A stretch of 64,000 nucleotides of DNA from an uncultured delta proteobacterium (GCA_963847445.1 CAWJZV010000045.1:160001-224000), one strand, 5' to 3'; positions 1-64,000 are shown, numbered from the stretch's first letter. Numbers and translations: made by a program. Notes: generated by a model not told the origin, from the sequence alone.

Positions 1-918
1 CATGGTTTTGCAGAGTCAAGCGGTGACACGCTCACTGCGTAAGTGACGCTGAGCTGGCGCACTTGGTCGGGCAGCGTGCCGCGCAATAGATAAGTCGTGA
101 CGAACTCTTCTTCCTTGCCGGGTTGCAAGCGCAGCGGCAGGATGAAACCACAGTCGACCAGATCGAGATAGTCGCGCAGCTCTGGCGGTTCGATCAGAGT
201 GGCCGATACGGGTCGAAAGAGTCTGTTTACCGGTGTTGGTGATTTTCATCGCGACGCGAAAAACTTGTCCGGGCCGGGAGGTCACTTCGCTCTGGGCAAT
301 CCTGATTGCCACCGGCGCTGACGCCGGGATCGCCGGCTGAAAGGTCAACTTGACGCCGGCCGCCCAGTTCAGAAAGAGTTTCCAGCCGCCGGCTTCTTTG
401 ACCAGGTTGAAGGTCTCCTCGCCGGCCACCATGGCGATTTTTTTGTCGCGCCGTTGGCGGTCGATGGTGTCCAACAGCGTTTTGCGTTCACTGGCGGATA
501 GTCTTTCCAGCCGCTCGCTCTCCCAATCGAGCATCAATGGGTTCAGTTTCGTCGCATCCGGCACGTTGGCGGTGACTTTCACCGTGCCGCGCTCCCCGTC
601 GACGCGCAGTTCCACAACGCGAACGCTAACGCTCTGCGCCACGGCTCGCGCCGCTTCCAGGGTAAAATCGCGAAACTCGCCGCGCTCCCGATTGTAACTA
701 TGCACATCCTTTAGACGTTGGTCGGCGCTGGAAATTTGCTCGTAGGCGGCGCGAAAATCGCGGGCGTAAAGCGCCTTCACATAGTTTTCGATTACCGTAG
801 TGATTTCCTGGCGCTCATCCGCCTTGGCGAACTCGGCCAACAATGCCATCGACACCATGGCGCCGAGGAACATGGCAGGGGACAGGAGTCGGCGCGACGA
901 CGAAAGTAGTCTCTTCAT
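1..918 (-). CDS. Exported protein with N-terminal NTF2-like region and C-terminal Cox11/CtaG-like domain (frameshift near 198; 3' end at window edge)
   Basis: ORF 16..918 has a signal-like N-terminus. After a 1-nt shift at ...RIGH the frame continues LIEPPELRDYLDLVDCGFILPLRLQPGKEEEFVTTYLLRG...LSVTY, resembling the Cox11 C-terminal pattern. Paralog at 1634-2580. Confidence 0.6.
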
Positions 919-963
919 GGAACCGGGCAGTGAAACCGTGGATCTAGCAATCGGGATGAGAAG

Positions 964-1551
964 TCATCGGCTCTTGGCCGGGATCGTCCAGAGATACAGG
1001 GTTCGGCCATCAACTCGCTCGGTGCGATCGGGTTTCCAATCGCCCATGTCGAAGGCGTGGGAGACTACCCGGGAGCCGGGTTTGAGCTGGCTCAGCAGGT
1101 TGGGTTTCAATTTCAAATTGACGTCCGGCAGCAAATACATCGTGACTACCGACGCTGCCGACAAATCGACGGTGAGAATATCTTGCTGGCGAATCTCGGC
1201 CTGCTCCTGGACGCCGGCTTTGCGAATGTTGTCGCGCGACTGTTTGACCAGATCGCCGTCGATCTCAAAGCCGACAGCCTTGGCGCCTTTTTTCGCGGCG
1301 GTGATGACGATGCGGCCGTCGCCGGAACCGAGATCGTAGACGACATCGCCTTTTTTGACGCCGGCGAGCTCGATCATCTTATCGACGACCTCCTGCGGTG
1401 TCGGCACGAAGGGGACGATCTTTTTGTTTTCGAAGATGGTGTCTTGGGCAACCGCGATGGCGTATTGCGAGTCCTGCGCGATGACGGCGAAAGTCGATAG
1501 AACGAGCAATCCCAAGCCGATGCAGGCTTTGCTAAACATTCGACGCTTCAT
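964..1551 (-). CDS. Class I SAM-dependent methyltransferase with N-terminal signal peptide
   Basis: VPFVPTP...VYDLGSGDGR SAM-binding motif I; LKPGSRVVSH; hydrophobic N-terminus ending in AVIA-Q. Confidence 0.85.
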   Translation of the reverse strand: MKRRMFSKACIGLGLLVLSTFAVIAQDSQYAIAVAQDTIFENKKIVPFVPTPQEVVDKMIELAGVKKGDVVYDLGSGDGRIVITAAKKGAKAVGFEIDGDLVKQSRDNIRKAGVQEQAEIRQQDILTVDLSAASVVTMYLLPDVNLKLKPNLLSQLKPGSRVVSHAFDMGDWKPDRTERVDGRTLYLWTIPAKSR

Positions 1552-1633
1552 GGAATCTTTCTCCTCTTCAAAGAATCGTTGCTAAGCAATTAACCATAAA
1601 ATATTTACCGTAGCCAGTACGGACCCGGCCGGT

Positions 1634-2580
1634 CTATTGGAGCTTGAATTCGTAAGTTAATTTGACCTCGCGATGCGTCTTCGCCCGCTGTGGCGTCGAG
1701 CAGGTACGCCATGGCAAATTCTTTTTCCTGCTGTGGACTCGAGCGTCGTCGGCGTCAGCAAGCCGCACTCGACGAGCTGCAGATCATCGGCGATTGCCGG
1801 CGGTTCCAGCAAATGGCGGACGGTAAATGTCACAGCGTGCGCGCTGGGATTCTTGATCTTGACATTGACCAGAAACAGCTCGTCGCTTTTGGCCATCACT
1901 TCCGCTGTGGCGAAGCGCACTTCCAGTTTGTTGCCGTCGGATACGTTTGCTCTGCAGCAGCACGCGCGTGCCGGCAGCCCAATCGAGGAAGATCTTCCAG
2001 CCTTCGGGTTCTTCGACGAGTTCGATGGTTTCTTGGCCCTCGATGTTGAGTAGCTTGCCGGCTCTTGTTGCGGGCGTCGAGTTCGGCCAGAAGTTCTTTT
2101 TGCTTCTCCTTGGAAAGGCTATTCAACCGGTCCTGATCCCAATTCAACAACAAATCATTGAGTTCCGCCGGCGCGGGTACGCGGTAACCGACCTTGATAA
2201 CCAGCCGTCCGCCGCTTTCTTTCTGTTCGATTAGCCAGACTTTCATGAAGCCGGCGAGTTGCTGAGCCACCTCGAGTGTGAAGCCGCTGTAGCCACCTTG
2301 GCTATCGACATAATTCTGGCGGTGCGCACCTGCCGGTCCGCAGAAGAAAGATAGTCGTATGCTACGGCGAAGTTACGCGCGTAGGTCGCGCGCAGGTATG
2401 CGTCCAAGGTTGCGCGAGGCCGGTCCGCTTCGATGCTTGTTTGCTGGATAAGAAAGTAAGCGACAATGGCCAAACCGAGGATCAATAAGGCAGTGAATAT
2501 GAGTTTGCCGCTATAGCATCGCTAATTAATCGACCAGCGGGATTTCTTATCGCTCCGCCGTTTGATGAATCAAACCGCAT
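1634..2580 (-). CDS. Membrane-anchored Cox11/CtaG-like protein, paralog of 1-918 (several frameshifts)
   Basis: Fragments 2243..2485, 1896..2270 and 1657..1920 join. Shared motifs YARNF..AY..LSSADR, LLLNWDQDRL, HLLEPP..DDLQLVECGLL and a C-terminus EVKLTYEFKLQ* (TAG 1634-1636). Start uncertain. Confidence 0.55.
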
Positions 2581-3150
2581 TCAGCGCTGAATGCCAACCT
2601 TCTTGACCGCCTCTTTAGCGCGCTCCGATGTGATCGGCCCAATGACGATGTCACGGATGATGCCTTGGCGGTCAATAAAAAATGTCGCCGGCGGTCCGAA
2701 GATGCGATAGGCCCGTTTCACGGTGCTGTTCAGATCGAGGGCGATGGGAAAGACCAGCTTGGCCTCTTTGGCGTATTCGCTGACCGCGGCGCGGCTGTCT
2801 TCGACGGCGATGCCGAGCACCTGATAGTTGCCGGCGGCCTTCGCTGACAGTTCGTTGATGAGCGGCATTTCGTCGCGGCAGGGATCGCACCAGCTGGCAA
2901 AGAAATTAATCACCAGCGGCTTGCCGCGAAAGCTTTCCAGTCCTGCCGCTTTACCGTCCAGGGTTTTCAAATCGAAAGCGATAGCGGCGGCGCCAACCAC
3001 GGGCGCCGAGCTTGGCGGTGCCGGATGCACATGCTGCGCCCAAAGGCTATGTGCCTGTCAAGGCAAGGCTAAAGCAACGCTCGCGGTCAGTGGGCCGAAG
3101 CGCGCAGCTGCCCGTGAGTCAGTAATTCGCTTGCGTCGTGAAGTCTTCAT
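2581..3150 (-). CDS. TlpA/ResA-family thiol-disulfide oxidoreductase (signal region frameshifted)
   Basis: INFFASWCDPC (CxxC), GPPATFFIDRQGII; upstream ATG at 3150 overlaps the previous gene's stop. Confidence 0.85.
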
Positions 3151-4476
3151 TGTCCCACCGTCGCGCTTCGAAAAACCACTCTTGAGTCTTCGCCGTCGGT
3201 TTCCGTCCAAGCGACATGCAGTTGATTATTCCTAAGCGCCAGCGTCGCGCGGCTGGCGTTGCCTTTGCTGTTGCTGATTTGCTGGATCGGACTCCAGCTC
3301 CGGCCGTTGGCAGCGAGCGTGCGCATGTAGATTTGCGATCGGTTGTTGGTGTCGAGATTGCTCCAGGCGAAATAGATCTGTGTCGTCAGCGCCAACCACG
3401 AGATTATTATAGAGTGTTTCCGGCGCGGTGTTGCGGTGGATCAGGGTGCGCGGCGCGAAGCTTTTGCCGCCGTCTGTCGACACGCTGTAGTAAATGCCGG
3501 CCTCTGGTTCAGAGCGGCCCTGGGTGAACCAGCTGACGTGCAGATGGCCGCGCCGGTCTCGGCCGATGCTCGGGCCGGAGTGCGGGCAAGAGGGGACTTG
3601 CCAGCCGTCGTTGCTGATTTCCACCGGCGCGCCAAAGGTAGCGCCGCCGTCTAGCGACTTGCGCAACACATGGTTGCGAATCTTGTTGGCGTCGACTTCG
3701 CGATCGACCATATAAACCGTCTTGCCACCATCGGCAAAGTTGATGCCCAACTTGCAACATTCGCACAGGCCTTCGCCGACTTGATAATTCTTCGTCAGCG
3801 CTTGGCCGCGGGAATCGATCTTCATTAGATACAACTGGCGCGGTTTCGGACCGTCGATGCGGCGGTCGATCCAGGCGATCAATAGATTGCCATCGGGCAT
3901 GGTTTCGATGATCGGGAAGCGGCCAGCGTCTTGCACTTCGTTCACCGTGCGCGCCGCTGTGAAGCCGCCTTTGCCGTCTTCCATGGCAAAGCGAATGTTG
4001 GCGCGGGTCTTGTCGCCTTTGACTCCGGGAATCGACCAGACGACGAAAGCTTTATTGTCCGGCGTGAAGGCGACTTTCGGCCCGTTTTCTTCGCCTTGGA
4101 CGGCTTCGACAGTGTTGTTCAAACGCTTCGGCGCCGACCACGACTTGCCGCCGTCCTTCGACCAAGCGATCATCGCGTTGCGCATCGGCGAAGGGGCGCG
4201 GTCGCCACTCATCCGTTGGTGGCCAGTATGGCTGCCCTGCGGCCATGGAGTGTCGTGGTCTTCAGTCCAGACTGCGAACAGCCGACCATCGGGGCTGTAG
4301 CGTAAAAATGGCGTGGAGGGATTTTTCTCGCCATTGCCGAGCCGCCGCTCGGCGCCGAAGTTTAGCGATCTGGCGCCCTGGGTTGGAAAGGGCGCTTGCA
4401 AATCCGCACTACAGCCAAAAACCAATACAAAATACACCGCGAACCATGAGTGTGTGAAGCGAAGTTTCATAGCCAT
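3147..4476 (-). CDS. BNR/Asp-box (sialidase-like beta-propeller) lipoprotein with CECC and CPH motifs (frameshift near 3378)
   Basis: Asp-box repeats SKDGGKSWS, SLDGGATFG, STDGGKSFA; lipobox-like VFGC; C-terminus in ORF 3147..3395. Confidence 0.8.
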
Positions 4477-4567
4477 CACCTGCAAATTCACCGCACCGCG
4501 TCGTGTGCGGGGCGATCGATCGTTACCAGTAGCCGAGATTTCTCGGCAAGAAAGTGAAAATGCCGGA

Positions 4568-4964
4568 TCAGGCAAGCGGCGGGGCGCGTTGCGAGCAGGG
4601 TGACAAGCTAAAGACCGATGCGGCTCGCCAGTTGTGGCTCCTGGCGTCGCTGGCTGACGGAACCGATGAGCGCTATTTCGAACGGCTGAACCGGCGCGGC
4701 GTGACTATGCTGCGCCACCGACAGGACGACGCAGTCACTGGCTTGAGAAGCAGGCGCTGGTTTTTGCTCATGATCATGCTGATGCTCGCCGCCATGATCG
4801 TGGGTGGCGGCATGGGCGACATGCGAATCTTCGTGCCGAGCCTGCCGTTCGAAGAAGTGGTGCACCCGGTGTGGCGCCGACGCGATGAGAAAAAACAAAA
4901 GCGCTAAAGCGCTGCCGAAGTGGAGCGCCCTTGTGAGAACTGCGATTTGGTTGCCGGCTTGCAT
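4568..4964 (-). CDS. His-rich DUF2946-like small exported protein with C-terminal RAPP motif (candidate ribosome-arrest leader)
   Basis: TM/signal segment, HRVHH, HAATHDHGGEHQHDHE, SDC. The +1 frame from ~4650 reads ...VFSLSPCSQRAPPLA* (RAPP codons 4588-4577, TGA 4570-4568). Confidence 0.65.
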
Positions 4965-5028
4965 TTCTCTGTGACGGTTATCCTAGTAAGTCGGCAACCG
5001 AAGTTCAAGGCGAAGCTTCGCGCACTGC

Positions 5029-5458
5029 TCATTTGCGCGGTGAAGACCACTTTGTCGCTGGCATCCAATTCGGTCTGATGATCGTCGGCGACGACGCGCA
5101 GTTCCAAAACATGTTTGCCTGGCTTGATGCCGTTCAATGTCCCTTTGGCGCTCTCGAACATGCCCATCAGTTCGCCGTCGATATAAGCGTGGGCGTGGTG
5201 GCCGCGTTTGCCTTTGGTCAGTTGGTAGTGAATCTCTACTTTGTCCCCCTTTATGGTTTGACCCTTGGTCGGCGCGAGGATTTTGATCTTAGCGCCGTCG
5301 GCAGGCTGGAGCTTGGTGGCGGATGATTTTGCCAGCGCCGTTTTGCCGCTGGTTGCTCGTTGCCATGTTGATGCTGTTGCCCTTCAACTGCGACTGGTAA
5401 GAGGGTGAGAAGAAATGCCAACAGCGGCGTTTTTTAACAGCATTGATTTGATCCTCAT
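5029..5458 (-). CDS. Small exported His-containing protein (Ig-like, possible metal chaperone; frameshifted)
   Basis: Reconstructed signal peptide, then QHQH ... IKILAPTKGQTIKG...GHHAHAYIDG...GKHVLELRVVADDHQTELD. Confidence 0.55.
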
Positions 5459-5575
5459 TGACACAATTTCAGCATATTTCAGGTTTTGACGAAAGCTACG
5501 TTGAGTCTGAGATATTCCTTAGACGTTGGCGGGACGCAGTCTCTGTAGCTGAGGTCGAAGAAATTCCCTGACGTG

Positions 5576-6408
5576 TCAACGGTGCAAACGGAAGCGATAA
5601 ACGAAGGTAAACTCCGCGGGAACGTTTTGTCCGTCTCTTTGCGCCGGCTCGAAGCGCGATTGCTTCACCGCTTTGAGCGCTTCTTCATCGAAACCGGCGC
5701 CGCCGCTTTTGACGATTTCGGCATTGGTGACTTTGCCTTCCGGGTCGACTTCTATTCTCAGTGTCACGTCGCTTTCGAGGCCGGCGCGCAGCGCCATCGC
5801 CGGATAGGTGGCGCGCACGGTTTGAATCGGTTTGGCTTCGCGATTGGTTCTGCAACACGGTCTGCTGCACGGGTAGACCCGGCGCGCCGGAACCGCGACC
5901 TAAACCGGACGCCGCCGTGCCACCGCCGCCGCCGGCAGTTCCGGTGCCGGGCACTACGCCGACATCGCCTTTGCCGAACAAGATTGCCGGCGCCGGCTTC
6001 GCTGCCGCCGCCTTCTGATCTAGCCGTCGGACGGGATACTCGGACGCTTCCGTTCGCGCCGGCGCTCGTCGATTTTGTCTCTATAGGTTTCGCGATCTCA
6101 TCTTTTGTTACCGCCGCAAGCGCGGGAAGCAGCGCTTTTCGGGTTTGACGATGCTCGGTTTTCGCGGGCGATTTGGTATCCTTGATTTTCTCCGGCTTGG
6201 GCGGCGGCGCTTTCTTTGTTTCGGCTGGTAGCCTCGACCTTTTTCGCCTGTGCCGGGAGTACCGACGGCGGTAGATCGACCAATGCGATGGGCTGAAATT
6301 CTTGGCGGCGAAGATTGTTGTGAACTAACGCGGAAGCGAGTAGCCAAGATCGACCAGGTGAATGAGCAGCGACGAGACCAATGGCAGGTTGAGCGAATCA
6401 TTTCTCAT
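5576..6408 (-). CDS. tonB: Energy transducer TonB (frameshifted)
   Basis: ATG overlaps the exbD stop; TM SLLIH (S-x3-H) motif; Pro/Gly-rich linker; C-terminal TonB_C YPAMALRAGLESDVTLRIEVD...FEPAQRDG. Confidence 0.85.
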
Positions 6409-6818
6409 GGCCGGCTGTCTTTGGGTTTGATCGCGATGGCCATTTTGGCGACGCCGGCTTGGCGCGCTGCGTCCATGATCTCAATGACGACGCCATGCTC
6501 GACTTTTTCATCGGCGTTGATCAGCACCAGCAAGTCCGGATTCTTCGCCAGCCGGGCTTTCAGGATTTCGCCAATTTGGGCGCGCGGCACGTCCTGCTTG
6601 TCGATGGCAATTTTGCCGTCGGGCGCGATGGTTACCGCCGCGCTTTCACTCGGCGTTTGTTGGCCGGTGGCCGCTTTCGGCAGATTTACCGGCAGGCCGC
6701 TGTAGCGCGCCATCGACAGCGTCGAGATCATGAAGAAGACCAGCAGAAAAAAGATCGTATCGATCATCGGGATGATCTCGATACGAGCTTTCTTGATTTC
6801 TCGTCGGCGCAGGCGCAT
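6405..6818 (-). CDS. exbD: Biopolymer transporter ExbD/TolR
   Basis: IIPMIDTIFFLLVFFMI, LINADEKVEHGVVIEIMD. Confidence 0.92.
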   Translation of the reverse strand: MRLRRREIKKARIEIIPMIDTIFFLLVFFMISTLSMARYSGLPVNLPKAATGQQTPSESAAVTIAPDGKIAIDKQDVPRAQIGEILKARLAKNPDLLVLINADEKVEHGVVIEIMDAARQAGVAKMAIAIKPKDSRP

Positions 6819-7423
6819 CTACTTTTTCTCGTTGTCGCCGCTCAGGGCGAGCTCAAGGCGCGAAGCGTAGTACTCGATATCTTCCATTTCACGCTCGGCG
6901 CGATTGGAAAAATAGTTGTAGGGCACCAGGGTCAGGATCGCGATCAGCAAACCGGTGGCGGTGGCGATCAGCGCTTCGGCGACGCCGCCGGTGACGGCGT
7001 GGGGTTGGCCAATGCCGGCCTGCGACATGATGCCGAAGGAGCCGATCATGCCGGTGACGGTGCCGAGCAGGCCGAGTAACGGCGCCAGGGTGATGATCGT
7101 GTCGAGTATCGTCAGGCGCTGCTTTAGCACGGGCACTTCCCTTTGCGCCGCGACTTCGAGGGCTTTGGTGATGTCATTGCGGTGCGCCAGACCAGAGGCC
7201 ATCACGCGCACCAACGGCGAGTCGGTGTGCCGAGCCGACTCGGCTGGCCTTGTTCAGATCGCCGCGTTCGACCAGCTCAAGCAACTTTCGGCGGCTTGCC
7301 GGTTACCGATTCGGCGCCAAAAGAGGCAACGCTCGATGACAACCGTCAAGGCGATGACCGAACAAGCAGCAGCGGCGCCATGACCGGGCCGCCCTTGACG
7401 ATGATATCGATGAAGTCAAACAT
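6819..7423 (-). CDS. exbB: MotA/TolQ/ExbB proton channel protein (frameshifted 5' part)
   Basis: MFDFIDIIVKGGPVM start; APLLGLLGTVTGMI and GVAEALIATATGL motifs. Confidence 0.9.
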
Positions 7424-7455
7424 TGAGGGGTTTACTCTCCCGTGAAAAATTCAAG

Positions 7456-8714
7456 CTAGGAATGCGCCGGTTCCGCTCTCAGCGGGCGGAGCTTGTTCGC
7501 ACCGGTTCGCGGAAGAAGAGGAGCAACGTCATGCCAAGAAAATAGGAACAAGAGATAACGCCAAAGGTGGTTTGAAATCCCGAAGTGCTCATCAGCCAGC
7601 CGGCGAGCAAGCGTCCAAAACGGCGACATGATGAAACCGATGCAATAGTAGAGACTGAAAGCGGCATCGAGAATGTCTTCATCGGCGACATCGGTGAGCA
7701 GTGCTTGAGTCAAGGTTTGGCGCGAGGTGACCACCGCGCCATAGAGAATCAGGTTAGCGAACAAGCCGATGGATACATGATCTTGCAGGCTGAGCCAGAC
7801 CGTCGATAACGCCGAAAGCAGCAGTGATACTTGCAGTGTGCGCGTGCGATGAAAGCGGTCGGAGATCCAGCCCCAGGCCATGGGGCCGAGCAGGCCGCCG
7901 ACCTGAATCAGCGTGAACAGAAACGCGGCATAGGCCATGTCGACTTTCAGGTCGTTGATGAAATGGGGCACGATGTAGGTTTCGTTGATGCCATGGCCGA
8001 GGCCCGCGCCGCCGACCATCAAGACCAACGAGATCAGCAGGATGTTTTTGTTCTTGAGACAGCGCTTGTAAGCGTCCCAACCCATCGGGCGCTAGCTTCG
8101 ATTTTTGGATTTGCGCCGGGTTCAGCTTGATCGTGTCGCGCAGAGCCAGACAGGCGATGCCCATGAGTATGCTGGGAATGCCGACGATCCAAAAGATCGC
8201 GCGCCAACCTATGTGAGCCACCAGCACCGCGGCGACGATCGGCGCGACCAGACTGCCGAGATTGGCGGCAGTGGAGTGAAACGCCAAGGCGCGGCCGCGC
8301 GCTTTGCCAAAATAGGACGCCAGCGCCGTCGAGCCGACCGGATGCTGCGGACTGGTGCCGACGCCGCCGAGAACGCGGGTGAACATTATAAAGGGGTAAC
8401 TGGAGGCGAAGCCGGTGGCGACGACGGAGATGCCAAGCAGAATGTTGCCGACGCCCCAAGATCACGCCGCGGCGCACGTAAGGGACGATGAATCCGTAAA
8501 AGGCCTGGAGAAAATTACCGACAAAACCGTAAACCGCGGTAATCGCACCGATGGCGACAAAGCCGATGCCGAGATCGCGCATCATCAGCGGATAAAGCAC
8601 GCCCAGCATCGACGACTGAAAATGATTCAAAAAATGGGCGCCGCAGACGATCGAAAAGATCGCGGTCTTGCCTGACGGTTCGGTGGCGGTGTTACTGCTG
8701 GCAGCGTTTTCCAT
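7456..8714 (-). CDS. MFS transporter (FSR-like; frameshifted)
   Basis: Fragments 8034..8714, 7754..8386, 7456..8085; AHFLNH in TM1, QHP, GWISDRFHR motif A. Confidence 0.8.
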
Positions 8715-8884
8715 GATCTGTTTTTCTTATCTCAATTTATCGCGAAAACCAGCATCGCTGATAAGCGCTGACGGCTCTGCAGGCGTAATGACTGAGCGCC
8801 GAGTAGCGATTGAACCCCGACATCGCTGAGAAATAAGCCGAGCGCGATTGCGCTGTACTACGATATTTCATGACCAACATCCCC

Positions 8885-10938
8885 TTACCACATGTGGATC
8901 GTAATCCCAGCCTTGACGGTAAACGGATCGCCGGGTGTGAAATGCGAGCCAGTCTGCCCGGGCAGTCCTGCCGCCAGTTCGTTGGCGGTGCGAGACTCGA
9001 AAACATGCTCGGCGGAGCGCCATTTGGTATTGGCCAGGTTTTGAAACTGAACGAAGAATTCATAGCGCTTCCAGATATATTTTAGAAAGAGATCGAAAAT
9101 CGTCGCGGTCGGCGTCAGGATGCTGCCGTCTTCGATGCCGTAGCGACGGCCGATGTGGCGCATTTGCAATCTCGCCTGGAGGCCGGATTCGTGGCGCGCG
9201 GTGAGACCGCTGTAGGCAAGAAAACGCGGCGCCAGCGGAACCTTGTCGCCATTAACAAACTTTGCCCAGGTGTAGGAAATATCCGAATCGAAGGACAACC
9301 AGGGCAGGATATCGTAACGAACCTCGCTTTCTATGCCCTGACGTCTGCTTGCCCCGCTGGGCTCGAAGGTTCCCTCGTCGCCGACGAATACCAGTTCGCT
9401 GGACAGGTAGGAATTCCAGACGGACGTCGCTGAAATCCACTTTGTTCAAAAGCTTGGTCCGCACTCCGAGCTCCCCGGACCAGTAACGCGCGAGCGCTTT
9501 GGCTGGATCCTGAACGACGACGCGCGAGTCGTTGCTGTGAAAGCCGCCGCCCATGTTAACGAACAAGTTGGTTTGCCTGGCAATGTCATTGTCGGTGAAT
9601 GGCGTAAAAATCAAGTTCATTTTGGGATTTATCATCGACTTGGACGCCGCGCCGGAAATCGGCTGGGTGGCTGGCCCGTCTTGCTTTACATTGAACCAGA
9701 AGTTGTCGAGGCGCGCTCCTAGTTGAGCCCGCAACCATTCAGTCGAGTCGAACTTCTTGGTGCGCGAACCAGCCGAGGTTGGTTTGCTGAATACCGTTAT
9801 CGTTGGTGGTGCTCAGACCGCTGGCGGTCTTCCTGGTTGAACAAGCCGACACGTATGTGGTCGAAACGGCTCTGAAAGCCCAACAAAGTTTCAGTCGGCA
9901 GCCCCCACAAGCGAATAGCTGCGCCGGTAGGTAATGTTGTTGCCGGCCAGGAAACGTTTGTCGTTCTGCTCGATGCCGTCTCCGTTGACAGGGTTATTGA
10001 GAAACAAGCTGAAATTCGACCAGAGTTGCAACTTGTACCAAGAGGCCCAGGTTTGGGCGGTAAAAGTTTGATTGGCATCGGTATAGTTATAAATGAAACT
10101 CAAATTCTGCCGTTCTGACTTTCCGCCTTCGCTCGGATCGTTGGAACCGAAACGGCCGATTTCGCCGCTACGAACCTGCCTTGACGGAATCTCTCCGGAT
10201 GCGTCCCAATCGGTTTTGAAAAAGGTCCCCAAGAAATTTAGATTCGAGTTCGCGGTCGAAAAGAGATTGAACTTAGTCAAGATGTTGTAACGGATATAAT
10301 TATTGGGATTCTTAAACGCACCGTCATTGTGGTAGATCTCAGCGGCGATATAGGGCTTGAATAAGGTCCCCTCGGGCGGCGCAAGAATTCCGACATAGCG
10401 TTGGGTGTTATAACTGCCGCCGGAAAGAGTGAGAGTGCTGTCTTTGTCGCGATTCTTGGTGATGATGTTCATCGCGCCGGATGTAGCGAAGTCGCCCAGA
10501 TGGGCGAAGTACGAACCCTTGTAAATCTCGACCTTATCGATGGTCTCCGGGATCAGCCAGTGGAGATCGGCGTAGCCTTGACCATGGGCATGGCTGACCA
10601 TGTTTACCGGGATGCCGTCGATGAAAACCGCGAAGTCGGTGCCGTGGTCCGAATCGAAACCGCGAAACAGAATCTGATCGGCTTTGCCGCCGCCATGATG
10701 CTGGCCGATGATCAGTCCCGGCACTAATCGCATGACGTCGCTCGGTGTATTGGTCGGACGAAGCTCCAGGTCTCTTGCCGTTCGTGTTTGTTCGGTTGCA
10801 GCAGAGGTAGGCTGCTGACCCCAAACATACTCTTCAATGGGGTCATTCGTTGGGCTTTGAGCGAATCCCAAGCTAGCGTGGACAATGCACGCGACTGGTA
10901 AAACAAATCTGATAAGAGCGCAAAGCTGGTTTCATCAT
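8885..10938 (-). CDS. TonB-dependent receptor, putative Ni/Co/Zn uptake (frameshifted)
   Basis: Plug QHHGGGKADQ...SHAHGQGYAD...IDKVEIYKG; barrel fragments; C-terminal HFTPGDPFTVKAGITIHMW; lies directly downstream of nikR. Confidence 0.88.
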
Positions 10939-10952
10939 ATTGATTCTTCTAA

Positions 10953-10979
10953 ATAGTACAAATTTAAAATTCGTGCTAC
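10953..10979. promoter_or_regulatory. Candidate NikR operator upstream of the TBDR
   Basis: ATAGTAC-aaatttaaaattc-GTGCTAC, an imperfect 7-13-7 palindrome that matches the site at 11434-11460. Confidence 0.7.
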
Positions 10980-10995
10980 GATCAGTCAAAAAAAT

Positions 10996-27498: not shown

Positions 27499-28122
27499 AT
27501 GAGCACATCGTTCAAGTACAATAGACTATCGAAAGATGACGCTGCTTGTCTGCTGGTCGACCACCAGGCCGGTCTGATCTCGCTGGTGCAGGATTTCTCG
27601 CCGGGCGAGTTCAAGAACAATGTCCTGGCGCTGGCGGCCAGTGCGCACTATTTCAAGCTACCCACGATCCTGACTACCAGTTTCGAGAACGGCCCCAACG
27701 GGCCGCTGGTGCCGGAACTAAAGGAAATGTTCCCGGACGCGCCTTACATCGCGCGGCCCGGCAACATTAACGCCTGGGACAACCAGGATTTTGTCGACGC
27801 GGTGAAGAAGACCGGGCGCAATCAACTCATCATCGCCGGCGTGGTCACCGAGGTCTGTGTCGCCTTTCCGGCGCTTTCCGCCATCGAAGCGGGCTACGAG
27901 GTGTTCGTGGTCACCGATGCCTCGGGCACGTTCAACGACGTGACCCGTCACGCCGCCTGGGCGCGAATGGCGTCGGCAGGGGCGCAAATGATGAGTTGGT
28001 TTGGGGTGGCTTGCGAGCTGCACCGCGACTGGCGCAATGACATCGAGGGCCTCGGCGCGCTCTTCTCCAGTTACATTCCAAACTACCGGAATCTGATCAC
28101 CAGCTATCTCGCCAAGAAGTAG
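27499..28122 (+). CDS. ycaC: Isochorismatase-family cysteine hydrolase YcaC
   Basis: LLVDHQAGL, AGVVTEVCV, ELHRDWRND. Confidence 0.9.
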   Translation: MSTSFKYNRLSKDDAACLLVDHQAGLISLVQDFSPGEFKNNVLALAASAHYFKLPTILTTSFENGPNGPLVPELKEMFPDAPYIARPGNINAWDNQDFVDAVKKTGRNQLIIAGVVTEVCVAFPALSAIEAGYEVFVVTDASGTFNDVTRHAAWARMASAGAQMMSWFGVACELHRDWRNDIEGLGALFSSYIPNYRNLITSYLAKK

Positions 28123-28169
28123 GGGTGGCGGGCGCGCGATCCTGCGGATTCCAATTGAAGAGGTGAGCG

Positions 28170-29060
28170 ATGGCGCAATTAAGCGAAAAACCGCCAGTCA
28201 AAAAACTGCGCTGCATCCAGCGTAGCGTCGATCGACATTGGGTCGGCAACGGATTCCCGGTTCGGACGCTGTTCGCCTACCCCAACCTGGGACCGGTGCT
28301 CAGTCCGTTCCTTCTACTAGACTACGCCGGCCCGAGGGAATTTCCTCCGACCCAAGAGCGCCTCGGCGTCGGCGAGCATCCGCATCGCGGCTTCGAGACC
28401 GTGACCATCGTCTACGACGGTGAAGTGGAACACCGCGACTCGGCGGGCGGCGGCGGCCGCATCGGCCCTGGTGATGTGCAGTGGATGACCGCCGCGGCCG
28501 GCATCGTCCACGAAGAATTTCATGGGCGTGATTTCGCCCGGCGCGGCGGCATGTTTGAAATGGTCCAGCTTTGGGTCAACCTGCCGACCAAGGACAAGAT
28601 GGCGCCGCCGCGTTACCAGAGTATTTTGAATAGTCAGATTCCCGCCGTCAGTTTGCCCGGCGGCCAGGGAACGGTGCGCGTGATCGCCGGTGAGTTCGGC
28701 GGAGCCAAGGGGCCGGCCATGACGTTCACGCCAATCCTGGTTTGGGATCTCCGCTTCGCCACTAACCAACGGACAGATATTACCGTGCCGGATGGTTACA
28801 CGACCGCGCTCGTAGTGCTCAAAGGCTCACTGCGTGTGAACGCTACTGAAGCGATCGGGACGGCGGAGGTTGGACTGTTCGACCGCGCCGGCAAGAGCAT
28901 CGGCATCGAATGCGTAAACGACGCCACCGCTTTACTGCTGTGCGGCGAGCCGATCGACGAGCCGATTGTCGGACAGGGGCCATTCGTTATGAACAGCTCC
29001 CAAGAGATTCGCCAGGCGATGGCCGATTACGCGAGCGGCAAGATGGGTCATCTGTCATGA
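28170..29060 (+). CDS. Pirin family protein
   Basis: HPHRGFETVT, WMTAAAGIVHEE, GPFVMN. Confidence 0.95.
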   Translation: MAQLSEKPPVKKLRCIQRSVDRHWVGNGFPVRTLFAYPNLGPVLSPFLLLDYAGPREFPPTQERLGVGEHPHRGFETVTIVYDGEVEHRDSAGGGGRIGPGDVQWMTAAAGIVHEEFHGRDFARRGGMFEMVQLWVNLPTKDKMAPPRYQSILNSQIPAVSLPGGQGTVRVIAGEFGGAKGPAMTFTPILVWDLRFATNQRTDITVPDGYTTALVVLKGSLRVNATEAIGTAEVGLFDRAGKSIGIECVNDATALLLCGEPIDEPIVGQGPFVMNSSQEIRQAMADYASGKMGHLS

Positions 29061-29387
29061 CTGAAAGCGTGAAGGGTCGAGATTTTTGCGTTGTACTCAC
29101 TGCCCGTTTCGCTATGGTAAGTAATCAACACTCTTGCCTGTCGCTGGGTTAGCCGCCGATTTTGAAAACTTTCATTCTCGACCGGGCGACAGCCAAGCAC
29201 TAAAAACTAAAGCATCCAGCAGGACCTGATGGAGTGTCCATGCCGAAGCCAATTCGAGCGTAACTGCACTGTATAATCTCTGCTTCATCTGCGAGCTTCT
29301 TGAGTGGTGGATTACTGAAGAACGTAGAGTGATACTTGCCTCGCTCCAGGCTATGGTTGTCTGTTCGGGGAGTTAGCGAGACGCGCC

Positions 29388-30947
29388 ATGAAAAATCGTC
29401 AAATCGACGCCGCCTGGGTTTACCATAACGGCACCAAACATTCGTATCAAAGCGTCCGGGCCAATCCGCACTATCTGGACTTTGACAACCAGCCGGTTTC
29501 TTTCAAAATTTACTCCGAGTTAGAGCCGATCGCTCTACCCCCGCATCTGTCCTCTTCGGGCATGCCATCCCTGGGCGCGATTTCGGCGGTTGCTGCGCGG
29601 CGGGATCGTCAAGCCGCTCTCAGCAAACAGACTCTCGCGGAGATTCTGTTTCTCGGCGCCGGCATCACCAGGCGGCGAAAATATCCGGGTGGAGAAATAT
29701 TGTTTCGCGCCGCGGCTTGCACCGGCGCGCTGTATCACGTCGACCTGTATCTTGTCTGCGCCGAGCTCCAAGACATTTCCGCCGGCGTTTACCACTTCAG
29801 CCCCCATGACTTCGCGCTGCGCCGGCTGCGCCAGGGGGATTTCCGCGGCGTCCTGACGCGCGCGAGCGGTGCAGAGCCCTCGGTGGTCGAAGCCCCGGCA
29901 GTTTTGCTTTGCGCTTCGACGTTCTGGCGCAATGCCTGGAAATACCAAGCCCGAGCTTATCGCCACTGTTACTGGGACAACGGCACGATGCTCGCCAATC
30001 TTTTGGCGGCTGCGGCGGCGCGCGCTCTCCCGGCGAAAGTTGTCCTTGGTTTTGTCGATGGCGCGATCAGCGAACTGTTAGGGTTAGATCCCAAACGCGA
30101 GGCAGCGCTATCGTTGGTCTCTCTGGGTTGCGGTGCGGCACAGCCGGGCCTCTCATCGACGCCGCTAGAGCGGCTGGTTTTGCAAACCGAGCCGCTATCC
30201 AAGACCGAAGTCGATTACCCGGCCATGCGGGCGATGCATGAGGCTTCGTCGTTGGAGAACGAAGACGAGGTGGTTCAGTGGCGTGCCGCGAGCGACAGTC
30301 ACAGCGGCGCGCAAGAGGATCGAAGCGCGCACGGCAGCGGCCGACGAGTTTTCCTGCAAGCACCGAGCGATGACGACGTGCCATCCGCAACCATCGAGGA
30401 CGTAATCGTTCGGCGCGGCTCGACGCGCCGGTTTGCCCGCAAGTCGATTACCTTCGGGCAACTTTCCATGCTGCTCGACCGGGCGACCCGAGGCATCCTT
30501 GCCGATTTTCTCCAGGCGGGTGATTCTCTCAACCGGCTATATTTAATAGTCCATGCGGTGGACGATCTTGCGCCCGGGGCTTACGTCTACCGGCGCGATC
30601 TGCATGCGCTGGAGTTGCTCAAGGAAGGCGACTTTCGCCGTCAAGCGGGCGATCTCGGCTTGGGTCAGGACATTCCAGCGGATTGCAGCGTCAACGTATA
30701 TTTCTTGGCGGACCTCAACCGAGTCCTGGACCGTTTCGGCAACCGCGGCTATCGCGCCGCGCAGCTCGAAGCCAGCATCAGCGGCGGCAAACTTTATCTG
30801 GCGGCCTACGCCCAAGGCCTGGGCGCCTCCGGCCTGACCTTTTTCGATGATGACGTGACGGAGTTCTTCTCACCCCACGCGGCGGGCAAGAGCGTAATGT
30901 TTTTGATCGCTCTGGGAAAGTCGGTCAAACGCAAAAGCGAGCTGTAA
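29388..30947 (+). CDS. SagB/ThcOx-family (tandem nitroreductase-fold) dehydrogenase
   Basis: YHNGTKHS, RAAACTGALY, WKYQARAYR, second domain RRGSTRRF...RGYRAAQLEA. Confidence 0.85.
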   Translation: MKNRQIDAAWVYHNGTKHSYQSVRANPHYLDFDNQPVSFKIYSELEPIALPPHLSSSGMPSLGAISAVAARRDRQAALSKQTLAEILFLGAGITRRRKYPGGEILFRAAACTGALYHVDLYLVCAELQDISAGVYHFSPHDFALRRLRQGDFRGVLTRASGAEPSVVEAPAVLLCASTFWRNAWKYQARAYRHCYWDNGTMLANLLAAAAARALPAKVVLGFVDGAISELLGLDPKREAALSLVSLGCGAAQPGLSSTPLERLVLQTEPLSKTEVDYPAMRAMHEASSLENEDEVVQWRAASDSHSGAQEDRSAHGSGRRVFLQAPSDDDVPSATIEDVIVRRGSTRRFARKSITFGQLSMLLDRATRGILADFLQAGDSLNRLYLIVHAVDDLAPGAYVYRRDLHALELLKEGDFRRQAGDLGLGQDIPADCSVNVYFLADLNRVLDRFGNRGYRAAQLEASISGGKLYLAAYAQGLGASGLTFFDDDVTEFFSPHAAGKSVMFLIALGKSVKRKSEL

Positions 30948-31160
30948 GGCATCGTGTTGTCCGGCAGCAAAAACACCAATCGTTGCAAGCGATAGGCTGG
31001 ATGACAATTCTCAAAAACAAAGATGCGAACCCTTCGGCCGCGAGCTAAGCAAGGTCTAAGTCTCATCGCAATGACAACTCTCGCAGCGCGATTAGATCGC
31101 ATCATACGCAGGGCCAATTAAGTTTAGGCACCGTTGAAATTCTATGAACTTCCCACAGCT

Positions 31161-32177
31161 TCAGCGAAAATAGCGCAGCATCTCGGCGTTATACTTATTG
31201 TAAACGGCGCTCGACGCCGGCTTGATGACGAAGAGCTTGCGCCCTTGCATGAGCCGCGGCGGATTCGGCAGGACGTCCTTGCGCGCCGGAATGCGGCTCA
31301 GTTGACGCATGGAAGTTTGTCCTTCTTCGGAGAGAATGAAGTCGACGTAAAGCCGCGCCGCGGCGGGATGAGAATTCTTGGCGGTGACGGCGATGCCGAT
31401 GGGGTAAACGAACCAGGGGTCGAGGGGCACCCAATCGATCGGCGCGCCGGTTTTTTTGAGCTCTTCGACGCCGGTCGGATACTGCGAGATCAACAAAGGA
31501 AACTCGCCGGCCATCATCAGCTGGTTCATCAGCGAGCTGCCGATCCGCGAGTGAATCTTTTGCTTGCTCAGTGCCTCCATGTATTGCCGCCCCTTGTCCT
31601 CGCCCATGGACTGGAGCATGGCGAAATACCATTCGGTATGGCTGAGGACAAAGCCCATCTTCTCCCGCCACTTCGGCTGCAGCAGCTCCTGGTAACTGTT
31701 CGGCACGTCATCGGGTTTCAGCATCCGCGAGTTGTACGCCATGGTCACGGCATTCAAATACGTCGCGTGCCAATAACCGTCCTTGTCGCGCAGCGCTTCG
31801 ATGTAACCGTCGCGCTCGGGGGATTGGTACTTGGCCAGCAGTCCTTTCTCCACCAGGTTCATAATCGGAAATACGCTGGATTGATAAACATCGGCTAGGT
31901 TGGCGCCGGTGCGCGCTTCAAGCAGGTAGCGGGTCAAGAGCGCGTCCTTTCCCGAGCTATAGAACTCCATGTTGACGAAAGGATATTTTTTCTCGAAGGC
32001 GGCTTCTAGAGCCCTGGCGTCCGAAGCGTTGGAGGAGACGTAGACCATCACCTTGCCTTCTTTTTTCGCATCCTCGATGAGTTTGGCCCGCTCCTTCGTT
32101 TGCGCTGGGCCAATTCCAGGATTCGCCAAGGCAAGGGCGGTCAGTATGGCTATTGTCACAATGCGATTGATATTCAT
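31161..32177 (-). CDS. ABC transporter extracellular solute-binding protein (Fe3+/thiamine-like family)
   Basis: Signal peptide, AKKEGKVMVY, YNSRM, HPAAARLYVDFILS. Confidence 0.88.
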   Translation of the reverse strand: MNINRIVTIAILTALALANPGIGPAQTKERAKLIEDAKKEGKVMVYVSSNASDARALEAAFEKKYPFVNMEFYSSGKDALLTRYLLEARTGANLADVYQSSVFPIMNLVEKGLLAKYQSPERDGYIEALRDKDGYWHATYLNAVTMAYNSRMLKPDDVPNSYQELLQPKWREKMGFVLSHTEWYFAMLQSMGEDKGRQYMEALSKQKIHSRIGSSLMNQLMMAGEFPLLISQYPTGVEELKKTGAPIDWVPLDPWFVYPIGIAVTAKNSHPAAARLYVDFILSEEGQTSMRQLSRIPARKDVLPNPPRLMQGRKLFVIKPASSAVYNKYNAEMLRYFR

Positions 32178-32700
32178 GGGGTCCCCTCCGAGCACCGTTA
32201 AATTGTCTGATCACCACAGACAGCTTGCTGGGCTATGCGTAAACTAGGCAAAGCCGCGGCGTTCGTCAATGCGAAAATCGTCAGTGCATTTTCTCCGACA
32301 CGCAGGTTGGTCCCAGCTCTCCAGATCCTTCGGCGACAGCCGCGATCGGCTGATCAACGCCAGCGGCCGCCGGCGATCGCTCTATCGCAAATTCGATTTG
32401 ACAAGGCCGACTCGGCGCTTGGCGTAAGACCGGCGGAGGCAATCGAGCGGGCGAAAAAGTTTCTTGCCAATTAGCTTTCACGCGGGAGGCGAAGCCGAAC
32501 ACCGCGTCTCTGCTCGCGGCGGCGGGTCTACGGTTGCTTAATGACAAATTCTAAGTAGCTTGCACATTGCAGGAACGCGCTGGCATAAAACGTCTGGTCG
32601 CTGTGCTCCGACCGGCGCTATAACGGTAACAACCCGGTGCGCGTGGCCTGGGCTCACGCGGCTCTTGACCTTCGGTTCGATCCTGCGCTATACAGCGTCG

Positions 32701-32892
32701 ATGCCTATCCAATTCCTACTCCCGAAGAAGTTCACGCGCGCTCAGGTCGAGTGGCGCATGGACGAGTTGACGCTGCAATTTCAAGGCACGAAAGACAAGA
32801 AAATAATCGCCCGGATTGCCGCACTCAACCGCGTACTCGCCAAAATAGATGTCCAGGGTTCGGCATCTTCCCAACCCAGGAATCGACAGTAG
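32701..32892 (+). CDS. Small hypothetical protein
   Basis: 63-aa ORF MPIQFLLPKKFTRAQVEWRMDEL... with amphipathic character; no motif. Confidence 0.4.
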   Translation: MPIQFLLPKKFTRAQVEWRMDELTLQFQGTKDKKIIARIAALNRVLAKIDVQGSASSQPRNRQ

Positions 32893-33121
32893 CCTGCCTG
32901 ATTAACTCTTGATTTTGTCGCTTCGCGTCGCTTTACTGAGCTGCATAGAAAGCCGGGACGATCCGAACGACTGCGCTTTTTCTGGCACCACAGCGACTTG
33001 AATCGCGCTGCAGGTTATTCAGTTATGCGGTTAGGTTTGCCTTGCGGAGTTCACCTTGCGGCAGTTGACCTAAATGCCTTAGAGTCAGAGAGGGTAGAAA
33101 CATCTCTTGCTGGAGGATTCT

Positions 33122-35032
33122 ATGCCCGCGTCCCTCGAGCATATCGGCGCTAACACCCCAATGGGCGCGAACCTGATCGGCGACGGCGCGACATTTCGCG
33201 TCTGGGCTCCCCATGCGAGTTCGGTGCATGTGATTGGCGATTTCAACAATCGGCAGCGTAATGCCAACAGTTTGCTGACACGGGATCACCAGGGTCATTG
33301 GCGTGGATTTATCCCCGGCGTTGAGGACCGCCAGCGTTACATGTTTTATGTGGTTGGCGAAGGCGGCGAGGGCCCGAAACGCGATCCCTATGCCCGCGAG
33401 CTCCAGACGCCTTTCCCGAGCGAGTGCGTCATTCGCAGAACCGACTTTCCCTGGCACGAAAGCGGTTACGCCACTCCAAAGTTTCATGATTTCGTGATCT
33501 ACCAGCTCCATGTCGGCACATTTTTCACACCGAATCTGCCGCAAAAAGCCGGAACCTTTCTCGATGTCGCGAGAAAGATCCCGTACCTTGCTGATCTCGG
33601 CGTCACTGCGATCCAGCTGATGCCGATCCAGGAGTTCCAAACCGAGTTTAGCCTGGGCTACAACGGCACCGATTACTTCTCCCCGGAAATGGATTTGGCC
33701 GTCGAAGACGGCGACCTCGCGCCCTATGCGGCGGAGGTCAATCGGCTGCTCGATGCCAAGGGATTGCAGCGCTATCAAGTTGACGAGCTACGCGGTGAAA
33801 TGAACCAGCTCAAGGCGCTGGTGGATCTTTGCCACGTCTACGGACTCGCGGTCATACTGGATGTGGTCTATAACCATGCGGGCGGCGACTTCGGCGATCA
33901 AAGCCTTTACTTCTTCGACCGGCAGCCAAGCCAGGGCGGCAACCGCAATTCCCTTTACTTTACCGATAAAGGCCATGCCGGCGGCCTCGTGTTCGACTAC
34001 GAAAAACCCGAGGTGCGCGAGTTTCTGATTCAAAACGCCAAGTTTTTTCTCGATGAATACCGCGTAGACGGTCTGCGCTACGACCAAGTGAGCGTTATCG
34101 ATCATGACGGCGCGCCCCAGGGTTGGCGCTTTTGCCAGGATCTCACCTCGACGTTGCGCTTTCACAAACCGGCGGTGTTTGACAAGGCGGAATATTGGAA
34201 CGTCAACCCCTATATCGTAAAGCACCCGCCCGAGGGTGCGGGTTTCGATACCACGCTTACCGACGGACTGCGCATCGCTATCCGCGATGTTATCGGCAGT
34301 GCCAGCGCTCCCGATGACCGCCCGCTCGCTATGACCCGCCTGGCTCAGAGTTTGTGGCCGGAAGGTTTCGCCGAGCATTGGCAATTTGTCCAGGGACCGG
34401 AAAACCATGACATCGTATACCACGGCCGCGAACGGCGCGTCGCGCGACTGGGAGATCCGAGTAATCCTCGTTCCTGGTTTGGCCGCAGCCGGGCGCGCGT
34501 TGCCACGGGCATTAGCCTGACAGCTCCTGGCATCCCAATGTTATTTATGGGGCAGGAGTTTATCGAGGATAAACAGTGGTCCGATAATTTCGAGTTTCAC
34601 CAGAACCTGCTGTTGCACTGGGCGGGAGTGGATTCGGGTGACAAGCAGATGCTCGATCACTTACGTTTCACTCGGGAACTAGTGAAGCTTCGCTGGCGCT
34701 TCCCCGGTCTTCGCGGCCAAGGATTCCGCGTGGTTCATGGGCACGACCAAAACCGGGTGCTGGCGTTTCACCGTTGGCTGGAGGGCGAAGGTCGCGACGT
34801 GATCGTGGTTATCCACCTCGCGAACCATAATCGCTTCGACTATCGCATCGGTTTCCCGGCCCAGGGTGAATGGCGCGAGGTTTTCAACAGCGATGTTTAC
34901 GAAAACTGGGTTAACCCCGGAACAGTGGGCAACGGCGGACGCGTCCGCGCCGAGCCCCAACCGATGCACGATTTTGCCCACTCAGCAGCTCTAGTATTAC
35001 CGGCGAACAGCCTTTTGGTGTTCGCGCGCTGA
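33122..35032 (+). CDS. GH13 alpha-amylase family protein with CBM48 (branching-enzyme/TreZ-like)
   Basis: FRVWAPHA, YQLHVGTF, DVVYNH, catalytic DGLRYD / AEYW / ENHD. Confidence 0.9.
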   Translation: MPASLEHIGANTPMGANLIGDGATFRVWAPHASSVHVIGDFNNRQRNANSLLTRDHQGHWRGFIPGVEDRQRYMFYVVGEGGEGPKRDPYARELQTPFPSECVIRRTDFPWHESGYATPKFHDFVIYQLHVGTFFTPNLPQKAGTFLDVARKIPYLADLGVTAIQLMPIQEFQTEFSLGYNGTDYFSPEMDLAVEDGDLAPYAAEVNRLLDAKGLQRYQVDELRGEMNQLKALVDLCHVYGLAVILDVVYNHAGGDFGDQSLYFFDRQPSQGGNRNSLYFTDKGHAGGLVFDYEKPEVREFLIQNAKFFLDEYRVDGLRYDQVSVIDHDGAPQGWRFCQDLTSTLRFHKPAVFDKAEYWNVNPYIVKHPPEGAGFDTTLTDGLRIAIRDVIGSASAPDDRPLAMTRLAQSLWPEGFAEHWQFVQGPENHDIVYHGRERRVARLGDPSNPRSWFGRSRARVATGISLTAPGIPMLFMGQEFIEDKQWSDNFEFHQNLLLHWAGVDSGDKQMLDHLRFTRELVKLRWRFPGLRGQGFRVVHGHDQNRVLAFHRWLEGEGRDVIVVIHLANHNRFDYRIGFPAQGEWREVFNSDVYENWVNPGTVGNGGRVRAEPQPMHDFAHSAALVLPANSLLVFAR

Positions 35033-35241
35033 CCTGCCCGGTTAAAGCGATGGGTTGTGACCGGAATCGTTATTAATTTTTGCCATTGAACTTCGCGAGG
35101 CCTGTGAGCAAGCGGCCAAGTGTGGAGACCGATTCAGTCGAAGATGACTTCGGCGCTATCGCGGTTGGGGGTGCGGATACGCAGAGATGCCGAAGATTGT
35201 AATGACTGATATATCCGAACCCGATCGTCCCCTTAAGTAAG

Positions 35242-35451
35242 CTAGTCGTCCAGGCGAAAGCCCAATTTGATCGTCACCTGCCAGTAGTCGACTTTATTGT
35301 CGGCGACGTAACCGCGGGTATCGACGACTTGAAACCAGTGAATGTTGTGAAGCGTCTTGCCGGCTTTGGCGATGGCGTTTTGAATCGCCGCTTCCATGGA
35401 ATCGTGGGAAGAGCCCGTGAGTTCGACTTGCTTGTAAGTATGATCATCCAT
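35242..35451 (-). CDS. Dodecin (flavin-binding)
   Basis: YKQVELTGSS...AIQNAI...WFQV...WQVTIKLGFRL. Confidence 0.93.
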   Translation of the reverse strand: MDDHTYKQVELTGSSHDSMEAAIQNAIAKAGKTLHNIHWFQVVDTRGYVADNKVDYWQVTIKLGFRLDD

Positions 35452-35521
35452 TGGAGCCTCCCTTAAATGTAAAGTTGCTGGTTAAGTTCAACCACGACCG
35501 TCTGCTAGTAATTATTCAAGC

Positions 35522-36296
35522 ATGAAAAAATGTCGAGTCAAGTTTAAAGAATAAATTGTCGCGAGCTTGCTGTTAGCGACGATTCCCAGCGGACCGGCCA
35601 CGGCGGGCGCGCGCGGCTTGCCGCTGAAAGTTATTTGCTTCACTTCAGTGAAACTCCAGCAGTGTTGGTGAGCCGGCCGGAAATCCTGGCGGTGAGCGAT
35701 CTCGCCGGCAAAAGGATCGGCGCCGGGAGTCTTGGCACTCTGCTGGCCTATGAGGTTCGGGTGCTTATCGAGAAATATCATTTAGGCGCGAATACCATTA
35801 TCGTCCCATTAAACTCGACCAACGATCGGATGATTGCCACGCAACGTGGGGCCATCGATGCAACCGAGGTGCCTGTGCCGTCCGATTTGAAAACCGAAGA
35901 GCTGGGATTGAAACGGCTGCTGCGGATGGTTTCGATCCTGCCGATTCCACAAGCTGGTTTCGCCACCACCGAAGAAAAAATCAAGACCGGACGCCAGAAA
36001 ATTTCGAACTCCTCAAGGCGACGATCGAAGGCCTCGATTTCACTTGGACTCAACGCGAGGGGACCATCGATATCATCGCCAAGTGGATGAAGCTCAATCC
36101 ATTGCAGGCGGCCAAGACGTATGACTCCGTGCGCGACACGTTCTCAAAAATCGGCGTGCTCACGGAGGAGCAGGCGAAAGCTTACATCGCAATGTTCAGC
36201 TCGACGACGAGTTTGAAGGGAGATCTTGCCGCCGCATCGATCTTCGATTTCTCGCTGGCCGCGGAGGCGGCCAAAGAAATGGCGCAGAAAAAATAA
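35522..36296 (+). pseudogene. Degenerate NMT1/SsuA-type ABC substrate-binding protein
   Basis: Early in-frame TAA, shifts, and an N-terminal lobe that appears deleted; remaining DLAGKRIG...GAIDAT...IFDFSL. Confidence 0.6.
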
Positions 36297-36569
36297 TCCG
36301 AAGAGGATGGCAGTTGTTACTCGCGTCTGACGGGAACAACCGCTATGCATTGCGCGTCGGCGAACCAACCAAGCGTGACTAGTGCGGCGCTGATGCACTC
36401 GCAGCCATCTCCTCTGGTCGCCGGAGAATAGTCAATACTCATGCCCTTCGGCTTGTCCCATCCTTGCCGAACGGTCGCCGGCGTATGACGCCGCCTTGAC
36501 AAGCCGCCCGCCCTTCGGTAGCTCAACTTCATATTCGTACTAACTCGAGTCGGCGCACAGGGAGGAATC

Positions 36570-37706
36570 ATGTATCGGAGAGCTGAAACCAAAGCGGCGG
36601 AAGAAAAAGTCTACAAACAGCAGCAGATCGGCGAGTTCATGACCACCTGGAAGGACTTTCCCAGGCCCGGTTTGGCGGCTTGGGCTGAGCGTCAGAAGGC
36701 CGGTTTGATGGGCACGGCAAAAAGCACCCATTACACGCCGAGATTCCGCCCGTTCGATATGCTCAGTATTCCCAATCAGTCGTTGGTGATCCTCGAAAAC
36801 GAATATCACCGCATCGGTGTCGAGAGCGTTGTCGGTGTGCAGGACAGCTTCCACCGCTACGTCGACTCGGACATGGTCTATTTCCAGTTTTGCGGCAGCA
36901 GCAAAGTGGAAACCGAATTCGGCGTCTATGAAATGGCGCCCGGCGAAGTGATGCTGGTTCCCGGCGGCATCGCCCATCGCTCCATCGGCGGCAACGACAG
37001 CCTGCGCTACTTCTGCCAAAGCCACGAGGCGGTGGACTACGCGATGAACGAGGACCAGTACACGAGCCAAACCAGTTTCGAGGTCAAGCGCATCGGCGGC
37101 CCCAATTGGACGCCGCCGAAGGGTGCGAATGCGCCGACCAAAGGGCCGGTCATGGAAAAGATGCATTGCTGGGACGATGGTCCCGACGACCAGACGGTAG
37201 TGGAGCGCGATTACGAATCGCTCGTCGGCATCGCCGGAGTAGGACGAGGCAAGCCGGGAAGTCTGGTCTGCAAGCTGCGCGCCTTCGACCACTTCACGGC
37301 GATCGTCGGCAAGGGACGCGAAGACGCCGGCACCCAGCCGCTGATGGAATCGGCCAATATGCGGATACGCACCTACAACATGCAGGACGAGCAGTTCGCC
37401 TTTCACCGGGCGCTGCGCAGCGAGGAAGTGCGAATTCAGTTTCGCGGCGACGCGCTGGATCTGTCCGAATTCGAAAACGTCGAAGTCTCGCCCGGCGAGA
37501 TCACCATCATTCCGCTGGGCATTTCCCACAGCGTGATCAGCATCCCGCCGGAAGATGAGAATTTCCTACGGCTCAACTTCTACAGCAAGGTCCGCTGGCG
37601 CGTGCCGATCGATCCGACCAAGCACTATTTCGACAGCAAGTTCGAGATTACGACGACGGTGCACAAGCAGGCCGAGTGGAGAGAGAAACTTGCGGCGGCG
37701 CGGTGA
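36570..37706 (+). CDS. Bicupin protein related to the homogentisate 1,2-dioxygenase cupin domain
   Basis: Two repeats FHR...D/E...QF.G...PGE...P.GI.H; TEFG. Confidence 0.7.
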   Translation: MYRRAETKAAEEKVYKQQQIGEFMTTWKDFPRPGLAAWAERQKAGLMGTAKSTHYTPRFRPFDMLSIPNQSLVILENEYHRIGVESVVGVQDSFHRYVDSDMVYFQFCGSSKVETEFGVYEMAPGEVMLVPGGIAHRSIGGNDSLRYFCQSHEAVDYAMNEDQYTSQTSFEVKRIGGPNWTPPKGANAPTKGPVMEKMHCWDDGPDDQTVVERDYESLVGIAGVGRGKPGSLVCKLRAFDHFTAIVGKGREDAGTQPLMESANMRIRTYNMQDEQFAFHRALRSEEVRIQFRGDALDLSEFENVEVSPGEITIIPLGISHSVISIPPEDENFLRLNFYSKVRWRVPIDPTKHYFDSKFEITTTVHKQAEWREKLAAAR

Positions 37707-37788
37707 AAGAGATGAAGTCAAAGTCTGACCAGGTTTGTCACCCCGAACAGGTCAGCGATACGACTCGCGTCAGAATGGGTTATTTGTG

Positions 37789-38697
37789 ATGTCAGACCCG
37801 ATCAGCTTATCTTATCAATGGGATTTGCGCCCACAGATTCCGCTCCGCCCGGAGTGGTTCCGTGCCTGGCCGAACGGCGCGACGATGGCGGTGCAGATTC
37901 TCATTCTCAACGAGTGGGAGTCCGTGCCGCGCCACCGCAAACGTCCGATGGCGGTTGATCTGCAAAACCGCCACGATCATCAAAACAAGTTCGATTTTCT
38001 TGCGCTCGGCGTGCGTGAATATGGCGCGCGCCACGGCATCTGGCGGCTGCTCGATGTACTGGACAAGCACGGGGTCAAGGCGACAATCCCAACGAACGGC
38101 TTGACCGCGGAACTCTTCCCGGCGACCGTTCGCGCGAGCCGCGATCGCGGGCACGAGGTTGCCGCGCATCAATGGGACATGGCCGTATTTCCGCCGATGT
38201 TCACGTCGCGCGAAGAAGAACAATCATCTCTCGCCAGAACCGTCGCGGCGATCGAAAACGTCATCGGCAGCAAGGTCCGCGGTTACCTGTCACCCGGTCC
38301 GCGTCCGACGCGCTTCACACTCGATCTGCTGATGGAAAGCGGCTTTCTGTGGACGAGTGACTATGTCGATTCCGACTTTCCTTATGTTATTTCCCGCAAT
38401 GACAAGCGAATCGTCGCGATCAGCTATGCCACGCCCGGCTACACCGATGGCGACCTCTCATCGCGCGGTATTATCCAGGGACTGGCGGAGATCAAATATG
38501 CTTTTGACGCGACATTCGAAGAGTCTAAACGTCATCCGATGAAATTCTGTTACGCCATCCATCCGCATGTGAGTGGCACGGTCGGCATGTCACGTCTCCT
38601 CGACGATTTTCTTGCCCATGTGCGCAGTCGCGGCGAAATCTGGTTTCCGACTTGCGGCGAGATCGCCGAGTTTTGGTCGGCCGGCGTGGACCAGTAG
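37789..38697 (+). CDS. Polysaccharide deacetylase (CE4), PuuE/allantoinase-like
   Basis: WPNGATMAV, REYGARHGIWRLLD, GHEVAAH, IHPHVSG. Confidence 0.85.
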   Translation: MSDPISLSYQWDLRPQIPLRPEWFRAWPNGATMAVQILILNEWESVPRHRKRPMAVDLQNRHDHQNKFDFLALGVREYGARHGIWRLLDVLDKHGVKATIPTNGLTAELFPATVRASRDRGHEVAAHQWDMAVFPPMFTSREEEQSSLARTVAAIENVIGSKVRGYLSPGPRPTRFTLDLLMESGFLWTSDYVDSDFPYVISRNDKRIVAISYATPGYTDGDLSSRGIIQGLAEIKYAFDATFEESKRHPMKFCYAIHPHVSGTVGMSRLLDDFLAHVRSRGEIWFPTCGEIAEFWSAGVDQ

Positions 38698-38725
38698 TCA
38701 TGGGCACGATTCCAAAGATTTCTCC

Positions 38726-39937
38726 ATGACGATTTCCTTCCGGCCGCGCTGGTATTTTTTCGTCGCGCTGGTCTCCATCACCTTCATCGGGCCGCTCTCG
38801 CTCCATCTCTTCATACCCGCCATGCCGGCGGTGAAGGAAGCCTTCGGAGTCTCGACCGGCATGGCGCAGCTCACGATGTCGCTGGCGATGTTCTCCATGG
38901 CCTTTTTCACGGTTGCCTACGGCGGCTTGTCCGACCGCTTCGGGCGCAAGCGCGTGCTCCTGGGCGGGCTGGTGTTGTTTACCTGCGGCGCCGCCAGCTG
39001 CATGGCCGCCGCCAACATGCCGATGCTGCTGGCGGGGCGCATACTGCAGGGAGCGGGGGCGGGCTGCGGCGTCGTGCTGGCACGCGCCATCGCCCGCGAT
39101 GTCTACGGCCAGGACCGCGTTGCCCAGGTGATCGCCTATCTCACCGCCGCCTACGTGCTCGGGCCGATGTTTGCGCCGCCGATCGGCGGCCACTTGACTG
39201 TGCTGTTCGGCTGGCGCGCGCTGTTCGTGTTAGCGTCGGTTGTCGGTCTGGTGGTGATCCTCGCGGTGGCTTTCGCGGTGCCGGAAACCCGCACGCGCAG
39301 CGCCGGCGCGCCGCGCGGCGTATTCGCCGGCTATAAATCGCTTTTACGTCGCCCGCGCTTCGTCGGTTTCATGCTCCAGCCGGGAATGATGTCGGCCGCC
39401 TTCTTCACCCAGGCGACCGCGGCATCATTTCTCGCCACCGAACATCTCGGCGCCGATGCCGCCAAGATCGGCCTGTGGTTCTTCGCCTTCCCGATCGGCT
39501 TCATGGCCGGGAGTTTCATCTCGGGCCGCGTCGGAGCCAGGCGTTCAATCGAATTCATGACCATCCTGGGCGGTGTGATAGGCGTCGCCAACGGCGCGCT
39601 GCTCATTGGCTGGCTTTATTTCGGCGGCATTTCCATGGCCGCGCTCTACATTCCGGGAATGTTCGTCAGCCTCGCCCAGGGCCTGTCCATGCCCTACGCT
39701 CAAGCCGGCGCAATGGCGGTCGACACCGAGCTTGCCGGTTCGGCGTCGGGCGCGGTGGTGTTCTCGCAGCTTTTCTGGCCGGCCGCGCTGCAGCAGCTTA
39801 CCGGGTTGCTCGCGGACGGGACCTGGGTGCCGATGGCGACGGTGCACTTTGCCGCAGTGATCGTGGCGCTACTCGCCGGCTGGCTGGCGGCGCGGGCGGA
39901 GGGTGAGCGTTTTAATTCAGATATGATCTCTTGTTAG
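38726..39937 (+). CDS. Bcr/CflA-family MFS transporter
   Basis: LHLFIPAMP, GGLSDRFGRKRVL, ARAIARD, PETR. Confidence 0.88.
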   Translation: MTISFRPRWYFFVALVSITFIGPLSLHLFIPAMPAVKEAFGVSTGMAQLTMSLAMFSMAFFTVAYGGLSDRFGRKRVLLGGLVLFTCGAASCMAAANMPMLLAGRILQGAGAGCGVVLARAIARDVYGQDRVAQVIAYLTAAYVLGPMFAPPIGGHLTVLFGWRALFVLASVVGLVVILAVAFAVPETRTRSAGAPRGVFAGYKSLLRRPRFVGFMLQPGMMSAAFFTQATAASFLATEHLGADAAKIGLWFFAFPIGFMAGSFISGRVGARRSIEFMTILGGVIGVANGALLIGWLYFGGISMAALYIPGMFVSLAQGLSMPYAQAGAMAVDTELAGSASGAVVFSQLFWPAALQQLTGLLADGTWVPMATVHFAAVIVALLAGWLAARAEGERFNSDMISC

Positions 39938-40317
39938 CGTCATGCCTTCCGCCCGGCTCTGTGGGTAATCCCAAATGATTCGCTCCGAACTAAAATGATC
40001 AGACCGTGCTCCGACGTTGGCTCATTCGAAACTTCACAGCAGCTTCGATCAAGTCCTGTACTTCGACATTACGGATCTGTCGGCCTCATCACGTGTTCAG
40101 CGCCGGCGAGGCGCTGGCGGAGCAAGCAATTAGCCGCGAACCCGTAATTGGCAAGGCCTTACTCAAAAGCCGGTAGACTACATTAAGGTTTTTAGATAGA
40201 CAAATAGCCTGCAATGAGTTGTCACTGAATTTTAAGCATCCTAATAACGGAACAAAACCGAAGTTCGGCGATACACGGTTAGTTGTGTTTTGCGCTTGAT
40301 TGTCGGAGTAACTAAGA

Positions 40318-41292
40318 ATGCTTATTCGAAATTTTGTACAGTGGGTCGTTTTTCTAACCGTCGTTGTCGGTTTGCTGCCCGCTCAAAGCGGTGCTCAGGT
40401 CGACTTTCCAATTGGCTACGTTTCACGTGGAGGCACCTATGCGTTCATTAGCTTGATTGAACAGCATAAACTGCTCGAGCAGGAAGGCATTCGCCCGACG
40501 TTTGTCTACATAGGAGGGCCGCAAGTCTCGCAGGCGCTGATCTCGGGCGACATCAAGATGGCCATCGTCGCCGCGGCAAGCCCAATTCGTGCTGCAGCGC
40601 ACGGCGCCGATCTCAGATTCGTTGGCGGGATTACCGACAAAGAAGTAGCCTCCTTTGTCTCTGCAGCGAATATCAAAACCCCCGCGGAGTTAAAAGGAAC
40701 GCGTTTAGCTATCGATCGGCTCGGTGACTATAGCGACTTCCGCGCTAGGAAAGTGCTCGAAATGTTCGGATTGCAGGCTCAAAAAGATGTCACGTTGCTG
40801 CAAATCGGCTCCCAGACGGCGCGCTTCGCTGCCCTGAGGAACAACCAGGTGCAATCGACTTTTGTTGTTCCACCGCTGACACTGGTTGCAAGGAAGGCCG
40901 GTTTGCGCGAGCTAGCCGACCTCGGTGAACTTGGCTTTCCGTCATCGTCAGGAGCTTTCGTCGTAATGCAGTCGACTGTCGAGAGAAATCCCAAAGAAAT
41001 TTATGGAGTGCTTCGCGCAGTTGCCAAGGCAATACGCATTTACAAGACCGACAAGGAACAAGCGTTGGGCGCTATCGCTCGCTTCATGAGGCTAAATGAT
41101 AGCGAAGCCCTGGAAGAAACCCGGCGTATGAACGTGAACGTGCTCAAAGACATTCCTTCGCCGCCGGTAGCCGGTATAAGAGTCGTACGAGACTTTCTTG
41201 CCCAGACCGACCCTGAGGTCAAAAGCATGAATCTCGAGGCTTTCATCACCACCCAGTTCTCCGATCGCCTGCAAAAAGAGGGGCTCAAGTGA
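40318..41292 (+). CDS. NMT1/SsuA-type ABC substrate-binding protein
   Basis: Signal peptide; ALISGDI, ELKGTRLA, ARFAAL. Confidence 0.85.
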   Translation: MLIRNFVQWVVFLTVVVGLLPAQSGAQVDFPIGYVSRGGTYAFISLIEQHKLLEQEGIRPTFVYIGGPQVSQALISGDIKMAIVAAASPIRAAAHGADLRFVGGITDKEVASFVSAANIKTPAELKGTRLAIDRLGDYSDFRARKVLEMFGLQAQKDVTLLQIGSQTARFAALRNNQVQSTFVVPPLTLVARKAGLRELADLGELGFPSSSGAFVVMQSTVERNPKEIYGVLRAVAKAIRIYKTDKEQALGAIARFMRLNDSEALEETRRMNVNVLKDIPSPPVAGIRVVRDFLAQTDPEVKSMNLEAFITTQFSDRLQKEGLK

Positions 41293-41481
41293 AATTTCTG
41301 CGTGGCCGAAGTTTAAGCCGGACCGCCGATGGCCAGAATTACCGCTGTCGCGAGCGGACAAGCGAACGCAACGATCGTGCTGCCGGGGCAAAATAGCCGC
41401 GCTCAATGAATGGTTGGCAGCGGAGTGTGTAACGGATACTGTCTCAGCCTTGAGATCTCAATCTTGTGAGGAGAAGTTTTT

Positions 41482-42327
41482 ATGATGGCGTACCCCTATG
41501 ATAATTCCAGTTTGATCTTAGCTCTGCAAATCGATCATTCGCGCGTGGCAGGTTACTTTGCCGCACACTGGGGGAATAAGGACTTTGATCGACCAACCCC
41601 TTACGCTTCGGTGGTCTTAGCTGCGGGTGAACACGACATCGGCTGGTGGGAGTGGGAGATGTGCCCGTCGACGCTGAACGAGAAGGGGTATCCGTTAGAT
41701 TATCACGACGGCAGTTTAAAATATTTGGGCCAATTGCGCCTCGATTTTTACAAAAACTCGGTGGACCGTGTAATGACTCGAGATCGGTATGCGGCCATGT
41801 TGATGGCGATGCACGGCGTGGCGTTGATGAACGCCGGCTACGGCAAATACGCCTATCCGCCGGACCGCACTTCGGACCCGCGCGTCAAAGCCTACGTCGA
41901 TCATCAAGAAGCTCTCCGCTTGAAGCTGCTCGCGGAGCTGCGCCAGTCCGAGGAGTGCAAACAGCATTGTTCCGATGAGCAGATCTGGACCAACTATGAA
42001 TATATGGAGGTCTTCGACCAGCTGGCCCAGTACGTTTGCAATCGCTATCCGTTGAACAGCAAGGCGCGCAAGCTCGGCCCAAGCGATAGTTTGAATGACG
42101 TCGATATTCCGACCAAACATGGCCAGCCGGCGGTAAAAATAAAGATCGATACGATCGCCGCGAACAAGGCGATCCTGCGCCCCTATCCGTTCGACATCGA
42201 CCCACTGCCAGTTTCCTTCAGCGCGCGGCTGGTGCCGAACCGAGCCTATAAAGACGGCGAAGAGTTTCTCGGCGAGTTCTACCGCGCCGAGCGGATCACG
42301 GTAACGCATACGATCGCCTCCGCTTAG
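41482..42327 (+). CDS. DUF3891-family protein (HD-like)
   Basis: QIDHSRVAGYFAAHWGN, EHDIGW, MH, FDQLA, PYPFD. Confidence 0.75.
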   Translation: MMAYPYDNSSLILALQIDHSRVAGYFAAHWGNKDFDRPTPYASVVLAAGEHDIGWWEWEMCPSTLNEKGYPLDYHDGSLKYLGQLRLDFYKNSVDRVMTRDRYAAMLMAMHGVALMNAGYGKYAYPPDRTSDPRVKAYVDHQEALRLKLLAELRQSEECKQHCSDEQIWTNYEYMEVFDQLAQYVCNRYPLNSKARKLGPSDSLNDVDIPTKHGQPAVKIKIDTIAANKAILRPYPFDIDPLPVSFSARLVPNRAYKDGEEFLGEFYRAERITVTHTIASA

Positions 42328-42515
42328 ATGGCGCAGAAACGGCGCCCGCGGGCCGTTGGTGACGAATGAATTGTTCGCACCGCCTGGTGGCCGAGCGAAA
42401 CCGCGGCGTCGTAATGTAAAATGCCGGACGATTGCTTGACAGTTGAAAGCGCGGATTGATACGAGCAGGAAATGCGGCGTTTTTACGCTAGCGAATAGAA
42501 ATCGAAAACATACTG

Positions 42516-43400
42516 ATGAAACCGGCAAATTTCGAATATCACGATCCGGCAACCATCGCCGAAGCGCTCGATCTCATGGCGCGCTTCGGCGATCAAGCCC
42601 GGCCATTGGCTGGCGGCCAGAGCTTGGTGCCGCTGATGAATTTTCGCCTGCTCCGGCCGGCCCATGTGATCGATCTCAATGGGGTTGGCGGTCTCGATTA
42701 TTTGACAGTAGTCGACAGCGCGCTGCATATTGGCGCGATCACGCGGCAACGACAGCTTGAGAAATCAGACCTAGTCGCCCAGCACTGGCCGCTTTTGCGC
42801 GAGGCCACGGCTTTCATCGGCCATATTCAGATACGTAACCGCGGCACCGTCGGCGGCAGCCTGGCGCACGCCTTCCCGTCGGCGGAATTGCCGGTCGTCA
42901 TGGTCACCCTGGGTGCGTCACTGATCCTGCGTAACCAAACCGGTCAACGGACCGTCGCTGCCGAAGATTTTTTTGTTTCCTTCATGACCACCGCGCTCGA
43001 GCCGGCAGAACTGCTGACCGAGATTCAAATTCCCGCCCCGCCAGTTCAATGCGGTTGGTCTTATCAAGAGGTGAGCCGGCGTCATGGCGACTTCGCCCTG
43101 GCGGGTGCCGCAGCGGTCATCGCTTTGGACACCAACGGGAAAATTACTCATGGCAGGCTGACACTCACGGGAACTACGCCTATTCGAGCCCGAAGTGTCG
43201 AAGAAGCGCTGCTCGGCGAGAAACCGTCCGAGGCGCTTTTCCAGGCTGCTGCTCAGCGCGCCAGCGAAACGCTCGAACAGGAATCGGACATTCACGCCAG
43301 CGCGGAATACCGTCGCAGTGCTTGCACCGTGTTGGCGCGGCGAGCCCTCGTCCAGGCAGCCGAACGATCAGCAACATTGGTAAAAGGAACAGCGCGATGA
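42516..43400 (+). CDS. Xanthine dehydrogenase family FAD-binding subunit (CoxM-like)
   Basis: LAGGQSLVP, IRNRGTVGGSLAHA, RRHGDFA, DIHASAEYR. Confidence 0.93.
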   Translation: MKPANFEYHDPATIAEALDLMARFGDQARPLAGGQSLVPLMNFRLLRPAHVIDLNGVGGLDYLTVVDSALHIGAITRQRQLEKSDLVAQHWPLLREATAFIGHIQIRNRGTVGGSLAHAFPSAELPVVMVTLGASLILRNQTGQRTVAAEDFFVSFMTTALEPAELLTEIQIPAPPVQCGWSYQEVSRRHGDFALAGAAAVIALDTNGKITHGRLTLTGTTPIRARSVEEALLGEKPSEALFQAAAQRASETLEQESDIHASAEYRRSACTVLARRALVQAAERSATLVKGTAR

Positions 43401-43882
43401 GCAGCCGGCCAGTGCGCTTGACGATCAATGGCCGCGAATACAGCGGCGACGTGGAGCCGCGCAAACTCCTGACGGATTTCTTGCGCGACGATCTCGGTCT
43501 CACCGGCACCCATGTCGGCTGTGAGCATGGCGTGTGCGGCGCGTGCACGATCTTGTTGAATGGCGAACCGGTGCGCTCCTGTTTGCTGTTCGCGGTGCAG
43601 GCCAATGGGACGGCAATAAAGACTATCGAAGGGCTCGCGCCCAACCCCGACGAACTCCACCCGCTGCAAGAAAAATTCTGGGAACTGCATGGTTTGCAAT
43701 GCGGCTTCTGCACGCCGGGAATCCTACTTACCGCCGAAGCTCTGTTAAAAGAGATACCGAACCCGAGCGAGGAAGAAGTGCGCGAATGGATCAGCGGAAA
43801 TCTTTGCCGTTGCACCGGCTATCAAAACATCGTGACGGCGATATTGGCGACAGCCAAGCTAAAGAATAGCCCACAGTCCTGA
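43397..43882 (+). CDS. Xanthine dehydrogenase family 2x[2Fe-2S] subunit (CoxS-like)
   Basis: GCEHGVCGAC, QCGFCTPG, NLCRCTGY. Confidence 0.95.
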   Translation: MSSRPVRLTINGREYSGDVEPRKLLTDFLRDDLGLTGTHVGCEHGVCGACTILLNGEPVRSCLLFAVQANGTAIKTIEGLAPNPDELHPLQEKFWELHGLQCGFCTPGILLTAEALLKEIPNPSEEEVREWISGNLCRCTGYQNIVTAILATAKLKNSPQS

Positions 43883-43933
43883 ATATGGCTGAGAGTGCCC
43901 GTAACAAAAACCCTGGCGCAGCATGATTTAGCA

Positions 43934-43971
43934 ACAGAAAACCCAAAACTCTCGACTCTAAACCCGAAACT
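43934..43971. repeat. Degenerate 7-nt periodic repeat
   Basis: AACAGAA AACCCAA AACTCTC GACTCTA AACCCGA AAC. Confidence 0.5.
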
Positions 43972-43978
43972 AATATTT

Positions 43979-46285
43979 ATGGCGTACATCGGTTCAAGAA
44001 TTAGACGCAAAGAAGATTTGCGGCTTTTGCGCGGTATCGGCAAATACGTCGGCGACATCCACCGTCCCGGCATGGTGCACGCGGCGATTCTGCGCAGCAC
44101 CCACGCCCACGCGCACCTGCTGAAGATCGAAGCTAGCGCGGCGCTCAAATTACCGGGCGTCATCGGCGTGCTCACCGCCGCCGACATGCCGGGAGTGAAG
44201 ACCATCCCGATGCGCACCGGTGTTATTCCCGGACTGGAGCGTTCGCAGCAGACACCCATAGCAACGACAAAAGTGCGTTACGTCGGCGACCCGATCGCCG
44301 TGGTGGTGGCCGAGAGCCGTTACCTCGCCGAAGACGCGCTCGAATTGATCGATGTCGAATACCATCCGCTGGGCGCGGTCACCGACGCGCGCGCGAGCAT
44401 GCAACCCGGCGCGCCCCAACTGCACGACGCGACACTGAATAACATTGCCGCCAACTTTCAAGTCAACGTCGGCGAAGTCGACGCGGCATTCGCGGCATGC
44501 GATCTGATCTTCGAAGAAAACTTTTCGACGCAGCGCCACTCCGCCGTGCCGCTGGAGAATCGCGGCCTGGTCGCCGAGTGGGACGAAGGCCGCGGGTTTC
44601 TAACCATGTGGGGACCGACCAAGATGACCCACACCAATTGGCGCATTCTCTCGGATCTGATCGGCCTGCCGCAAAGCTGCATCCACTTCATCGAGCCTGA
44701 AGTGGGCGGCGGCTTCGGCGCGCGCGGTGAGTTTTATCCGGAGGACTTTTTGATCCCTTTCGCGGCGAGGCATTTTCGCAAACCGATCTGTTGGATCGAA
44801 GATCGGTCGGAAAATCTCAAGGCGATGAATCAATCGCGCCAGCAAAACCACCGCGTCAGGATCGGCGTTAAAAGCGACGGCACGATTCTAGCGATGGATG
44901 CCGAGATTCTCTTCGACATGGGCGGCTATACTCGCACCCACGGCGGTGTGCCGGCGATCGCAGCCTCCGCCATGCTGCGCGGTCCGTTCCGGATCAAGAA
45001 CTACCGCGCCAACGTCTTCTGCGTGCTCACCAACAAAACTCCGGTCGGCACCTACCGCAGCCCGGGACGCTACGAAGCGAATTTCGTGCGCGAGCGGCTG
45101 GCCGACATGATCGCTCATCGTTTGCGGCTAGATCCGGCGGACGTACGGCGGCGCAATTTGATTCGGCACGAAGAAATGCCCTATGACCTTGGCAAACATC
45201 CTTTTCATTACATGGTTTATGATACCGGCGATTTTCTCGGCCAGATGAATCGAGCGCTGGAGCAGTTCGGCTATGACGACTGGCAAAAGAAAATTGCCGC
45301 GGCAAAGAGCGAAGGCCGCGCCATCGGCGTCGGCATCGGCTGCTTCGTCGAAACCAGCGGCATCGGTCCCTGGGAATACGCCCGGATCGAGATCGATAAT
45401 GGCGGCAAGGTGGTTCTCTACTCCGGCTGCAACTCTGTCGGCCAGGGCATTGCAACCGCGCTGAGCCAAATCGTCGCCGACGAGCTGCAATGTTCGATCG
45501 ACGACGTAACCGTGGTGCACGGCGACACCGCCAAAGTTCCCTACGGCAACGGCAGCAACGCCAGCCGCTCTACGGTGATGGCCGGCAGCGCCGCCGTCGG
45601 CGCGTCGCGCAAAGTCAAAGACAAACTCCTGCGCCTGGCCTCGGCCAATCTGGAAATCGACGCGGCGGATTTGATTTTACGCGACGGTAAGATCGTCGCC
45701 AAAGGCGCGCCCGAGCGCTCGTTGACCTTCACCGAGCTCGCGCGGCTTGCGCTCCCCGGTCCGGCACTAAAGGCGGGCATCACGCCGGGCATTTCGGAAG
45801 AAGACTTTTTTGCCACCGATAAACGCCCATTTCCCTACGGTGTCCATGTCGCCGCAGTGGAAGTCGATAAGGAGACTGGCAAGATCAAAATTCTCGACTA
45901 CCTGGTCACCGAAGATGTCGGCCGCAAAATCAATCCGATGATCATCGAAGGCCAGATGGCCGGCGGCTTGGCCCAGGGCATCGGCGGCGCGATATTGGAG
46001 GAATTCGTCTACAGCGAAGACGGCCAGCCGCTGTCGACCAATTTCATGGATTATTTGCTGCCGACGGCGATGGAAATGCCCAAGGCGCAGTTCATTTCGA
46101 CGGAAGACTTCCCATCGCCGCACAATCCCTTGGGCGTCAAAGGGGCCGGGGAGGGCGGGATTACCGCTGCCGGAGCGGCTCTAGCCAACGCGGTGTCGAA
46201 CGCGTTGGCTGTTGAAGTAACCAAGTTGCCCTTGAAGCCGGATTATGTTTTGGAGCTGGTGCGGAAAAGCCGAGAAGCGACTTAA
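43979..46285 (+). CDS. Xanthine dehydrogenase family molybdopterin-binding subunit (CoxL-like, not form I CODH)
   Basis: RKEDLRLLRG, VGGGFG, TYRSPGR loop, GQGIAT, GVKGAGEGG. Confidence 0.93.
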   Translation: MAYIGSRIRRKEDLRLLRGIGKYVGDIHRPGMVHAAILRSTHAHAHLLKIEASAALKLPGVIGVLTAADMPGVKTIPMRTGVIPGLERSQQTPIATTKVRYVGDPIAVVVAESRYLAEDALELIDVEYHPLGAVTDARASMQPGAPQLHDATLNNIAANFQVNVGEVDAAFAACDLIFEENFSTQRHSAVPLENRGLVAEWDEGRGFLTMWGPTKMTHTNWRILSDLIGLPQSCIHFIEPEVGGGFGARGEFYPEDFLIPFAARHFRKPICWIEDRSENLKAMNQSRQQNHRVRIGVKSDGTILAMDAEILFDMGGYTRTHGGVPAIAASAMLRGPFRIKNYRANVFCVLTNKTPVGTYRSPGRYEANFVRERLADMIAHRLRLDPADVRRRNLIRHEEMPYDLGKHPFHYMVYDTGDFLGQMNRALEQFGYDDWQKKIAAAKSEGRAIGVGIGCFVETSGIGPWEYARIEIDNGGKVVLYSGCNSVGQGIATALSQIVADELQCSIDDVTVVHGDTAKVPYGNGSNASRSTVMAGSAAVGASRKVKDKLLRLASANLEIDAADLILRDGKIVAKGAPERSLTFTELARLALPGPALKAGITPGISEEDFFATDKRPFPYGVHVAAVEVDKETGKIKILDYLVTEDVGRKINPMIIEGQMAGGLAQGIGGAILEEFVYSEDGQPLSTNFMDYLLPTAMEMPKAQFISTEDFPSPHNPLGVKGAGEGGITAAGAALANAVSNALAVEVTKLPLKPDYVLELVRKSREAT

Positions 46286-46395
46286 CGGTGATGCTACAGA
46301 TTAGTTTCGCATTGTCCGCATCTCCGAGTCCTATCCTCTCCCCCTCGACGGGGAAGCAACGAATCGCATCGGGGGCGCACAGTCCGACTGACGAT

Positions 46396-46438
46396 TTGAA
46401 CGGCTTGAACGGAGCGCAGCGGTTGAACGATTTGAACG
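46396..46438. repeat. 9-nt periodic TTGAACG module (copy 1)
   Basis: TTGAACGGC TTGAACGGA GCGCAGCGG TTGAACGAT TTGAACG; near-identical copy at 62251. Confidence 0.8.
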
Positions 46439-46454
46439 CGTTCAGGAGTCTGAG

Positions 46455-47408
46455 ATGATCATCGACGTTCATTCCCATGTTTACCCCGCCGGCTGCTTTA
46501 CCGAAGTGCTGAAGGATCGCGCCGACTTCAAACTCATCGACAATCCGCGCGGACAATCGCTGATCTACCGCGGCACTCATGTCATGTCGATGTCGACGGA
46601 ACAAGATGACCTGCAAAAGCGCCTAGCGTCCATGGATGAGGCCGGCATCGATACAGCGGTGCTCTCGGTCGGCGCACTGAATATCGGTTGGGCGGGCGCG
46701 CGTGAAGCGGGCGCGGCGCGTGTGATCAACGATGGCCTGGCCGCCGTGTGCCGCCAACATCCAGCGCGATTTCGTTTTGTTGCCGTCCTGCCGACAACCG
46801 ACCGCTCTGAGATGGTGCGCGAGCTCGATCGCGCTCTCGGTCTCGGTGCCGCCGGCGTCGGCATAGCGACGAATATCGGCGACCATCAACTGCAGGCGCC
46901 GGCGGTGCGCCATTTTTGGCAGGAAATGAACCGGCGAAAATTGCTGGTGCTTGTCCACCCGACTTGTCCCTGCGACGCGCCGCAGAATGATCCTGGAACT
47001 TTTCTTGCGGTCGGTTATCCCAACGAAACTGCCATGGCGGCGACCAAGCTCGCCCTGGCCGGGGTACTCGCTGAATGCCCCGATGTGAAAATCGTCTGGT
47101 CGCACTTGGGCGGCGGCCTGCCGATGATTCTGGATCGGATCGACCGCGGCTATCAGCGGTTTTCCAGCTGTCCCCATCCACCGAGCTATTATCTGCGCCG
47201 CTGCTACTTCGATACCGCCTGCGCCCATGTGCCGGCGCTGCACTGCGCACGCGCGACCTGGGGCGTGAATCGGCTTGTGTTCGGCACCGATGTGCCCCAT
47301 GTGCCGAACACGGAAAAGGAAACCATCGCGGCGTTAAACGATACCGGTTGGTCGACATCTGAGCTCGATGATATTTTCGCTGCGACAGTGCGGAAACTTA
47401 TGGCTTAG
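46455..47408 (+). CDS. Amidohydrolase-2 family protein (ACMSD/decarboxylase-like)
   Basis: IDVHSH, VHP, SHLGG, YFDT, FGTD. Confidence 0.88.
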   Translation: MIIDVHSHVYPAGCFTEVLKDRADFKLIDNPRGQSLIYRGTHVMSMSTEQDDLQKRLASMDEAGIDTAVLSVGALNIGWAGAREAGAARVINDGLAAVCRQHPARFRFVAVLPTTDRSEMVRELDRALGLGAAGVGIATNIGDHQLQAPAVRHFWQEMNRRKLLVLVHPTCPCDAPQNDPGTFLAVGYPNETAMAATKLALAGVLAECPDVKIVWSHLGGGLPMILDRIDRGYQRFSSCPHPPSYYLRRCYFDTACAHVPALHCARATWGVNRLVFGTDVPHVPNTEKETIAALNDTGWSTSELDDIFAATVRKLMA

Positions 47409-47415
47409 CGCGATT

Positions 47416-47583
47416 GGTTCAAGGGTTCAAAAGTTCAATCTGACTGCGGATTCTGACATTGAACCTGTGAACCCTTGAATCTAATATTCCCCGCAGCTTG
47501 CTGCGGGCACAAAATTGCTGGGGTTTCCAAAGGGGGTTGAACATCCCCTTTGGTCGCGAGCGGGGTTCATACCCCGATCGCGA
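47416..47583. repeat. Cluster of four intergenic palindromes (REP/BIME-like)
   Basis: Periodic GGTTCAA/TTGAACC arms; CCCGCAGC-TT-GCTGCGGG; CCAAAGGGG/CCCCTTTGG; TCGCGA-CGGGGT/ACCCCG-TCGCGA. Confidence 0.6.
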
Positions 47584-47635
47584 AATGCCCGGTTGATCAT
47601 TGAACGATACGATCCAGGCGAGAGGAGATCGCTCT

Positions 47636-48479
47636 ATGATGGTATCCTCATACGATGAAAATCGGCTGCTGCTGATTTTGCAGGTTGATCATTCCAAGAT
47701 CACCGGTTGGTTGGCGGCGCATTGGGGCAATGACAATTTCGCCCAACCGGCGCCCTATACCGCCATGGTATTGGCGGCTCAGGAGCATGACACCGGCTGG
47801 TGGGATTGGGAGATCAAGCCGCAGGTCAATAGTGAAGGGATGCCACCGGATTACATCGGCAGCATTCGTCATCTCGGCGGTAAAGTATGGCTCGATTTTT
47901 ACCGCCACGGGATCGAACGTCTCGCCGAACAAGACCCCTACGCGGGCTACATGGTTTCGCTTCACTCCGACGGTTTGCTTACCCAGGGTCGAGGCTTGCT
48001 GCCGTACATGCCGGATTTCCAGGTTTATCCGGAAGTCCGTGAGTTCATCGCAGAACAAGAGAGATACCGCGCTCAACTCTTGGAACAGCTCAAGAACTCG
48101 CAGATCTACCGCGACTTTGTTTCTGACGAACAGCTGTGGACCAATTTTAAATTGATGGAAGTTTACGACCAAATGGGCCAATTTGTCTCTAACCGCTATC
48201 CTTTCAACAACACCGCGCGCAAGAATGGCCCAACCAACACGTTGAGTAATGTTCCGACACCGACGAGACCGGGCAAAGAAGATACGATTCTGACCTTCAA
48301 CATCCAAGATGAGAGCCGGGCGATCGTCACCCCCTATCCGTTCGACATTGATCCTCTTCCGGTATCATTTCAGTGCGCGTCTGGTGCCAAAGCGGCGGTA
48401 CGAGACCCAAGACGAATTTCTCCAAGAATACTACCGCGCCGAACGATTGATGATTAATTATTCGCTTTCATCTCAATAA
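47636..48479 (+). CDS. DUF3891-family protein (second paralog; frameshift near 48375)
   Basis: QVDHSKITGWLAAHWGN, EHDTGW, LH, YDQMG, PYPFD; corrected C-terminus ...EYYRAER matches paralog 1. Confidence 0.75.
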
Positions 48480-48507
48480 TTGGTTGTCCTTTCAATGCGT
48501 GCGTCGA

Positions 48508-49150
48508 TCACTCAGACCTGAGAGAAGCCATGTCGATGGAAAAGCGGTACTTCACATCGGACTTGAGCAGTCTCTCGTAGGCTTCGTTGACCTTCTGGAT
48601 GGGGATGACCTCGACAGCGGCGGTGATGTTATGGTCCCCGCAGAAGTCGAGCATCTCCTGGGTTTCGGCGATGCCGCCGATGTTCGAGCCGGAGAGATTG
48701 CGCCGGCCCATGATCAGAGCGAAGGACGAGACGCCCAGCAGCTTTTCTGGAGCGCCGACCAGCGTGATGTTGCCGTCGCGACGCAGCAGATGGATGTAGG
48801 CGTTGATGTCGTGCTCGGCCGAGACGGTGTCGAGAATGAAATCAAAACTGCCGGCGTGCTTCTGCATCTCGTCGGTGTTGCGGGATAAAATGACCTCGTC
48901 GGCACCGAGTCGGAGCGCGTCATCCTGCTTGCCAGGCGAAGTAGTGAAGACAGCGACGTGCGCTCCGAACGCATGAGCAAGCTTCACGCCCATGTGGCCC
49001 AGGCCGCCCAGACCGACGACTCCGACTTTCGTGCCCTTGGTGACGCCCCAGTGGCGCATTGGCGAGTATGTCGTGATGCCGGCGCAGAGGAGCGGCGCGG
49101 CTCCGGCGGGAGCGAAGTTGGAGGGGACGCGCAGAACGAAGCGTTCATTG
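48508..49150 (-). pseudogene. 5'-truncated Zn-dependent (cinnamyl/AdhA-like) alcohol dehydrogenase
   Basis: APLLCAGITTYSP, GLGGLGHMG, DVKYRFSID present; in-frame stop upstream and the N-terminal GHE domain is absent. Confidence 0.75.
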
Positions 49151-49408
49151 GGTCATGGCCGTGGTCGCCGTGGCGCCATGCCAATGCTTCTCATTCTGCG
49201 GGCACCAGACCACATCGCCCGGTCGTATTGATGGACTCGTTTAATCAATGCAGTCGCTCGTCTCTTTTTGTCCTATAAGGGAATATAACAGTTGCGGCGG
49301 CATGGGAATAGTAGGTAGATTTCGCTTGGATATTTGAGATGTTTTGATAATTGCAGCAAGTGCTTTTGAGCCCAATTGCCGTGGCGCTCAAGGACAAACG
49401 AGGAAAAA

Positions 49409-49873
49409 ATGACCAGCGAGTTTACTCCGTTAGCAGGTGGATGCCGGTGTGGACAGGTACGGTTCCGCATCGCCGCGCCGCCGATAATCACGATGGCTTG
49501 CCATTGCACGGGATGCCAGCGAATGAGTGCCAGCGCATTCTCTCTGAGCGCCGCGATTCCGAGCGCGGCGTTTCTAGTTACTCAAGGCGAGCCGGTTATC
49601 GGCGGCCTGCACGGTCCGACTCGGCACTTTTTCTGTCCCTACTGCATGAGCTGGATGTTTACTCGACCGGACGGCTTTGATGCGATCGTCAATATCCGCG
49701 TCACAATGCTCGACGATCCAAGACCGTTCCCGCCATTCATCGAAACCTACATCAGCGAGAAGCTACCGTGGGCGAGCACGCCTGCAGTTCATAGTTTCGA
49801 GAAATTTCCGCCATTCGACAAGTATGAGAGCCTCGCCAGAGACTATGCCGCGCACGCAAGCGCTCAGGTGTAA
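49409..49873 (+). CDS. GFA (CENP-V) family Zn-binding protein
   Basis: GGCRCG, CHCTGCQR, FCPYC. Confidence 0.9.
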   Translation: MTSEFTPLAGGCRCGQVRFRIAAPPIITMACHCTGCQRMSASAFSLSAAIPSAAFLVTQGEPVIGGLHGPTRHFFCPYCMSWMFTRPDGFDAIVNIRVTMLDDPRPFPPFIETYISEKLPWASTPAVHSFEKFPPFDKYESLARDYAAHASAQV

Positions 49874-50104
49874 GCTGGCCGTCGCTGTGTCAGCTCGTCG
49901 CCGAAAGCACATGAATTAACAGTGTGACGGCGGCGCGGACTGAGACTTGAACCGACGCGCGGCGGTGCACATCTTCGCAGTGACAGGAGCCCTGCTCGCT
50001 GGCTGGATGGCGGTGCGGGATAAAAAACACAAGACTTGAAGCCGACGCCGGCTGTGACCCAACAAAGAGCTAAAAGCGGCCCCGACCTCGTCTCCCGCAC
50101 TTCG

Positions 50105-51394
50105 TCAACGCAGCGGCGCTAGGACTCGGTTCAAGTAATCGGCAACGGCGGCGCTTTGCAGGATGCTCGTGTGGGTTTCGTCGAAGCCACGCTCCGTGCG
50201 AGCTTCCTCTTGCGCCTCTTGACGAAGCTGGCTCGACAACGCGACGATTCCGTCGTTGGGCCCCGAGCCACGAAATCCGAACAGCAGGTGATATCTCATG
50301 GTCTCGGGCAGGCGGCGGCGTTTGGTCTTTCCGGCCGGATCCTCGTAGAAGAGTCCGTCGAGATACTCGCTACCGGGGGCCAGCCCGTACCACGAACGAA
50401 CGACGATCGGGGACATCTCCACGCCTGTGCCGGCCGAGGCCATACCGCCCAGAGGTGACGAGATCGTCACGTAGGCGCGTACGACATCGGCTGCGTTGGT
50501 CTCGTAGTCTTGGAGCAAGAACCCGCGTGTCACGAGCCCGCCCATGCTGTGCGCGACGACCGCCGCCCGGTCGAAGCCGTACTGCACGCGAAGGCGAACG
50601 AAGAGTTGGGTCAGCAGAGCAGCTACAGTCTCCAAGCGGGCTCCGGAAGGATAGTAGAAGACCCAAGGCTGGAAGCGCGTGTGATCCAGCCTGTCGATCA
50701 ACGGCGCGAAGTCTAGCGGTGTCCCAGCGATTCCGTGGACGAAGAGCACCGGGATTTTTTTCGCATCGTAGGCCTGAAGGAAGTAGATGCCGGGTCGGGT
50801 ATCGAGCAGGAAATCGTAGAACTGCCACATACCCTTGGTGGCAACCTCGCGGCGGAAGCGGGGATCGGCGAGGGTCGTCACCTGACCGGCCACACTGAGG
50901 GCAAACACACTGACTTGGTGCTGGTCCGCGGTATCGCGGGCCTGGAGGTCGCTTAGGGTAAACTTGTCGCGTGTGAAGCGCCCCTGCAACGGAATACGCA
51001 GCTCGACACCTTCCAGCTTCTGACCGGTAGCGAGCGCAAAGGGCTGGTTCGGGTCGGGACGAAGGGCCGGTTCTTCGTCGTAGCGACCGTCACCGTCGAT
51101 GTCCTCGAACGCCGCGAGCCAGTACGTCCCGGGCTCTACGGCAAAGATCCAAGGGCCTGGCTTCTCCGTCACGAAGTGGTCGAGGAGGAGCGGACCCGAC
51201 TTACCCTGGGCCAGGATCCCAACGATGAGAGGACCCCGCGATTCATGATCGGTCGTCACTGTCCCACTGATGACGGCGTTCTGGTCCGCGCGCCGTTGCT
51301 GTTCGCGCACGGTTAGAATCGTCGAACAGCCGCTGCAAGCGATCGCGGTTCCGGCAAGCGCCAGTGCCAGCACGCCATGACACAAGCTGTTCAC
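50105..51394 (-). CDS. Alpha/beta hydrolase lipoprotein (PGAP1/lipase-like)
   Basis: Lipobox-like SGC, VLFVHGIAG, AHSMGG nucleophile elbow, NDGIV, THTSIL. Confidence 0.85.
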   Translation of the reverse strand: MNSLCHGVLALALAGTAIACSGCSTILTVREQQRRADQNAVISGTVTTDHESRGPLIVGILAQGKSGPLLLDHFVTEKPGPWIFAVEPGTYWLAAFEDIDGDGRYDEEPALRPDPNQPFALATGQKLEGVELRIPLQGRFTRDKFTLSDLQARDTADQHQVSVFALSVAGQVTTLADPRFRREVATKGMWQFYDFLLDTRPGIYFLQAYDAKKIPVLFVHGIAGTPLDFAPLIDRLDHTRFQPWVFYYPSGARLETVAALLTQLFVRLRVQYGFDRAAVVAHSMGGLVTRGFLLQDYETNAADVVRAYVTISSPLGGMASAGTGVEMSPIVVRSWYGLAPGSEYLDGLFYEDPAGKTKRRRLPETMRYHLLFGFRGSGPNDGIVALSSQLRQEAQEEARTERGFDETHTSILQSAAVADYLNRVLAPLR

Positions 51395-51649
51395 GAAAGA
51401 TCCATTAAAAATTTAAACACCTTTTTCCTGAAGCGAGCTATAGCGCTGATCCGGTGAGCAGTCAATTTACAGTGGTTGCTAGCCGGGCACGGGGCGGAAA
51501 CGACGGGTAGAGCTAAGCTTTACCTAAAGCATGCCGCGCCTGTTCTCTACTCTACCGGATACAGTTCACGAGACGAGCCGCGTCACGGATCTTGGGATAC
51601 ACGCGTCGACGAAATCCCGGATCAGTCGCGATAATTAATTCGCGCCATA

Positions 51650-51860
51650 CGGAAATTTGCGCGGCTTGCGCAGGTTTTCCGGTAACGGGAACACTAGAAC
51701 ATAGGATTGACTCTCGCCAAGGCGCAAAGCTCGCCAAGTTCTGAGGGAAGAGATGAATTATTTTGAAGAATTTTTTCACCGTTATTTTCCGACCTTTGCG
51801 GCCTTCGCGTCTTTGCGAGAGATATTCCGAGTTTCGGTTGCGGCTGTGCCGCGTTAGGCT
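51650..51860. repeat. Intergenic MITE/REP-like element with a 28-bp imperfect inverted repeat
   Basis: CTCTCGCCAAGGCGCAAAGCTCGCCAAG (51711-51738) vs CTTTGCGGCCTTCGCGTCTTTGCGAGAG (51794-51821), AT-rich loop, terminal GCGGC-TGT-GCCGC hairpin. Confidence 0.55.
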
Positions 51861-52222
51861 GCGGTGTGGCTGGTCTGTGCTTCGGCTTCCATTCCTAAAT
51901 CTCGACCGTGAGCGATGCAGACGGTCGCTTATCCCCAAACCTCACGCGCAGTCCTGACGACGAGTTCGAGCTTTTGCGTCTGTTCTTCAGACAGGTAAAC
52001 TCATCAGCGGATAACCAGCGCTTTCGGACGAGTTTGCCAGTTGCCCCGAGGTTTTACGGGCGCGCTTTGCGGACCGACCCTTGGGCATTGGTAGACCGAC
52101 AAACATCCGCAATGGCAAAATCGGATCGGCCAGAGCGGAAAAGATTCCCGCAGCCTATTTCGTCTCAAGCTTCGAGTAATTGACGCTCGCATATCGAATC
52201 ATATACTTTCTTCCTGTCCGAG

Positions 52223-52509
52223 GTGTTGCAGGGGGTCAAGGGTTTCGAGTGGGATGAAGGAAACGCCACCAAAAACGAAGCAAAGCATGGTGTGACGGAA
52301 CGTGAGTCTGAGGAAATCTTTTTTAACAAACCGCTAGTTGTTACCCGGAGTTCAAAGGGGGGAAAGAAGATTCGGTACGTTGCGCTGGGGAAGACCTACG
52401 GCAGTCGGCTGTTGACCGTGGTGTTAACCTTCGCGCGCACCGGATACGCGTGATCAGCGCGCGCCCGATGAGCAGAAAAGAGAGGCAAGTGTATGAAAAA
52501 GAAAATTAA
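52223..52509 (+). CDS. brnT: BrnT-family toxin (frameshift near 52435)
   Basis: FEWDEGNATKNEAKHGV...EEIFFN...RYVALG; corrected end IRVISARPMSRKER; promoter TTGACG-16 nt-TATACT at 52180-52207. Confidence 0.85.
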
Positions 52510-52780
52510 GCCGGTGCCGAAGTTCAGAAACGAGCAGGACGAGCGGGAATTTTGGCGCACCCATGACACCACGGACTACTTCGATTTTTCCAAGTCGAGC
52601 CGGGTCGAAATTGAATTTGATCGTGGCATCGAAGCTCCGGTGAAATCTATTTCGCTTCGACTGCCTCGCGAGATGCTCAATCAACTCAAGGTCCTGGCCA
52701 ATAAAAAGGATATTCCTTATCAGTCGCTCATTAAAGTTTACTTGGCGGAAAAGATCGCCGAAGAACGGAAAGCGAGTTAG
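52493..52780 (+). CDS. brnA: BrnA/CopG-family antitoxin
   Basis: PKFRNEQDEREFWRTHD...ISLRLP...IPYQSLIK; overlaps the toxin 3' end. Confidence 0.88.
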   Translation: MKKKIKPVPKFRNEQDEREFWRTHDTTDYFDFSKSSRVEIEFDRGIEAPVKSISLRLPREMLNQLKVLANKKDIPYQSLIKVYLAEKIAEERKAS

Positions 52781-53045
52781 ATCCTATGGCTTGTAACGCA
52801 AGGAAGACCGAGCAGTCAGGGCCGAGGCAAGGGCGCGGCGCATTCTATGGCCGTAAGGGTGGGGCGATTTTCGGCCATCGGGCGTCGCAGGACGAACGAG
52901 ACCATTTCTAAAGTCATTGCGGATTTTTCGTTCAGGCTGAGCGTCTCCAAGCCCGGAGTTGGGTTATTCAACAGCCGGTAATGCCCTGAACCCATCGGCA
53001 CCGTTGGCTCTGCTGCGAGTGCACGCACAGCGCGGATGTTGCAGC

Positions 53046-54270
53046 ATGAATAGCCCACGACACTATCTGACCGCGATCCGCGCACTGGGTAAGGAACGCA
53101 TCTGGCTCCTCGGCGTTCTCACCGCCGGCCATTTTGTCATTCACTGGTTCCAGCAGTTCTATCCGGTGATTTTGCCGGCGATCAAGTCGGGATTGAATCT
53201 GACCAACGTCGAAGTCGGCGCTCTGACTTCGGCCCAACAAGTCGTGGTTGGCCTCGGCCAGTTGCCCTTCGGCATGGTTGCCGATGCCATGGTGCGCCAT
53301 CGCGGCGGCGATTCTCGCCTTGTCGCTGGTCTCCATGGGCGCGGCCTATTTTCTTCTGGCGATGCCGGCGTTTATCTGGGCCTTGCTCGGCTCGGCGCTG
53401 ATCGGCTTGGGCACGGCAATGTGGCATCCCACCGCCGCGGCATCGTTGTCGAACCGCTTCCCGGAGCAGCGCGCCACCGCGCTGTCGATCAACGGCACCG
53501 GCGCGACTCTCAGCGACACGATAACGCCGCTGTTGGTCGGCGTGTTGTTGGCAAATTTTTCCTGGCAGACGGCGACGCAGGTGCAACTGCTGCCCGGCTT
53601 GCTGTTCGCCTTTGTGCTCTGGCGCGCCCTGGCCGGCGTATTCAGCGACGGCGCCGCCCCGCGCCAGCGGGTTTCGGCGCAATTTCGCGACGTCGCCGCC
53701 GTCATCAAGAATACGGCGTTTTTAGGGTTGGCGGTTGCGACCGGCCTGCTGTCGATGTCGCGGTTGATCATCCTGACTTTTCTGCCGATCTACCTGCAGG
53801 AGGATTTACACTACACGAGCGTCTCGCTGGGAATTTACATCGCCCTGCTGCACGTCATGGGGACGATCTCGCAACCGGTTTTGGGCGTGCTCTCGGACCG
53901 CTTCGGACGCAAGGCGGTGCTGCTGCCATCATGCCTCCTGCTCGGATTATTTTTCGCCCTCCTGGCGGTGGCGCCGCCGGGCATTCCCCTCGGTCTGGTG
54001 ATCGTCGCCATCGGGCTTTTTTTCTACACGCTGTTCAATATTTTCAATGCCGCGGTCATGGACGTCGCCGGCTCCAATGTCCAGGCAGCCACCTACGGGC
54101 TGACCTCGCTGATCACCCAGCTGGTGGTCATTCCGGCGCCGATGATCACCGGCTATTTGATTGGCGGGTTGGGGATCAAATTCGCGTTCGTCTTGGCGGG
54201 GATATTTCTGCTCATCGCCGGCCTGGTGCTCGCGCCGTTGCAGTTGTACCGGGGCACGCAGAATTCATAA
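53046..54270 (+). CDS. MFS transporter (FSR-like; frameshift near 53303)
   Basis: GHFVIHW, WHP, GVLSDRFGRK, 12-TM hydrophobic pattern. Confidence 0.85.
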
Positions 54271-54289
54271 CGGTGAATTTGGCCTGAGC
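54217..54289 (+). repeat. Direct repeat copy 1 (3' end of the MFS gene)
   Basis: GCCGGCCTGGTGCTCG...TTGCAGTTGTACCGG...CACGCAGAATTCATAACGGTGAATT...CTGAGC; second copy at 61398-61469. Confidence 0.8.
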
Positions 54290-54589
54290 GCTAGCGCTTT
54301 TAAATGGAGCCAACGCGACCGCTCTCTCGTTACCCGTCAGGCCTTGTGCCGGGCTCGGTGGGTGATTCCGAATAATTGGTCCAAAGCGAAACAACAGCTC
54401 TCAGGTTGACCTCGTGGTAAGACCGACGAAAATCCGCAATGTCAAAATAGAAGATTTGCCCCCGGTTTCCTGATAAGCAGCAAGGCTCGACATTCAGGGC
54501 AGGCCCTGTGCGAGTAGCGGAGAGAGAGCGCGTGCCAACTATTGCCGCCGCCGATCACTAAACGTCGACGGGTGTGCGAGAATTTACCA

Positions 54590-56521
54590 TTATCCGAGCA
54601 GGATACCTTCCGGCCAATACATGTTGAGCAGCCAGCTCATGACCAAGGTCACACCGACCAAAACACCGGTATAGATAGCGGCAGTAAACCAGCCGGTGCG
54701 GACCAACCCGTAAAGAAAACCGAAGGTGAAAAGCGCGGTGGCGATGCCGAAGCCGAAAAGCAGGATCAGCAAGAGATACACGACAAATGAGAAAAGATAC
54801 CCCAGAGCCAACTTGGTTTTCTTTCCAGTCTCCGCTGCCGGCGCTTGCGCCGTTGCGCGCACTTCGAGAACGATCTGCGCCGCCGCCATGAAAATTGCCG
54901 GAATCGTCGCCGCCATCGGGAAAATCGCGCCGAGGTAGGGGAACTCCTGCGCCTCATAAAGCGCTGCCGCGGAGACCGCTAAGACTAAAATCGTAAACAG
55001 CACCGACGGCAGCTTACCCAAGAGCACCGCGTCCTCGCCGGACTCCTCGCCGGCGATGTTGTTGCCGCCAAGTCGATGGCGGACGATCCAGACTATGGAA
55101 GCGAGCAACAGGATACCCATAACGATGACTCCGGGACGCCACAGCCAATCGAAGCCATAGCGTTCAATCGATAGCCACAGATACTGTTCGGTCGGCTTGG
55201 TCAAAACGAAGCCGACGAGGAAAGGCGCGCGTGGCCATCCCAACTGTTTCATGAGCCAGCCGAGCAGTCCCAATCCGAGCATGGCGTAGATATCGCCGAA
55301 CTGCTGGGAGCTCTGGAAGGCGCCGAAAAAAATCGTCACCACGATGGCGGGAGCCAGCTTTGCGAAGGGAAACCAGGTGAGCCGCGCCAGCGCCGGGCTT
55401 AAAAACAGACAGAGTGCGGCGCCGACGGTGTTGGCGATGGCAAAGCTCCAGATGATGGTAAAAATCAGATCGAGATTTTCCTGCACCATGCGCGGCCCGG
55501 GCTGGATGCCGTAGAAATACAATGCGCCGAGCAAGATCGCGGACGGAGCGCCGCCGGGGACGCTGAACAACAGCGTCGGAATGAAATCGCCGGCCTCGAC
55601 GGAATTGTTGGCGCTTTCCGGGCCGATCACACCGCGGATATCGCCCTTGCCGAATTTTTCGCGGTCGCGGGCCATGGCGACCACATGACCATAGGCCATC
55701 CAAGAGCCCGCGGTGGCGCCGATGCCGGGAAGAATGCCCGCCCACACACCGATGAGCGCGCCGCGCACGACGATGCCCCAATTTTGGATTACGTCTTTGA
55801 CCCCCTGGAGCCAACCGCCTCCCAGAGGGATTCGCTCGGCGATTTGGCCGCCCTTGGCCAACAGACCGACGATCTCCGCGATACCAAAGATCCCCAAGGC
55901 CACTCCAGCCAGAGGAATGCCGTCCACCAGATACAGCTGGCCGAAGGTATAGCGATCAACGGCATCGGCGGGAGCCGCGCCAACGCTACCTAACAAGAGC
56001 CCCAAGCATGCCGCCAGTCCGCCTTTGAGCGGCGCGCCGCCGGTGAGAAAGCCCGCGAAGGAGAGACCGAGTACGCAGAGCATCAACAATTCGGGGGAGC
56101 CGAAGAGCAAAACCAGAGGCCGCGCGATGGGCAGGGAGAGAGTCAAAAAAACCGCGCCGATGAGGCCGCCGATCAATGACGACAAGAATGCCGCGCTCAA
56201 GGCCCTGCCGGCCTGGCCCTGCTTGGCCAGCGGATGACCGTCGAGAATGGTCGCCGCGGCCGCGGCGGAACCCGGCGTGCCGATCAGCACCGAGGTGATG
56301 GTATCGGAAGTATGAACCACCGCGAGCGATCCGACCAGCAGGATCATCGCCGTGTGCACGTCGAGCGTATAGATGAACGGCAGCAGGATGGCGACGCAGG
56401 CGATACCGCCCAGGCCCGGCAAGATACCGATGACCGTGCCGGCGAGCACGCCGGCCATCAGCATGCCTAGATGAAGAGGATCGGCGAACCTCTCAAGAGC
56501 GATTAGGGCGGCGTCCCACAT
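54590..56521 (-). CDS. tctA: Tripartite tricarboxylate transporter TctA with fused C-terminal TctB-like domain
   Basis: GILPGLG, GTPGS...LDGHPLAKQG, PESANN; extra ~140-aa 4-TM C-terminus. Confidence 0.88.
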   Translation of the reverse strand: MWDAALIALERFADPLHLGMLMAGVLAGTVIGILPGLGGIACVAILLPFIYTLDVHTAMILLVGSLAVVHTSDTITSVLIGTPGSAAAAATILDGHPLAKQGQAGRALSAAFLSSLIGGLIGAVFLTLSLPIARPLVLLFGSPELLMLCVLGLSFAGFLTGGAPLKGGLAACLGLLLGSVGAAPADAVDRYTFGQLYLVDGIPLAGVALGIFGIAEIVGLLAKGGQIAERIPLGGGWLQGVKDVIQNWGIVVRGALIGVWAGILPGIGATAGSWMAYGHVVAMARDREKFGKGDIRGVIGPESANNSVEAGDFIPTLLFSVPGGAPSAILLGALYFYGIQPGPRMVQENLDLIFTIIWSFAIANTVGAALCLFLSPALARLTWFPFAKLAPAIVVTIFFGAFQSSQQFGDIYAMLGLGLLGWLMKQLGWPRAPFLVGFVLTKPTEQYLWLSIERYGFDWLWRPGVIVMGILLLASIVWIVRHRLGGNNIAGEESGEDAVLLGKLPSVLFTILVLAVSAAALYEAQEFPYLGAIFPMAATIPAIFMAAAQIVLEVRATAQAPAAETGKKTKLALGYLFSFVVYLLLILLFGFGIATALFTFGFLYGLVRTGWFTAAIYTGVLVGVTLVMSWLLNMYWPEGILLG

Positions 56522-56541
56522 GGGCAGGGGGAATTGGGGTC

Positions 56542-56630
56542 ATGGATTACTGGAATGGTGGAGTGCTGGGTGTCACCGACATCATTCCGTTATTGCACCA
56601 CTCCAATACTCCATCACTCCAGTTGCTCCG
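56542..56630. repeat. 8-nt periodic inverted repeat between tctC and tctA
   Basis: TGGATTAC TGGAATGG TGGAGTGC ... CACTCCAA TACTCCAT CACTCCAG. Confidence 0.65.
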
Positions 56631-56646
56631 TTGTCGATGCATCCGC

Positions 56647-57748
56647 TTAGTCGAACTTCACCCGATACTTCTTGCCCACCCATTCCTTGACGAATCGTTG
56701 GGTTTCCGCGTCGATCTGGAAAGCTTGCTGGATGGTTTTTTCCAGGCGATCGCCACGCAGCAGAGGATAGCCTCCTAGTATTTTTTCCGTCTTGGCGTGA
56801 AATTCTTTGTCTTTATCGAGCCGGTCGGCGGCCGCATAGAAGGCCTGCGGCGCCGCCGCTGGGGCATCACCCTTGATCCAAAGAATTTTCTGCACGGCAA
56901 ACGCGGACGGCATGAAGATTTTGTAGGTCTCCCAGAACTTGCCCGAAGGCTTCTTGCCCTTGAGCTTTTCGTACACTTCGGGAACTGTCGGAAGATCAGG
57001 AACGGCCGGGTCCCTGACGATATTGCCGCTATCGTCGAGCTGGCCGAAGCTCATCAGCGGGATCGCTTTGCCTTCCTTGACCAACGGCACCACGCTGGCG
57101 TTGTAGGCTGGCGTGGTCTGATAATCGATATTGAGTTCGCCCCGTTCAAAGGCGATCCGCGCGTCTCCCTTGCCTTTGAAACCAAGCACGCCTCTGGCAT
57201 CCAGCTCCAAGAGCTCGAAACTGATCAGCGGTATCATATCGAGCCCGATGGCGCTGATCCCGCCATAGATCAGATTCTTAGCTTTCGCCAGGTCCTCGAT
57301 CCGTTTGACACCCGTGCCGGGAGCAATGTACACGACGCCGCCAACGGGATTTACCAGCAGCGGCTTCCACTGTTTAAAGTCGTACTTGGCGGCCTTGTCC
57401 CCCAATAGGACTGGAAAATAATTGGTCGCCGAGCTGACCAAAACCATGAGCCCATCGGGCTTCGCTTTATTGGCAAATTCCATCATCCCGGGGATGGATC
57501 TCCCGCCAGCGATGTTGCGAAAGTTGAATTTGGGATTGCCGGCAATATTTTTCTCGAGATACGGCGCTATCGTGCGAATCCAGACATCCGAGCCGCCGGC
57601 AACCCCGTACGGGATGATGACTTCGATAGTCTTCCCTTCATAATAAGCGGCTGCGCCGCATCGCCGGGCCGGCGAACGCCAGCGAAAGCGCAGAGAAAAC
57701 CAGCCATCGACCGATCGATCGTTTGCTGTTGAAAGGGATTTTTTTCAT
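56647..57748 (-). CDS. tctC: Tripartite tricarboxylate transporter substrate-binding protein (Bug/TctC; frameshift in signal region)
   Basis: YYEGKTIEVIIPYGVAGGSD, AKPDGL, AFERGE, PDLPTV. Confidence 0.88.
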
Positions 57749-57999
57749 GACACCCCCCTGGAAAAGGTTTCCTGTCCCTTACTGTCTTGGCCTGCTCCAG
57801 TCAAGAGCCAAAGCTTCACGGTCGCCCGCCGCGAAAGCCCTAGGCTAGACCGCTGCGCTGCTTGCCCCAAGCGTTAATTACGAGATAAGAACCTCCATGC
57901 GCTCGGACAATTTCCGGCGCGGGCATTTCGCCTGGCGCAGTTCAGCGGGACGGCAGCGAGTCCGCCCCATAAACCATGATCAGATAAAGAGAACACGAT

Positions 58000-59413
58000 T
58001 TGGCGAGCGGAAAAACGACATTGCCGACCTTGGCGCGGACGATGGCGGAATTTACCTTTGCGCTTCGCTACGATGCCATCCCAGCGCAAGTTAAAGCGGC
58101 GGCGCGACGGCACCTGGCCGACACCTTCGCCTGCGCTCTCGGCGCGCGCGCGGCGGCGGCTGTGCAAGCGCTGAAGAAACATGCGATCGCCCAGGGCGGT
58201 CGCGCCGATGCGACGATCATCGGCACGGCGGAAAAAGTTCCCGCCGGACTCGCCGCGCTGGTTAACGGCACCATGGTCCGCTATCTCGACGCCAATGACA
58301 TTTTCGTCTTGCGTCGCGGCGGCGCCTCGGGCCACTTCAGCGACGCCACGGCGGCGCTCCTCGCTGTCGCCGAGCGTTATCGGCGCAGCGGCGAGGAATT
58401 GCTCACTTGCATCGTCGCGTCCTACGAGCTGCAAGGCGCCTTGGCCGAATCGCTCAATTTCTGGGAGCGCGGACTTCACCCATTGACCAACGTCGCCTGG
58501 GTCGCGCCCATCGTCGCCGCCCGGTTGCTCGGCGCAACGCCCGGCTGAAGCCGTGCACGCGTGCGGACTCTCCGTCGCAACCGGCACCGTGCTGAATACC
58601 TGGATCAGACCGGCAGAGACCATTCCCATGATCAAGAGCGTTGCGGTCGGCTTGGCTCTGGAGCGCGCGGTGGAGTCGGCCGAGTTGGCCGCGCTCGGCG
58701 TGACCGCCACGGACGATGCGTTGGAGATCGTTCTCGCGCATTTAAAATCGCCTCGCCGTTCCCGTTTCGATCCGCGACCAGTCCAACAACTCGGTCGACG
58801 CTGGACCATGACGCGAAATATGCTGAAGCTCTATCCGGCGCAGATCAACACACAGGCGGCCATCGAGGCGACCCTCCGTCTGCATCAAAACGGCGTCCGC
58901 GCCGAGCAAGTGCGAAAACTCATGCTCCATGGCCATCGCAACGTCTGCGGCGGCGTGCAGGGTTCGCCGCAAGCCTTTGCGCCGTCAAGCCGGGAGGCGG
59001 CGGACCACAGCACGCCCTACGTCATGGCGATGGCGCTCCTGCGCGGCCGGTTGACGCCCTGCGAGTATGAAGCATCACCTTGGGAAACCACCGCGGTGAA
59101 GTCGGTGATGGCAAAAATAGAGTTGGTTATCGATGCCGCAAGAGACAGAGCTTTCGACACCGAGGGTATTCTCGGCGTGCGGCTGGTGGCGCAACTGAAC
59201 GATGGGCGGATCGAAGAAATCATCGTGCATCAACCGAAGGGTCATCCGGACGCGCCGCTGAGCGACGCCGATTTGCTCGAAAAAATGACCTGGCTGCTGC
59301 AAACCCCGGCGACTGCGCTGGCGCCACGGCGATTGCTCGACCTCTGTAATCGCCTCACCACCGTCGAGGATCTCGCGGCACTCGTCGAGAGTTGCGGCGT
59401 CGAGCGGCAATGA
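58000..59413 (+). CDS. MmgE/PrpD family protein (frameshift near 58543)
   Basis: NGTMVRYLDAND, GHFSD, KLYPA, ADHSTPY, PKGHP. Confidence 0.88.
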
Positions 59414-59558
59414 TCTTTCGGCCGCGTTCTACAATCACCATTGACTGGCACTGCGGTGCTGTATTAAACGAAATCACGCGGGATGCCTCACGTAAGCCTT
59501 TTGCGCGTGATGGGATCGAGAGCGTCATCGCTGGATTTTGACCGAATAGGAGGCGAAC

Positions 59559-61239
59559 ATGGCCCGAGTCACGGGAAGTCATCTGATCTGCAAAGCGCTC
59601 AAGTTGGAAGGCGTCAAAAATATCTTCGCTCTCGCCGGCGATCACATCCTGCCGGTGTTGGACGTGATGGCGGATCAGGACTTTCGCATCCTCGACACCC
59701 GTCACGAGCAGGCCGCCGTCCACATGGCGGATGGCTGGAGCCGGATCACCGAGCAGCCCGGCGTCTGCATGTACACCACGCCGGGATTCGCCAACGCGAT
59801 ACCCGGCCTTACCAATGCGATGCACACCGAGGGCACCGGTGATTTCCATCGCCGGTTGCGCCGACACCCATGATTTAGGCTGCGGCGCCCAACAAGAAAT
59901 CAATCAAGTTGGCATGGCCGAACCCATGTGCAAGGGTTCGTTCATGGTTCCTGATGCGCGCAGGATTCCTGAATACATCGCCCGCGCGATGCGCCTGGCG
60001 TTCAGCGGGCGGCGCGGGCCGGTGCATTTGACGATTCCCATCGACGTGCAAGAGCAAAGCGTCGAGGAAAACGACGTGACGTTCATAGCTCCTGATGCCT
60101 ACCGGCCTAAGGCTGCCGTGCTCGGCGATCCCAAACGGGTGCGGCAGGCGGTCGCGCTCTTGCGCCAAGCGCAGCGGCCGCTGCTGATCGCCGGCAGCGC
60201 CGCCGGCTACACGCTCTCGGGCGAGTCGATGCAGCGATTCATCGAAACGACGCGCCTGCCGATCGTGACCGAAGAGCAGTCGCGCGGTCTGGTTCCTGAC
60301 GATCACCCGTACGTCTTCGGCTACTTCGAGCGCGGCCTGAATCGCGCGGCGGCCAAAGTCCGCGACGCCGACGTGGTCGTGCTGCTCGGCCGCAAGCAAG
60401 ACTTCGTCATCGGCTTTTGCCGCCCGCCGCATGTCGCGGCGAACGCCAAAATTATTCAGATCGATCCGTCGCCGTTGGAAATCGGCCGCAATCGCGGCGT
60501 CGACGTCGGCATGGCCGGCGATGTCGCGAGCATCCTGGAGCAGATGGCCGACGAGGCGGCGAAGTACGAGTGGAAAGATCTGCCGTGGTTGGACGACCTG
60601 CGCGCCGCGCGCGCAGCCCAGGCCGAGTGGGCGGAAAAGCTCGCGCAGCCGAAAACGCCGATGCACGCGCTGTTCGTCCACAAGACGCTAAAATCCATGC
60701 TCCGCCCCGACGACTGTCTGGTGTTCGATGGCGGTGATTTTTGCCACTTCGGCAGGTCTTATCTCCCTGCGGTCAAACCGAAGCACTGGTTCAACGTTTC
60801 CAGCCTCGGCATGTTGGGCTCCTCGTTGCCCACGGCGCTGGCGGCCAAGGTCGCTTATCCGAATTCGCGCGTCTTCATGCTCACCGGCGACGGCGCTTTT
60901 GGTTTCAACGGCATGGAATTCGACACCGCCGTGCGCCATGGACTGAATATCGTGGCGATCGTCGGCAACGATTCGGCGTGGGGCATCGACCGGCAGATCC
61001 AGCTCGGTCTCTATGGCCGCGCCGTCGCCACCGACCTGCGTCAAAGCCGCTACGAACAAATCGTCCAGGGACTCGGCGGCTACGGCGAGTTTGTCGAGCG
61101 TCCGGAGGATCTCAAACCGGCGCTGGAGCGCGCCCTCGCGGCCGGCAAGCCGGCGCTATTGAACGTCGCCGTGGAGCGCGCGATCAGCCCGCGAGCCGAG
61201 GCCGCCATCGGCCGGCGCAAAGCTGCTGCGCCAAAGTAA
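59559..61239 (+). CDS. Thiamine diphosphate-binding enzyme (acetolactate synthase/2-hydroxyacyl-CoA lyase superfamily; frameshift near 59833)
   Basis: TRHEQAAVHMADG, GPVHLTIP, GDGAFGF...GND ThDP motif. Confidence 0.9.
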
Positions 61240-61397
61240 GCGGCGCAAAAACCCGAGTCGTGAAATGCAAAAGCAGGGAATGCGACCGGTGGCGAAAAGG
61301 CGCAGCCGGCGAGATGAAGAAGGCGAGTTAGCAAGCTCGCATAGGTTTACGACGAACAGCAAAAGTAAAGACTTGAGACCCCCAAGGTGACACCACA

Positions 61398-61469
61398 GCC
61401 GCCCTGGTGCTCGTTACTTTGCAGTTGTACCGGCCACGCAGAATTCATGACGGCGAATTCGCGCTGAGC
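61398..61469 (+). repeat. Direct repeat copy 2 (diverged duplicate of the MFS 3' end)
   Basis: GCCGCCCTGGTGCTCG...TTGCAGTTGTACCGG.CACGCAGAATTCATGACGGCGAATT...CTGAGC. Confidence 0.8.
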
Positions 61470-61721
61470 AAACCATTTAGATATATCCACAGGAACAAAG
61501 CAGGGGCGCACTGAGCCCTTGGTTTTTTCCGAGTTTATTTTTCCAGAGCTCTGCCGGTGTCGCCGTACCGTTCCAGACCGAGCGGCTGATGAATCGAAAG
61601 AGATTCACGGCGGTGTTCAAACGCGAAACGGTTCGGTCAAAGAAGAGTCTAAGCGGTCCACTTGTCGGTGCCATCGGTTTTGATACCGTTTAAATTAGCT
61701 CAGTAAGTTGAGAGGAAACCT

Positions 61722-62192
61722 ATGGATATATTCTGGGAGGAGTTGACGTCCGGCCTGCCTGACGCGAGGCAGCTGGTGCATGTGCTTATCCGAATGATCG
61801 CCGCTAGCGTCCTGGGAGCGGTGGTCGGGATGCAACGAGAGAAAGCCGGAAAACCTGCAGGGCTGCGCACGCACATGCTGGTGAGTCTGGGCACGGCGGT
61901 GATCGTCCTCGCTTGCTCCGGAGTCGGCATGTCATCTGAAGCCGTCTCGCGGGTTGTCCAGGGCATTGTCACCGGCATCGGCTTTCTCGGCGCCGGCGCC
62001 ATCCTCAAGCTCGACCAGGAGCGCGAAATCCAGGGCCTGACCACGGCGGCCGGCATCTGGATGACCGCCGCCATCGGCGTCGCTGTCGGATTGGGCAGCC
62101 TCGGGGTCGCGTTGCTGAGCACGCTTTTCACGTTGGTCATTCTTGCGCTCGCAGGGCTGCTCGACAACGATCAACAGACGAAGAACCATTGA
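61722..62192 (+). CDS. MgtC/SapB family membrane protein
   Basis: KPAGLRTHMLV, GIGFLGAG, GLTTAAGIW. Confidence 0.93.
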   Translation: MDIFWEELTSGLPDARQLVHVLIRMIAASVLGAVVGMQREKAGKPAGLRTHMLVSLGTAVIVLACSGVGMSSEAVSRVVQGIVTGIGFLGAGAILKLDQEREIQGLTTAAGIWMTAAIGVAVGLGSLGVALLSTLFTLVILALAGLLDNDQQTKNH

Positions 62193-62250
62193 CCAGGACT
62201 GGACGGCCGCGCCGATCGATCGGCACACAAGCTCTTAATCTTCCAACGCG

Positions 62251-62335
62251 TTGAACGGCTTGAACGGAGCGAAGCGGTTGAACGTTTTGAACACGCTCAA
62301 TCCCCATGGCGCGAAGCGGTTGAACGCTTTGAACG
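62251..62335. repeat. 9-nt periodic TTGAACG module (copy 2 plus a half copy)
   Basis: TTGAACGGC TTGAACGGA GCGAAGCGG TTGAACGTT TTGAAC ... GCGAAGCGG TTGAACGCT TTGAACG. Confidence 0.8.
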
Positions 62336-62368
62336 AGCTCGGAGTCCTTGGACAGGCTCAGCCGGAGC

Positions 62369-63656
62369 TCATGTTGATTTCGAGAACATCCGGTAAACAG
62401 CCTGGGCCCCCTCCAACAAACGGTGATCCTGGTTGCGGTGACCGATGAGCTGAATGCCGACTGGCAGACCGGACGGTCCGGTAAACACAGGCAGGGTGAC
62501 GCAAGGAGTGTAGGTCCACGTCGACAGGATATTGAACGAGGTGTCGCCCGTACTGGCCAGGCCTGCCGGAGCCTCTCCGAGAGCACTTGGCGTGAGCAGC
62601 AGGTCGAGATCCTTCATGGCGTCGGCGAGATGTCCGCGGCACTGAGCCAGCACGCCTTCGGCTTCTCGATATTGTTCGTAAGAGACATTGAGTGCGGCGA
62701 ATTTGTCGCGCTGGAACTCGCTCAAAAGATTCCAATGATGATTCCGCTCCCAGGTGAGGCTACGAGAGAACTCGTAATCATTGATGCGCCGGCCGATGGC
62801 CTCGAAGTTTTCAAACGGCTTGCCGAGATCGAAGTCGGAGACCTTCGCTCCGGCCTTCGCCAGCGCGCTTGCGGCCTCTTCGAGAAATGTTTTCGTGTAC
62901 TCCTCCGCACGGTCCCAGAACATTGCGGCAAAAGCCGATCTTGAGCTGGTTCACTGGAATGGCGGCCAGAGGTTTCGCGGCGAATCCTGTAAGCGCGGCG
63001 CGAAACAGAGCCAGGTCCTCGACCGCGCGAGCGAAAAGCCCCACGGTGTCGAAGGACGCGGTGTTCTGCTTCACGCCCTGGGTGCTCACTTCGCCGTAGC
63101 TCGGTTTGTAGCCGACGCAGCCGCAGAACGCTGCTGGACGGATCACCGATCCGACCGTCTGGGTGCCGAAGGCGAGCGGCACCATGCAATCGCCGACCGC
63201 GGCGGCGGAGCCGCTGGAGGAACCGCCGGGCGTATGCGCGGGATTGTGCGGATTGGTCGTGTTTCCCAATGGAGATCGACTGGCAAACTCGGTGGTCACC
63301 GTCTTGCCCAAAAGCACGCCGCCGGCAGCGCGGCTCAGCGCCACGCACGCCGCGTCCGCCATCGGACGGTTGCCTTTGTAGATGGGCGATCCGTACTCGG
63401 TGGGCAAGTCGGCCGTGTCCATGATGTCCTTGGCCGCGAATGGCACTCCGTGCAGCGGACCGCGGTTCGCGCTCTTGTCGCATTCCCGCGCCTGCGCCAG
63501 GGCAAAATCGCGGTCTAAATGGACCCATGCTTTGACTTGCGATTCCCGCGCATCGATCCGCTCGAGACAGGAGCGTACCAAAGCTTCGGACGTGAGTTTG
63601 CCTTCGCGAATCCGCGCCGCCGCCTCACTCGCCGATAACCGAAATAAATCCGCCAT
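62369..63656 (-). CDS. Amidase signature family protein (frameshift near 62923)
   Basis: GPLHGVPFAAKD, TPGGSSSGS, GTQTVGSVIRPA, GLPVGIQLIG. Confidence 0.92.
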
Positions 63657-63774
63657 GTGATTCTCCTTAGCCGAATCCGAAAAGCATTTGGCAACATAAC
63701 CGAGCAGGCGTTGTGACTGCAACAAGAGCCGGTCTGGTCTACTGCCAGCGCCGCAAAAGACGGCGACCCCTAGT

Positions 63775-63817
63775 TTAACGGCTTGAAACGTTTGAAACGT
63801 CTGGAACGGTTGGAACA
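63775..63817. repeat. Degenerate 9-nt periodic repeat related to the TTGAACG module
   Basis: TTAACGGC TTGAAACGT TTGAAACGT CTGGAACGG TTGGAAC. Confidence 0.6.
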
Positions 63818-63858
63818 ATGGATTGACCGTTAATCAAGTACCGTGGTAATTTAAGGTT

Positions 63859-64000
63859 ATGGCTTTGGCGCAATCAAAAGTGACGGCTCAGGGACAGATT
63901 TCCGTTCCGGTGGAAGTGCGACGTAAACTCGGTATCGGGCCGGGCTCGGTGCTGGAATGGGAGGAGGAAGGCGACGCCGTGGTCGTACGCAAAGCCGGCC
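63859..64000 (+). CDS. AbrB/MazE/SpoVT-family DNA-binding protein, probable antitoxin (runs off the window)
   Basis: MALAQSKVTAQGQISVPVEVRRKLGIGPGSVLEW, translated directly from the sequence. Confidence 0.85.
   Translation, partial: MALAQSKVTAQGQISVPVEVRRKLGIGPGSVLEWEEEGDAVVVRKAG

Follow-up and report, generated by a model that had tools for sequence, protein, structure and literature searches.

The window analyzed here, a stretch of 64,000 nucleotides from an uncultured delta proteobacterium, carries on one strand a cluster that runs from a NikR-family gene through genes for a TonB-dependent receptor, an MFS protein, ExbB/D, TonB and a small exported protein to a leader gene, a BNR lipoprotein gene and a TlpA-like gene (Table 1). 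The leader appears as a minus-strand ORF of 118 aa at 4964..4608 that terminates in a TAG (4610-4608). Translation of the adjacent frame past this TAG gives ...AASVFSLSPCSQRAPPLA and a stop, with the RAPP codons at 4588-4577 and a TGA at 4570-4568, and the tail in that neighbouring frame is SVFSLSPCSQRAPPLA. A reading made from the sequence only (hereafter the sequence-only reading) had placed the stop at 4608 and RAPP in the next frame, and both the coordinates and the reading were correct. It had also named the downstream gene as that of a BNR lipoprotein, and this gene does have Pfam BNR_2/BNR matches and the lipobox VFGC.

Table 1. Features of the leader locus and its surroundings, numbered from the first letter of the window.
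Feature	Position	Strand	Remarks
TlpA/ResA-like thiol-disulfide oxidoreductase gene	2581..3225	(-)	ORF 2581-3030; orthologues; sister match 3225-2584
BNR/sialidase-fold beta-propeller lipoprotein gene	3147..4470	(-)	Frame-broken near 3301-3377
Helix 3' arm	4470..4483	(-)	SD AGGUGA 4481-4476; first ATG 4476-4474; first base of likely start ATG 4470-4468
C-over-G stretch, possible Rho loading region	4508..4660	(-)	C minus G = +0.13 to +0.15 in 78-nt windows; leader 3' end and first half of spacer
Small spacer hairpin GCCGAG-AAAU-CUCGGC	4532..4547	(-)	MFE and centroid folds
Leader gene, extra base ignored	4568..4964	(-)	131 codons and stop; ATG 4964-4962, TGA 4570-4568
Arrest-peptide-like tail SVFSLSPCSQRAPPLA	4571..4618	(-)	RAPP = 4588-4577
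Helix 5' arm	4595..4610	(-)	Codons F-S-L-S-P-C; core UCACC
Frame-breaking single extra base	4625..4626	(-)	Absent in L002 and L003; left out in contigs of 4/4 runs; both positions fit the alignments
Sensor-like segment C78-x6-Q85-x2-H88	4701..4733	(-)	C78 invariant; Q85 and H88 at least 90%; predicted short helix
Variable His-rich linker, residues 37-77	4734..4856	(-)	Median 5 His, range 0-21; length variable
Invariant PHRVHH, residues 31-36, directly after helix	4857..4874	(-)	65/65 homologues; PHR[VIL]HH in 186/207 proteins
Codons of N-terminal transmembrane/signal-anchor helix, residues 3-29	4878..4958	(-)	AlphaFold helix, block pLDDT 92 and 88
Small exported His-bearing beta-sandwich protein gene (GHHAHAYIDGE motif)	4990..5433	(-)	Just upstream of leader; frame-broken, four extra bases in 5011-5035
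NikR-family gene	10996..11442	(-)	Heads the same-strand cluster; orthologue NikR_C and RHH_1

The leader frame in the window and its relatives

DNA alignment of the window with its two nearest sister genomes (L002 and L003, with leader proteins of 91% and 80% identity) revealed exactly one surplus base in the window, within 'ctggcGAgccgc'. The base at 4625 or 4626 was also missing from the covering contigs of all four public runs, which come from four studies and represent relatives of the window strain, the best run holding at most 25% of the window's sampled words. Of 41 related genomes, 21 match the leader ORF, the window's own genome being counted among them, and each of the 11 loci retrieved from the other genomes of its genus reads in a single frame from the same N-terminus to SQRAPPL[AVIL] or RAPPVA. 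An intact, near-identical protein of 131 aa (P0001) is likewise present in public data, and a second copy of the leader family was not found in the window's own genome. The earlier suggestion that a single indel would bring a transmembrane helix, a His-rich segment and a C-terminal RAPP into one protein was thus borne out, as was the expectation that RAPP would be in frame at homologous loci. Programmed frameshifting was considered and rejected on the grounds that the relatives are read in one frame and that the site has no visible slippery run.

Indels had been described as common in this region, and five genes in a row indeed change frame relative to the intact genes of the sister genome: the TonB-dependent receptor, MFS, TonB and BNR genes occupy 2, 3, 3 and 2 frames, respectively, and the leader is broken as well. 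On another contig of the same genome the ZnuA gene is similarly split, and the sister assembly has frame breaks at other positions. Because breaks thus affect five neighbouring genes, ZnuA on a different contig and other places in the sister assembly, we regard the break in the leader as probably an assembly error. Comparison with the runs is in keeping with this reading. Four more window bases, all in the final part of the upstream gene (5011-5035), were absent from the contigs of all four runs. Within a 1-kb stretch the four runs share five indel differences from the window; in each of the five it is the window that has the additional base, and four of the five fall within 25 nt.

The frameshift might instead be genuine, with the leader and several of its neighbours being decaying pseudogenes and the switch dead in this strain. 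The extra base is, after all, carried by the window sequence, the reads compared come from relatives and not from its own sample, the five genes that change frame lie in succession, and the surplus base is not within a homopolymer run. We nevertheless consider decay unlikely, given that another contig is broken too and that the sister assembly is broken elsewhere. The clustering of run-shared insertions in the window, moreover, resembles consensus error rather than decay, and, breaks aside, the coding sequence is still 69-97% identical to that of the sister genome over the main aligned pieces.

The leader family and its gene neighbourhood

A search with the intact leader among 5.8 billion proteins yielded 65 homologues, for none of which (0/65) was a Pfam domain on record. 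With a profile built from these, 204 cluster representatives were recovered at E <= 1e-3, and as these are only 204 among 1.84 billion proteins, the family is small. In the alignment of the 65 homologues, basic N-terminal residues precede a hydrophobic helix, which is followed in order by PHRVHH, a His-rich linker, a C-x6-Q-x2-H segment, about 35 variable residues and (F)NPSP(F/C)SQRAPPL before the stop; F25, P31-H36, C78, R126, A127 and P128 are invariant. The homologues thus carry the C-terminal RAPP that the sequence-only reading had expected of them, with R[AG]PP falling within the last 12 residues of 185 of 207 proteins, a tail by which the family is defined. Most proteins without an R[AG]PP tail or PHR[VIL]HH look truncated.

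Spacing and Cys content were determined in the 168 proteins with both motifs. Exactly two residues follow RAPP in 141 of these. Where the Cys motif was found (118 proteins), the Cys precedes the Arg of RAPP by 47 residues in 116 and by 48 in two. CxxC occurs in none of the 168 and CxxxC in two. The idea that this leader uses a His cluster instead of CxxC therefore stands as to the missing CxxC but not as to the putative ligands, because one invariant Cys accompanies the His residues. The AlphaFold model of the leader (mean pLDDT 60) is confident only for the transmembrane helix of residues 3-29; it predicts a weak helix at residues 75-86 with low confidence and disorder for the remainder.

A relation to DUF2946 had been proposed, and here the outcome was mixed. 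The window ORF scores 15.7 bits and the intact P0001 16.2 bits against PF11162 (DUF2946), both under the gathering cut-off of 23.7 bits. Although 43 of the 65 members match this profile almost from end to end at E <= 1 (7.1e-4 at best), none of the 65 was reported above the cut-off. In the ESM Atlas the closest cluster is DUF2946 (score 0.96, 179 shared features). DUF2946 proper is rare in the phylum, with PF11162 found above cut-off in 2 of 151 genomes, too few for a profile of the phylum's own to be built, and a PF11162 search of the window's own genome gave nothing above cut-off. One CxxC/RAPP protein from the same phylum (L123) has HRAHC after its helix, then CSIC, and 45 residues from the second Cys to RAPP; when the leader family was compared with this single protein by hhalign, only the last 27 residues were aligned (probability 1.7%). 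By the Pfam rule the leader family is not a member of DUF2946, and the defining CxxC is absent. The architecture is shared, and the two are probably distant kin.

We also examined the genes that accompany the leader. The fetched loci contained 103 leader ORFs, and 82 of these are followed by another ORF at no more than 450 nt (the count leaves out 11 loci that were own or duplicate and keeps identical contigs); in 59 of these 82 the next gene encodes a homologue of the BNR lipoprotein. This protein is much more conserved than the leader, with an identity of about 70%, and has as invariants C236-E-C-C239 (CxCC), C295-P-H297 (CPH), H84, H267 and H311. Its model is a sialidase-fold propeller (pLDDT 81), with which a fold search returned only generic propellers of the sialidase fold (TM 0.45-0.64) and nothing that hinted at function; an NCBIfam search gave nothing beyond a weak PDIAV_lipo match. 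The BNR gene is usually followed by genes for a TlpA/ResA-like thioredoxin and for beta-sandwich proteins with weak CtaG_Cox11 matches. These 'Cox11-like' neighbours were ruled out as evidence for copper because they contain only 1-3 Cys in total.

On the upstream side, the small exported His-bearing protein nearly always precedes the leader (68 loci), and the genes further upstream vary, being either ZnuA/ZnuC/ZnuB-type importers (ZnuB in 33 loci) or DUF4198-CopC-CopD. NikR, the TonB-dependent receptor, MFS and TonB were found upstream only in the window's genus, in 5 loci including the window itself. The leader-BNR module is thus embedded in ZnuABC, NikR-TonB or CopC/CopD clusters, and the BNR lipoprotein immediately downstream has no known metal role. 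Since other loci carry ZnuABC or CopC/CopD in its place, the link to NikR appears to be local and genus-specific, and the context does not name the metal. To speak of a position inside a NikR regulon accordingly appears to be an overstatement: the synteny is confined to five loci of one genus, and no convincing NikR-box-like palindrome was found in 10860-11560, where a 10-nt palindrome is the only inverted repeat.

The helix over the Shine-Dalgarno sequence and the proposed coupling to the BNR gene

In both the MFE and the centroid folds of 4625-4455, the last codons of the leader pair with the start region of the BNR gene (4610-4595 with 4483-4470) in a 14-bp helix with two 1-nt bulges, which covers the Shine-Dalgarno (SD) sequence, the first ATG and the A of the second ATG. 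The pairing of 4609-4595 with 4483-4471 over SD and AUG that had been proposed from the sequence is therefore present in either fold. The 171-nt fold as a whole is not unusually stable (z = -0.68).

For the comparison of relatives, the loci were divided into a short-spacer group of 20 loci (spacers of 91-106 nt, 19 distinct relatives) and a long-spacer group of 26. Of the 46 distinct loci, 16 have an MFE fold in which the partner of the SD lies at -9 to -19 relative to the Arg codon, and in six more (L039, L044, L055, L056, L059 and L073) it lies at +4 to +22. In the short-spacer alignment the window helix is kept in 80.2% of cells, as against 31-59% for a slid partner, and four helix pairs have changed on both sides (e.g., AGCU:GGCU in the window clade versus GACG:UGUC elsewhere); the six core SD pairs are nearly constant, and only a few clades contribute the two-sided changes. 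The codons also bear a signature at synonymous sites, where the Ser/Ala-Pro core is biased to xCA CCY, with A as third base in 34 of 77 (background 15%) and C or T as third base of the Pro codon in 68 of 77 (against 42%). Duplexes within a locus were stronger than those across loci (-11.46 versus -10.47 kcal/mol, a value this low arising in 42 of 10,000 permutations), although such binomial and permutation figures overstate the significance because the sequences are related.

Other results point the opposite way. RNAalifold on the 20 short-spacer loci gave a 3-bp local hairpin only and no consensus long-range helix, the own-locus duplex of many long-spacer loci is weak (-3 to -10 kcal/mol), and the pairing of a control segment farther upstream is almost as good (Wilcoxon p = 0.075). 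Covariation of the helix, which the sequence-only reading had named as a check, therefore came out divided, with retention and two-sided changes within the short-spacer loci but no consensus helix by RNAalifold. The comparison thus lends partial support to an anti-SD helix, and to one in the short-spacer subgroup only.

Counted from the P-site codon, the 5' arm of the helix is 13-28 nt upstream, where the footprint of a stalled ribosome has its edge. In a model in which such a ribosome covers -9 to +22, a single stalled ribosome brought no gain in SD accessibility, which went from 0.288 to 0.281 in the 20 short-spacer loci and from 0.373 to 0.371 in the 26 long-spacer loci. For a single ribosome, then, the model does not bear out the earlier suggestion of a stalling switch with a built-in anti-SD for the downstream gene. 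Only the addition of a queued ribosome raised the modelled accessibility to 0.40 (short-spacer) and 0.42 (long-spacer).

Taken together, we consider it likely that the product of the locus is a leader peptide of the CruR/CutF type, 131 residues long and anchored in the membrane, which is split in the window by a spurious base at 4625/4626 and which would gate the next genes through a metal-modulated stall at RAPP. The N-terminal helix would target the nascent chain to the membrane, and PHRVHH, the His-rich linker and the invariant Cys, the last fixed 47 residues before RAPP, would form a metal-binding sensor. The ribosome would stall once the two Pro codons of SQRAPP have entered its P and A sites, metal bound to the emerged sensor would alter the length of the stall, and stall duration would set the expression of the CxCC/CPH beta-propeller lipoprotein and the TlpA-like thioredoxin. 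Coupling would most likely run via the mRNA, in which the UCACC codons just 5' of RAPP can pair with the SD and start of the lipoprotein gene; stalled or queued ribosomes would keep this helix open, possibly in addition to shielding the C-rich stretch from Rho. The stall itself, the identity of the metal, the sign of the response and the route of coupling all belong to this proposal, while the unbroken frame of the relatives, the build of the family, the conserved pair of genes and the helix with its partial backing by comparison are observations.

Two other accounts of the leader must be weighed against a metal-modulated stall that unmasks the SD. In one, it serves the uptake system simply as a small metal-binding protein or chaperone anchored in the membrane, with a C-terminus that is structural or serves sorting and causes no stall. 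Its conservation alongside metal-transport genes and its richness in His and Cys would suit such a role, which we nonetheless hold to be highly improbable: according to PMC12992588, RAPP is strongly avoided in bacterial proteomes save at the C-termini of small exported arrest peptides, the tail lies two residues from the stop in the 141 of 168 proteins noted above, and the leader body is predicted to be disordered, as reported for CruR. The other account, a serious rival, keeps leader and stall and makes the output transcriptional, as in CruR, with the SD helix secondary or incidental. The stalled ribosome would then shield a C-rich, poorly structured stretch, and relief of the stall would lead to Rho termination before the BNR gene.

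Rho-type attenuation we regard as possible but less likely. The C-over-G stretch at 4660-4508 does match the layout described for cruR in PMC9426467, no intrinsic terminator was found in the leader-BNR spacer, and many relatives with spacers of 200-237 nt have weak anti-SD pairing; attenuation also stays a rival because in the modelling one stalled ribosome does not open the helix. The C-richness, however, follows in part from the Pro, Ser and Ala codons, the short-spacer loci retain the helix through two-sided changes, and Rho would leave unexplained the synonymous bias to the anti-SD core. In the window's clade we judge SD masking to be a more likely coupling than Rho attenuation, and both might operate at once.

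Arrest peptides that sense metals have been known only for a short time, CruR having been described in 2022 and CutF in 2023, and to our knowledge only copper examples have been tested so far. The arrest-leader class itself (CruR, CutF) and His-only CutF-like leaders beside Ni/Co genes are already known; the present family is of interest mainly for its putative sensor chemistry and its conserved candidate target. The family adds a putative sensor without CxxC from an uncultured soil lineage, a fixed ruler of 47 residues from the Cys of that sensor to the proposed stall site, and an unstudied, very conserved candidate target, the CxCC/CPH propeller lipoprotein with its TlpA partner, which may act at a new step in the handling of metals in the periplasm. 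It also illustrates how gene callers can miss such a leader on account of one indel in an assembly. More speculatively, the PHRVHH/single-Cys leaders might form a separate clade of RAPP arrest peptides that sense a non-copper divalent metal (Ni, Zn or Co) at the membrane and whose own Ser-Pro codons (UCA CCY) double as the anti-SD. They might then gate an undescribed periplasmic system, in which the ~70%-identical CxCC/CPH propeller lipoprotein is kept reduced by the TlpA-like thioredoxin and which is plugged into whichever metal importer the genome carries.

Comparison with known arrest leaders

Ribosome arrest by a RAPP at the C-terminus takes place when its Pro codons occupy the P and A sites, and CruR controls its downstream receptor through this arrest (PMC9426467, PMC12992588). 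RAPP/RGPP leaders precede many metal genes, and the set described by Fujiwara et al. (2025, PMC12992588) is similar to the present leader in comprising small membrane or secreted proteins with a C-terminal RAPP ahead of non-Sec genes, including those of metal homeostasis. Seven of the 8 supplementary files of PMC12992588 contain no occurrence of BNR, sialidase or Binatia. For PMC9973294, BNR, sialidase, thioredoxin and ZnuA are absent from the main text, and two small supplementary files make no mention of a BNR/sialidase-type neighbour either. Our literature search found no paper on a nickel-sensing RAPP peptide, nor, among the papers listed for zinc and uORFs in RAPP arrest, anything relevant.

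CruR (Bp2923) of Bordetella pertussis, the DUF2946 prototype, which combines CXXC with RAPP and is Rho-dependent (PMC9426467), is one of the nearest known counterparts. Both are small exported or membrane-targeted leaders with a poorly structured body, both hold a metal-ligand motif (a putative one in our leader) at a fixed distance from RAPP (CXXC and 45 residues in CruR, a single Cys and 47 in our leader), both end 2-3 residues after RAPP, and both are followed by a long spacer, with a C-rich stretch across the gene end, ahead of a gene that is metal-related in CruR and may be so in our leader. Across DUF2946 the spacing from motif to RAPP is 45 +/- 1-2, a fixed distance that has its counterpart in the 47 residues of the leader family (116/118). 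In place of the CXXC of CruR the leader has PHRVHH, a His-rich linker and one Cys; its target is a BNR-propeller lipoprotein and not a TonB-dependent transporter; and, unlike CruR, it lies in the middle of a same-strand cluster rather than at its head. Rho dependence is a demonstrated feature of CruR and for the leader a proposal only.

CutF of Rhodobacter capsulatus is another such counterpart (PMC9973294; bioRxiv 10.1101/2025.02.05.636593). Like the leader as we propose it, CutF is a co-translationally exported sensor with a proline stall motif at its C-terminus, and an mRNA helix shields the SD of the following gene. CutF differs in its CxxxC, its PPP motif, its dependence on EF-P and the location of its SD-shielding stem-loop in the spacer, whereas in the leader the 5' arm of the helix is formed by codons at the very end of the leader gene itself, 13-28 nt ahead of the P-site codon. 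The gene downstream of CutF is also a different one from that of the BNR lipoprotein. His-only CutF-like clusters beside Ni/Co-type genes have already been reported in the same source (PMC9973294).

SecM, ApdA and ApdP share with the leader an arrest core of the RAxP type at the C-terminus of an exported peptide, and SecM, in addition, has SD unmasking as its output. These three monitor Sec or YidC, whereas the genes downstream of the leader, for the BNR lipoprotein and the TlpA-like protein, are outside the machinery of protein localization. The input would differ as well, being for the leader likely a metal and not the pulling of the translocon alone.

Additional and variant leaders

Within 16 kb of one sister genome (L016), three leaders carrying PHRVHH and RAPP were found, one of which has an open frame of 201 codons with a very long His-rich linker. 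A second leader copy, itself with a frameshift, is present in the sister genome G003. In a sister subgroup of loci (L032, L033, L035, L036, L110, L113, L118), the leaders terminate in FQIRAPP or in RAPP followed by 8-10 residues; the place taken elsewhere by the BNR lipoprotein is here occupied by proteins that start with ...HGVIGKRF(I/F)P...DDPF or are DUF4198-like.

Separately, a second candidate arrest leader was noted in the window's own genome (G000), at locus L125. Its 98-aa product contains a TM helix and the motifs LHFH and CSC, with RGPP located 7 residues before the C-terminal end. The gene for a 356-aa exported protein with no Pfam family comes next; after it lie, in order, a ZnuA gene that a frameshift divides in two, a fragment of an ABC ATPase gene and the gene for an ABC-3 permease.

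Coordinates of the features described in this part
Feature	Location	Positions	Strand
BNR-propeller lipoprotein gene	window	3147-4470	-
Spacer hairpin	window	4491-4510	-
Small exported protein gene	window	4990-5433	-
Small exported protein gene	L025	3523-3924	
Five genes with reading-frame changes	window	3147-11054	
ORF-poor stretch (~7 kb)	window	17300-24200	both
PHRVHH/RAPP leaders	L016	6782-7150; 9719-10132; 12681-13286	-
Second candidate arrest leader	L125	4089-4382	-
The same candidate	G000 contig C24	~190085-190381	

Spacer RNA and reading-frame breaks

Immediately 5' of the SD of the BNR lipoprotein gene, the spacer can form the hairpin CCGCAC...GUGCGG. By eye, both arms are changed in its L002 counterpart, CCGCGC...GCGCGG. 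In the minimum-energy fold, the G-rich arm was paired with the RAPP codons and not with the opposite arm, so the RNA may adopt alternative folds.

Compared with a sister genome, reading-frame changes affect five successive genes, namely those for the TonB-dependent receptor, MFS protein, TonB, leader and BNR lipoprotein; truncation of ExbB is apparent as well. Gene calling on the unpolished window sequence is unreliable. On neither strand of the ORF-poor stretch was an ORF of at least 150 aa present, which could reflect heavy frame breakage or non-coding DNA.

Genes flanking the leader

The gene preceding the leader at 68 loci encodes a small exported protein. This protein carries QHDHS in an N-terminal segment and also contains the motif GHHAHAY(V/I)DGE; its only family match was a weak one to BiPBP_C. 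In two lineages, it occurs as a C-terminal fusion to CopD.

The BNR-propeller lipoprotein retained ~70% identity over very diverse loci (alignment A3), with CECCK, SCPH and several His residues invariant, and its gene is mostly followed by that of a TlpA-like thioredoxin. The lipoprotein appears to be an unstudied protein of the periplasm with a redox or metal function.
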